A stretch of 63,923 nt of DNA, filler included, from Choristocarpus tenellus KU-1152 (Eukaryota > Protista > Phaeophyceae): the NCBI GenBank assembly GCA_964200185.2. It is 10 parts of 10 records of this genome, joined end to end, with 100 filler letters (N's around TTAATTAATTAA, not from the genome) between each part and the next. Parts side by side here need not be neighbours in the genome. Positions count along the whole stretch, not along the records: positions 44,604 to 54,642 come from CAXNAD020003188.1; 9 more parts are not named here. One strand, given 5' to 3'. Shown piece after piece: positions 1 through 63,923 of this stretch. Under the pieces are notes generated by a model. It was not told where the DNA came from. It saw only the letters and a program-made list of their open reading frames with translations, and searched no databases. Each line of letters opens with the position of its first letter. Positions within the stretch are counted from its first letter, which is position 1. Both the position numbers and the translations under genes were made by a program.

Positions 1-44
1 CACTCTGGTGTAGACCCCCTCCCCCCCCCTCTGATACTTGGGTC
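1..44. mobile_element. Terminal fragment of G-run TIR element (MITE family B)
   Basis: CACTCTGGTGTAGACCCCCT...CCCTCTGATACTTGGGTC matches the right end of the full copy at 40987-41166. Confidence 0.7.
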
Positions 45-1244
45 TGGATGATGAAAATAACAAAAAGGACTCCAGGTCAGCTTCAATCATCCCTTTTAAA
101 ACAGCCTTTGATCTTGAACTTAACATTGAGTCGAGCTTTGAGCTGCACACTGAGTGGAGTATCGAGAGAAGGCTGCCCGACACCCCCAAAAAAATGTTAC
201 CAAGGACAACGCCCCCATAGTGTCATTTGAAGGTCGTTGAATTTGAGTTGTACATCCTGTGGAGGTGATTTCTGGAGCGTGCATGTAACAGCCTCCCTAT
301 CCTGGAGTTGCCACTGGACTTACAGAGAGAGGAGAGAATCGACATTTTCTACATACACTGTATTCTCCAGAATATACTTCTCACATACAATGGATTAGAT
401 CGGTTGGAGCAAGGGGTGCACTGCAGATGGCCTGGATGACACTTATGCCACTGACCCTTTCAAGGACCATGGTGGTATGTGGGGAGAGGGGGGAAGTGGA
501 ACTGCTGAAACTGTGAAGTGGAGGAGGATTGTCATTCTAAGAAGGAGAAGCTCGCTATAGAAACGTGTGTGGACAGCGGAAATGGCTCTAGGGTTCAACT
601 ACCCCCACCGACACTGGAATGTCCTGGGGTCCTGGGGGTGTTGCGAGGGTTTAGGGATTGTTTATAGGGGTAGGTTGAAGGAGGATGTCGGGAGGAGTAG
701 CAGGTGTCTTGTTCCTCCCTAAGCTTGGTTCTTGGATTACTGTGTGCCTTGCAATAAACAAAAAATAAATAAATAATAAGCTAAGAACGAAGTGTCTGAA
801 GACACCTCCTCAAGTGTCAGTAAGTACCGTCATTGGGACACAGCTTGACTCAGGATGGCTGAGTAGGCTGTCGTGGCGTGCAATAAAGTGTTATCCCCAT
901 GTTCGAACGAGACTAGGGTTATAAAGAAAATCAGATTTCAGGTAAAATGAGTTTTGTGTCGGTGTATTCATTATTTTGAATTGCTGTAGTGATGCACCAC
1001 ACAAATGCCTAGCCCTTCCCCTTCTCCTTTTCTGAACACTACCGCCCCAATCCCACCTCCTCAGAGTATGAAAGGTGGCACCTGCAGGAGCTCAACTGGT
1101 AAAACCTCGCTTGGGGTGAGTGCCTTGCACGACATAGTACCAAATATAGCCAAAAAAATGCTGGGGTTGGCGATTTTGAGGCCAATTAGAGATCGTCATC
1201 AACCTGATATTCAGGGGATTAGTATATAATATATACTAATAATA

Positions 1245-1341
1245 CACGAATTGTGTAATTCTGTGGTGGCGTGATTCACTCAGGCAAGGGTGGTGAAGAG
1301 AATCGCGTGAACCACGCTACCACAGAATCACAAGATTCACA
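1245..1341. mobile_element. Internally deleted TIR element (family C), about 34-bp imperfect inverted ends
   Basis: Left end GAATTGTGTAATTCTGTGGTGGCGTGATTCAC; right end GTGAACCACGCTACCACAGAATCACAAGATTCAC. Related sequence at 22685-22756, 43214-43585 and 43900-44130 (minus). Confidence 0.65.
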
Positions 1342-1572
1342 TTGTTACGGTTTAATTCGACGGTTTATCATCTCGTTCCCCAAAGGATTACTCTGCGAAA
1401 ATCCTAGTGGGTGAATTTGACTTCTAATCTGTAAAGAAAAAATACAAATGTAATATATTAGAGAATAGAGGATAATTTGAGATGGGTAGGACTTTGGGTA
1501 GGAGAGTTGGGCTCGTTGGTACAAATCAATGAGTTGATCTTCATCTCTATACCCCCCCCCCAAAGAGCTTTA

Positions 1573-1832
1573 GAGCCAAAGTATCTCAGAGGGTACAGCC
1601 ACGTCCATTTGGAGGCCAAAATCCAAAGTTGCGATTTCGATGTAATTTTGACTATCTTGTTTCTTGGGAAGTGTCAATATTCTTGTTCTGGACACACCTT
1701 TTCATGACATACACATTTTACCTACTGCACAAACATTTTTGGAGCAGGAAAATGCCATAAAAAATCCATGAGAAGCCAAGCCCCAAACGGACAAACAGGG
1801 CAAAACTCGTACCCTCCAAGATACTTTCACAC
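1573..1832 (+). mobile_element. 260-bp Sola2-like MITE (family A), TSD TTTA
   Basis: Starts GAGCCAAAGTATCTCAGAGGGGTA and ends TACCCTCCAAGATACTTTCACAC. TTTA flanks both sides (1569-1572, 1833-1836). Homologous along its length to 3709-3967. Confidence 0.85.
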
Positions 1833-2009
1833 TTTACATATATGAGGCATCCGCAAGTCTACCGTATACGCTCGATAGTGGAAAACTAGGCTACTATGGC
1901 TGCAACCTTCCGCGTCACACCTTTCTCTCTCTGTAAAAAAAATAACACATGGCAACCTTTACCACGATTTTCAGCTGGCCATCCAAAAAGGGCGCATTCT
2001 CTCACCGAA

Positions 2010-2260
2010 ATATGGACCAGGCTAGACGGATCACGCAGACAAAGACAAAATGTGACCGAGAGGACGAGGTGGTCATTTGACAAGTGCAAGACTGAAAGGA
2101 CTTGAAGGAAAAAATGCGGAACTGAGGAAGTGGGGAGGATCACAATTCGGATGAGTTTCAGAAAATATACCCTTCAGAGATGGGAGATTCGCCTTCAGAA
2201 AAACATGCTCAAAAAGAGATGTTACGGAAGACACGGAAAGTCTATCCCTCCGAATATCCT
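2010..2260 (+). repeat. Internal segment of family C dispersed repeat
   Basis: Colinear with 43345-43585; shared GACAAGTGCAAGACTGAAAGGACT, GAACTGAGGAAGTGGG and CCCTTCAGAGAT. Confidence 0.75.
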
Positions 2261-3708
2261 CCACACAGTTGAACCGAAGTCCGCAGAAAACAATCTCAAT
2301 CGGTTTAGTGGTATATGGCATAATATAACCTGCGCTGTTGTTTTCATGCAACTGAGTGTTGATCATCGTATATCACTTGTATCGCAATGCCAGATCACAA
2401 ACGCTAGTCAGACCGTTTATTGGCATCGTATAGCGTTTGCTCTTCATATCCCTATTCTGAGTATCCTTTGTTCATACAATATAACAGAGACCTACATGCT
2501 GGCCACATATACCTCTCACCTCATATTTAGGCTGATTGATATGCTGATCCCATACTCTCAGACCTCTTAAGCTTGATTGGTATGCTGACCACATACGGTC
2601 AACCATAGGCTAATGTTATCCTGATCATATATGCATTAATGCCTCGTTTATATATTACACTCCATTTCGTATTAATGGAGTTTTGCAATAAAATTGTGTA
2701 AAATCATACTAATAGTCATGTTCCAGCACGCTCCAGAGCTTACCTCCCCACAGGATGTATAGCTCCAATCCACAGGCCTATAAATGACGCTGATGCTCGT
2801 ACAAGGCTCCAGGATACTACGACAGTCAACAGATCCAACGCACAAGTCGTTAAGTATGCTGGATCTCTCACTTGGATTATTCCCTTCATAAGTATCATCA
2901 ATATCATTATATAAAAGGAATTGGCAACGACCTTCCACCTAAAATTGATAATGAATAAATAATAAATAAATTGTAGTCAAGAAGTACAAATATATCAAAT
3001 CTAGGACTTCGAGGTCATGATGGTGTTTTTGAAGCCACCATCAAGACATATCGCCTGTAACAATCATACATTTTTGCCCATTTTTCTCCCAGAGCTCACT
3101 TTTTGGTGGACCTTGAATCATGTTTACATGGCTTCAAGGCCAATCAGAAGGGAGGGTGATGTGGAAAGCAGCTTTGTCTGTTATTCTACTGTTATTGCCG
3201 TATGATCAATATCAACACAGCAGATGATGAGATCAAATGTGTGCACCCATTCTCCTTCCTCAATTCTGACAACGATTGGAATATTGCTCACGACGACTAC
3301 AATATTTCAGTGAACAACTCGGACGTACGATGTATGGCTTGACTCTCCAAAAGGAAAAGAGGTGACTGTATGTTCATGACATCATGTCGGGGGAATCATT
3401 CCACTCGAAAAAATATATGGCTCACCTGAAATTTCTATTACTTATCTTGAATCTTTGTTTTGATGAGGTTAGTCATTTCATGATGACCAATAAATCCATC
3501 TCATGAAAACGTGACATGATGTAATAAATAGCCACCTCTAGCGCACGGATGCTAATGTGTCCGGTGATACGGTCTCTTCACCACCCCATATGTCCACTCA
3601 TGCAAACGAGGAGAGTTGAGAGATAAAATTAATTGTATCATTAATTTATCTAAATGCCACCAACATATATGTATAGTCTATTTGCAAGGATTGATGAACC
3701 TGGTAAAC

Positions 3709-3967
3709 GAGCCAAAGTATCTTAGAGGGTAGAGCCACGTCCATTTGGGGGCCAAAATCCAATGTTGCCATTTTGATGTAATTTTGGCTATTGTGTTTGT
3801 TAGGAAGTGTCAATATCCTTGTTCTGGACACACCTTTTCATAATGTACACATTTTACCTTTTCCAATATGTTTTGGAGTAGGTGAAATGTCATTAAGAAC
3901 CCGTGGGAAGCCAAGCCCCAAATGGACAAACAGGGAAAAACTCGTACCCTCTAAGATACTTTCACTC
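3709..3967 (+). mobile_element. 259-bp Sola2-like MITE (family A), TSD AAAC
   Basis: GAG...CTC termini; perfect 18-bp inverted core AAAGTATCTTAGAGGGTA / TACCCTCTAAGATACTTT; AAAC at 3705-3708 and 3968-3971. Confidence 0.9.
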
Positions 3968-4231
3968 AAACACGAGATGTCAAGTCAGAGCTAGTCGTGA
4001 ATAGGTTAACTGACATCTGTTATCAGTTATCTAATTTCTTCACAAAGCGATAGACTATACCCATCTATGACAAAACGACACATAAACGATTTGTCTAAAC
4101 TACATGGTCAACCTATGTAAATGATCATGATATGTGGGTACCACGAGATCCGACCAAGACACAAAGTCATCAATTAAAAAACACATAAACAAAAAATTGA
4201 CGAGAATGTGTACCACACATATATTATTATG

Positions 4232-4650
4232 TCCTCTTGACATTTTGCAGACATGTCAGGAGGGAAACCAACGAAAACTATTCACATATCAGTACAAGCC
4301 CTAAAGAAGTAAAATATGTCACAACTGCGAGAAACACTAATCTATTTGTTATTTTACTATCTATGTTGTACCACTGCCTTCCTGCGCCCCCAATCTACCT
4401 ATTCCTGCCCCCCAGGGCGAGGAGCTAGGGAGGCATCCCAAGAATCCAACAAACCCCTCCGTGCCCATCTCCATGGTGACTCCGGGTTAAAACGTATGAC
4501 ACGTTCTAGACAGTGCCACTTGCGTTGTTACTGAGACTATTTGGCGTAGGCGGGATTTGACCGCTCCTTTCTTGCCATATCATCCAGTTCCTCTCCCCCC
4601 AACCAAGCATGTAGCCAGCTCATCCAGAAAACATTCCACTTGGTTGCCGA
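4232..4650. repeat. Dispersed repeat (two segments also found on contig 6), possibly SINE-like on the minus strand
   Basis: 4232-4340 matches 43598-43706 and 4340-4645 matches 44131-44432. The minus strand carries a B-box-like GCGGTCAAATCCCGCCTACGCCA. Confidence 0.6.
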
Positions 4651-4949
4651 GCCGCCAAAAACCTTCCACCATGAAGGTGTTGAGATTATAACTACGAGGA
4701 TCAAAAGATCCCTTGTAGTGGGTGCGCTTTCGCGCCTCAGCTACAGCAGCAACGACACCATTGCTGGTGGATGGATGTGCATGATGGGAGGTTGCCTGCT
4801 ATATTATATACTAATGGTATACATTCAACATATCATAGTCTCATCAGTTTCTTTCATAGCAGCACTGCTCCACGGATATTGATACATTTCTTTTGGAACC
4901 TTGCTGCATGCTAAGCATACAGTTTCTTAGATAAACCAGACAGATTATC

Positions 4950-7900
4950 CTCATTGCTAAACAATTCAATAGAGTTGGGGTTCGGATAAATTGGGCATTG
5001 CTAATCCAATTGATCCAAAAGCTGCAGGCGTGCCATGCAAGATACTCTCCTAGTTGAGCTTAAAACAACTCCCGTTCAGGAGGCCAATACACAGCAGCAG
5101 TTCAATTCAGGCAGGGGGCAGGCAGCCTTGTGCACTGTAGGGTCTTTAACTTGTTGGAAAGAAATATGGGGACCCACTGATGTGTGAACAAGAAAGGTCT
5201 TGAGTATTCAGTTGGATTTTCAAACACTGCATACATTGTGGACATCAACACAACAAATAGCCCCTGAAGTATGAGGGGTCCTGTTTCTGCAATGTTATGC
5301 CTCTTCCCACAACTGGATATTTCAAACCTTCTTTATCATGGACATTATGCACATCCCACCTCATCCAATAACAAATCACCCCCACAAGCACTGCCCCTTA
5401 CTGGAAAGTTCGGAGATTGGCATCAATAATCTCTCAGATTTGTGCCAGACCCGAAGCATAGATGGTTTGAAAAACTAAAATTATACTCACCCTTTCTTCA
5501 AGACATAAACTCTACTACTCTACAGTGCCAATATTGCGGATCAGGTAGTGTTGACAAGAATCACATCAACGATATCCAGCCACAATACACAATCAGAAAC
5601 TTTGTATCCCCTTGGAAATGCATATACTTCTAATATCGCCTTACTCATTCCTGTCTCCTGATCTGAGTACCTCGAACGAGAGAGTGGAGGTTGGGTTAAC
5701 TACCATGTTACTATATCAAGTTTCTTCATGATCGTGGAATGCCACAATGACATCAACAGTAAAAGGGGTGTACAAGGAGGAGGGGGAAGGGTGAGCACAA
5801 CAAACATATGCCACTCTAAAAAACCCAACAAATAATATATCCCATCCTACAAATATAACCAAAAGGAACTGAACATACGCCAAAATATTTATCGCTCTTT
5901 GAGTGGTGGTCAGTAAAAGCAAATGCATTGCCACTGCATATAAAAGATAGAACAGGAGGGCTAGCACAAGTTGTTGTCCTCGACGTCACTAAGACATATG
6001 GACAGTAGTAGGGAAACAAGATGAGTTGAACACAAATCAAGGTTAGAGATAGTCCGTTCCTTAGCATGTTGTGCTCCTGTTCAATGTACAAAAACAATCC
6101 ACACAGACTGAGATGACAAGGCATATTCCCATGCATGGCAAGTAGTATCTGTTCCCTGTGTGACAGGTGAAGGGGAAAACCATGGCAATTTTCCGAAAAA
6201 TAAAGTGACGTAAATGATACTGCCTGGTCTATCTCTTGTTGATAGTGACCTCATTTCGCCAATCTAGCATGACCTCTCCTAAGGCTTGTAATGCTTCGAA
6301 CATTGTTGCTGTAGGTGGTATGTCGGCTGCTTCAATGAAGATCCCCCTTAAACCCACATCTATCAATTAGCTCTGACAGGTCTCTGTTCCTACGCTCTGA
6401 CCCATTGTTCACACAAGCCAAGGGCCAGGTGCAACCTTGATCGTGTCCTTAGTACGACCTTCCAAATATACCATCACGCATGTGGGATCAGGAAGTGCAT
6501 TGTTTTGCCGCCCACTTCATACTCTCTGATGTTTCAAAGGTCTCAACTGAGGTCCTCATCATCAAAGTCATCAGAGAGTCTATCTTCTGTCCATTCCTGG
6601 TGGATGAGCTGTTTTTCTCCAGGGCTCCCCTTGTCCACACCAAACACGCCATCAACAATGTCGTGCATGGGGTTGTCAAAGCCCCTTGGAAATGCTCGCT
6701 GTGATAGACGGAATGGGAAAGTGAAGCGGTGAGCGATTTGCCATTCTATGGGTGTCTCATCATTATTGGTCATTGCCCACCCACCTCAAACAAACTTTAA
6801 AGGCGGTGAATAATAGGCCACACTGTGCCTACTTAGTACAGGCCACCTTGGAGTTGCACGAGCAATATCAAAGAACGGTGTAGCATCGCAGGAGTAAGGC
6901 CTACTCTCAACAAGAGAGCAACATTTCAAACAAAAGGTTCAAATGAGAGTCGAAGTACTCCGAAATAACTACTGATGTAAGAATTGTCGAAAATAACTCA
7001 ATTGACTGGGTAAATATGATTAGTGAAGCACATGCCCCCTAGAAAGCATTCTTCATTATCTATACACAGTGCGGCAACTCTTCGTCGCTACAAGTACTTC
7101 TCGGTAAATGATAGCGAGGGTGGTAAGGCATCGCTGACCAGTGTTCACTCCTTTGGCGATTGGTAACAGTCAGAAAGCTCACTTGGCGATCAGATGTCCC
7201 AACCCCCCGATCCCTGTCTCTTAGAGGCCCTTTTGCTCGTCTCCTACCCACGGGCACAGTATTCATCATAACACTGTCTTTGGGGAACACCGTTCTTGAG
7301 GAGCTTCACCTATCCCTGAAACATTACCAAACCAAGATTGAACAAGGGATTGGATATCATAAGATAGTCAGAGGAAGGGCACTGTTCATCGTAGCCATCA
7401 GTCAAAACACTAGTAAGGATAGCGCTTTATAGTGTTAAGGGACCTCTTCCCTCAGAGATTACCCAGTAAAGACGTACTTGCTGTAGATCGTTTCTTCCCA
7501 CGTATTGGACCTGGTACTTTCCACTTCCCTAGTTCTGGTGTCACGTCCAAGTGTTTTCCTTTTTCTGGTGTTACCCTTCCGATATTATTGTATTTTGCAT
7601 ATGACGTCATTGTTGATGGATGCGCCTTCTGTGCTGGTTTCATCGATCTAGTCATAGTCTAATTGATGTTAGTAGAAAATTGTAGTGTCTGTTGGACCTT
7701 GTAACTCAAGATGAAAGCGATGTTCGTAGTGGGGGTACTACTGAGTGTGATTGACCGCATCCAGTCGTTCGTGATTGCACCCCCTCCCACCATGCGGGTG
7801 CGTCAATCAGGCAACAACTTGACTTCAGGGATTTGCATGTCCGCAACACCCTGCGATCGCAGGTGCAAGTAGGATTTTGGACTTTGGCACCCCCTTGCTC

Positions 7901-9050
7901 ATGTACCATTCATCTTTGACGGTCCTCACTGTTTATTCTCTCGTTGCTAGGCTTGCCATTGATGGATGCTGATAAAGATGAAGCACGTCTCTGCCTCACT
8001 CATGTAAACCCAAACAATTCCCAAACTCTGGAGCAGAGCCTTTCTAGCACGTGGGGTGACTGGCGTTTTGGGACTGGGAATCGAGATTTCAGTTACCTCA
8101 ACTTCCCCCATAGTGGCGCTGGCGGACCTGGTAGACCTTTCTGCGACTGATGCGCCTGTGGAGAAGTCATCGAAGACGGAGGACACGGAGGAGGCTCGAA
8201 TTAGGCGGAAGCTGGCTGCCCAGGTGTATTCAACGATATTAACTGCCATGTGACGTTCAATTTGGTTCCTTCTTTAGACGCTCATGTCTGAATGGAGATA
8301 TCGGTCGATTAGCCACTGGGTGTAATACGATCGGGCTTGAATCGACTGCTTTGTGATACAGATACAAGCTCATGTATATGTCGACTTCCAAGAGAGAGAA
8401 CTTCGTCCACCTATGCTAGAAACACCGTTACATGCATGGGTGGGAATATGGATAATGCCTTGTCTCGACCGTCAGGTACTCCGTACTCTAACCGATGCTT
8501 CAATGCCCCTGTCTCGTTGTATGATTTCTTCTCAACCCAGGCCAAGGCGACAGGAAAGACGTCTTCTGGACGGATGACGTACCAGGTGATGCACAGCATT
8601 GGACCACCCTTTATTTGGTCTCCAAATTCCTTTCTATATACCTTGAGCAATTGATCACTGACCTTCATATCATAAGTGCGCACTGACAGGGATGCTCTAA
8701 GGGTGTTTGGAGCATTCTCATGTGCAGAACCAGTCACCTTTTTTAAAGCTTTCTGAGAGAAATGTTGGCATCACCAGAGGTAAAAATATAATCTGCCTGC
8801 CACAGTCCAAACAGGAAGCACAGAAATTTCTAGTAGACAACAAGGTGTACTGTGGCGAGCTGTCACCAAGCTGTAACCGCAATGACAGGCTGGGGCATTG
8901 GAGCAGAGACCTCCTCCCCACCTGTCAACCTACATGAATCCTCCCTGCAACAATTTAATCGAGCATGAATCAAATTCCTTGACGGCTGTACCAGGAATCC
9001 ATGGCTGCAGAAAAAAACAAGCAGAAGGACCTAAAGATGTCCAACGAGCG
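4950..9050 (-). pseudogene. Decayed coding-like tract of unknown origin (TE or endogenous viral remnant)
   Basis: A series of protein-like minus-strand frames (e.g. 8411-8737, 7947-8249, 7452-7655, 6543-6773, 6130-6340) broken by stops and frameshifts. I could not build a splice model or recognise a family. Confidence 0.35.
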
Positions 9051-11753
9051 CAGGAGGGCAACTATGTGTGAGGAGCTTGGGCGGGGATGCTGAGTTGCAG
9101 ATGTTTATTTTGAATTTTTTTTATCAGCCAACAACTGAGATAGGTCCACAGCAGGTGTTGAGTGCTAGAGTGAAAGATTCCTTTTGGAATTAAAGAATTT
9201 AGCATGCATTTAGCATCTATGCCTGTAGGTGAGGTACACTGTTCACATGGCACCGTTGTTTCGGAGTCAGATTACAGAGAATGTCGTATTGTCCATGAGT
9301 CTTGCAGTTGATAGGGCCTTTATTCCTCTGTTGATAGGGTTATCCGCACCATTCAAGGTAATTTGAAGTTGCTGCTGCTGAATAACATTGTCCAGTTCTT
9401 TTCAGCATGTACAAAGCATATGTGTCAGGGGAAAAGCTCTGTTCCTGCTATGATCTTCTTGCAAGTACAAGTTTGATCAGAAGGGCGACATGATAGTGAG
9501 ATACCTAAAAGCTCACTGCACCAAAAAATAGTTTTGACCATGATAACCACTATGGTGAATGTTCAAGGATATCTATCTACTCAACATATATTTTTTTCTT
9601 TCATTTCTGAAGTGTGATATCTCACATGTCCTTACAAATGATCCATTTTTCTATGTACAGACAGAGGAAGGCTGTAACAGAAGGCACATGTATTGCTGGC
9701 CCAAATATGAAACGAATGTGTATCTTCAAATGTATCCTATCCTGGAAACCCCCCTCTTGGACTGGAGGGGAAGCTGCATGAAATACACACAAAATATCGA
9801 GTGGTTGTCAATGTTTGCACATCATGAGTAGAGACATGATTTTGGTTGGGAAAATGATTGATCTATACATTTTATTTTAGCTCTGCCTACCATATCAGAG
9901 AGGCAGTATTAATTACACTCTTATTGGGGGTAATTTCTCACTGTAAGCAAACGCTTTGAAGTAGTTTTCTTAGTGGTGCAGATTGGATTATCAAAAAACG
10001 TTACTAACATTTTAGTATTTTTTGTTCTCCAGACATTACCGTCAGTAGTGTACTGTTAGCATTCCACTGGGCTGTACAGCCCCAACTGGTCGATTTTCTC
10101 TCCGATGCAGGTTGCTGTCCACATTATGTTGGGACAGGTTTACATTTTTCTTTCAGTATCAATCGAGTTTATGACAAGAATTAGGCGCTTATACCTCTGT
10201 AGGTGGTGCTATTAATACCTTGTCCAGAATTGTGAATAGATGAGATCGGAATGTGCCCAAGAAATGGCTTAACAACTCCGACTGTTCAGGTTACCACTCT
10301 GCCTTGAAATTTAGTGCAAAGCTAGAAAATGATCCATGCAATGTTTGAGAAGGATGATGACCCAAATATGACTGATGATATCTTGACATTCTGTGTGTCC
10401 AGCAGTCCTTCAGTTGACAGGCAGTCATAGGGACTACATGGTGATGTTAATTGCTTTGACATCGCAATGGAGGCTTGCTGAGCAAATTGCAGTCATTGAA
10501 AGGCCCCACACTGTCCGTTTTCTGCAAGGATCCCAAAGATCACCACATTGCATACGCATTTTTCATGGAGAAGAAATGCCTCACAGGAAGTGTCCCAAAC
10601 GCGTCGATTGGTAGATTGTTGATTAATTGCCCTCCACATGTGTAGACTTGCTCTGAATTGTGTAAGAGATGGAAAACAAAACTTCTGAAGGGGCAGGAGC
10701 CATGCCCACCAATATATTCAGGAGAGCTACATTTTATGTGGTAGCGGGCACAAAAGTCAGGTATAAGCACCAATCTCATTTGCTTCTGCCTTCTGTTACC
10801 TCAATTGTTGCTCTGCTATTGTGTGCTTGATTAGTTGCAATGGGACATGGCGTTCTGTAAGCACATAGTGAAATTTTGTTGGTCTCTGATATTGTGATCA
10901 CACATAGGCGGCAAAAGTCACATTTTTGAGGTCTCTACCAACTTTTAGTTTTTTTTTTTTTTGAACATGTGGAGATGAAGGGTCGACCGATGAGAAGGTT
11001 CCTCATTCTAAAATCCTTCAAAATTTGGTTACTTTTTCATGGAACGATCTATAATCGCCCAAAATATTTCCTCTTAGGATTGGGCTTCGCTCTTCCATTA
11101 TACACTAATCACACCTCAGAAAAGATAGCTCTCGCAAAACACAACTTAGTACATGTTAGAGTTGAAAAACAACCATTGGGCACAGCAAAGCATTTTACGT
11201 ACAATGGACATCATGGAGCAAATGGTCATAAGTGTTGTGGAGAGCAGGCAGAATAGACATTAAAGGGTTCAAGCATACGCAGAACAACAAAGATGTTACT
11301 CAGAAAATGTCCCCAAGCACTCTCCTGAACAACAGGCAATGTAGGCAAATGATCCCCAGGGTTGCCCAGAGCAGGGGACACTCTAGAGCAAAAAGGCCTG
11401 AGTGTTGACTGGATAATGGAAATCACACGGAAAATTGTTCTAAGCAAGGATGAAGAGGTGTATTTTTCCTTTTTTGCATTATTTCTTTTTTCTTGTTCCA
11501 AATTCCTTCCATATCGCTTTTGTTCTCTGCTTCGGAAGATGAAGCAGAAGTGTGAAAATCAAAATGATACACAGGTTGTTCGAATTGTGAATAGTGATCA
11601 ATTAAGCTACCCAAAAAATTATCTCAAGAACTGATATGACAGGAATTTCTAGAGTAAAAGGGTTTGAATGTTTGCTGGATAACGAACATTAAATATACCA
11701 ACTACCTCCTGAACGATGTTCTGGTAACGTTCTTTATAGGTCAAAACAGCCTA

Positions 11754-12027
11754 GGCCCATAGTATCCTAGAGGGGGGGGGGGTCAGGTGTCCATTCAGGG
11801 TCTGTGTGAACCATTGGTGATTTTCGTGTAATCTGAGTGAACGTGTCAGATGTAAGGGCAATTTCCTTCATCTGAACACACCTTCATTTTCCACTCCCCT
11901 GCCTGAACCAAATCTGAAGGAAAACCACCTGCAAAATGGGTGTCAAACTGGGGTACCTTACAACACCCCATCAAGCCCCAAATGGACAACTGGGGTAAAC
12001 TCCCCCCCTCTAAGATGGCATGGGCTC
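11754..12027. mobile_element. Degenerate MITE related to families A/B
   Basis: Inverted ends GGCCCATAGTATCCTAGAGGGGG and CCCCCCTCTAAGATGGCATGGGCTC; shares subterminal GTCCATT / AAGCCCCAAATGGACAA with family A. No clear TSD. Confidence 0.6.
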
Positions 12028-12751
12028 TGAGCATTGTCATGGAGAATGGACATTGTCATGGAGAATGGACATTGTGAACATGGCTGAACATGGTTGAACT
12101 TTCGAGGTTAACACTAGAACTGTGGTTACATTTGTCAAGGACCTAGGTATGAAATAAATGGATCGTCAAAACTCGTAACACTTGGAACAACTGCGGATAC
12201 ACACCATCCTTTGACCAATTGCGAGCCTTGATGCTGGAACTAATACCTGTTCTGTTTGAGGAGGGGGGCTTGACTGCAGGGGTGTTCTCTCTTGTTGACC
12301 ATGCTTATTTTTTGTTCCTCTCTTCCATGCAGGTATTTGTTGTGTATGAAGGCATTGATTATCTATTTTGTTACTTCTTTTCCTCTCCATTTTTCGGCAT
12401 TGCTGAATTCTGCATCTCTGCTTTTTGTCAGATATGTATTCTTCATTTTCTGGTCTTCTTTTCCATTACCTTTTTGATCGCTGCTCCGAGGAAGCTGTAC
12501 CCTGTTGCTTTTCCCCACAACAATGCATGCAGATTGTTTGAGTGCCATTGAATCTTGAGTGGAATTTATGTCTGATAACAATCAATCAGTAGTACTCCAT
12601 AAATCACTACTGTTTGATATAGCAAAGTGAGAGTGGGCACAACCTGAAAAAAAAAATCAAGCTATCCTGTTTATGCTACGTAGTAATATTGATGTTCTCA
12701 ATCTAGTGTGAGGACTGTCCAACCTGTGATCAGAGGCACTGCACACACTAT

Positions 12752-12780
12752 TGCTGCTGCTGCTGCTGCTGCTGCTGCTG
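12752..12780. repeat. (CTG)n/(CAG)n microsatellite
   Basis: About 9-10 TGC units. Confidence 0.9.
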
Positions 12781-14142
12781 TACCTGTTGTACTACAACTA
12801 AGGGTGCTGGTTCTGTTTGTGCCTCACTTGTTGCAAGTTGGGTTCAGTCGTCCAACCACTTGCCCCCCTGCCTCCTCCCTTAAATTTGTGCTGGGCCAGC
12901 CTCGGCGTTGCTCAAGAATGAAGCCTTGCCACCTTGTTCTTGGTCTGGCAATTTTGTGGTATTGTATAGCAAAAAATAAAATAGAGTATTGTATAACAGA
13001 TAGAATAGGGTATTGTATTCAATGTTTGAGTGATTCAAGCAAGATTTCAGTATAAGAAAGTTGGGATGGATGGAGTTTGATTGATCAACATTCATGGAAG
13101 GAACAATCTCCATTAAACAAAGATGTCAGGTGTTGTCGACTTGGTGGGCGAGGACAATGTTGACTACTCAGGCAGACACAGTTTTTTTTTGCCCTGTCTG
13201 CCAGGAAATTCTTCCAATATTTGTGGAAACACTTACACAGGAACCTTGACCCAATATATATACTATATTATACTATTTAGGTAGAGCTGGCAGTGTTAGA
13301 GCTGTAAGCCACGATAGCACTCACGTTTTGAAAATGATCTGAATACAAGAGAAGAATGGAAGAATCACAGGAGTCGGTCACGTCCTTTACTGTGTTGTTG
13401 GAGGAGGAGTGTTTCCATGTTGTGTTGGTCATAACATAGAATTTTTATAGCAATTACGATATCGATATTTCGATATTTTCGACATAGACGACAGACAAGG
13501 CAAAATTTCGTCAGGGGGCTAACAAGGGTCAAATTAACTGACACCCGACATGTTATCATTGAACGTAGTGATCATAAGAACCTAGGTCGGACACAATTTT
13601 TTGGATACTCTAAAGCACTACAATCTAGGGAGTGTGAAAGGTAGCCACCTTCGCTAATAATTCTTGAAAGTATGTTCTTAAGACGAGGATACTTGATATT
13701 TGGTTGGTTGGATAACAATCCCTAACTGACGTAATAAGGGTATACCTGGTTTCGGCTTACTAGAGGTCAACATTTCCTTTATCCAATAAAACATAGTATC
13801 ATGGTATATGGGCAATGATTGAGGTGCTGTAAGTACTTGAAGTGACGTGGGACTTGTGATAGGTGCTGCACCAACTAGCCCCTTTGAAAGGTTGGCATTA
13901 TTGGTTGGTTGCTGCTTCATCAAGCATCCTTTGGGTGTTCTGAGACGGAATATTGACTGTAAATTTGAACTTGTTCCTTGTGCGCACATCTTCGTCAAAT
14001 CTCTGTTCGTGGCACCTCAACCACGCCCCTTGGCCTGAAGGGTTGCACATATAGCATGAAGTGAATTACCAAATCATCGTCTCCATTTTATTTCACACTT
14101 TTGTGGGTGGATTGATCTCAACAAGTTCGATAGAACCCACAC

Positions 14143-15102
14143 ATGGTCAGTGTGCGGCGTTGTTGCTGTGGCAGCATGGGGCTGTACGCAATCCTCATTA
14201 TTATTTTATCTGCGCTGCTGATGACGAATGCTTTCGAGTCTTTCTCATATACATTTGGAGCCGGACAAGGGAGCAACAGCGGGTCGCGATTCTTTTTCAA
14301 TGGTTCGCCCTTTGGCGGATTTGGTCAGCAGGGTGAGGTGGACAACGAGGGTTATTATAAGGTAGGTGGTGGTTAGTACTATATTATACTGGTTCCCTCT
14401 TAATATGAAGTCCAAATATCCCCTGCATCTCTATAATAGCTATAAACACACCGATACGCTTTCAGCATATTCCTGCTGTTTAAGTACATCTGGCACCACC
14501 TTCGTGGCAAACTCATGAGGCGGGGACTGGGGAAGGTGTTGGACGATGATTTTTGTCGTAAGCTTGGTATGTTTTGCTATCTGATAAATTTGCTTTGCTT
14601 AAGTTGTACAAGTGATGGTGACTCCCTCCCAAGTCCTTCGCCCAATTTACCAATGTGACCTCTTGTCACCTTTACCCCGCTGAAGGTGCTCGGTGTGGAG
14701 AAGGGTGCTAGTGAGGACGTGATAAAACGTGCATACCGCAAGTTGGCCGTCAAGATGCACCCAGACAAGGGGGGCAATCTTGAAGAATTCAAAGTGCTTG
14801 GAGAGGCATATGAGGTGAGTGCATGAGGGGTGATCCTGGTGACCAATTATTCTGGCAGCGCTTCTGGTTGGGAAACCAGCGAGGGAGTCTATCGCCATAA
14901 CAGTCTCGCGCTACACCTAGAAACCACCATTATGAGTCGAATAACCCTATAGTCATTCGCGCTCTGGCTTACAAACTCCACACGTATGTACTAAGTATAC
15001 ACTCACTCATCGCCTCGCAGGTTTTGTCGGACCCTGACAAGCGACGAGTATATGACCAGCACGGGAAGGCTGGCCTGGAGGGGGGAATGGCACAGGGGGG
15101 TG
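14143..15102 (+). CDS. dnaJ: DnaJ/Hsp40 co-chaperone (J domain) with N-terminal signal-peptide-like extension; 3'-truncated by contig end
   Basis: Exons 14143 (or ATG 14176)-14361, 14686-14814 and 15021-15102 with in-phase GT-AG introns. Spliced product ...EVDNEGYYK|[43 protein letters not shown]|[23 protein letters not shown] contains the HPD motif and a complete J domain. Confidence 0.93.
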
Positions 15103-15202
15103 NNNNNNNNNNNNNNNNNNNNNNNNNNNNNNNNNNNNNNNNNNNNTTAATTAATTAANNNNNNNNNNNNNNNNNNNNNNNNNNNNNNNNNNNNNNNNNN
15201 NN
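15103..15202. other. Artificial contig-joining linker (N44-TTAATTAATTAA-N44)
   Basis: 100-nt N spacer with a six-frame stop core. Identical linkers at 17919-18018, 22757-22856, 37597-37696, 41183-41282, 44504-44603, 54643-54742, 57313-57412 and 61239-61338. A separate 10-N scaffold gap lies at 59073-59082. Confidence 0.98.
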
Positions 15203-17918
15203 CCCCACGCATTGACCCTCCCCCTCCTGGTGAGGTTTCTGGGGGTAAATCCTGCAATATCTGGTCGTGGGAAGGATCTTGTGAACCACCTGGTACAAGA
15301 CGTCCCAGCGTTGGAGGCATAAAGTGCTCTCCGCCAACCTATGAAGGATGAGCAAATGAGATGTTAAAAGACAAAGCACATCAGAACAATAAATGTGCTT
15401 AAGACACACTTGAACAATATCTATATATAGATATATATAGATATATATATGTATGTCCATATATATCAACAAACGCCACATTTTTTTTTTGTCAATTAAT
15501 GCCTGCACCGAGGACATGGACATTTTAATGATGGCAAAGTACAGTGTAAGACTCTGACTGCATCACACTAAAGTTTGTTTTATCAAGATTTGATGATATC
15601 TGTACCTACACCACCAGAAAGCACCACGGTGCTCCTTGAACAATATTGTAGACCATCTCTCACAGAGTGATATTTGGACATCATGCACATAACCCACCAA
15701 GAACATGCACAATACAGTCTGCCATGCATCTGGTTAGTGCTGGGGTTGAAGTGTTGGGCTTCATGAACACAGAGAAGTGAACTGGAAAGCAGGAGGGTCA
15801 AAACAAAGCAAAACACAAGTCCTCCATTCATAACATATTGCATTCACACGATACCCAATAAATTGGGAAAACGTTGGCTTTTGACACAGTCAAGAATTGT
15901 CAAAAAAAGATGCACGAAATGTCAAGGCAAAGACGGGAGCTACTTCTACACAGAGTTGGTACGAGTTCATACATAAAATCACATAAATATGTACGTATAT
16001 GTTGTGTCCATAGCACATACATAGGGTTAGGGAATGGAAAACAACTGGGCCTAGGGCCTAGGGAGTAATCCATCATCACACAGTACAGTTAGTTACATGC
16101 CCTATTCTTGAGAGGGTTTAACATTAAAAGGATACAGTTGAAGAAACATTAAATTCCTGCAAGTTGTAGTTTACAAATAGAGTGAACTGCAACATTCAGT
16201 ACAACATTCAGTACCTCTCACCACAGGTCAGGTTGGTTCAGGTCTGAGTGAGATGATAAAAAAATATGTATAAAAAAATAACCAAGAAAAAAAAAATTAA
16301 CAAAGCACAATTATTTGAAATATAGTAACTACTAATATAAATAAATCAAGTCAGTCACGATACAACCCCTCAAGCTGTGCCATTCTTCTCAGGACCATAG
16401 AGAATATCTCACACACAGGTGAGGAAAGTAACACCTGACCTAACCCTAACTCTAAATCACCCAGCAGCAACAACATCACCTCTTACTTTATGGGAGCTCT
16501 CTGTGGCAGTACCCCCTATCAGTAGGAGCACACAATACCTTCTCACACCATTCGAAAGAAACTAAAAATCCCCCAGAATACTCTTGAGAGGAATACAAAC
16601 TAACAAATTGTTGGGGAAGTGATTTTCCACCCTCCACACTACAGAGAGGAAGAAAAGGGCATCACCATCACAATATTTTTTTTGCAAACACTTTCATATT
16701 TTTCGGTAAAACGTGGTATGAAAATGTTAAAACATTTTTTTTTTCATCAGATGTTCCATGCCATACATGATGTCTTGGACAGAAACACCACCAAAACTAC
16801 AAAAAATAATAAATAAAAAAGTAAATAAGAGTGTAACATTCACCGGTAGCAATCAGAGCATGAAAACAAGGGGGCTGTGTGGAGAAACTCATCAACAGGA
16901 TTCTAATCCCCATCGTAAAATTAATCGGGTGTGACGAAATCAAAAACAGTATTACCAAAACACGTCTCAAAACCATCAAGAAATGACTTCACACTGGGCC
17001 AAAACGATCCCAAAATGATCAGAGTTGACTCGAAATTCACATGTGCAGATAGAGTACTTTACTATCGATACAAAACTGAGTTAGGGTTAGGGTTAGGGTT
17101 AGGGTTAGTAGGAAAAAAATACAAAGAAAGTGGTCCAGCCAAAGCAGGTAGTGACGACTAGATCAAATTTAAACATATATTTATTATGGTGAATAACATG
17201 GCAAAGAACCACCTCAAACAGAGCAAAATTATGAATATGGAAGATATATCAGGAGGGAAGTCTTCCACATCTCAAAATCAGAGGCACACAGAACACCCAC
17301 CGACCCATTCTCCCCACTCCAGTTCTCAAACTACACAACCCTGCACGAATTCAGTGTTTGTAGTAACAACATGAAAAAAAGCAGGCATTTCAATGATAAA
17401 GTACTGCTCAGATTTACATGGGTAGGGTAGGATTAGTGTTCACAAATCGTTCCTGGGACAGTATAATAGAGTAACACAGGATCATATATATCAACATCCA
17501 AAATGTAACAGCCATGCACAGATGACATCCAAATCACTACCATACACCAATTTTTTACTCAGCATAAAGACAAGAAAAAATGTAGTTAGGGTGATGGAGT
17601 AGGACTAGTTCCACAGACTAAGCTCCCTGTTCTTAAGCCACAACACCAACAAGCCCTCATCAGCAGCACAAACCCCCATTCCCCCTCTCCCCACAACGAA
17701 CTTCAAACTCACATCCTGCCGCCCCATGTGCATCCCAGAATAACCGCCACCTGTGACCTGGTCCAGCGAAGGCAACGGCCCCGCAGCCCATGAATCCACA
17801 TCCATTTCCATAACGCCATCCATATCATATTGGTCTCCTCCCCGTCCACCCACCCCCATCCCCAAGTCCCCCCCTTCCATAATACCCTTCCCACGATTCA
17901 ACTGGTGCCCCCCACCAT
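15203..17918 (-). CDS. Internal fragment of a Gly/Met/Pro-rich low-complexity protein
   Basis: Exon 17918-17713 (...GGGYSGMHMGRQD, donor GTGAGT) joins in phase 0 to exon 15338-15203 (acceptor CATAG; VGGEHFMPPTLGRLVPGGSQDPSHDQILQDLPPETSPGGGG). No domain recognised. Confidence 0.5.
17080..17108 (+). repeat. Interstitial telomere-type (TTAGGG)n
   Basis: GTTAGGGTTAGGGTTAGGGTTAGGGTTAG. Similar short arrays at 50242-50291, 51782-51806, 54128-54142, 58247-58263, 58345-58357 and 59473-59489. Confidence 0.85.
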
Positions 17919-18018
17919 NNNNNNNNNNNNNNNNNNNNNNNNNNNNNNNNNNNNNNNNNNNNTTAATTAATTAANNNNNNNNNNNNNNNNNNNNNNNNNN
18001 NNNNNNNNNNNNNNNNNN

Positions 18019-18090
18019 TTTCCGCGCACAATTTTGGGTCAAACCCATCCTCCATAGTATGCTCCATCCTCAATTTTGGTGAGAGGCTGT
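18019..18090. mobile_element. Right TIR of the foldback MITE family seen at 20740-20950
   Basis: TTCCGCGCACAATTTTGGG...CATCCTCCAT...CCATCCTCAATT...GCTGT|TA aligns with 20880-20950. Another end fragment lies at 41283-41326. Confidence 0.6.
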
Positions 18091-19099
18091 TATGTAATGA
18101 ACTAACTCCTCTTGCTGTTTATTAACTGCTCTCCCTCTGTCCTCCTGTAACATGGAAAGTTCATCATGGTATGCTACGAACCTTTTCTTTCAACTACTAG
18201 AAGCATTTTTCTTTTTCTTGTATGGAATATTCAAACTTACAATTCCTTGCTGTGAACTTACATGTATATCCAGAACAATGAGCGAGTTATTTTCACGATA
18301 CATTGTTTAGGGCACACAATTGCAACAGCAATGTATTAATAGTGCTTGCAAGTGTGACAGATCATGTGTAAAACACGATCATGACGATGGTGAATAATGA
18401 GGTGCGAAACGCTTACAGCTGAAGTGGGGAAACAGGGTATCGATGTACCTATATAAGAGAGGGTAGGGGCAATATAAAAATATCTGTTATATTCCGGTCT
18501 TCTCTTTTTTTATATAAGAGCGTTTTTATCTAAAACGAGGTATTGTGATAAGAGAAACCTATTTTTTATCGACCAAAGTGGTCGTGGGCACTTCATACTT
18601 GTCCCCAAACGACGACAGAGCGACATCCTTGCTGTATGTGCTTCCCATGTGCCTTCAAGAGTAGTTACATGTAGATATGTATTGAATATTGCCCTCGGTG
18701 AGCCCATTTCGATGGAGCTGTGGTGGTGCAGCAAGCACCACATCTACACCACCCCTACACACTGTACCAGTGTCATATATGTATACCGTACTGTAACTTT
18801 AACTTGGGTAAAATTACACTCATTACGATGTATTCACTCATATATATAGTACATCTTCCCAAGAAAAGCATCCGCAAGGCGTTGGATGGCTGGACAGATG
18901 ACTCGCAGTTCAAGTCAACTCAACGTTCAAACCCAGACTCCCTCCAATGCCCTGCCCTACGTATTCAATTGCACTCTACAAGGATGTTATACAGTACAGT
19001 ATCAAAAACACCACCATGGATCAAATGTAGCTGCACCATCATGCACCTCCCATCGCACGCACTGAGTAAAACAACTCAATTCGCTGATAAAAACTCACG

Positions 19100-19660
19100 A
19101 CTGCCAAAATAAATCTCGAATATTCGCTAGTTTGATTGCCCTTGCCCCGATTGCGCTGACCCAAGCCAACTTTGCTTTCCGGAGATGGCTCGAAACATTG
19201 TTCATGCTGCACTCTTCGACGGCTGTTTCTAAGCTTGCAAGCTCTTCAGCTATTCAAGAGTACTGCGGTGGAGGAATCGAGAACACTGAAGAGACTGCTC
19301 CTTTCCTCACGGCCCCCAATGTGCTGCCCCCTCCCATAAACCCATGGCCATACTCGTCACCCTAGCTTTCATTTTCTGACTGATACAAGGATTCTTCGAG
19401 AAACTGGTCTTCCATGTCCTCTAGCATTGCATTGGCGATTTCATCGTTGTCTTCCACACCGATTCCCGCTCTCGCTGCATCGATGGAAGCCTGAGACTGT
19501 GACCGATTCCAAACTTTCGACCAACCCCAGTTTCTATCATGGTCTTCAGAAGTTTCAACGCTTCCACCTTCTCCGCAAAGCTCAAGCGTTTACGATTATC
19601 GGCACCGCAAGGCTTATAGGATGCGTCTTTCTCCATAGATATATTTGGCAGCACCTTCCC
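19100..19660 (-). mobile_element. Internally deleted pogo/Tigger-like transposase remnant
   Basis: CENP-B-N-type HTH NRKRLSFAEKVEALKLLKTMIETGVGRKFGIG is followed directly by an acidic segment and a C-terminal helix (VEDNDEIANAMLEDMEDQFLEE...LETAVEECSMNNVSSHLRKAK...IRDLF) with stops. No DDE core. Confidence 0.6.
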
Positions 19661-20739
19661 CTTGCCCTTGTTCTCGTTATCGTGGCGCTTCGACGCCGTG
19701 TTGTCACTGATTGGAGGAGTCGAAGCCTTCCGCTTGGTGAGGCTCACGCACAATTTGCACGCGCGTTTCATTTCACTGACACCAAAAGGATTCACAACGC
19801 CGCAAATGCCATGAAGATACCGCTACAAAAGTGCTACTTATGACATGTATAGTGTGACAGACCAGAAGTATTACCCTTTATGTGTTCGTAGATAGTGTCC
19901 TGATACACTAAATACACCACCAGTGGAGGAAAGGTAGAGTCAGATATATGCTTCCATATATTTCGGTTGAGCTCTACCCAACGTACATATGATACGTATA
20001 TAGTATTCTTTTCTGATTATCATATTATTTTCTGATTATCCATGTGGACGTTGCAAATCTCACATGCTAGTCTGCACTTGTCTCACCCCACAAGTTCAGT
20101 CAGTGGAATCGAGACCATAATAAGCCTCCTGTAACATTAATATTGTGTATCTACACCAAGCTATTTATTGCGCTCTACCAAGGCACACAACCGTGGGTCC
20201 AGTGTGGAATATTTCAACACGCTACGTAGCGGACCGATTGCTCCTGGGACGTTGCAGCTGGATCCCGTCGTTGCGCAGCGTATCGTTATGTCTGTAGAAT
20301 GCAGTCGTCTAAACTTGATGTGATACACTGTGCGTACTGTATTGTACAGTACTAGAGACAAGACACTGCTATGCTTTGTACTGCTGGTCTCGAGCAGGTT
20401 TGTGCATTACTTTTTGGGAAAACCCTCGATCAAGTAGTAGTGGAAAAAATGGGAGTTTGCTTGATATAAGAGAGAATTGGCAGGAGAACGCTGAAACCTC
20501 TCTTCTAGCCTCAGAAGTCGTGACAAAGCAATTCACCCTCTCTTATATCTCGTTTTCTCTTATACTGACTCCTCTTATATAGGTACACGGACTGTGTTAT
20601 CTTAGTTTGCTTTGCAACTACTCGTAACTGCTAAACATGAGAAACTCCACCAAGATCCCGTAGGTTGTTACGGGAGAGCGGACTAGTACAACAGCAGTAT
20701 CAGAGTAGTACTGCGTACACAAACGGTTGTCTTGACATA

Positions 20740-20950
20740 ACAGCGGATCAAATTAATGGCGGATGGATCATTTCATGGAGGATGGACTTTTCCCAAAATG
20801 GTGCGCGGAAAGTGCCCATATGTTTTTGCATGGATTCCCATTCAAAAAGGGGCCCTTAAAAAAAAAACATATGGGCACTTTCGGCGCACCATTTTGGGAA
20901 AAGTTCATCCTCCATGAAATGATCCATCCACCATTATCTTGATCCGCTGT
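20740..20950. mobile_element. Foldback MITE, about 88-bp TIRs, TA target duplication (Tc1/mariner/pogo type)
   Basis: ACAGCGGATCAA...CCCAAAATGGTGCGCGGAAAGTGCCCATATGTTTTT is mirrored by AAAAACATATGGGCACTTTCGGCGCACCATTTTGGG...TTGATCCGCTGT. TA at 20738-39 and 20951-52. Confidence 0.85.
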
Positions 20951-22684
20951 TACATGCAAAACTTCTGTTCAGTGTTTGAGGTATACATCCCACACAAGGA
21001 ACCAAAAATATTATATGACCCTCCCTCCATTCCGCCTAATGACCAATACCTTGGAGCGTATGTCTCACATCCTCCCTTGATTGATAAGGCGAGAAAAAAA
21101 TTATGTTGTCATCCGCAGAACTAACTGGTGGAGGTTTGTCCTCGTCAGTTCCTTGTGAATTTGGACATGATTGCTCCCCTCCATTAGTGCCAGGCACAGG
21201 TTTATTGCTTCAAGTAGGCATTGTTCGGTTAGCTCAGGTATGCATTAGTCCAAACTTCCATACACTGACAAACAAGCTGTGGTTTGGCAAGTTGGAGAGT
21301 GAACTCACAGCTTGGTTGGGGAGCTCCTAATAAATGGATCTGGAAGGAGGCAATATCATTCATGCCACTCATTTTATAGTAATACCAAAATAATAATAAT
21401 GCACCTCTCCTGTATAACGACCCTGTTTTTTGTCCCACCAAAATTTGCATTGCCATACAATTGCCCTTCCTTCATGTCCCAGTCTTATCTATAAGTAGTA
21501 GTATTACCCATTGGTATTCCGCATCATGCCCTTGACCCTCTACATGCAATAAATGAGTGTGATAATATGTGTGGGAAAGCTGGAAGTCAACAACCTTACA
21601 TACTCTCCACTACATTACGTATCACATGTGAAGTACGTGGACGAAATAAAGATTTAATAATCGATACCCAAAATAATCTTGAGTTGATGAGAATTGCCCT
21701 CGTAGTCCTGAAATGCAAACAGCATGTTGATACATCATATTTCATCCATGATGGTCTCCTCCTGTTGCCACCATTGTAATAAGTAGTGGTTGCACGAAGT
21801 GTCAACTAATAATACTTTATTTACACTCCAGTAGTACATAATACTCAGCTAAGTACGAGGAGCATTGATTGGCTGCCATGGATTCAAACTGGAACTTGGG
21901 GATCTTTACTCTTTTTTGTTCTTGAACTATTGACAAGTTCACTCTTAAGTACAACATACTCTTCCCTATCTTCTCCATTATATGTACAACATATTGTAAC
22001 AACACTCAAGTTCAAGGAGATTGCCAACAGAGATGCTCATAAAAAAATGCATGATGGACTGAGTCGCTCTGTCATTTCTTGTGATCTGCACAAGTAGTAC
22101 TACCTGCATAGATCTTTTTGGAGGTAGGCATGACAATGTGTTGTATGCTCTGTAAGATAGATTTGATACGTAGCTAGCTATCGCTACACACATACACACA
22201 AACTCAAACAAGCGTAATGTTACATGTTTGAAACTATTTTCAGACACCCCACCCCTCATTTCAATACTAAAACAAACAAAAAAAGAGAGAAGAAAGCAAC
22301 CACAAAAAAAGCCAGTCCAACCCTAAACTTACAAACTCCTTTTTGTAGGTTTGTGAACTGAAAGAATGTACGGCTATCAACTAAATCAAAATGACAGAGG
22401 ACATAATAAGAAACACAAATCGACTAGAAAAGAAATCGATTAATCCGATTGAACTATCGTCGGAGCAAGGGACATGCCCAAAAGGCGTGCAGGTGACCAA
22501 GTTGGGCGTTGTACCACAAAGCATGAACATCGAAATGTAAATGTAGTGGGTTGTGTGGGTAGTGACACGTTTTGACGGATGTTATGTATTTCTGTGACCT
22601 CTGACACATCCAGTAGTTACCCAAAGTTCTGCTTGACTTGTGATTTTTTTTTTTTAACTAACACTAAATTGCATCCGGTTATTC

Positions 22685-22756
22685 TGTGAATCGTGTGATT
22701 CTGTGGCGGCGTGGTTCACTCAGGCAAGGGTGGCGAAGAGAATCACCGGGCAAGAC
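22685..22756 (+). mobile_element. Left end of family C TIR element at contig end
   Basis: TGTGAATCGTGTGATTCTGTGGCGGCGTGGTTCACTCAGGCAAGGGTGG matches 1247-1305 and 43290-43350. Confidence 0.7.
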
Positions 22757-23006
22757 NNNNNNNNNNNNNNNNNNNNNNNNNNNNNNNNNNNNNNNNNNNN
22801 TTAATTAATTAANNNNNNNNNNNNNNNNNNNNNNNNNNNNNNNNNNNNNNNNNNNNCCCCCTATCTGCTTCCCCCCCCCCCCTGTCAAACGTTGAGATAC
22901 CACTGTACCAACAGGGCAGTTACGAAACTGAATGGCCTGGTGGCACAGTGGTATCTCAATAGTTGATGTGCTTCCCATCCCCTAACAAAAGACAAACAAC
23001 ACTCAC

Positions 23007-26000
23007 CTGTTTGGTGTGTTCCAAGTCTAACCTTCCCTGCTTTTGATGGAGCCACTCTGAGTAGTTACCCTTGTAGGGGATTAGCACACCTCGGTCTACC
23101 TCCAATATCCAGGAGGCTACATTATCCAAAAAGTACCTTTTTTATATATTGTGGGAGGGAACAAGTGTATCTCAATTGGAAAGGGACATGGGATTAAAAA
23201 AATAATGAAAGCTGACTCTGTGTGCGCATATGTATGTGTGTGTTTACAAATAATATAAATAATATAAATGGGAAGGAGGGGGGGGAGGGGAGTTATGGGA
23301 GTGGGTGGTGGTTGAGGCGTGAAGTCACATCATGGAAGTAGGGGGGAAGATTGATATTGGGTATGAGGGGGGCAGGTTATTCCAGGAGGCATTTGGGGGA
23401 GATGATCTTCACTCCAAGTATGCCTATGGCAACATGGGGTCATTTCACAAAGGTGGAAACTGTAGTATAGGTCATCCAAACCATTTCACACACACCCTCT
23501 CTCACATACACAGCCCATAGCAGTAGTGATTGATAGACACCGAGTGATTCTTGCCTGAGATTATTATGGGGTTTCCATTACCTGTCGTGCGTGATGCTGA
23601 TCACAGTGCCCTTGAAGGATCGAAGATACTCTTCCAGCCAAAGAACAGACCTGTAAGTCAGCACAAACACAGGAAAACATCTATGGGATGAGTACATACA
23701 CGGTGACCTCCATGAAAAGAGATTCCTCTGTGAAACAATATGTGTGACGGGACTGATCACTACTGAGTTAGTTCTCTAGGATGCTTGGATGGCGTTGCTG
23801 ATGATCACCTCTTAGGATCCCGTAAGGGGCATGGGTACACAGGCCTGTATCTCAAGGGATGTGTCAAAGCATTACATTATCAGTGAGAGAGTCCTGTGGC
23901 AAAATGTGAGCTAAGTAGGGTATTGCAAGTAATCCTTTTCAGGGGCAAAGCATGAAGGAAAGAAAGGTAAAATGAATCAGTTCATCAATGTATCCTCTGC
24001 TCAAGGTTTGAAACATGATCAAAAAAGCACCTTGTTGCACAACACCAACAACAGTCGAGGAGTAGTGTCTGTCCTACTAACGTCCTAATAGCCAAGATTT
24101 TGTCAGTGCACTGAAGTGGCAGTAAAATCACCACTACTACAAATCATTTACCTATGCCCCACAAAAAATGGTGTCAGATGAGCGTACAGATGTAGTAACC
24201 CTAATCATCTCAACCAACAAGCCCGCAATCTTCTACCGCTCGATAAAGGCCTTCTAACTCTCTCCCTCTCAGATACATACATAAACACACAGCTTCTGTT
24301 GGAACATAGACAAGTCTCACAAAAAGTAATGTCTCCCTCCCACACATGTAACAACTTGAATCATTTAGATGGGTACACCACGCACTACACACACCTCAAC
24401 CCTCGGAACAACAGTAAGGCGCACACTTATCCTCCTCCCCTCTAAACCTCACCCATCTACTCATCATCCCCCCCCCAAGACCCTTAACCCTGAACCACAA
24501 GCACAAAAGAAACGAACAGAAGCTTGCTTGAGACTCACTCTGCATCCAGATGATTGGTTGGCTCATCTAGGAGGACGATGTCCGGCATCTCCAGCAGCAG
24601 GCGGCATAAGGCCACACGGCGCTTCTCACCTCCCGAAAGTTGCGCCACAGGGGAGTCACCAGGGGGCACGCGCAGCTTTCTCATTGAAATGTCCACACGG
24701 TGCTGGAGGATCAGACCCCGATTTTTCACACAGGCACACGCCCACCCGTAGATGCAAACACACCGAAATGACAGAAGAATACAAGAAGGAAATAAGGGCC
24801 ACTTGCAGTCCAAGGTACTAGTACAACACAGTCCAAGGTACTAGTACAACACAGTCCAAGGTACTAGTACAACGCAGTCCAAGGTACTAGTACAACGCAG
24901 TCCAAGGTACTAGTACAATACAGTCCAAGGTACTAGTACAATACAGTCCAAGGTACTAGTACAATACAGTCCAAGGTACTAGTACAATACAGTCCAAGGT
25001 ACTAGTACAACACTCTACAGTATTACACACAGTATTGACAGTGTAACTACTTTAGTAAAAGAGCATGAGGTGATACTACTTCAAACCAGCAATATCATTG
25101 CTGTACAAAGTATATACTTCGCGATTCATTTGAGGGCATGCACTGCAAGTCTAGAGGACTATGGATTTATGGCTTCTGTGGCTGGGCATTGTTCGACAAG
25201 TACAGTAGTTACACATCATGTGCTCACTCATCCAGTATTCATACTAGGTGCCTTGAGATCGAAGACCAACAAGACATATTTGTACTAGTACCTACATGTA
25301 CTAGTACCTACATGTACTAGCCTTGGTAGGTGTCAGGTATCAAGGGACACAACAGTCACAGGCATCACCATCAATGCAGCTCTGCTTAGCAAGACAAGTT
25401 GTGTGGTCTATACTCACGTGACTAAGGCAACAAATACTTACTACTTACAATGCAACCCTGCCCTCCACAAAACCATCCCTTCCCCCCCCCCACCAAGCTT
25501 TTATCAAGAGTCATTTGGTCACCTGAAGGGTCCAGGCATCAGCCTCATCGATGCGAGACTGCAGCTCTGATTGCTCTGCTAACAGGGCATCCAGGTCTGC
25601 CTCAGGGTCTCCCATGGATACACTCACCTCCTCAAACCTACGCACCAAACTCTCCTGACAAACAGTGACCCCAACCAGATGAAGTGTAATAATCAAGCCC
25701 CCCCAGATACAGATACAATGGCAGATCACAAAACCCAGCATATGCAAGGAAATAGGAAATGGATTGTGAGGTTTGGATAGAAAATATATGGAGTTCAACC
25801 TCAGGGATGCATCAACAGAGGATGGGGATGGTAGGGGTGTGCAGGTGGGCAGGTGGACGACCAAACACAAAAGCAAGAGAAAGGGCAAGCCATGATATAA
25901 GGAGGTGGGGTAGGGTGAGGAGGCAAGTGACAAGGACAAGAACTTTGCATTACTGAAGCGGAGAGAACCAGGGTTAGCACAATACAAAAGCAAAAGCGAC

Positions 26001-27797
26001 GACTCAAGAGGATCACCTGCAACTAGAGCACTACTTGTGAATGATCATGTTACTGATTTGAGAAGACCAAGCACAACTAGGAGATATGTTTGAAATGGAG
26101 GGACAGGCATGGTGAGGAAGAGATTTACCGACACACCTGCTCAGCAATACCAATCCGGATGTTATCCATAACGTTTAAATTGAGATCCAGGTCTGGCTCC
26201 TGGGACAGGTACTTGACCCTGAGGCCTTCTTTTATCCATACCTCTCCATCGTGTTCCTTGTCTAATACCAAGGAAGGGAGAGGGAGGTAGGTGTGACGAG
26301 GAAATAATATTGATAGGTCCGGTTAAAGAGGCTCACACTACACTGCAGCATTGGTGTAAGCCCATGCTTACCTTAAAAGGACACCCCCAAAAATGTTAAG
26401 ATCAATAAGAGAGATGGGGATTACAGACAAACATCAAGTAGGAAAGGGTCTGGCTACAGAAGGTTTTGCGACTACACAGCGGAAACCTCAAGTTTGCAAC
26501 CTAGTCTGTATCACCAGCAAGAACTCGGGAGTAAAGGATACAGCCAGAAGAGTTGGTTGCGGGATGGTCACTGCAGCAGAGCACCAGACTCACGAACCCC
26601 TCTACCCACATATTTCACTGCCAGGTGCCTGCTGCCTGCCCAGGCACTTGAACACATCAAGTGCTCTTCAGTAGTGATTACTGCCCAGACTCGTTCCATG
26701 TAATCAAAAATATCAAACATGTCATATATCATTATCAAAATATCAAACATCTAAACATCAGTCATATCAATCTTTTGGGGCCTTTGATGCTTCAATATAT
26801 CGAATATAGCAATCGAATATCAAAATCTTGCTATCAATATTCAATATTGATAGCAATACTTGAAATGTAGACCACTGTTTATAGGCCTCGCTTCCCCAGA
26901 CCCCTGCAAGTTTGGAGGCTTCAAAGTCATGCAGGCTGGCTACCACTCATGAGACCATACCACAAAAAAGTACAGGAACGAGTGCTGCGATAAACTGTAA
27001 ACACTCACGGCATAGGCCTCTTTTGATGAGGATGAATGAACGTAGAAAATATTAGGTAGCTAAACGGAGGTCTACCCAAGCAAATTTAGGCATTGGCAGG
27101 TCTGGCTAGGCAGAAGAAACTATGTAAGGCAATACAGCCCAGCTGAAACTGCGTAGGTAGCCAGCACAAAGCATAGAAGACATCTTCAACAATTGTGTTG
27201 TTTACATAACCATGATATGCACCACTTCAATCTTCAGACAACCACCATATCGTCTGTTGCAGGGGTCCCTACACGGCTGGCTGAATGCCTTCACTCTGCA
27301 GCTATCTATTCCAATATACCAAAAATGCCATCCAATAATGCACTTGTGTGAAGGAGAGCAATAAACTAAACCAACCACCTAATGACATAACCACCGCGAA
27401 TTTATTACCAACAATTGCTTGTACTATTGAGTTTCGATTTTCTGAGTTTGATTCAAGCTCGATTATCAAACACTGAAATCAAACAATATATTTATCATCC
27501 ACCAATGATGCTAATGTTGTATGCTCACTGGCAGTTTGCAATGTCGTGAGGAGGGAGACAAACATAGAACACAACGGAAATTGTGTGAAGATATTAGTAG
27601 GTATCTCTAATTGTGTGAAGAATTTAGTAGGTATCTCTAGACACAGAGCGGTGGGTATCTACAACTCTTGTCATACCACCCCAAGCCCCTTCTACCTGTA
27701 TGTGTTGTCATATCAACCTCCTTTCCTTCTATCTCTGTAGTTACTTGAGATCTGAAAATAACAAAAGAGTATTTTGTAATTTCAATGAAATTACTCT

Positions 27798-27829
<32 letters not shown>

Positions 27830-27925
27830 CGGTGGGGGGGGATTTTTTGATAAAAAAAAAAAAAAAAATTATTGTTTTTTAATAATATAATAAAAAAAAA
27901 ATAATAGATAATTTTGATTTTATGG

Positions 27926-27969
<44 letters not shown>

Positions 27970-29382
27970 GGCGACGGTCCATTCGGGGCCAATTTTTCAA
28001 TATGAAAAAGTGAAGAGATCCTTCACCTTGCCATCGTCCGATATAGGGCACAATAATAACCACTGCTACCCAGCTACCCAGTCAGCTGTCACGTTTTTCG
28101 TCCAAGGGTGCATATGATCGCGCGACTGAAAAACGTACAAAAAACAAAAAAAACAAAAAAAACGAAAACACCTCACCCCCCAAAACTGACCCTTGTACAG
28201 TTTTTATAGCTTCACTCGGTTCTGCAAAAAAAAGTTGCTGCAGTGCTCTACAATGTTGTGCTTACAATAAGAACCATTTCCCCATTGAATCCAACACATT
28301 TTGACTTCTTTAGACAACACCAGCACTCCTGGCAACTAACTGTCTTGTTTCATAAAATGTTCGTTATACCTTGCTAGCACTTACACACTCCGAGATAAAA
28401 CAAACCATGTCCTCCCGTGAAAAGAATCGAGTACATAAGAGACCAACGCCGCATTAATTCAAAAGAAAATGTATGCACTGGTTACTCTACCCACAAAAGA
28501 GACTATTATGTGGGCATGCAGCCCTCCGCAAATGTACATACAAGTCCACACTGAAGGTCCCATTTGTTTTAGTCGTGATCCACTCAACATCAGTAGACTA
28601 AAAAAAAAGCGTTCATATATGAAGTGGGCGTCCCAGAAGCAGGCACATTTGTATAAAATAGTAGAGGCGTCCTTGTCTATGGAGCATCAATCCAACCAGC
28701 GTTTCGATTTGGGGTCGCGCAATGTTGGGGCAAATAGCAAATCCGCATCATCCTGCGGGATATTATTATGTTCCAATGTCCAACTTGAGTCGATCCCGCC
28801 CCCGCAGGATACATTTGTCGTACCTTGACCTGCGAGAATCTTTAGAACAGTACTCTTGCCGCTGCCGTTAACCCCAAGAACACCGATCTTAGCCCCGTGC
28901 GTAAAGCTGAGGCTCGCGTTACCAAAGAGCTCCCTCCCCCCAGGAAGCTGCTTACCCACCGATTTCATGCTCATCACATAGTCCTGGCTCTCCATTGCAG
29001 AAGAACCTCCCTTAGCCCCTCCTCCCTTTCCAGTCCTTCCTCCTCCACCACCCTTCGGTTTCTTGCCAGGTGCCTCCTTTACCCTGCTCCCATTCTTCCG
29101 TGTTCTCGAGCTCAGTCTCCTGGACACATTCGCAGCCCCACAACCCAATTTGTCGAGGATAGTGGGGGCTGCACGTGTCATTAATGCACTTGGGAAAATG
29201 TCATGGACCTCTCGTTTCTGTACAGGACCGCTTCGAACATGTGGGTAAGTGAAGACGACATTGCCTATTGGGCGCGGTCTTGGTACGGTCAGCGTTCTAC
29301 ATTGCCCTATTCTTCCCAGCGGTCTGAATGATCGCACCTCAGCTAACGACAAACCTACGGCTTTACGAAGCTGACGATACAT
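23007..29382 (-). CDS. ettA: EttA/ChvD (YjjK)-type ABC-F translation-factor ATPase with N-terminal organellar presequence; first ABC domain and linker only (contig ends)
   Basis: Exons 29382-28824, 26261-26137, 25654-25523, 24702-24539, 23650-23582 and 23136-23007, all GT-AG and phase-compatible. Motifs: [101 protein letters not shown]...YKGNYSEWL. These closely follow bacterial EttA. Confidence 0.93.
24806..25012. repeat. Intronic minisatellite, 9 x 23 bp (CAGTCCAAGGTACTAGTACAAYR)
   Basis: Nine contiguous units without spacers; each contains the palindrome GTACTAGTAC. Confidence 0.97.
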
Positions 29383-29627
29383 CTGTTCTCCAAGTATAAT
29401 GGAGTGCAGGTATTGATTGTTTGAAACCTTACAAAAAATGTCTCACCAATTAAAACGTTGAGTATGGAACTCCCAAAAAGGTTAGGGCAACATCATTCCC
29501 CATTCATCTCTCACTTTGTCGGGAAATGTCAGTTGGTATGATTGTGGACAGAGTATAACACACCGCATTGCAGCGTGGGAGATTTTCTTAGATATACCCA
29601 CTGTTTGCCAGCGGACTTCCCTTCACG
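29383..29627. promoter_or_regulatory. Putative bidirectional promoter between ettA and the PDZ-PH gene
   Basis: Only 245 bp separate the divergent ATGs at 29382 (-) and 29628 (+); a CCAAT lies near 29446. Confidence 0.55.
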
Positions 29628-32600
29628 ATGTCATTGGGTATCGTGAACCCATTCTCGCCCCGACCAGAAAATGATGGGGGTGGCGAAGTAGGTACGACTT
29701 TACCTTCTATAGGTAGTGGGGGCTTGGACCCTTTTGATACCCTCTTGTTTCAGCAGCCGCAACAGCAACAGCAACAGCAACCGATTCAGCTTCAGGGGTA
29801 TCAACCGCAGCCGATGCAGCAGCTTCCGATGGTGTCTCAAGAAAAGCCTTTGCCTTTTGTGTCGGAGAATACTCTCACCGTCTACCAGTCTCTGGGTAAC
29901 CAGCAACCAAATGTGGTTCAGGGTCCACCTGGAGCAGTGAACCAGATAAACCCTTTCGATGATATTTTCGCTTCTCCCCCGCCTCATACTTTCCAGGCAC
30001 AAAAGGCATCAGGCAATGTGTCCATGACTGCCTTGCCTAGCGTATCGTCATCACCACAGCAAGCACTTCAAGCGGATAACGTCGCACGTCAATGCGAGGT
30101 GATGGGCTTTAATCATTCTTCTTCCGATCTTACGTCAATAACTTCCCAACCTACTGGCGTGACAATGCAGGAGCATCGTTTGGTATCCCCCCAGAATTCA
30201 GCTGTTCCCCAACAAGGACCCCGTCAACACCATCAAAATCAGAATCATCCAGGACAAAGTGGGCAGGCTCCCATCGTTTCCACTATGCCAAATCCATTCG
30301 ATGAACTTTTCACATCGAATGGGGGGGATAATTTGGCGACGAACAATGGGGCAACCGGAACAGGACAATTAGCAATGGTGAGGTGGGGGCAGCAACCCCA
30401 ACAGCAGGCATGGCCAGCCAGCAATCAGGCGTGGCAACATCAAGAGCAGACATCACAGCACCCACAGCATCAGCAATGGCAACATCCACAAACAAGGGAA
30501 CCACAGCAGCCACGGCAGGTAAGTGTTCCAGCGTACATTTTCTATTTGGCATGACTGGTGTGTGGATGATTTAGACTTCGCTCCAAATGACTTCACTTCC
30601 CAAATTTGTTGCAAACGAAACAGTCCTCACCTTCCCATTCCGAGCATGAACTTCCTACCCTTCAAATATTCCTGCTGAATGTAGGTCTCATTGTTTTGAC
30701 ACTCATATTGAGCTTTTATCTTAGTCCGCATGCATTATGTTTTGCCGTTCACGCCCTCCATCAGGCTCAAGTTGACCAATTAGGCGGACTGTTTGATCAG
30801 TTCACCCCATTTGCACAGCCTCAGCAACAACAGCAGCCTCAATATCCCCTTCAACAAGTACAACATCAATCAAAGGTGTGGTTCTGGTTGGTTTGGGTTG
30901 CCATCGGTCTAAACCCTGATACTGCTATGGTTCACCCACATGAGCCTGTGGCATGAGAATGTGTGCAACCCAATATCATATTTTCCACAGAATATGTAGG
31001 GTTCTCTGTGATACATGTCTTCTTCCCCAAATGCCTACTCACACACAACCTTGTGCCTTCTCCCCCCACCCACCCTTTCTTTCCCTTCAGGGCAGTGCCT
31101 CAGGTAAGGCTGGTATCAACACCTCATCTTCCGAATTTGACCCATTCGATCTCTTTTCTGATACTAGAGGTTCAGCAGCCCAAACAGGGACTGGGAATGG
31201 GAATGGTACTGGGAACAGCAACAAGTCTGGGAGGAGAGAGGAGGGTGGGGGCAGAGATGACGAGAGGGGCAGGCACAGGACTGTTGGGGAAGTGAGGAGA
31301 AAGGGGAGTGAAGACTGGGGGAGGGGAAGGGAGAGGGGCAGGCACAGGAGTGTGGCGCCAGTGGGGAAGGAGTCAAGGGGAAAGGGTAGGACGAGTTCTG
31401 TGGGTGTACAGTCTCGAGCGAAGGTCAGACGTCCATCTCCTCCCCAACAAAGTTTGCAGGGTGGCCGTAGTCTGAAGAGAATTGGTGGAAGCAGGTATGT
31501 TTGCTTGTGTGGTGATGTTTTTGAAGGGGGGGAGTTTTACGGATGGTTGAACTTGATAGGTAGATTCCAGATTTATCTTTTTTTCTGTGTATTATGTGTG
31601 AAAACAAGGTCAGTTCTCTATGTATTTTGATGGTTGTTTAAGTTTGTACTGATAGGTCGGTCAGCTAGAGTACCTGATCATATTCAAAGGGTTCTTTTTG
31701 CCCATGCGGTTTTGAATTTGGCTACACAAATGTGTGCCTTAGTTGGACTGTCTTGTCCAGGTCATACTTTACTATGTGCACTACATTTATGCTGTACATT
31801 CATTCATGCAATATTCCCACTAGTGATAAGAGTCGCAACATGATATTAACACTATTAACACTGACCTATCGCGTGATTAATGAATAGCTACTGTGGTTTA
31901 GGGTTTAAAGGTCTTACCTTGATTGTGTGATCTGTATGAAGTTACTCCAAAGTATTAATTGGTATTGTTACAGTATTGTTACAGTATCATCACCCTGTCA
32001 AGCAGTGACCCACAGTTATCCCTTTTAAGATCAAGAGATGGGTTGTTGCAGGTGCACATGGATAATTATGTAAGCATGATACATTTTCTTTGATAGTATT
32101 AACAATATTAACGTATGTGCACTGCAATAAGTATGATGTTCGATGACATCTCACAAACATGTGAAGTATTTTCATCTGCTATGTTCGTAAGTGTGTACTA
32201 CCTCTTGGATATGACATTAAATAGAGAGGTGGCAAAGTGGGTGGTACGTTTTGAATATGAGATACAATTGACAGTATGATAGGCTTGACTTAGAGCAACA
32301 GTAGAGTATAATCATACCGACATGCTGACCTCCTTACATTTAGTCAGCACCACTCCCTGGTTTCTCAAAAATATCAGCAACCCAGGAAAATTTTGGGGTT
32401 GTTTTTATTCCGTACTCCTCAACCTGTGGACTGTTCAGTAGTGTCAAATCCCACCTGTGCTTTATCCTGACCTTGTTGAAGTTAGTGACACTACTAATCC
32501 GATCAAGAGGCTCTACTCTACCTTGGCTTACATGGTTGGTATTGACATATTTTTGTACCTGGAGTGGAGATGTCTTTTTCGTGAGTCACAATAGATGACT

Positions 32601-35600
32601 GCCTGAATGTACCCTAGCCAATTTCGTTGGCAGAGCGGTATGACATGATGTGTAATGATATTGACAATATTATACAATATCCTTGTACTGTCAACTATCC
32701 CACCAGACACTGAAATTGTCATGGCCATAGTGAATGCCAATATTGATATTGTTTGATTTTGTCGTGGGTCGCTGCCAATACCACACTTACAATCATCACC
32801 GGTTGGTTCTAATGTCTGAAAACTATGCGCAATTTAATGTAGTATAGAGCAGTGGCTTCCAGCCTTTGTCCAGTCCATCATATTGGTAGCTTCATCTGAT
32901 ACTGCATAGCATTGTCATTGTTTGCTTTGTTAGGGATAGAGCGCCAAACAGTACTTGTGTGTGTCTGTGTAGGTGGAGGCATGAGTTTCTGATGTGTTGA
33001 TGACAGCATTGGTGTGCTCCTTGCTAATGAGTAGTCTGCTGTATGTAGTTACACGAGATGGCCACTGCAACCAGGAAATCTACCTCCAAATTTGGGAAAT
33101 ATGGTGGTGGTGGTTGAATATGCAGACATTTAGGGGCTGAATGATATCTTGTCCATTTTTTTTAATAGAAAATCTATCACTGACTCTTACCAAAACCTTC
33201 TAGAATTTTTTTTTATTCCTACCGTGTGGAAAACAGTGGGCGGGAGGGATCAACAACAGATCCTCACTTGCTTGTCTAATGATTGTTACATGATACTGCA
33301 GTATAGGTATCCCTAGACCAAGGGAGATACAGTGATATTCTGGTGCTTTTAGTATTGCTGCCATCACTAATAAAGATGCCCATTGTTAGCTTTACCAGCC
33401 ACAGGGAGAGTAAACCTGAGAGATAGTAAATTTAGTCTACACTTACTCTTCGGCCATGTTTCAGCTACATGCAGTTTAGTTGGGTGCATTTTTCATTAGA
33501 ATGCTTGTGAGACTGTAATTTTGGAAGAGGAGGGGGGAAATGATGTGTGTTTTTTCTATCATGCTGTCCCCTGTGCTACTTGCTGTGGAGAGTGAGCCTT
33601 CTCAGATACCATACATTGCTGTCCCTGAGAAAATGAAAACGATATCTATTTGTTGATAGAAGTGTTTGCACCTTCATCATTGTTTTGGCTCTGGACAAGA
33701 TGGGACACACAAGCAAGCTGCCCCCTGGTGGTGACATGCAACAGAAACACGTTTATTAGGTTACACTACACAATTGAGAAAAGCATGTTATATTGGCAGT
33801 TTGGAGTGAGAGGAGAAATATAAATGCTTTTCACGGCCTGTGACTGGGTGCCTTTGTTTTGAAGCACAGTAACAGTATGTGACTGGATGCATGCAGGTGT
33901 GAGGCTGGTTATGCACAAAACTTGTGATCAGATGGTTGTACCAGCAAGAGGGATTGGGAGGACCGGTTCAAGCATGTGTTGTGTAGTTGCACTTGTGATT
34001 TGTGATGGTCTAGCTGTTCTTTGAGCATCACATCGATTGTGGCATGTATGTGATGAGAGGGTGTTCATGTGTGTTTTGAGCAATTATTCTAGGATGTTGT
34101 GAACAGAAGTTTAATGAAGACGTGAGGTTCCTAAATGGTTAGCTCTAAGGGGTATTAAAACCTTGAGGTTCTTGATTGGCAAATGCAGTGGTGGTGGATG
34201 ATTCAGTAACTTTTGTCAGGAAGAGTGATGATAATGTTTGTCATGATCAAGGAATTTTGAATCGCTCAGTAGTAAGACACCAAAAAAGATCTAGCATCAA
34301 CACTACTATGGTCCTGAGGAAATTGATGAGGAAAAGGACGTGGAGAAGGAGATTACATTTTTTTATGTTGAGTATAGATGCAAACAGTGTATCCTCTCCC
34401 CAATCGACATGATCAAATCCACCCCATCTGCAACAGTTAATAGTAGTACTCCAGATTCCATAGCTCCTACCACAGATTGTCACGGAAAGAGCACATGTTT
34501 TATTCCAGCATGAATCTCTTCCCTACTAGTCATTTTGTTGAACTACCCCCTGGCCCCTATCAGGTCACCAGATGGTGATCCATTTGATCATGACAATGGA
34601 CACCATGGCCCAGTGCACTCAAGAAGGTTGCAGCGCAAGGGTAGCAAGGACAGCAGCACCTCCAGTCTACGGGGTTATGCACGTTCCAACACCATCATTG
34701 GGGTATGATATCTGTAACACCTCTGTAACACCTCTCTTCCTGGTTGTTTTGATTTATTATAATAGTCTCCCCCCCCTCCTCTCTCCCTCTGGTGTGATGC
34801 TTTCTTTGCATCATAGTACACGTGCAACTAGGACATATAAAAAACTCAAGCAAGAATGGGCTTGATAATGAAAAATTTGTAGGCGTACCACACCTGTACT
34901 GCTGTAACACAGCATCAATTCACTGTCACGAGTATTTGATGTGGGCATTGATCGATACATAACTGACTTTAGTTGACTTTAGTCAGATCAGTATTTTCAT
35001 TATCAGCGGCTGAGTTGGGCTGTTGTAGCACAATCTTCATTGGATTCCTCTACAATCGGGTGCAAAACTGGTTTGTAGACTAATCTCTATCCCTCCCAAA
35101 ACACACACGCTGAGTTGAAATTGCTTCTCATTTGTGACATGACATGCTCATTCGAGGAAAAGGTATTAAAAACAGTCCTAGCCATGTTGTAGCAGTCAGG
35201 CACCCATAGAGACAAGAAGGCTCTTTCAATGGGCGTTCAATCTTCTTTGCCTTGACACCAGTAGCAACAACTAATGATCTCAGTCTCCCTTCCCCCCCCC
35301 CCCTTCCCAACTGTTTTTCCCATGGATGGTGTTAATGCGATCATTGTTTGAAGATGTCTGGCAATAGCTCTGATGGAGATGATGACCTTGGGATTCAGGG
35401 GGGGGGTAGAGGACACAGGAATGGTAACAAAGACAGACATGGACATGACTATGGGTATGGTCTAGGGGAGGAAGAGGATGATGATGATGATGATGACGAT
35501 GACGATGATGATGACCTGAGTGTGTTTACTCCTGAGGGGCTTGACATGAGGGGGGGTATGGGTGTGGGATCTGTTGGGGCAAGGCGTGAGAAGGTCAAGT

Positions 35601-37341
35601 ATGTGGTGGAGTTTGAGGTGAGGAGGGAGGTACTATCGACAATGAGCAATGAGAGGAGGGAGAGAGATAGGAGCAGTGTGAGAATGTGTCTGGAGTGTTG
35701 AAGTTTTTGCTATGCCTTGCTGTACCATTGTTGTACAATAGAGATGTTGGGTTGGGTGCAGAGCATGGTTTGACCCTCTGAGAGGTGTTTGTTGTTCCTG
35801 GTGCTTTTGGTGTTAGTTCCTGACAGTATTAGTAGTATATAATAGTAGTACAATAGTTGTGCATACCTCCCTATGCGGTCTTCACTTCAAGTTTGTGTAC
35901 TCTTCTATTCTTTAATCAATCAACCTCCTTGTTGAATAACTTCCTGGACCCCTCTCCAGATTTTATCATCCTTCTGCCCCTCCCTTCCCCCGGCACTGCC
36001 GTTATTGAATCTCTCTGTACTTGGGGGCACTTCTGTGTGTATGGTATATGTTTGATAGCATGAACGTAAGCTGGGAATGCTTCTTGAGCGTCAGGACGAA
36101 TGGGATGGGACAAGTGAGGCTCGTTCTGAGCGCGCAATTGTGAAAATGGTTGTGGATAATGGACCAGCACAGGTAAGCCTAACTGGACCCAAGGGACGGG
36201 TTGCCATGGTAGGCAGATGTGTTATCAGATGCGTTATCCTGTTGGCGTTGAGTTTAGTGAGAGATGTGACATTTAGTGATTCCATTTGAATAGGTTGATA
36301 TTGAGATGGGACTCAGTAGTGTGTTGTGGCGGGGTAGGGTGTCATGAGGAGGAAGTGCTAGTAGTGGTCAGGGTCCTGATGTTTGGTTGATGTACTTGGG
36401 AGTAGATGCCTATGGTAGGCACTTATTTAGTGTTTGGTGTCTGGTAACATGTAATAAGAGATGAGAGAAGGGGGGGTGTTTCTTTGCTTGGATTCAGGGT
36501 AAACAACAAGACCATTAACCCTACTTAAGAGATTAGGTACTAACTTTCTTGTATGCAAAGAGCACTCTGCAGCTCAGGAAGAGCCCTACATTTCCTGCCT
36601 ATAGACCATGCCAGATACACACACAGTGCTCCCCCCACTGACTACCCCATCCCACCCACCTACCCGCAAACGGTGATGGCCCGCTAATGTTTTGCTAAAC
36701 GTGCCTAAACATTAGTCTCGAGGGGTGACAGTGGGCAGCAAGGTATTGGCAGTGAATGGGCAGAGTGTGGCAGGGCTCACATATCAAGAGACCTTGGAAA
36801 GAATCAAGGTGGGTGGGATCGGAGAGTGTTAAGGTGGTAGCTTCTCAAGTGCTGTGAAAGCTTTTCCCCAGAAATTGCTTTTGGAGGGGTGGATGCGAGG
36901 CTGTCGTTTAGGGTGGATGTTAAGATGTTTGTCATAGAACTTCGTCGGGGAGATTCTGGAGGCAGTTTGAGATGGTACTATTTGCAGATTAGGTGTTCGT
37001 TACTCTTTGTTTGCCCTTGAGTTATGTCAGTTATGTCCCCCTCCCACTTATTTGCGGCCTTACTTGGTGCTCCCGCTATTGGTGTTGTTTGTGTCTGACT
37101 ACTATTAGTGTTTGTTTACCGATGCGCATGCCTTGGTGGATGTATCTTGCAGGAGGCCCCACGCCCTCTCCAGGTGCAGTTTCAAAGGGGAGAGCACAGA
37201 GAGGAGGACAATGTAGGTGTTTGCTTATTCAAGAAGACAATAGGAGTGCCTCGAAGCTACAGGGCATGGCAACACCGATACTTTGTACTTGGTGGTGCAG
37301 TGGCTAAGGCACATGTGCTCCAGATCTATGTATCAAAGCAG
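29628..37341 (+). CDS. Q/P-rich NPF/DPF-motif protein with a PDZ domain and the start of a PH domain (putative endocytic adaptor); 3'-truncated
   Basis: Exons 29628-30518, 30765-30875, 31091-31494, ~35368-35617 (acceptor uncertain), 36059-36172, 36716-36808 and 37153-37341. PDZ: KYVVEFE|HERKLGMLLE...IVKMVVDNGPAQ|SRGVTVGSKVLAVNGQSVAGLTYQETLERIK|EAPRPLQVQF. PH start: VGVCLFKK...RAWQHRYFVLG...VLQIY. Confidence 0.85.
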
Positions 37342-37574
37342 GTATGTGGGGGTTGAGGTGTGTATTTTGTAGGGGTGAGTTTGTGCTCTCTGGAATTGTG
37401 TACGCTTGAGACGTTCTTGATGGTCTTACTGTGGACCAACTTGTCCTCGGGCATACTTTCATCTCCAGTAGATGCTTTTGTTAAGAAATCAAGCTTCTGA
37501 ATATATTTGTACCATAGTCTGTTCACATGGTGGCATCGCATTCATCACAATGTGCGTATTCCATTTCTTCCCAT

Positions 37575-37596
37575 GGGTCAAAGTATCTGGGGGGGG
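37575..37596. mobile_element. Family B TIR at contig end
   Basis: GGGTCAAAGTATCTGGGGGGGG. The same terminus ends contigs at 44436-44503, 44604-44675 (reverse), 54623-54642 and 63902-63923. Confidence 0.75.
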
Positions 37597-37789
37597 NNNN
37601 NNNNNNNNNNNNNNNNNNNNNNNNNNNNNNNNNNNNNNNNTTAATTAATTAANNNNNNNNNNNNNNNNNNNNNNNNNNNNNNNNNNNNNNNNNNNNTAGT
37701 GATTAGTTTGAATGAGAAATTTTCTCATATAAGAAATATTTCTGATTTTATGAGGCCTTTCATGCTCCTCCTAAATTTAATCAATCACT

Positions 37790-39230
37790 CTACAGACACC
37801 AAGCAATCCGCCGGGTTTATCACCTTTATCGTCTTTGATGATATTGGGGATACGTTATAGTACACCTACAGACTAGGAAGGGATTTGAACGCACAGTAGC
37901 CCTAACCCGTCGATAATTCATTTGGCCCTCACTGCACAAAGACACGCAGCATTATGTTTTATCATGTGGCTGTCGCAGACGAAAGAGGACTAGGAAGGCA
38001 CAAGTGGCAATGCTGCTAGCCAAGTTCCTGGAACCATGGGATGTATTTGAAATAGATCTACAAGATGTGGGACACATCTCAGCAAAAGTCAATAAGTATC
38101 TATTAATTGTGATTGATAGAGCTTCGAGAATCCTTTTTGCATTCCAATGGCGTCAAAGGAAGCAACTGGAGTAGCAACAAACGTGTTGAATTATGTCTAA
38201 CATTTGGGATCCTTCCGTCAATTCGTGGCAATGCAGGAGGGGAGTTCACAGGAGACATAATGAATCACCTTTGTCGTTGGCTGAAGGTCCCTATCAATTA
38301 TGGGGAGTGGAAGAGATGGGAGGTCTGCGTTTAGAAGTCCATTCGGAACTATGTGTAAAGTGGCCAGATAGATGGGATGAGTACGTATCTCTGGCATGTT
38401 GGGAGCAACGCACTACTCCATACCCATCTGACCCCCTCAATCCCACCCCCTTCCAAGTCTTGTTTGGCTGTGATCCTCGCACAGAGCTTGATACTGTCAT
38501 ACCCAAGTTGGATGGGGACATAGAGGTTGGAGGATTGGATTCCTTTATTGAGTAAAGCAGACAGAACTTCTTGGAGGTACGAGAAGTCCTGGAGAGACGG
38601 ATGTCTACAAGACAGAAATACAGAGAGAGAGCCAATGCTTTGATTTCTAGGTCTTCCCCAAGACTCGGATCCAAACCAGGTGACCTAGTTCTAGTGAATG
38701 AAGCAGACAGCTCTGTCCATGGGGAAAACCTAGGTGAGACAAGAGTAGGCAGAAAGCTAGTCCGTGAAAGATGGACGGGACCGTAGACTGTAAAGGAAAT
38801 TTCATATCAGAGTAGCGGCATGACAGTCGAACTGCTAGGTAGGCAAACACGTACTCGTAATGTTCATGCTTCTTATGTGAAACCCTCCCACGTAAGGCCT
38901 ACCCATCTTAGACATAGCTTCCAAGAAGAATACGCCCAACTAGTGTGGGAATCGGACCTGGGTCAATCAGAGCAATCCGTGGTAGCAACCCCCTATGTAC
39001 ACTCATACAGATAGGAAAGCAGTATTGTTGCCGTCCAATGTATGGCACTGGGAGGACCGGGGGAAGTATCAGAATGAAGAGTTGTCAGACTGGGTAACCG
39101 AGAAAGAGGCTAGGGATAGCTTCAACCCACTACAGTTATTAGATGTCTTCCATGCCCTCTGGGACCTCTATAATCCAGACACAAGCCCACGTCCTACTGA
39201 TCCCTGGATCTACCCTCGGCACCTTCTCAG
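37790..39230 (+). mobile_element. Degenerate Ty3/Gypsy LTR-retrotransposon integrase with GPY/F region and chromodomain-like C-terminus
   Basis: Zn-binding region GFERTVALTRR*FIWPSLHKDTQHYVLSCGCRRRK; core PWDVFEIDLQDVG...NKYLLIVIDRASR, GGEFTGDIMNHLCRWLKV, WPDRWDEYV...TPFQVLFG; PGDLVLV...ERWTGP; WHWEDRGKYQNEELSDWVTE. Multiple stops and frameshifts. Confidence 0.9.
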
Positions 39231-39289
39231 TCTAGAGGCGACAGAAAAACAGTTACTGTGTGACACTCAGTGCGATGTTAGGTGACGAG

Positions 39290-40510
39290 AAAGTGCGTGT
39301 AATGTGGCACAGAAGGATGATCAAATCACACAATGGACCACACGGCCGCAACAACAACGCTGAGAGAAGATGCATGGAAAGCATTACCATACCAACGTGG
39401 TTGGATCTTCAACCGCTGCAGAGCACTGGTCCTCTCAGTATCTGCCACCTCGGGAAAGCAGGAAGAGAGGGGCGAGTCCATCACCAGGTGGTACAGGGAC
39501 GAAGTCTGTGGGGAAGCCTGGTTACAGCGGGCGAAGGGAGAACCAGAGTGGCCGGACTAAGGGAAGGTTGGGGAGGAGAGCAGTGTGACTGCTTGCCATT
39601 GCGCTCACAGGAAGCGCCTGAGCGAAAAGCCTGGGTGTACAATATATCTTAGTAGTCGACAGTTGCAGCAGGCCCTGGCTGTTTGGCAGCTATGTGAGCC
39701 GGAGTGGCTTAGGAAACGAGAAAGAGGTATTGGGGTTGAGGTGCAAGGGCTTTGAAGCCCGAAAGAAGGTCGAAAGGGCTCGCAAGGCGGAGGAGAAACC
39801 GATCTTAACAAAGGCCGTTGTGGAGACATTTCGTTACCACACCAAACCCTCTGCTCAGAAGAGGTCGCAAAGCAGGTGGAGATAGCCATCGATGAGGATG
39901 CTAGTAAGGGAAGAAGAGGAGGTGAGATTGAGACAATTTGCACACTGGTGGTTTGGTGTCTCCAACTTCTTGCAAGATGTCGTACATTCACCTTTGTTCC
40001 TGGACTTAGGGTTGGATGTAGAAAATTGATTAAGGCTCTCTCTCCCCACCTGCATTCATTCGAGAAGTTTTGTGGGAAAGAGGGCTGTCAGAACCCGGAA
40101 TGACGAAGGATGGGGGGAATGGAGAGAAACATAACCCCAAAAAAGCATGTTGCATGTGCTTGGACAGCAAAGGGACTTCAATGAGGTAGTTCCTGTTTTT
40201 CAGCTTCTTGTCGAGCGGTACACAGGGGTATGCCTAATGCCCCCAAAGTATCACTGTGAGCTCAACCTCATTGAGCTTGTGTGGGGTCCAGCAAAGGACT
40301 GGCTACGACAGCATTGTACCTATTCTTTGGACGGACTCCGAAGAAAAGTTCATTCAAGCTTGAAACCAGCTGAGGATAGGCAGACTGCTTGACTCGTACA
40401 GAAGTACTCCAAGAAGAAGGCGTATGCGCACCATCTTGTCTACTTCAAGACGGCTGCCACTGAACCGGAAGCCGACAAGGAGTACAAGAGGTACAAGTCT
40501 CATAGGTGCC
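39290..40510 (+). mobile_element. Degenerate IS630/Tc1-like DDE transposase
   Basis: IREVLWERGL...SMLHVLGQQRDF...CLMPPKYHCELNLIELVWGPAKDWLRQHCTYSLDGLR matches the P-x-[YF]-H-x-E-L-N-x-I-E-x-x-W motif carrying the catalytic Glu. Upstream MDHTAATTTLREDA may contain the second Asp. Stops are present. Confidence 0.8.
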
Positions 40511-40806
40511 TAGCACATTCGGACTTCCTGGTGGCAGATGGAGACAAGAGTTACATTTACATTTAACATTCATTCCCTGGGTCGTTTTTTGGTTGGCGTT
40601 TTTTTCCCGCCTAACCAAGTATACTTTAATCAAGTAATTGTACATCTGTTGTCACTCTTGGTGACCTACAATCCAAGGTTCGAACCCCAATATGAGCGCT
40701 CTTTCTTTTAAAAAAATCGAAAAAATAGCACCTACTCTGGAGGGCCTTGTGACGGGCATCACGAATATGCATTTATTTTCACATAAAACGTTATGATGGG
40801 ACAACC

Positions 40807-41182
40807 GAGCCAAAGTATCTTAGAGGGTAGTAGAGCCGCGTCCATTTGGGGGCCAAACTCCAATGTTGCGATTTTGATGTAATTTTTTGCCCTCGTATTT
40901 GTTAGGAAGTGTCAATATCCATGTTCTGGACACAACTTTCATAACGTATATAATTTACCTACTTCGAAACTTTTTCGAGTAGGAAAGGCTCAAAGTATCT
41001 GGGGGGGAGTGGCGACTGTCCATTTGGAGTCATTTTTTTCACGTTTTGATTTTTGTGTGATTGGGTTGCACACGTCGGATGGATAAAGTAAATGCACTTT
41101 TCCTGATTTTGACCCAAATGGACACCCTGGTGAAGACCCCCCCCTCCCCCCCAGATAGGTTGGGACAAAATATCATTAAAAC
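40807..41182 (+). mobile_element. Family A MITE copy interrupted by a nested family B element
   Basis: 40807-40986 is colinear with 3709-3885; family A sequence resumes at about 41167 (AAAATATCATTAAAAC). Confidence 0.8.
40987..41166. mobile_element. Complete ~180-bp family B MITE with G-run TIRs
   Basis: GGCTCAAAGTATCTGGGGGGGAG ... CTCCCCCCCAGATAGGTTGGGAC; flanks GAAA / AAAA (imperfect 4-bp TSD). Confidence 0.75.
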
Positions 41183-43213
41183 NNNNNNNNNNNNNNNNNN
41201 NNNNNNNNNNNNNNNNNNNNNNNNNNTTAATTAATTAANNNNNNNNNNNNNNNNNNNNNNNNNNNNNNNNNNNNNNNNNNNNATCCTCATAGTCCTGCAC
41301 CATCCTCAATTTTGAGAAATCCCTGTTCTTATGGTACATACTCTGGTTTAAACAAAGTCCCCCTTACCTACAACGAACCCCAATATAGGATACTGTATAT
41401 CAAAGTTGGATTGGGTATGAAATAAGATCTATATTTTTTTGTACTAGTATGTAGTATACTGTTGTTAGATCAATACGTAATTAAATACATAGTTTACTAT
41501 TATCTACAAAAGTACAACCATTGTCTACATCTTAATTCAGTTCGTAATGATGTAACCCTTTCTCATATATTATTTTTACAAATTTGCTACCTTCACCAAT
41601 CAAACGGACGAATCCTGTAACTGCTGAGCTGATCAAATGAACATCTAAAACTCAACAAAAACCTCAACTCTCAACAATCAACATCAGGGGATGGGACAAA
41701 GTGAGAGGCAATAAAAGGATCTTGAGAACACAGGAACAAGGTGGTGTTGAGTGGAGAGGAAGCTAAACTCACAGACGACAAGATGAGCGGTCGTGTGCCT
41801 GTTGGGGCCACTAATCGATCGGACTTGTTCGGGCGCAGCGAAAAAGGAAAAGGCATTTACACAGTGCCCTCAGGTACTACACATAGGTCAACAGTAGAAC
41901 CTAACCCTGTCTCAAAACAGGGCTACTCTGCAGCACCCTATGGATCCACATCACCTGGTCGACGGAGGTCAGTTCTGTATGTTAGAATGTGATATTTCGA
42001 GGTCCTTTCTTTGGGATGTATACGACAACATTCAATCAAATAGTTACACCTCTACCTACTCATTGCTTTCATCGTATAGGCCATATCCTTCCCCGTACAA
42101 CGGCAATCCGATCACACCTGGACGGGCAGAGTTCGGGACATCGAGCAGAGGCAAACAAGGTGACTTGCCTTTGCCATCTCCCTGCAGCAACGGGAGTTCG
42201 AACAGGTGAGACCGTCTGTCGCGGGCCTTACTCCAAAGCGGGCATAACGCCGAAGGGGAGTCTGCGAGATTGAGGCTGCCAGATGAGTGCGGTCTAATGT
42301 GAGGTCCTCCTTGAATTCTCTGCCTGAAACGTTCCACAGAAATTTTGTCGTCGCTCCTCGCAAAAAGATGCAATTAGGCATTCTTGATCTAAGCCTCTCG
42401 TTCCATTCCTGTTTGGTGGAGCAGGAACGATGGGGGGAGTGAAACAGCGAGGGATACAAGTGGGATGAAGGGTAAGGATGACATGCTGGAACTCGAGTAC
42501 GTCATAGGGTGAGAACGAGTGTATGCAGTGATGATATTACAACGTTTGCGACGGCCTTACGATAATATCTTGTCCTGGATGTGGCGTTCAGAAACAAGGG
42601 ATCGAGAGCATAGTCACAAAAGAATGTTCCAAGCACATCAAAGTACATCCTCCTCTATCTATAGTTCCAAACAGACAAACTTGTAAGAGAAGCACATGGT
42701 AAAAAGCACTCAAGGCCATGCATGCATGCAATATTTACAGTGTTATTCCTTTGTCCCTTATGACGCCCAACAGCTACACAGGTCACTTCCCTCAGACAGT
42801 GTTGGCCCATCCAAAGGAGAACAATGAAATCCTCAAGAGTGTTGGGGCACTCTTGGTAATTGGTGAGTACAATAAATATTTTAGTGTGAGTGGGGACTTT
42901 GGGTTTCTCCTTCAAATCACTCACCACTCCACTGGAACCTCTTCCAATCTATTCCTTTCTGAGAAAGTTTCGAAAATAATGGATTATAGAACAGCTTCTT
43001 CACAAAAGCGTATCTAACAACTGAACAGCTACTTAAATTGTCATCTATCTGTCTTGGCCAGTCAATGTTATGGACCCACACCAGCAACACCTACTGCGAG
43101 GGCATGACATGGAGATAAGTGCCCTTGCAGTATCTGCATCAGGCTCCCTTGTTGCCACAGGTGAGATAGTCCATGTAGCACATAATAATCATAACAACGA
43201 TAACATTTAGAAC

Positions 43214-44435
43214 TGTGAATCGGGTGATTCTTGCTAAGTTTGTGTGCTTTGCAAGTGTAAGTTCGAATCTTACTGGTGTCGCCAATATTAATTGGGTGAT
43301 TCTGTGCCAGCATAGTTCACCCAGGCAAGGGTGATGAAAAGAATCACCAGACAAACCGGACCAGACAGACCAAGACAAACCGTAACCGAGAGGACAAGGT
43401 TGTGGTTGGACAAGTGCAAGACTGAAAGGACTAGCAAGAAAAGTGGGGAACTGAGGAAGTGGGTAGGATCACGATTTGGATGGGTTTCAGAAAAGAAACC
43501 CTTCAGAGATAGGAGATCGGCCTTGGGAAAAACGTGCCCATAAAGAGACATTGCGAGAAGAAATGGAAATCTATCGCTCTGGATATTTTATTACTATGCC
43601 CTCTGACATTTTGCGGATGTGTCAGGGGAAAAACCAATGAAAACTATTCACATATCAGAAAAATCTCTTAGAAAGTAACAGTTGTCACAAACGTGAAAAA
43701 CATTATTGTGGAAAGGAGGTTTGTCTGCTATTTTTCCGTTATTACCATATGCCATATACCGTTATACCGATTGAGGTTCCTTGTCAAGAATTCATTATTA
43801 CAGTGGAGGATCTTCCATGATAATTAATCCATGGAATCTCTTCAAAGAGACAGTTCCACAGATATGAAACTGCTCTTAATTCAGAGATGTTTAACATGAA
43901 AGATTCACTTCGTTCTCACTTCTCGACTTTTCTTATGATCTTCTCTCACTAGATCCTCAGTCTGTCAATCCCCACAGTTTTTGTACCAGCAGTCTTACAC
44001 TTGTCCAACGTTATCCTCGTCCTCTTGGTTACGGTTCTTCTTGGGCCGACAGGTCCGTCTTGCCTGGTGATTCTATTCATTATCGTTGCCTGAGTGAACC
44101 ACACCCCCACATAATCACCCGATTCATATGAATCTATTTACTATTTTACTACTGGCTATGCTGTACCATTGCCTTCCTATACCTCCAACCTAGCTTAGTC
44201 CTGCGCCCTAAAGTGAGGAGCTAGGGAAGCATCTCAAGAATCTATCAAGCCCCTCCTTGCCCTGGTGTCTCCTGCTTAAAACGCTTGACAAATCTAGACA
44301 GGGTTACCTGCGTTGTAACAGAGACTATTTGTTGTAGGCAGGATTTGACCGCCCCTTTCCTGCTTTAGCCTCCTGTCCCTCTCCCCCCTACTATGTGTGT
44401 AGCTAGGTCATTCAGAAAACTTTCCGCTTGCTTAT
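43214..44435. repeat. Cluster of dispersed repeats (family C in both orientations plus the segments shared with 4232-4650)
   Basis: Family C on + at 43290-43585 and on - at 43900-44130; 43598-43706 and 44131-44432 match contig 1. Confidence 0.7.
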
Positions 44436-45283
44436 GACCTAAAGTATCTGGGGGGGGGGGGGGGGGGGGGGACCCCAAAGGGGGGGTCTTTTGAAAAAAA
44501 AAANNNNNNNNNNNNNNNNNNNNNNNNNNNNNNNNNNNNNNNNNNNNTTAATTAATTAANNNNNNNNNNNNNNNNNNNNNNNNNNNNNNNNNNNNNNNNN
44601 NNNAAAATTTGTTTCCCCGAACGGGACCCCCCCTAACACCCCCCCCCCCCCCCCCCCCCCCTGATACTTTGAGCCTGTGTGAGCAGCATGGGGTCAACTC
44701 TGGTCACCAAATATTACATCCGATCTAGTTTTATCATCCTATCCATCCCAATAGGATATATGCTATCAGGATCAGGATTTGGGGAGGTCAAGTAGTTACC
44801 CGATCCAATACCTAATTGTGAATGTGGATCTAGTCCTCTGTCAGGCCCTATGGACGGACACTGCGTGATGTCCCAACACAGTGTTCTGTCTGTTATGGAG
44901 GGTAGAGATAAGAGATAAGATATAAGATATAAGATAGATGGCACTGGCCGCAGGGAGGAGCATGCTGAGGAAGGGGAAGGGGAAGGGGGGGGGGGATTTC
45001 TAATTGACCGGTGCATATCCTGAAAAACTCGAAAATTTGATACAAGGGACACTCAGATTCCTTCACTGAATCAGCTTGTGGTGAAAGGGGCTAAGGCATT
45101 GGCTGCCTCAAGGGAAGGTCAGGATATCTCAAAAAGGCGTCAACTTGAGAAAGAAGGTAGTACAGTAGATACAGTCCAGTAGCTTCCAAGGCTTCGGATA
45201 AGGAAATAGATACAAAGTTAGTGAGCCAATTTTGGTCCAGAGAGATAGCTCTCAGTACTGAAAGGGCAAGCAAGGGTGGCTTT

Positions 45284-47073
45284 TCATTGTCTGAGAATGC
45301 TCTGAAGTCCATCTGTGGCGCTCTGCATAACTTTGGAACCAATCTGCAGTTCTTGAGGACGATAAATGGCATACCATTCAAGAGTGTGAAAGGTTAGAAA
45401 TCCTTCTCTTTCCAACTTTTTTTTTTTTTAATACTGCTTTTCCGCAAAAAAATGGATCGGATTAAAAAATATATATATATCAAGATACGATTGAATATTG
45501 AGCTGACACAACGGTACAAGTCTTGGCTGGGTTAGCCACTAAAGTGAACATGCTTCTAGCTTCCAACTCCAAATCTTTATCATCTACACAAGCTTAGCCT
45601 TCTCAGCAAATTTAGCTTTGTACCGTATATGAAGATATGACACAATACTCACAGTTGCTTGGCTCCCTTTGCTTTCGCTTTTTCTCCTCTCCACCCAGAA
45701 CTGACAGTCCCACATGCGTGGGCACCTTCCTCCCCGGCATACACAATCGCTTTCTGTACTCCCTCCCACAGCCCATGCATCTTCAAAAGCTACTTCGAGC
45801 TCTTCAATCTCCAACCTTCGTGCAGATCCTTCGGAAAATACGACACGACGCACCCATGACAGTTTTGATACCAAGCAATGCAACTAACGTACAGGCTATC
45901 GGGAGTACAGGAGATGGCCTAGAAACCTCAGATTTGGTCAAATTATTACTCCCAGAAGGTTTCTTTGAGGTTTCTTTGAGCTTTGATGAAACAGTTTGAG
46001 CGATCCACCATGTAAGGATAACCACGGAAAATGAGGTGTCAAATCCACAGTCATGGTAATGATAATAAGAGCGTCCATTGTGGCCACCACTGTTGGTGAA
46101 TTGTGAAACGCTACACCATGCCGTAGCTTTGTGTCAAAAGATTTCTAGCACCTGACTACTAAAAAACCTCAAGTAGTTGCGACCACCTACTACATCAACT
46201 AGATTGTGAAGATGCGATGGAATCAGTCAAACGAGAGAAGCGAATTCCTCGACACGCCATTGAAATCCCCAGGCCGTAACCAGCACTCTGATCGTTTCAG
46301 GTTATTGTTCTCGTCTTGCTTTTCGACAACTCTTTCTCGCCCAAAATCTTAGGTATCTTGCCACACCAGGTCGTACAACTCACCAAAAGGTTGAAGCTCA
46401 GCAGTGTCAATGTTGACTTCGCCAAAAAGGAGTTTCGACAGTGAATCTGCCTTATCGTGACTATGCCAATCTAACACCGTCCCACCTGTGGAGAGGCGGG
46501 GTATGTAGCAGAAACACCAAATGTGGGGCTTTTGTCACCAGAGTTCAGAAGCCATACCACATCGAGTGCATTTTGGTAGATTTGCATCATTCCTGCCAAC
46601 CCCGATACACTGGGAATTGAGCTCACGTGGCAACACCAGTACACTCATGGACAAAACATCGGGTACATCTGCCACCATTGACCTAATGCAAGAAGAGAGG
46701 GTGGGCAGGTACGGGAGGTGAAGAGAAGATTGCAGTATAGGACCGTTAGTGTATTCACCCGCATTTAGGGCGGAATACAAACCCAATCGGAGAACCTATG
46801 GGGAACGATCAAGGTGAAAGAGAGGGAGATACATCTATTTCACAAGGTATCCTCTCACCTCATAGGTATCCTCGCTTTTTCCCAGGCTTGTGCCTGTGGA
46901 AAATGCTCTGCTTCCACTTCAAGTATCAGGGACTCAACCCCAAGCAATAAGTCCATTCGAGGTCTGTCGGTGATAGGCAGTGATGTATGAAGCTGATCAA
47001 ATAAGTGCTGAAGAACATTGGGACTTCCACTCACAGTCAGCGCTGCGGCAAAAGCGGTGAACGGGAGCCTCAT
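45284..47073 (-). CDS. Uncharacterised ~225-aa Cys-rich protein, divergent from the CHAT-STAND gene
   Basis: Phase-compatible GT-AG model: 47073-46859, 46682-46558, 46485-46384, 45828-45653 and 45343-45284 (TGA). Donors GTGAGT/GTGAGA fall just before in-frame stops. Product includes LPKCTRCGGTVLDWHSHD and DCVCRGGRCPRMWDCQFW. The start may lie further upstream (about 47236). Confidence 0.5.
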
Positions 47074-47318
47074 ACGTATAGGAGGTGTGACTGAATGAGA
47101 GGTAACAGAATATGAAATTGATACTATCTAGATAGCCCTATAGCTTCATGTTCCCAGCTCTGGGGCTTTGTGCGAACAACTCTAACGAATTTTGTATGTG
47201 ATGCCACTCAAAACCCATTTTGAGTTCTCTATCCATCCACTTGTACAACTGTTTCACAGTATTAGGACCAAGAGGGCATACTAGAACTAGAGGTACATCC
47301 TTCCCAAGGGGAAGTTCA

Positions 47319-50300
47319 ATGAACTCTCCCCGTCTGGTACATCTCTTCACTGCGCCCTTAGTGCGCGGAGACTGTCAGGAAGGGGATGACGGCCACCAGA
47401 GCAGCACAACAACCCTTGTTCCAGTGGAGGAGTTAGACTATGAGATGGAGAGGGCAGCAATTGTGAAGTGAGTAAGCCTCTGCCATCTATGGGGTTAGTA
47501 TTTTCCTTGTTTTTGATGGTCTTGAGATGATCTCAAGTCTGAGACTGAACTTCTCACCCTTAACAGCGCGCTTTCTCTTCCCACTTTCCACAGAGCGCTG
47601 GACAGTGGACACCGACGTATCCTGTACAAGTCAGAGGTTGGAAAAATAAGCAAATTCTTGCTATGTTTGACAGGTTGCCGGGTCATGCACTTAACATGGA
47701 ATGGAAGCAAGGAGCAAAGGCAGGTGCGATTTCGATGGCCAAGAAACTATTTATTGGTAACTTCAAGATACAGTAGCAGGACCAAATTAAGGCCATGAGG
47801 TACATTTTGTTGGACCCTTCGATAACGTACACTTCCGCGGATCCAACTAACGCAAAACTGTGGGGTCGTGCAACTACCCGTGAGCAGGTGCCTTGCGAAG
47901 ATGACGAGGGATGCTTCTCTCCAATAAGTGAAGAGGATTTCCTGGCCTCTTGCACAGGAAAGGTTTGTATTTACCACTGTGTCCATGAGTTTAAACCGTA
48001 TACACGGATTTCCTACTTGCTTGTGTTCGTGAGTCTAGGAAAACTTATGTAAGCTTTATTATTCAATATGCATTCTAGTACTCACCAAATCCTAATGAAG
48101 TTGGTGAACATGTCAGGTGCCAGAGGTCGTTGTTCTCAGTGGACGTTCTGCAAAAGCTGTTGCCAGGACCTTCATTCTTGCAGGTGAAATCATGTCTGGG
48201 CTGCACCCACACTTGCTGCAAAGTATGATTGAAGTCCTCTTACTGTGGACTGCGCAATGTTGTCGAAAACGATTCGGTTCTATCATTTCAAAGGCAGTGA
48301 GTAGTGTCACAACTCCTCGTGGATGACAGCAACCTTGCCGTGAAGACCTAGAAAATTGTGGCGAGTATACAATAGTACTCTCAACAAGGAGTGACCCAGC
48401 GCCCATACCTAATCTTTGTGATCCTGTAAAGGTATAAAGCATGTGGTAGCAGTGGAAAGAAGTGCTGCTATGGAGGAGTTGACATTGGGGTTTACTAAGA
48501 CTTTTTATGAGGAGCTGCTGCAGGGGTTCACACTTCAGGATTCCTTTGACCAGGCTCTACGCAGGTGTGCTACCTTAAAAAACCATCTTTTTTAGTGGTG
48601 TACAACTGCAATAGAGGAGGAGCAACTGTTGCAGAACCTGTCATTGGCATCATCATCATTGACTTTACAGTATTGCACTGCTTGTTTCCCCAATCCATTG
48701 GCAGTTAGAAATATTTATTGGAGAAGGTATTCACATGTCTAAGCGTCATCTAGTCATCCTTACCATTTGTGTGTGTCAATGCCTGTCTGCTGACCAATAT
48801 GGTTGATGCGGTTATTGTAGTCCATAGTATGCCTATCAAGTATCTTCGCCACTTCTTGAATGTACTTCAAAGCAGTGTAATGTAATAGCTTGATTGATGT
48901 TTCAGGAATGATACACCCACTGCAAAAGTTGTCAGATTAACCTTCCTCGTGACGGTCTCTTCACACGTATTATCCATTTACACGATTCTTTCTATGATGC
49001 AAGAAGAGCTTCTAGTTGCCCTTGCTGTTTAGGATCTTAGACCTACTTCAACAACTCAAACCTTCATCTTGACCAAAACATGCACCCAGGCTAGCATGTG
49101 GGGCCGGCGCTCCCTTCGCTCTTCTTCCTGAGAAGGGTGACCACTCCGTCACCCTCTTTGATGGGATTGATGCTGGCCAGTACATTGATGAGACCCCCAG
49201 TCTTCCAATCAATCGATGTGATCCTGTGTCTTCCAACTTCCTAGGACAAGAGGTATGAGGTGCTGCTGTTGCAAGTACGTTGTCTTTTTGAGTCTCTGGT
49301 CTTGCTAGTTGAACGACTTATTTGCACCCTTGAGAGGAAAAAAGGGCTGAGGTGTTTGTTCTAGTTAGAGGACAAAAGGAGGTTGCGTCACTTTGCCCGC
49401 TGATCAATGGGAGATGAAGGTGACTAATCTAGTTTTTGGCATTTGGCGTTGACGCTTGACACCTGCTGGAATTCCTGAAAAGGTCCAGGTCCATGAGACC
49501 TTCAAGCTAATGAGGAGGAAAACGCAGGTCATCTGTGTCAAGGGCCCATCAGGAATCGGAAAGACTGAGGTACGGAGGTGTGGGGTGGGGTGGGGTGGGG
49601 TGGGGTGGGGTGGGGGCTCAGGTTAGATGAGGGTTGGAGACATCTGTACAAATTTTGCAATGTCTTTCTGCTGTACCCTGTACCTCCACAGCTTTTCTTG
49701 TCCCGTTGAAGATAGTTTTGGACCCTCCTGACGTCCATCCTTGTCGTCGAGTTTTTTTTTTTTTTTTTTTAATGATGCACAATTGACAAGCCTTGACTCT
49801 GCGGCGTGTACACGACGAAGGTAGCGCTGCGTGCCTGTGCCTATGCGAGAGAGAGACACACGTTTGGTGACATCTTCTTTGTTCCCCTGGGGGAAAGGAA
49901 GGGGATGCCTGCTGCAGTCTCAACGGTCGAGGTCGTAGGGTGCATAGCAGAAGCCTTTGGTTTTGAGCCTCAGGTGATGGAGTGGAATGATCCCCCCCTG
50001 ATGCATCAGTCTAGGTTTTCGTCACCTGCCTTTTACTTGCCTGTCGTGTCGTGCGTGTTGTTCCTCCTCCTCCTCCTCACCCTGTTATTCCTTTACCTCT
50101 GCGAGCGCTCGGTTTTACGAGGAATGGCCGGTCCCTCTAGTCCGGATAGCCTATCGGTAGGGTAAGTAACGCCTACGTCTCGACAGGTTGGTTTAGTAAT
50201 CACTTTTTGCTTGTGGTGAATTGGAAGAAATCGCGAGTACTGGGTTAGGGTTAGGTTTAGGGTTAGGATTGAACCTATAGCCCTAACCCTAAGTGCCTTG

Positions 50301-52571
50301 AAAATCTCGATTTGTTTCATTGTAATGGACAGACACGGTGAAGTGCGTGGGGTGGATGAAGGTGATAGGCTATGAAGGTGATAGGCTATGAAGGTGATAG
50401 GCTATGAAGGTGATAGGCTATGAAGGTGATAGGCTATGGCGATAGGCTATGCGGTGGGTGAGGGGTGACTGGAGTCTCTAGGATATTTCGATCTGAGAGG
50501 TCACTTCTGTGGCCTTCCGTCTGTTCCAGAAGCAACGTGTCTCCTGGACCCAATATCTGAGAAAGAAAAAGAAAGAAAGACCAGTGCCCGTGTTTTGTTC
50601 AAGAAAGGGTTGTTATCGTATTTTGCGTGTGGAAGGTTTTAACGGCCATCAGGCCGTTAAAACCTCGAAGTCTCCAGGCGCAATGGCCCACGAAAGTTAG
50701 TCAAGCATATTTGTAGTAGTAGTAGCCAGCCTGCTGTGGATGGAGACACTTTGGCAGCGAGTGGTGAGACGTAAGACCTTGTGGTCAATGGTCTCCCCCC
50801 ATGCTCTGTCAAGGGTGCTGCTGCTACTAAAAAAACAAAAGCAAACCATGGTTGTATTTCGGTGTTGATTGTTTTGACCAATTGGATTGATTGTTTTGAC
50901 TAATTGGATTGATTGTTTTGACTAATTGGATTGATTGTTTTGACCAATTGGATTGATTGTTTTGACCAATTGGATTGATTGTTTTGACCAATAGAAACGG
51001 TCGCAGTTCACAACACTTTCCGCATTTGTTTGCTATGTTGATCTGTTGGTGCTCCTGATCGTCGATGCATGCATGCATATATCATGTATATATATCATAT
51101 ATATTTGTATCATGTATTTATCATATATATATCATGTATATATATCATGTATAAAAAAAAGGATTCAAGGTTTCATCTGGATGGTCTCTTGGATTGCATC
51201 CGTATGCGATGTGCTAGGACCAACGAACCCTGCTTGGCTCTCCTGGATGGATGTTTGCCTTGGCTAATAAAGGACTCGAGGTAGGAAGGGGCTCAAGGAC
51301 GTGTAACAGTTGACGTTGGTGGTGCAACAGTGAGCAGTGAAGTCCTTGGTGGGAGGAGGTTTTGTTGATACCGTGCGATGAGCAAGGGGTTCCAACTCCA
51401 ATGAATTTTGTCAGGAGGTACAGGATGCATGCACCCAACCCAGTCTTGTCTTGTCTTGTCTTGTCTTCGCCTTGTATTCTGGATTGCAATGTGTTGGAAG
51501 ATACATATCAGAGTGGTTTTGAGTGGAGAGAGGTGTCGAGTGAGGTGGGCGGGAGTAGACTCTGGGTATGGCTTTGATGTTTTTGGCCTGGAGTAGTGGT
51601 GATGTTTCCACAACATGTAGCAACAGGAATCGATCCTCCTTTGATTTTTTTCCAGGAACAAGATCAAGCTGTCTTCGTTTGTGGAAAAGCTGCGGCAGCG
51701 GGTGTCGAAGCTGCAGGTTTTGGTTACGGTGGTGACACAGGTATATATACCTATATATGTATATATACCTATATATACATATAACCCTAACCCTAACCCT
51801 AACCCTTTGGTGCTGATTGGAAATCGTGTCCGCGTTGAGCTCACTTCCTTGATGATCTATCTGAATTCATTTTGGGTGTGTACCTACCATAGCAGCTCAG
51901 TCACTCAAGTAAGTCAATGCACCATGATATATATATATATATATATATGTATATATGCTGACAGGATACCCTCCGCAGGTGGGTATCCCAGGGGAGAAGG
52001 TTGTCACTGTTGGGAGGCTGGAAGATCTGTCAGCGGCCGAGCTCTTTGTCTCAAGCGCTCAGCGTGAGGTATGAACATAACCTTTCAACTGCTTGTGCCC
52101 TTGCCCTTGCCCCTGCCCCTTCCCCTGCCCTTGCCCATCTTTTGTATGAAAGGCCGCGCTCTGTGTATTTTTTTCAGGTAGGCGATCTGAAGTTGGCCCT
52201 GAGTACTTGGTACTTGGAGGTGCGTTTTAGTATTGCATGGGATAATGTGAAGAGTGTATGGACTCTGCCTGTAGTTGATGCTGGTCTGTGGGGAGATAAA
52301 GTGTGGTTATGTTGTGAGCGATTGCTCTTGTAGACTGTGAATCGTTTAGTCAGTGCTTGAAAGTAGTTTAAGAATTGAGAGCGTTGCCCTGGCCCCTGGG
52401 GGTACCGATAAAGAGGCGTCCTTTGAGTTGAGGTGTTACTGATGTCTGTTTTCTCATTGTGCTCATCAGGGCCAATCTCTGGTGCATCTTGTGTTCTTTA
52501 TTATTATTATTATTTATTTTTTTATTAGTATTATTATTATTTTTATTGTTAGTAGTATTAGTATTATTATT

Positions 52572-52606
<35 letters not shown>

Positions 52607-53091
52607 TTTATTATTATTATTTTTGATGTGCGACAGGTTAGGGTGCCGGAGATGAGAGGGGGCATGGTCTTGAATGGACCCAGAGTACTGCATGAGGACT
52701 GCATACGACTATTTGCTGGTAGCAGGGTGATCAACTCGCTAGGTGATGACATACTGTGACGCCCAGAATATATTAGCAAAACCCCCTATGTTCTGGGCTG
52801 GCGCTTGCACCCACATTTGAGTTGGAAGGCGTAGTGTGTTCTTGACGTCGTTGTTGGTGTAGGTGTTTGTTATAAAGAGTCCAGCGCACACTAGAGCAAG
52901 TACAGCGTTTTGATGCCTTTTGTGTAGACTACAGGGTGACAAACTGATGAATGCTTTGCACTGCTGGTACACTTCTCTGCAGGTGGCCATCCGGGAGCGA
53001 TCACTGGTGTGAGTGGCATGCTGGAGGGAAAGGACTTACTCCAGGATGAGGACGATTTTGTGCTGAACATCATACCTCAACAACACCAAAG
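47319..53091 (+). CDS. CHAT (caspase-fold) pseudo-protease fused to a STAND/NB-ARC-like P-loop NTPase (NLR-like); 3' end not in contig
   Basis: Thirteen phase-compatible GT-AG exons: 47319-47467, 47594-47723, 47888-47962, 48117-48183, 48432-48564, 49090-49252, 49483-49569, 49821-49973, 51162-51280, 51656-51740, 51979-52068, 52637-52742, 52983-53091. CHAT-like: LVHLFTAPLV...LDYEMERAAI, GCRVMHLTWNG, VPCED, VVVLSGRS, AGIKHVVAV, FTKTFYEELLQGFTLQDSFDQA. STAND: FLGQE, VICVKGPSGIGKT, CLALLDG, LQVLVT, LEDLSAAELF, LGGHP. Confidence 0.85.
50356..50451. repeat. Minisatellite, 16-bp unit ATGAAGGTGATAGGCT x5 plus degenerate units
   Basis: Direct tandem units in intron 8 of the CHAT-STAND gene. Confidence 0.95.
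50865..50992. repeat. Minisatellite, 22-bp unit TTGATTGTTTTGACYAATTGGA x ~5.8
   Basis: Direct tandem units; contains the palindrome CCAATTGG. Confidence 0.95.
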
Positions 53092-54828
53092 GTGAGAACT
53101 TGTTGGGCAAGTAAGTAAGGGTGTTGTTGTCCTCTCCTCTGCAATGTACTATGAGCTAGCTGCCTGAACTCTGGTTGTGGCAGGCGATCGTGTGGAAGCT
53201 TGTAGACATTTAAATGATAAAATGATAAAATGTTTGCAGAGCTTTGGTCTTCTCCTACAAATCTGAAAAATGTGATGGCCACCTTCATACCAAGGGATAC
53301 CATTCAAGTGTCAAAATAATACTATATATTGTAGTTGATGTCATAATTATAATAATAATTAAGTCTCAAAACAAAAGATATATATATATATATATCTTAT
53401 ATGATACTACATTTTTCCTGAAGTGATTGAAAAGGTGGATGTGTCTCTACCCGGGAGGAGGTAGGGGGTGAGATATGTTTTTTGATATGTTTTCTTGTTT
53501 TTGTTTTTTGACAGATTGCTGAAACTGATTTTCTGTCAATTGCTTATGTAATGCTTCTGTGTGATAAAAAAAGTGGGGGGGGGAGGGGGGCGGAGCCAAA
53601 GATGATAACCCTACTTTGATACAGTTACTGGTCTTGTCTGGTAAGCCAAGACCCCCTAGTCAATATATTGAGAGGTGGGGTGTTGTTGGATGGATGACAG
53701 GTGGTTCTATAGAACCTATCCCCAGTATCAAGGTTATCTTTTTGTAGAAGTTGAGCAACGTTATGAAAGGTTGACCTGTGTGTGGAAGGAGTATCACCAT
53801 CTATCTCCCTGTATCTTTTGAACCAAAATACTGGACATGTACTGAGGGGGTGGTTACTATCCTCCGTTCACTTGTCAGCAATCTTTTAGAGGCCAAGAAG
53901 ACTTGAAACGGGGGATCAATACCCTCCAAGTATTTCCCTTTTTTATATCGCTATGTTGCAATCGGTCACCGTGTAAGGATCCCTCACTGTGTTCTGTCCT
54001 TTATGGCATGCACTCTAGGTGCTCGATCTGTAAGAGCTCGCCAAGCCTGTTGGTGGGATTGATTGTGATCGTCAAGGTTGTATTGATAGTGATCGTCAAG
54101 GTTGTATTGATTTTTGTCGAATGTAGCTTAAGGGTTAGGGTTCACTCTGCAGTTTCAATAAAGTGGTTACGCTTTTTTCAAAAGTCCCCCACCCCCCCCC
54201 GTATGGTTGTTCTGTTGGGATCTTAAGTGTTTCTTTGTGCACTACGTATATAATTACACCAACTGAGTTCTTCTCACTCTTTTTCCGTTTAACTCTTTTT
54301 CTACACTGTTCCATTTTGTTAGTATCAGTGCATCTCACCGATGTGTACGTGTGAATCCTACAAGCCACCTTTCAATCAGAAGTTGAGAACTCCTCACACT
54401 GCTGATACAAATAGCTGTGCTGTGATAGTCATCTTCCGACAAAGGTACACCTTTAAGGTGACCTTCCTTGAGAAGATGTACTTCTTCAAGGTCTCATACC
54501 GTGTGACATCTGCATTTGATTGTTGATTGTTGATTGTTGATTGACCCATCTTTCGCGTTCCTGCAAAAAATGCCAACTACCTAGCCTGCTTGTTGTAAAG
54601 TAAAGTAAAAGAAGGGCATGTTGGGTCAAAGTATCTGGGGGGNNNNNNNNNNNNNNNNNNNNNNNNNNNNNNNNNNNNNNNNNNNNTTAATTAATTAANN
54701 NNNNNNNNNNNNNNNNNNNNNNNNNNNNNNNNNNNNNNNNNNGTTTGTGCGTGCGTAGTGTGTGTGTGGGGCGCCTGTGGGGGGATTGGGGGGGGGGGGG
54801 GGGGGGGGTCGGGGGGGGGGGGGGCAGG

Positions 54829-57312
54829 GAGACCTTGCTGGGGGAAGAGAGTCCTTTCGACACCAGCATTAGAGTTGAAGGTGATGCGCGAATGCTGAGT
54901 GGGGAAGGGGGGGAGGAACAAGAGGAAGAACATATATCAGAGGCTAGTCTTGTGCGGCATGAGGGTGGTCGGGTTTGGGCCCAACTTGGTTGGCGTGTGG
55001 AGGTGAGATGTTCCATCTGATTGCGTCACTTGCTGCTCCTGCATGAGGAAGTGTTGCTATTGTTTGTGCACGCGCCTGTGCTCCATTTTTTGTTCCTCCT
55101 ATATCCTTAATGGTGCTGTGTTTCCTTGAATCTACAAGAGATACGGAGTGTTCAGCACGTTGAAGAAGTTCCTTGGAACATATTTTTGTAACAAGGTGTC
55201 GCCGCCAGTCTTGCTTTGTCCATCGGGCTTTTTGCATGCACACCTGGTGGGAGGGAGTGGATGAACTTTATGTCATCCATAGCCTCTTGATCAGGATGGG
55301 ACTCGTTGAAAGGGACAGGGAGGAGGGCATGCTTGGCACGCATATTTTTTGTGTCAAGTACAAAGACATTAGTGTTCAATCATGTCCATCGTTTTTATTC
55401 ATCCGCCCCGTTATGTACTATGATCTTCCCAACCCTACCCATTTCCCACACAGGCCCATTTTGGTTTTTCTATCTTCCCATCCTCGCTGTGGAAAGAACT
55501 AGGAAACGAGGTGTTTAATGCATCCCCTTTTCCCCACCCCCCCAAACGGACAAGGAACTTCCATTGCCAAAACCCCCCATATATTTCTGACACTTACCCT
55601 TGAACATACAACCAGGTGCCGATTGAGATCAACTCTGCCTTTGTAACTTATGTACACTCTCAGAGCATTAGACTCTCTGTGTGGAGGGGTCCGCGATGGG
55701 CCTGGCCTCGACAAGGTCTTGCTGTTGGCTGTGCCAATGTGACCCTTCGCCCACTTCTTGCTTCCTTGGAAGGCATTGGCGGTGGACCTCTCCAACTAGA
55801 GTCTACCACTGCTTTGGCTGGTGCTGCACCCAGTGCTGGGGCACAAGAGGGAGAGGCGACGGCAAACTTCAGCATATACTTCAAACACAGAGGCCTTGTG
55901 TCTTCAGAGAACGGTGTACTGGGCGTAGCAAGTGAGTCCTTCCATTCACAGAGACTGCCGAGGGCGGGGGGGGTTGGGCATCATCATGTGGTGCATGGTC
56001 CCCACCAGATGGAGGCCTTGGATGCCGGGAATATTATCAAGGATATCAAGGAGAAGGAGAAAGGAGGCAGCAATAGTCAAGGGTGGGAGTTCCCCGAGGG
56101 GACAGCATGGGCGTGGAGGATGCCTTCAAAGCCTGAGCATGAATTGGTTGAAAAAGAGGGTAGCCCTTGGATGAGAAGCGACAATAGAGGGCAAGAAGAA
56201 TATGTGTCCGCTCTGACGACTTGCTCGCGCCTGCCCGTCCCTTCTCCCATGACCACACTGGGCACTATTACCCCGTACCCAACCCCAAAAAATCCGGCTC
56301 CTTCTGGAGAAAACGTGTCAGCTGAGTCAATGATGGGCTCTGCCGCCTCAGCCGTGGATGATACCGGAGGTGTCACGTTGTGTGTCTTTGTAGAGCGAGC
56401 ACTTCGACTCCCTTCGATCTTAATATCGTGTGACAGTGAATGCCAGGAAGTGACAGAGACACCCCCAACGACATATGTGACTTTCCGATGGGAGGAGGGG
56501 GGTAAGCCACCGCTTCGATCGCCCTTTGTGGTGGGCCCTGCGGCTTCAGGTGGGGACATGGCAGCCTGCAGCAACTGGAGACCTCGCCAGGTGTGTCTTC
56601 AGTGTGCCCTTGCTTGCAGTTGGCTTGTTTTTATCTCTTTGGGGTCAATCTACCATAGGTTACGGTGTTTTTCTGTTGTCGTGATTGCTTCGTTCATTCC
56701 CTCATCACCTGAGGTTGTAGGCTCCTTTTTTCACTTTTGTGCTTGTTGGCAATAATACACAGTAGAGTGTTCAGTCCTCTCTACACAATACTGTATGCCA
56801 AGAACATTTTCTTGTAGAGCAACCCTTACACCTAGGTGTACTCTCTACTCTTGTTTTCATAATGCCTCATGCTGCCCCACCTCTTTGCTTGACGTGTATC
56901 AAATTTCAATGTTGTTACAGTAACGCAACCTGTCCCCTCTGGGCCCCCACATCTACAATTTTTCCTTTGTAGATAGTTGTGGATGAGGATGGAGAGGTGG
57001 TCACACCTGCAGTGGAAAACACATGTAATCCTGTCTATTCTCATGCTACTGAGCTCCATCTACGCAATGGCAGTCAGGAGTGGCAACACCTTTGTGGCCC
57101 TTCAGCAGCCCTGGTGTTCCGTGTATGGAGACGGATGCAATGCAGCTGGTGGAATGGAGGAGGGAGGGACTGCATTGGTGGTGATGACTGCAGCATCTTG
57201 ACATCTGATGCTGCTGCTCGAACTGTTGAAGATTTTGCTACCAGCCCAAGGGGAGGTGGGGGGGAGGCTCCCCTTCCTGGCACCCGACTCGGTGACAAAC
57301 TTATAGGTTCAG
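54829..57312 (+). CDS. Internal fragment of a large multi-C2-domain protein (C2CD3-like centriolar protein)
   Basis: Exons ~54829-55002, 55616-56590 and 56973-57312. C2-like segments: VEVPIEINSAFVTYVHSQSIRLSVWRG...VGCANVTLRPLL; TLCVFVERALRLP...PPTTYVTFRW; VVTPAVENTCNPVYSHATEL...LVFRVWRR...DKLIGS. C2CD3 orthology is inferred. Confidence 0.7.
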
Positions 57313-57412
57313 NNNNNNNNNNNNNNNNNNNNNNNNNNNNNNNNNNNNNNNNNNNNTTAATTAATTAANNNNNNNNNNNNNNNNNNNNNNNNNNNNNNNN
57401 NNNNNNNNNNNN

Positions 57413-57447
<35 letters not shown>

Positions 57448-60400
57448 GGGGGGTGAAAGGAGGTGCAGATGCCTGGCAAAGTCTTCAGGCATCGGTGCTT
57501 GAGAACGCTCAGGTTTGTATAAGAGTAAAGGCGAAGGTAGAGGTAGATGGTCCATGTCTTGTCGTGTCTTGTCTTGTCCCTGAAGGAATTAGGGGTGTTG
57601 TCTCGAGGGGAGGGGCAGGAGGAGCGAAGTTTGTGTCTTCTTTTTTTTTTAGATGTTTATTTTTTTATTATTATATTATTGTTGTTATTGTCGCAAGAGA
57701 AAGAAAAAAGATGTAGAAAGAGAGTACAACCAACAGGATGACGTAAGGCGGTACAGGACAACAATGATCGTACTAACCCTAACTCTGGAGTGTTTGTGGA
57801 TCCAAACCTAACCCTATGTATCCAACCATAACCCTAAACAAGAGTCTTCCGACTTTTCGCATGAGACTAGATCATCTGACATGACATGAGTCTTATGACT
57901 TTTGACAATGGATCAATTTCTGGTTCATTTCATAATCCCGTTCTGTCACTGGTTCACTGCTACTTACAGCTACTCGGATGTGCCCTTTGTTTTTTTTTGC
58001 ATTTTGGAGACTTTTGATAAGATATAGATATAGATTACAGAATATTATTTAGAGTATAAATTGGAGAATGTTATTAAGATTTAGATTGCAGAATATTAAT
58101 AAGAATATAAATTGGAGAATGTTAGTAAGGTATAGATTGCAGAATATTAATAAGAATAGAAACTCTCGTCTTGGTGTGGGCAGCACAGCGCAATCCTGTG
58201 CTTTTTTTTTTAGGTGGATGCCTCCATAAGGTATAAAAACGTACAGTGGTTAGGGTTAGGGTTTTGGTATACATTGGTTTGGGGATACCCGCTCCTGCTG
58301 ATACGTACATTGGTTTGGAATTTCATCTTTTTTCTTTTCACAAGGTTAGGGTTAGGGCAAGCCCCACCCCAATGCTTACTTTTCATTTCCTTTGTTGTTG
58401 GTCGAGTATTTTTTTACTATCTGTAGTCTGTATCACACTTACACACTTACTATCTGTATCACACGCAAAAGTCTGTGCTCTGACAATGGGGTCTTCGCCT
58501 TGCATCTTTTAAGCAATCCGAGGTTGAAAAGAAGCTCTTTGTGAGCAAGGGTTGTCTGATCAAACCCGTGTTACTTGTGCAGTTTGACGATATTTCAGTC
58601 TTGGTTTGATTGATGAGGGCATGCCACCGGCCGGGACCTTGATGAAAATTCTATGAAAATTCTAGGGGGTGTGGTTCTAACCAAGAGATGTTGAAGAAGA
58701 GATTCGGGAAGGCGTTGACCGTTTTGAAATGCGCATGTCTCTACTCCGTTGGTTGTTGGCGTCAATGGATTTTAAAAAGGAGAGTGTGGCGATGATGTTT
58801 GTGTGAGGGATATAGAGCTCCATTTGGATTACGTCGGAAGCCAACACATGTGCCGTGTATAGTCCAGATTCCGATTTCCTCTGTTACACGGGTTCTTGAT
58901 GTGGAGAAGACAGGCGTGCGTGCTTTTTTGTGTTGTCGCATGGCATGGAAATAACAATAGTCTTTGGTCATTATTGTTACTTGAAGTAGTAAAATTGTTT
59001 CGCCCTATAATAGCATGTTCCCCCCCCCCCCACCCCCACACCCCACCCCCTCCCCCACCTCCCACAATGCCCNNNNNNNNNNCCCCCACACACACACACT
59101 TTCCCCCCTTGCCTGCATCCCACGATGCCTTCTATTGTGCATGTCATGGTTCATTTTTTTGTTTTCCCGAGTGCTCATGCGTAGCTCTAGAGAAAACCAC
59201 ATAATTTTGCTCTGAATTGAACTGGATCGTCTTTGGTTCAATACCTGGAACAACCCTAACTCTAACCCTAGCAGAAAAGGTTTGATTATATATTCGATTG
59301 CTTGTTTTTTAAATCACAATGCAAGCAGGAGTGTGACTACTGAGTGTGTCCAAGGTCACAGAAGAACCACACCGATACATGCACTTCTCACAAGGTTTCG
59401 AAATTAACACCCACTATCCACTACACCTGCCACTGTTGATTGCTTCAGATCTGCATGCCGAGACCTCTGGGGCTAGGGTTAGGGTTAGGATTTTTTTCCT
59501 CGTGGTGCCACAGGGCACTCAGCGACCTGCATTCGTTTCTTGCCTTCCAGCTTGTGCGGCAGTTCAATCAGATTATTCGAAGAAATTTCCTAGTCTATTT
59601 AATTGTTTTGTAAAAATTGTTACTGTAAATTATTTTGGTTCATAACACTAGTTGTGCTACTAGTACCATCATGTATAGTGTTCTACTACTACTGCTATCA
59701 TTCATAGTGGTTTTGAACCCTTGTGTGAACATTCAAGACCACTCCTCAGACTACTTACTACACTTACTACTCCTCATCTCGCGTTACTCGTCATGATATT
59801 GTTGGTTGTTGGTTGTTGGTTTGTGACTGAAAGGAGCTGGCGTTGGAAGCCATGAAAGACGAGCTAGGGGATGAGGAACAGCAAGAACTGGAAGAGCAAG
59901 GCATTGAGGCTGAAAGGTACTTACTTAACACTGATCGCTGTTGTTGTTTACATGTTTTTGTTGTAGTGTGTGTGCTTGTTTTTTGAGAATAGAATTTTCA
60001 AAGGCCCTTCCTTTACATGTTTTTGAGAATAGAATTTTTGAAGGCTCTTGTGTTCGATCTATAGTCATGTCGAGTTGTTGATGTATCACTGCATCCATAG
60101 GTAGTGAGTGAGTCTGATTGTGTGACTTGGGAGGAGGTTTTACAACCTATATTGTATTGTAGTGCGGGAGGATGTGGGTTCAAATCCCGACTGGAATGCG
60201 TTTTTTTCCTACCTACAGCAAGACCATAGAAATAGAGTGTTTGGAGGGGTCCAGTTATTGAGCTCAATGGGAATTGCAAAGATCAAAGTGGCCGCTCAAG
60301 GAGCACACGTAGGCAATGGGGTTATGACCCTCTTGGGTTGTGCCCTAGCCTCTTCTGTGGTGAAGAGGTGAAGATTCCGATACACCAATGTATGATGTTG

Positions 60401-60861
60401 TGGTGGATCTGATTGGCTAGATGCGAAATGCAGACATATCCCATATGTGTAAATTTCACCCTTCTTCTTACCCTTAACCCTAACCCGAACGTATCAGCAA
60501 CGCTCTAAAAAATTATGTTATGTACACCTATCTACCTGCTTAAAAACACGCCATCCACCTCCAAGTGCACTTTGAAAACACGCAACACGCCTGCTCTTAC
60601 CCTGTCGACATGGTGGTACACCTTTGTCTCAGTGATCGCTGGAGAGTTTTATTGCTACAAACCTTTATCATGATGGTTACCGTGTGGTGGATGCTTGCTC
60701 TTTTTCTGTACTGTTTTACCCACTCCTCTCGTAGGGGCGATTTCAGTGAAGGAGGAGGAGAAGGAGGAGAAGGAGAAGGACATTCAGGGGCGGAGGATGT
60801 GCAGGGGGACAAGGGAAGCATCCCGGTGTTTGACGTCGTCGACAGTGATGAAGAAGACAAG
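57413..60861 (+). CDS. Internal exons of an acidic low-complexity protein
   Basis: Exons ~57413-57512 (GGADAWQSLQASVLENAQ), 59834-59916 (ELALEAMKDELGDEEQQELEEQGIEAE) and 60735-60861 (GDFSEGGGEGG...VFDVVDSDEEDK) join in phases 0 and 2. Confidence 0.6.
58031..58159. repeat. ~51-bp tandem repeat x2.5
   Basis: TAGATTRCAGAATATTAWTWAGARTATAAATTGGAGAATGTTA recurs. Confidence 0.8.
60091..60207 (+). repeat. tRNA-like (pseudo-tRNA or SINE head) sequence
   Basis: T-arm/B-box GTGGGTTCAAATCCCG; ends GCATCCA...TGGAATGC can pair like an acceptor stem; followed by T7. I could not build a clean cloverleaf. Confidence 0.3.
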
Positions 60862-63800
60862 GTAGTACCTAGTGAATCGTGTGCTTATCCTGTTCCTCAC
60901 AAACAATCTCGCATTCATATTGGTGAATGCAACAATCTCGGCAGGGACTGGGGGAAGGGTGACTGGAGAGGAAGGGTAGCGAGTGGTTGACCTTTGTAGG
61001 TGTGATACAAAGTGTGATATGCAGTAGGAACATTGCTCCACCTTTGTACTAAGTGTGATACCGTGTGATACCGCCTTTTGCAAGCGCTTGTACTTCTTTT
61101 TTTTTAGTGCCGAGGACGTGGTGCCTGGGGTGCAATCTAGGCAGGCGTGTTGAAGGCGGGGGGGGGGGGGGGGGGCCCCCCCTTCTTTTTTCGTAGGGTT
61201 GGGAAGAGCGGGGGGTGGGGGAAGAGGGGGGATCTCGGNNNNNNNNNNNNNNNNNNNNNNNNNNNNNNNNNNNNNNNNNNNNTTAATTAATTAANNNNNN
61301 NNNNNNNNNNNNNNNNNNNNNNNNNNNNNNNNNNNNNNGGGTGGGTGTGGGAATCCCCCTTGTATGTGTGTGGAAGTATTTGCATGGTGTGTATATGCCC
61401 CGCCCTAGAGCAAGCAGGTGTAATGATACATCACCAAGAGACAAGGAACCAACACAACAATGGTGGGAATATGGGGCATGGACAAGCCATATTGTGAGTA
61501 TGGCTGTGAGCACTATTTAAATACTACATAGTACACATGTTACGCAACCTCCTGCAAAACTGAAGTTGAAAGTGAACAAAATATTTTGTCTGTACTATCC
61601 AATCTTGGGTGCCCAACAGCAGGGAAAGAAGGATATGCTCATATTTGCCTATGAGAGGCATGCACCCTTTAGTGGAACCTACACATGACACAGAAGTGGA
61701 AAAACTCCAGTCAGGAATTCTCCAACCTGCCAGGTGAAGAGGTGAAGAACTACTTGGGCAGTAGAGGATGGTGCCTCCTTCAGGATGGGACATTTATATG
61801 TTTGTTTCTCGCGTGCCATTATGTTCAGAGGAGGTTACTCCAGTTTGTGTGCTCTTCTGTAGTAGCTCTCTGAGCTAAAATATATGAGAGAGGCACCCAG
61901 ATTTTAGCCGTTTTGCGTTATAGTTCATTTTTTCAGTACTTTGCAATTCACCGATATTTGTATGGATTAAGTGCTAAGTTTGAGTTGAGAGGGTTAATTT
62001 CTCTATTGTTTGAAAGTTTTGGACACAATTGTTCAGAGAATATCCTACACACATTTGTAAAAAAAAATCGAATTTTGGACATATTGGCCAGCATCCTGAA
62101 AATGCAACTCTGGGTACCTCTCGTTTACGTTAATTCTCATTTCTAACCTAAAGTTCTTGGTCAGTATTGCGAAAGCCACAGTGAACTCAATGCAACCTTA
62201 GTCTCATCAGAATTGGGGAGGTGGTGGATTGACAGGAGAAAACCATCAGAACGATTGACCTATGGGGACTTTGTTTGAGGCAACCAGCTCGTTGTCTGTC
62301 TCCTCACAAAACTGTTCGTAGTAGACACTATAGAACAACAAATAAATACTGTGTGGATACAAGAGTCCACAAGCAAAATCCTCAGTGACGTAGTGCTCAT
62401 GCCTTGCTCAAAGATAGCATTATTTGTGGGAAAAGAGTTAGTCTGTGCTGTCCTTGAGGGGGAAGGTGCTGCCGAAGTCAAGGGAGGGTAGATGGATATC
62501 ATGACATTAGCTTGAGTGTCTGACTGTCTTGACGTGACCCTCCTCCTGCCTGTATACTCGAAGCATTGTGTGATCATGGGGTGTAAGTACAAGAGGACCC
62601 AAGTCTGGAATTTGTGGGATACAAAGATGACAACTCGGTTGGATACTACATTCCTTACACCAAACAAAAACACAGTGAAGTTATACACACTAAAAAACTA
62701 GTGTACTGCAAGAAGTCAAGTGACGGGAAAAGATGAGAAAAACAGGTGGCGCTGGTCAGACAGATTCACCTGATCATCACATCCATTGTTGTCCAAAATA
62801 TCAACATCAAGTGGGTTTTCACCTCTCATATAACAGACAGTACTGCGTTGATGATACACTTCCTATATCATTATTACGCACACCCAATCCAGTCAGCAAA
62901 TCACTGAAAATCATCAGTGGGCAGGATGGGTATGACATTATGATATATACAGGTGAAAACAAATCACTTGACGTAGCAGGCTGCCAATTGTTTCTTTCGA
63001 GGTCATACTACCGAGCCAACCAACCGAGAGGTAGTCAGGTTTGGACTCTTTTTGTACTCTTAGCCATCTTTTCTTACCCTCTGCAATACACTCTATTTCA
63101 TTGCTTTTGTGTTCACGACAATGTATGCAAGTTGATATTCCCCCTTTCCGTACACAAAGTGAAACCACAATTCAGCAAAGGATCTTACTGCAATTGTACT
63201 AAATGACATATTTTTGCCTTTTGTCGGGGTCCTTAAAATGCAACTCTGCCTTACCTCGTTTGGTTTTGAGTCTACTGTGTCGCACACTAAACCATAATCC
63301 TATCATAAGTGCTGTTGCCGTACAACTTGATGACTGTTATAATGCATGTTATGTACGTTGAGTTCTCTTGTATGTTGCTTCGTTCGGCCCCATAACAACA
63401 ATCAGTGGGCATAGAGAGTGTAGTGAGTGTCCTCATACTTCGTAGTAGTTGATGAGGAGTGTATTCCCTGCATGAATTTTGTGGGTTTCAATGCTAGATT
63501 TCTTTTTTAAGGAATCTGGTTTCAATCATGCAAAGCCTATCCTGCAAATATTCCCCTGTCATCCTATCTATCGCCATATCACAATAAGGCAGGGGTAAAA
63601 AAAAAAAAGATCAAGACTTTATTGCCAAATGACACTGAAACGGATCCGCAAGAGATTCAAGGGAGGAGGTGTAGAGTGACGAGGGGCAGGACAGTTGAAC
63701 CCAACATCCGAGAAGCAAGGCTTGAAGTGAAGCAGTGCAATAAATAGTTACAACCGTAGTAGATAGTATCAGAAGTAGTGAGTGTCTAGTACCTTTGACT

Positions 63801-63923
63801 ACAGACCAGAACATTCCTATGACTAAAGCGACAAACGATCATTTTAAAAATCTAGATTCACTAAGGGGAAATTTGATACTACTGTATACAATTATCCATA
63901 TGGTTAAAATTATCTGGGGGGGG

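Follow-up and report, generated by a model that had tools for sequence, protein, structure and literature searches.

A probable CHAT-STAND-type gene with a catalytically dead protease domain in the brown alga Choristocarpus tenellus

Introduction

Bacteria and fungi are known to have active protease-receptors of the CHAT-STAND type, in which a caspase-fold peptidase is joined to a STAND-type NTPase. The bacterial fusions are known with an intact His/Cys dyad and, in most cases, with TPR or other repeats. c-FLIP, a paralogue of caspase-8 of recent origin, acts as the heterodimer partner of that protease. The SAVED-CHAT protein (PDB 8tl0) is an active protease with the dyad H375/C422, which is switched on by cyclic nucleotide-driven filament formation. 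Fungal NLRs combine an N-terminal CHAT peptidase with a NOD-type NTPase and some are clustered with gasdermins, which the fungal CHAT domains studied so far cleave; these proteins carry TPR, WD40 or ANK repeats (PMC8851545, PMC10197012). The NB-ARC-TPR proteins of brown algae lack CHAT, and their C-terminal part is encoded by TPR exons that are shuffled (PMC3341825).

Here, we analyze a locus of the brown alga Choristocarpus tenellus which is probably a functional but incompletely annotated gene, cut at its 3' side by the contig edge, and which would belong to a brown-algal family with a dead CHAT domain, a STAND-type NTPase and, in the relatives, an SH2 domain.

Results

Gene model. The window analyzed, in whose coordinates all positions are given, is a stretch of 63,923 nucleotides, of which positions 44604 to 54642 are one C. 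tenellus contig (CAXNAD020003188.1; 10,039 bp). A model of 13 exons runs on the plus strand of this contig from 47319 to 53091, with GT-AG introns throughout, consistent splice phases and intact reading frames. The sole annotated protein of the contig, CAM9422873.1 (P0001; 382 aa), is spliced identically to exons 1 to 8; beyond exon 8 it reads into intron 8 and meets a stop at 50165. According to exon-by-exon tblastn searches, exons 2 to 13 have colinear homologues at other loci, with E values of 1e-4 to 1e-12 per exon. These relatives, loci L001 to L014 from Logan and ENA, are covered to an extent that differs by exon. Exons 9 to 13, which lie outside the annotated protein, have colinear, exon-limited homologues at up to about nine other loci, and their identity to the relatives is 49 to 54%, versus 45 to 51% for exons 2 to 8. 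The 13-exon model proposed in the initial annotation is therefore upheld, by CAM9422873.1 for exons 1 to 8 and by intact frames, splice sites and colinear homologues for exons 9 to 13, and each of the motifs reported there (HLTWNG, LSGRS, FLG, GPSGIGKT, LALLDG, VLVT, L...A.ELF and GHP) lies where it had been placed.

The exon 8 donor was fixed because the relatives diverge directly past the final Gln of this exon, which rules out its extension to 50012. The exon 9 acceptor was set by comparison, since exon 9 of the relatives begins four residues ahead of a conserved His, and the alternative acceptor at 51169|51170 was discarded on this ground. A run of A, in place of a pyrimidine tract, stands ahead of the intron 8 acceptor, which is unused by the public annotation. 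A candidate 14-aa exon at 52178 to 52219 was dropped as it has no homologue, and the ORFs at 44604 to 47318 (both strands) and 53092 to 54642 gave no family matches.

N-terminal CHAT domain. Exon 1 (47319 to 47467) provides the start codon and the first strand and helix of a CHAT-like domain, corresponding to P0001 residues 1 to 50; no homologue was found at other loci, L002, L004 and L006 having been inspected specifically. The following three exons are likewise part of P0001. Exon 2 (47594 to 47723) encodes a strand ending in HLTWNG (47688 to 47705) and has homologues in L002, L004 and L006, where exon 3 (47888 to 47962), encoding an acidic loop and a helix, is matched by a weak colinear VMFE[DN]..G. 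Exon 4 (48117 to 48183) encodes the strand VVVLSGRS, with LSGRS at 48135 to 48149, and exon 5 (48432 to 48564) the C-terminal strand and helices of the domain, with the motif FY..L..G.T...SFD; both have homologues in L001, L002, L004 and L006. Exon 6 (49090 to 49252; homologues in L001 to L004, L006 and L013) carries the conserved LLP..GDHSV..F and a linker whose end reads FLGQE in C. tenellus and [YL]LGRE or RGRE in the relatives.

The Pfam profile CHAT (PF12770) scores 29.6 bits on P0001 and 32.3 bits on its residues 1 to 215, against a gathering threshold of 24. The match aligns residues 112 to 186 with positions 195 to 266 of the 289 in the profile, starting in exon 4 and taking in exon 5. 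An AlphaFold model of the N-terminal region, of middling quality (pLDDT 63, pTM 0.64) and with low pLDDT in residues 1 to 37, has SAVED-CHAT 8tl0 as all of its top five Foldseek matches. By VIA structural matching, the best Z score is 12.6 to 8tl0_A (157 residues aligned), followed by separases (7.3 to 7.9) and, lower, by gingipains, MALT1, legumain, caspases and c-FLIP (Z 5.5). Exon 5 gave an Atlas lead to CHAT. The nearest Atlas clusters are all CHAT, many of them joined to STAND NTPases, with feature similarities of 0.91 to 0.92 and structural TM values of 0.5 to 0.8. The word search returned no candidate for exon 5 and, within its length window, P0001 alone for P0001 residues 1 to 268, while PDB sequence searches with exon 5, P0001 residues 1 to 215 and a P-loop profile gave nothing specific. 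The CHAT/caspase fold suspected from the sequence thus stands, with Pfam over threshold and the structural match to SAVED-CHAT.

Missing catalytic dyad. An active clan CD peptidase has the His of an H-G motif after its third strand and the Cys of an A-C motif after its fourth, and neither is present here. At the position of the catalytic His is Asn86 (47700 to 47702) of HLTWNG, which follows strand 80-85 of the AlphaFold model, and at that of the catalytic Cys is Arg128 (48144 to 48146) of LSGRS, which follows strand 122-127. The LSGRS strand aligns with LVVLNACC of 8tl0, with Arg128 opposite the first Cys of LNACC. The two substitutions originally read from the motifs are upheld at the dyad positions. 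In the relatives, the first motif is HFTWNG in L002, L004 and L006, the catalytic His being absent in all three that are readable there, and the second is LSAAS in L001 and LTAAS in L002, L004 and L006, with Ala in place of the catalytic Cys in 4 of 4. Since the dyad is absent from every readable relative, its loss is old and family-wide; judging from these sequences, both residues appear to have been lost before the family diversified, His being replaced by Asn, and Cys by Ala or, in Choristocarpus, by Arg. Between L004 and L006, the CHAT exons show a dN/dS of 0.15 and those of the NTPase one of 0.20. The dead CHAT domain is as constrained as the NTPase between relatives, which bears out the earlier proposal that it is maintained.

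P-loop NTPase. Exon 7 (49483 to 49569) encodes the Walker A motif GPSGIGKT (49543 to 49566), which conforms to GxxGxGK[ST] and recurs as G..GIGKTE at eight loci. Exon 8 (49821 to 49973) continues the NTPase core past the P-loop, with homologues of 41 to 50% identity at 14 of 14 loci, and is followed by intron 8 (49974 to 51161; 1188 bp), which holds two tandem arrays and a telomere-like repeat. Exon 9 (51162 to 51280; homologues in L002 to L007, L009 and L012 to L014) encodes the putative Walker B motif LALLDG (51234 to 51251), with a single acidic residue versus the hhhhD[DE] consensus; the relatives read LL[VL]VLDGC. The strand VLVTVVTQ (51717 to 51740) of exon 10 (51656 to 51740), whose homologues are 57 to 78% identical in L002 to L006 and L012 to L014, occupies the sensor-1 position, this assignment and that of Walker B being made by motif order rather than by profile alignment. 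The sensor-1 strand lies where it had been placed, but the usual Arg is absent from it; this absence and the single acidic residue of Walker B are both common to the family. Exon 11 (51979 to 52068) encodes the helix L..L.AAELF (homologues 63 to 70% identical) and exon 12 (52637 to 52742) the motif RGGMV.NGP...C.RLFAGS (48 to 54%). In exon 13 (52983 to 53091; homologues in L002, L004 to L006, L012 and L014) we recognized by eye a GLPL-like GGHPGAI, with GHPGA at 52985 to 52999, whose position is conserved in the relatives.

Single exons gave nearly nothing against Pfam, exon 7 alone hitting nSTAND5, nSTAND3, AAA_16 and NB-ARC weakly. All Pfam STAND families were below threshold on the pieces scanned, the best being NB-ARC on the relative P0005 (E 0.0036; 17 bits versus 23.5), and AAA_16 was below threshold on P0001 as well (E 0.0072). 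No threshold was reached because the pieces scanned were exons, and the spliced reference covers the first third of the NTPase. The motifs of exons 7 to 13 agree with the proposed fusion of CHAT to a P-loop NTPase with a STAND-like motif order.

3' end and SH2 domain of the relatives. Exon 13 ends in phase 2, hence the gene continues 3', and its donor AG|GTG is kept in L004, L005 and L006. In three relatives, exons 14 to 17 follow exon 13 in frame, with splice phases consistent from exon 13 to exon 17; their product is an SH2 domain. With Pfam SH2 (threshold 21), a single exon by itself reaches 22.3, 21.2 and 20.8 bits and shows the motif GTFLLRLSS with the FLxR arginine; the PDB profile matches are SH2 proteins in 39 of 39 cases. 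We had presumed the SH2 to be of the STAT type from its LFPDTPKHEAL tail, which was not confirmed, as the exon 17 profile matched no STAT. No repeats, whether LRR, TPR or WD40, were found in the 3' exons of the relatives. The 1.55 kb of the Choristocarpus contig past exon 13 (53092 to 54642) contains no homologue of exons 14 to 18 and nothing recognizable. As the SH2 region falls outside the contig, its presence in Choristocarpus is extrapolated from the relatives. The suggestion of an NLR-like receptor whose repeat sensor is missing is not borne out, since the readable 3' part of the relatives is SH2, and an NLR in the strict sense combines a NOD with a C-terminal LRR, TPR or WD40 sensor.

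Discussion

That the Choristocarpus gene is truncated or decaying, and yields either no product or just the annotated 382-aa protein with its dead CHAT and P-loop and its stop in intron 8, is in our view unlikely. The public annotation does stop at 50165, intron 8 is swollen with tandem and telomere-like repeats, its acceptor follows a run of A instead of pyrimidines, and the 1.55 kb past exon 13 lacks exons 14 to 18. Long disuse would, however, have eroded exons 9 to 13, which retain open frames, splice sites and every conserved motif and resemble the relatives as much as exons 2 to 8 do. The initial annotation also raised the idea of a decoy or c-FLIP-like regulator, which would pair with an active CHAT-STAND paralogue of the same alga to restrain or activate it. 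Pseudo-proteases often regulate active kin, and the protease-like domain of c-FLIP is among the structural matches. Yet every member with a readable N-terminus is dead at both dyad positions, there is no active CHAT-STAND paralogue among these relatives, and a profile search seeded with exon 8 detected no relative with a different N-terminus; an active partner, if any, could moreover be something other than a CHAT-STAND paralogue. As no active paralogue was found among the readable relatives, this idea gains no support and we deem it improbable.

It is still harder to believe that the domain remains a hydrolase through non-canonical residues, such as Cys78 and His82 in LTGCRV.H.TWNG. Both are invariant in the Choristocarpus gene, L002, L004 and L006, and conservation within the domain is highest in the motifs near the old active site; the two residues lie, though, within or just before strand 80-85, ahead of the canonical His position, His82 presumably matches the His that opens the CHAT HxxxHG motif and is non-catalytic, and we know of no clan CD enzyme that works through such residues.

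We therefore favor a functional gene whose dead CHAT domain has been retained. In such a protein, the NTPase could act as a nucleotide-dependent switch and oligomerization module, and the pseudo-protease domain, in which the strands around the former active site are conserved although cleavage should be impossible, could offer a binding or scaffolding surface brought close by oligomerization of the NTPase. The C-terminal SH2 domain might supply the input or the localization by binding a phosphotyrosine ligand. Very tentatively, and with considerable doubt, the family might then be an undescribed brown-algal signaling hub, where a phosphotyrosine-reading SH2 gates a STAND switch whose oligomerization clusters a pseudo-protease platform, recruiting or regulating a separate executioner, for example, a metacaspase. 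If true, this would link apoptosome-like assembly to tyrosine-phosphate signaling in organisms only distantly related to animals. For a STAND switch, an SH2 domain in place of repeats would itself make an unusual input, and that of the relatives would rank among the few indications that brown algae have phosphotyrosine-reading modules. The public annotation is truncated for the Choristocarpus gene and for a Sphacelaria one, and surveys of brown-algal immune-type genes which use annotated proteins and NB-ARC-TPR searches will miss the CHAT-NTPase family.

Compared with known systems, the NB-ARC-TPR candidate receptors come from the same group of organisms, and their NTPase, like the putative one here, is NB-ARC-like and bears a motif of GLPL type (PMC3341825), whereas the relatives in the CHAT family show SH2 and no TPR. 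The fungal CHAT-NLRs are likewise eukaryotic combinations of CHAT and an NTPase, from which the algal family differs in lacking the dyad and in that no repeats were seen. c-FLIP and the pseudo-caspases share with it a caspase-fold domain under selection without its nucleophile; unlike in c-FLIP, the algal dyad was lost long ago, and there is no known active partner. A long-dead protease domain as constrained as its NTPase is thus a clean natural case of a caspase fold kept for a non-cleavage job. SAVED-CHAT (8tl0) and the TPR-CHAT/Csx29 of type III CRISPR provide the best structural match, where strand-LNAC aligns with strand-LSGR, whereas the algal dyad positions are N and R and CHAT is partnered by an NTPase. 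The bacterial CHAT-STAND fusions (AAA_35, nSTAND1, AAA_16, iSTAND and NB-ARC; mostly cyanobacterial) are the nearest Atlas clusters by both features and structure and have a like domain order, with an N-terminal CHAT followed directly by a STAND-type NTPase. Although the algal gene differs from them in being eukaryotic, with 12 introns, a dead dyad and relatives that end in SH2, the algal family is a variant of this known CHAT-STAND architecture.

Gene model and its homologues

The sole annotated gene on contig CAXNAD020003188.1 of Choristocarpus tenellus (GCA_964200185.2), a complete 10,039-bp contig which occupies 44604 to 54642, lies at 47319 to 50165. According to our reconstruction from the three forward frames and splice contexts, the gene instead comprises 13 exons on the plus strand (47319 to 53091), every intron being GT-AG and the phases being consistent throughout. 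When exon 8 (49821 to 49973) was used as a query against 1.84 billion representative proteins, the search returned CAM9422873.1 (P0001), a C. tenellus protein of 382 amino acids whose residues 1 to 319 are exactly exons 1 to 8 as spliced in the initial annotation, after which intron 8 is read through to a stop at 50165. An independent gene call thus stands behind exons 1 to 8, and the public model is truncated. The 63 residues that CAM9422873.1 (47319 to 50165) gains from intron 8 are shared with no relative, and the Sphacelaria model CAM9736479.1 is also incomplete, being limited to exons 5 to 8.

The same search, together with a profile search started from exon 8, led to short open reading frames and one partial Sphacelaria rigidula protein (P0005), whose contigs were retrieved as 14 loci (L001 to L014). 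Exon-by-exon tblastn against these relatives found colinear homologues of exons 2 to 13, each confined to its exon, with E-values of 1e-4 to 1e-12 and identities of 41 to 78%; exon 8 has a homologue in 14 of 14 loci, and exons 9 to 13 in up to nine. Exons 9 to 13 were compared singly, the joined 13-exon protein having no reference sequence. The relatives diverge straight after the final Gln encoded by exon 8, and their exon 9 opens four residues ahead of a conserved His, which fixes the junction at 49973 and 51162. The 13-exon structure is therefore supported, for exons 1 to 8 by CAM9422873.1 and for exons 9 to 13 by colinear, exon-limited homologues. Its weakest point is the acceptor of intron 8, which is preceded by an A-run with no pyrimidine tract and may for that reason have been overlooked by the public annotation. 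A 14-residue candidate exon at 52178 to 52219 was dropped since it is without a homologue.

The introns are rich in repeats. Intron 8 is inflated by tandem arrays to 1188 bp, versus about 200 to 800 bp in the relatives, and contains five copies of a 16-bp unit (50356 to 50451) and 5.8 copies of a 22-bp unit (50865 to 50992); a (GTGGG)x7 array (49580 to 49615) starts 10 bp past the exon 7 donor. Telomere-like repeats occur in introns 8 (50244 to 50300) and 10 (51788 to 51806), the former consisting of TTAGGG-type units and then their complement, CCCTAA.

A caspase-fold domain with a substituted dyad

The N-terminal part carries the fold that the initial annotation had proposed. CAM9422873.1 scores 29.6 bits against the Pfam CHAT profile, with a match at residues 112 to 186, and its residues 1 to 215 alone score 32.3, the threshold being 24. 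An AlphaFold model of residues 1 to 240, built with a small family alignment as input (pLDDT 63, pTM 0.64), has its core in residues 41 to 88 and 107 to 210. Each of the top five Foldseek matches in the PDB is a chain of the SAVED-CHAT filament 8tl0, and the exhaustive VIA search placed 8tl0_A at Z 12.6 over 157 aligned residues, clear of the following rows, which are separases (7.3 to 7.9), gingipains, the CHAT-bearing DdvA, MALT1, legumain, caspases, metacaspases, and c-FLIP. All of the closest Atlas clusters are CHAT, several being fused to STAND NTPases. Taken together, these matches identify the domain as a CHAT-type caspase fold. Past the CHAT core, a segment LLP..G[DE]H[SW][VI][ST].F (49121 to 49213) is preserved in seven loci and has no match among known families.

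In the model, strand 80 to 85 ends just ahead of Asn86-Gly87 and strand 122 to 127 just ahead of Arg128, so that Asn86 and Arg128 are predicted to occupy the clan CD positions of the catalytic His and Cys. A weak profile alignment sets V-V-V-L-S-G-R-S on L-V-V-L-N-A-C-C of 8tl0, whose first Cys would be C422 if the index offset is 20; H375/C422 is the catalytic dyad stated in the SAVED-CHAT paper. The two positions are 42 residues apart in the Choristocarpus protein versus 47 in SAVED-CHAT.

The relatives read H-F-T-W-N-G at the His site (L002, L004, L006) and L-S-A-A-S (L001) or L-T-A-A-S (L002, L004, L006) at the Cys site, and in none of these readable sites is the catalytic His or Cys present. 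The surroundings of the former active site rank with the most strongly conserved stretches of the CHAT domain (LTGCRV.H.TWNG, and PE.VVL ahead of the substituted Cys-site motif). The loss of the dyad is ancient and family-wide.

Nei-Gojobori counts summed exon by exon gave, for L004 versus L006, a dN/dS of 0.15 in the CHAT exons (dS 0.40) and 0.20 in the NTPase exons, and mostly 0.10 to 0.20 in the remaining unsaturated pairs where more than 90 codons were compared. Against the Choristocarpus gene, synonymous sites are saturated (pS 0.64 to 0.88, pN 0.30 to 0.39), so that constraint is evident overall and not assignable to the Choristocarpus branch alone; its CHAT exons are no more diverged than its NTPase exons, judged against the other pairs.

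A STAND-like NTPase

The motif order F-L-G-Q-E (F/L-G-R-E in the relatives), GPSGIGKT (Walker A), LALLDG, VLVTVVTQ, AAELF, RLFAGS, and GGHPGAI is kept across the family. Pfam AAA_16, NACHT, nSTAND, and NB-ARC matched exon or partial pieces weakly, all below threshold (E 0.004 to 0.3), and a P-loop profile retrieved only generic P-loop proteins from the PDB; an Atlas structural row with a TM of 0.80 corresponds to a bacterial NB-ARC/NACHT family. The relatives share two departures from the usual motifs: Walker B (LALLDG, 51234 to 51251; LDGC across the family) has a single acidic residue, and the expected sensor-1 strand (51717 to 51740) ends in T-Q, with Gln in place of Arg family-wide. Given the weak Pfam scores and these departures, we call the NTPase STAND-like only; as judged from the two motifs, it may bind nucleotide with slow or absent hydrolysis.

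In L009, a metagenome contig from ENA, the 2.1 kb preceding the exon 8 homologue (1 to 2133) lack homologues of exons 6 and 7, unlike every other locus; either a longer intron or rearrangement of this copy could account for this.

The 3' end in the relatives

Exon 13 ends in phase 2, and the gene therefore continues. The remaining 53092 to 54642 show no likeness to the downstream exons of the relatives, with best scores that do not exceed those obtained with shuffled queries. The contig ends are of low complexity (a long C-run at 44630 to 44663 and a G-run at 54633 to 54642), where the assembly probably broke, which would explain the absence of the 3' exons.

Five further conserved exons follow exon 13 in L004, L005, and L006, and partly in L012; in-frame junctions of the same phase can be drawn for exons 13 to 16 in the first three and for 16/17 in L004 and L005. 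Exon 16 alone lies at the Pfam SH2 threshold (22.3, 21.2, and 20.8 bits versus 21), and all 39 PDB sequences matched by its profile are SH2 proteins. The SH2-domain exon, with GTFLLRLSS.PGALV, stands in frame downstream of the NTPase at 4025 to 4207 in L005, 8997 to 9179 in L004, and 8603 to 8785 in L006. The exon after it ends in HLFPDTPKHEAL, which resembles a STAT-type SH2 tail, although the profile of this exon hit no STAT in the PDB. No LRR, TPR, or WD40 repeats were seen in the 3' exons of the relatives. The predicted family architecture is thus a dead CHAT domain, a STAND-like NTPase, a linker, and SH2, its SH2 part being an extrapolation for Choristocarpus.

Comparison with known systems

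The initial annotation was confirmed in its observations and half right in its interpretation. What stands is a pseudo-protease domain, maintained and joined to a STAND-like NTPase; the repeat-sensor end of an NLR-like receptor gives way to SH2 in the relatives, and a role as regulator of an active CHAT-STAND paralogue finds no footing, since the loss is family-wide and no active paralogue was seen among the relatives whose N-terminus could be read.

NCBI taxonomy lists Choristocarpus tenellus under Sphacelariales; in current phylogenies it falls within Discosporangiales and is sister to the remaining brown algae. Discosporangiales is regarded as early diverging in the Phaeoexplorer paper. In the literature searched, we found no paper on a brown-algal CHAT-NTPase or SH2-bearing family; brown-algal studies describe NB-ARC-TPR and ROCO genes (PMC3341825). 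In fungi, NLR-type proteins bearing CHAT domains have been described (PMC8851545, PMC10197012), and CHAT-STAND fusions are common in bacteria according to the Atlas clusters. The architecture of CHAT with a STAND-like NTPase is accordingly a known one, and what sets this new form of it apart is the old, family-wide loss of the dyad and the SH2 end in the relatives.
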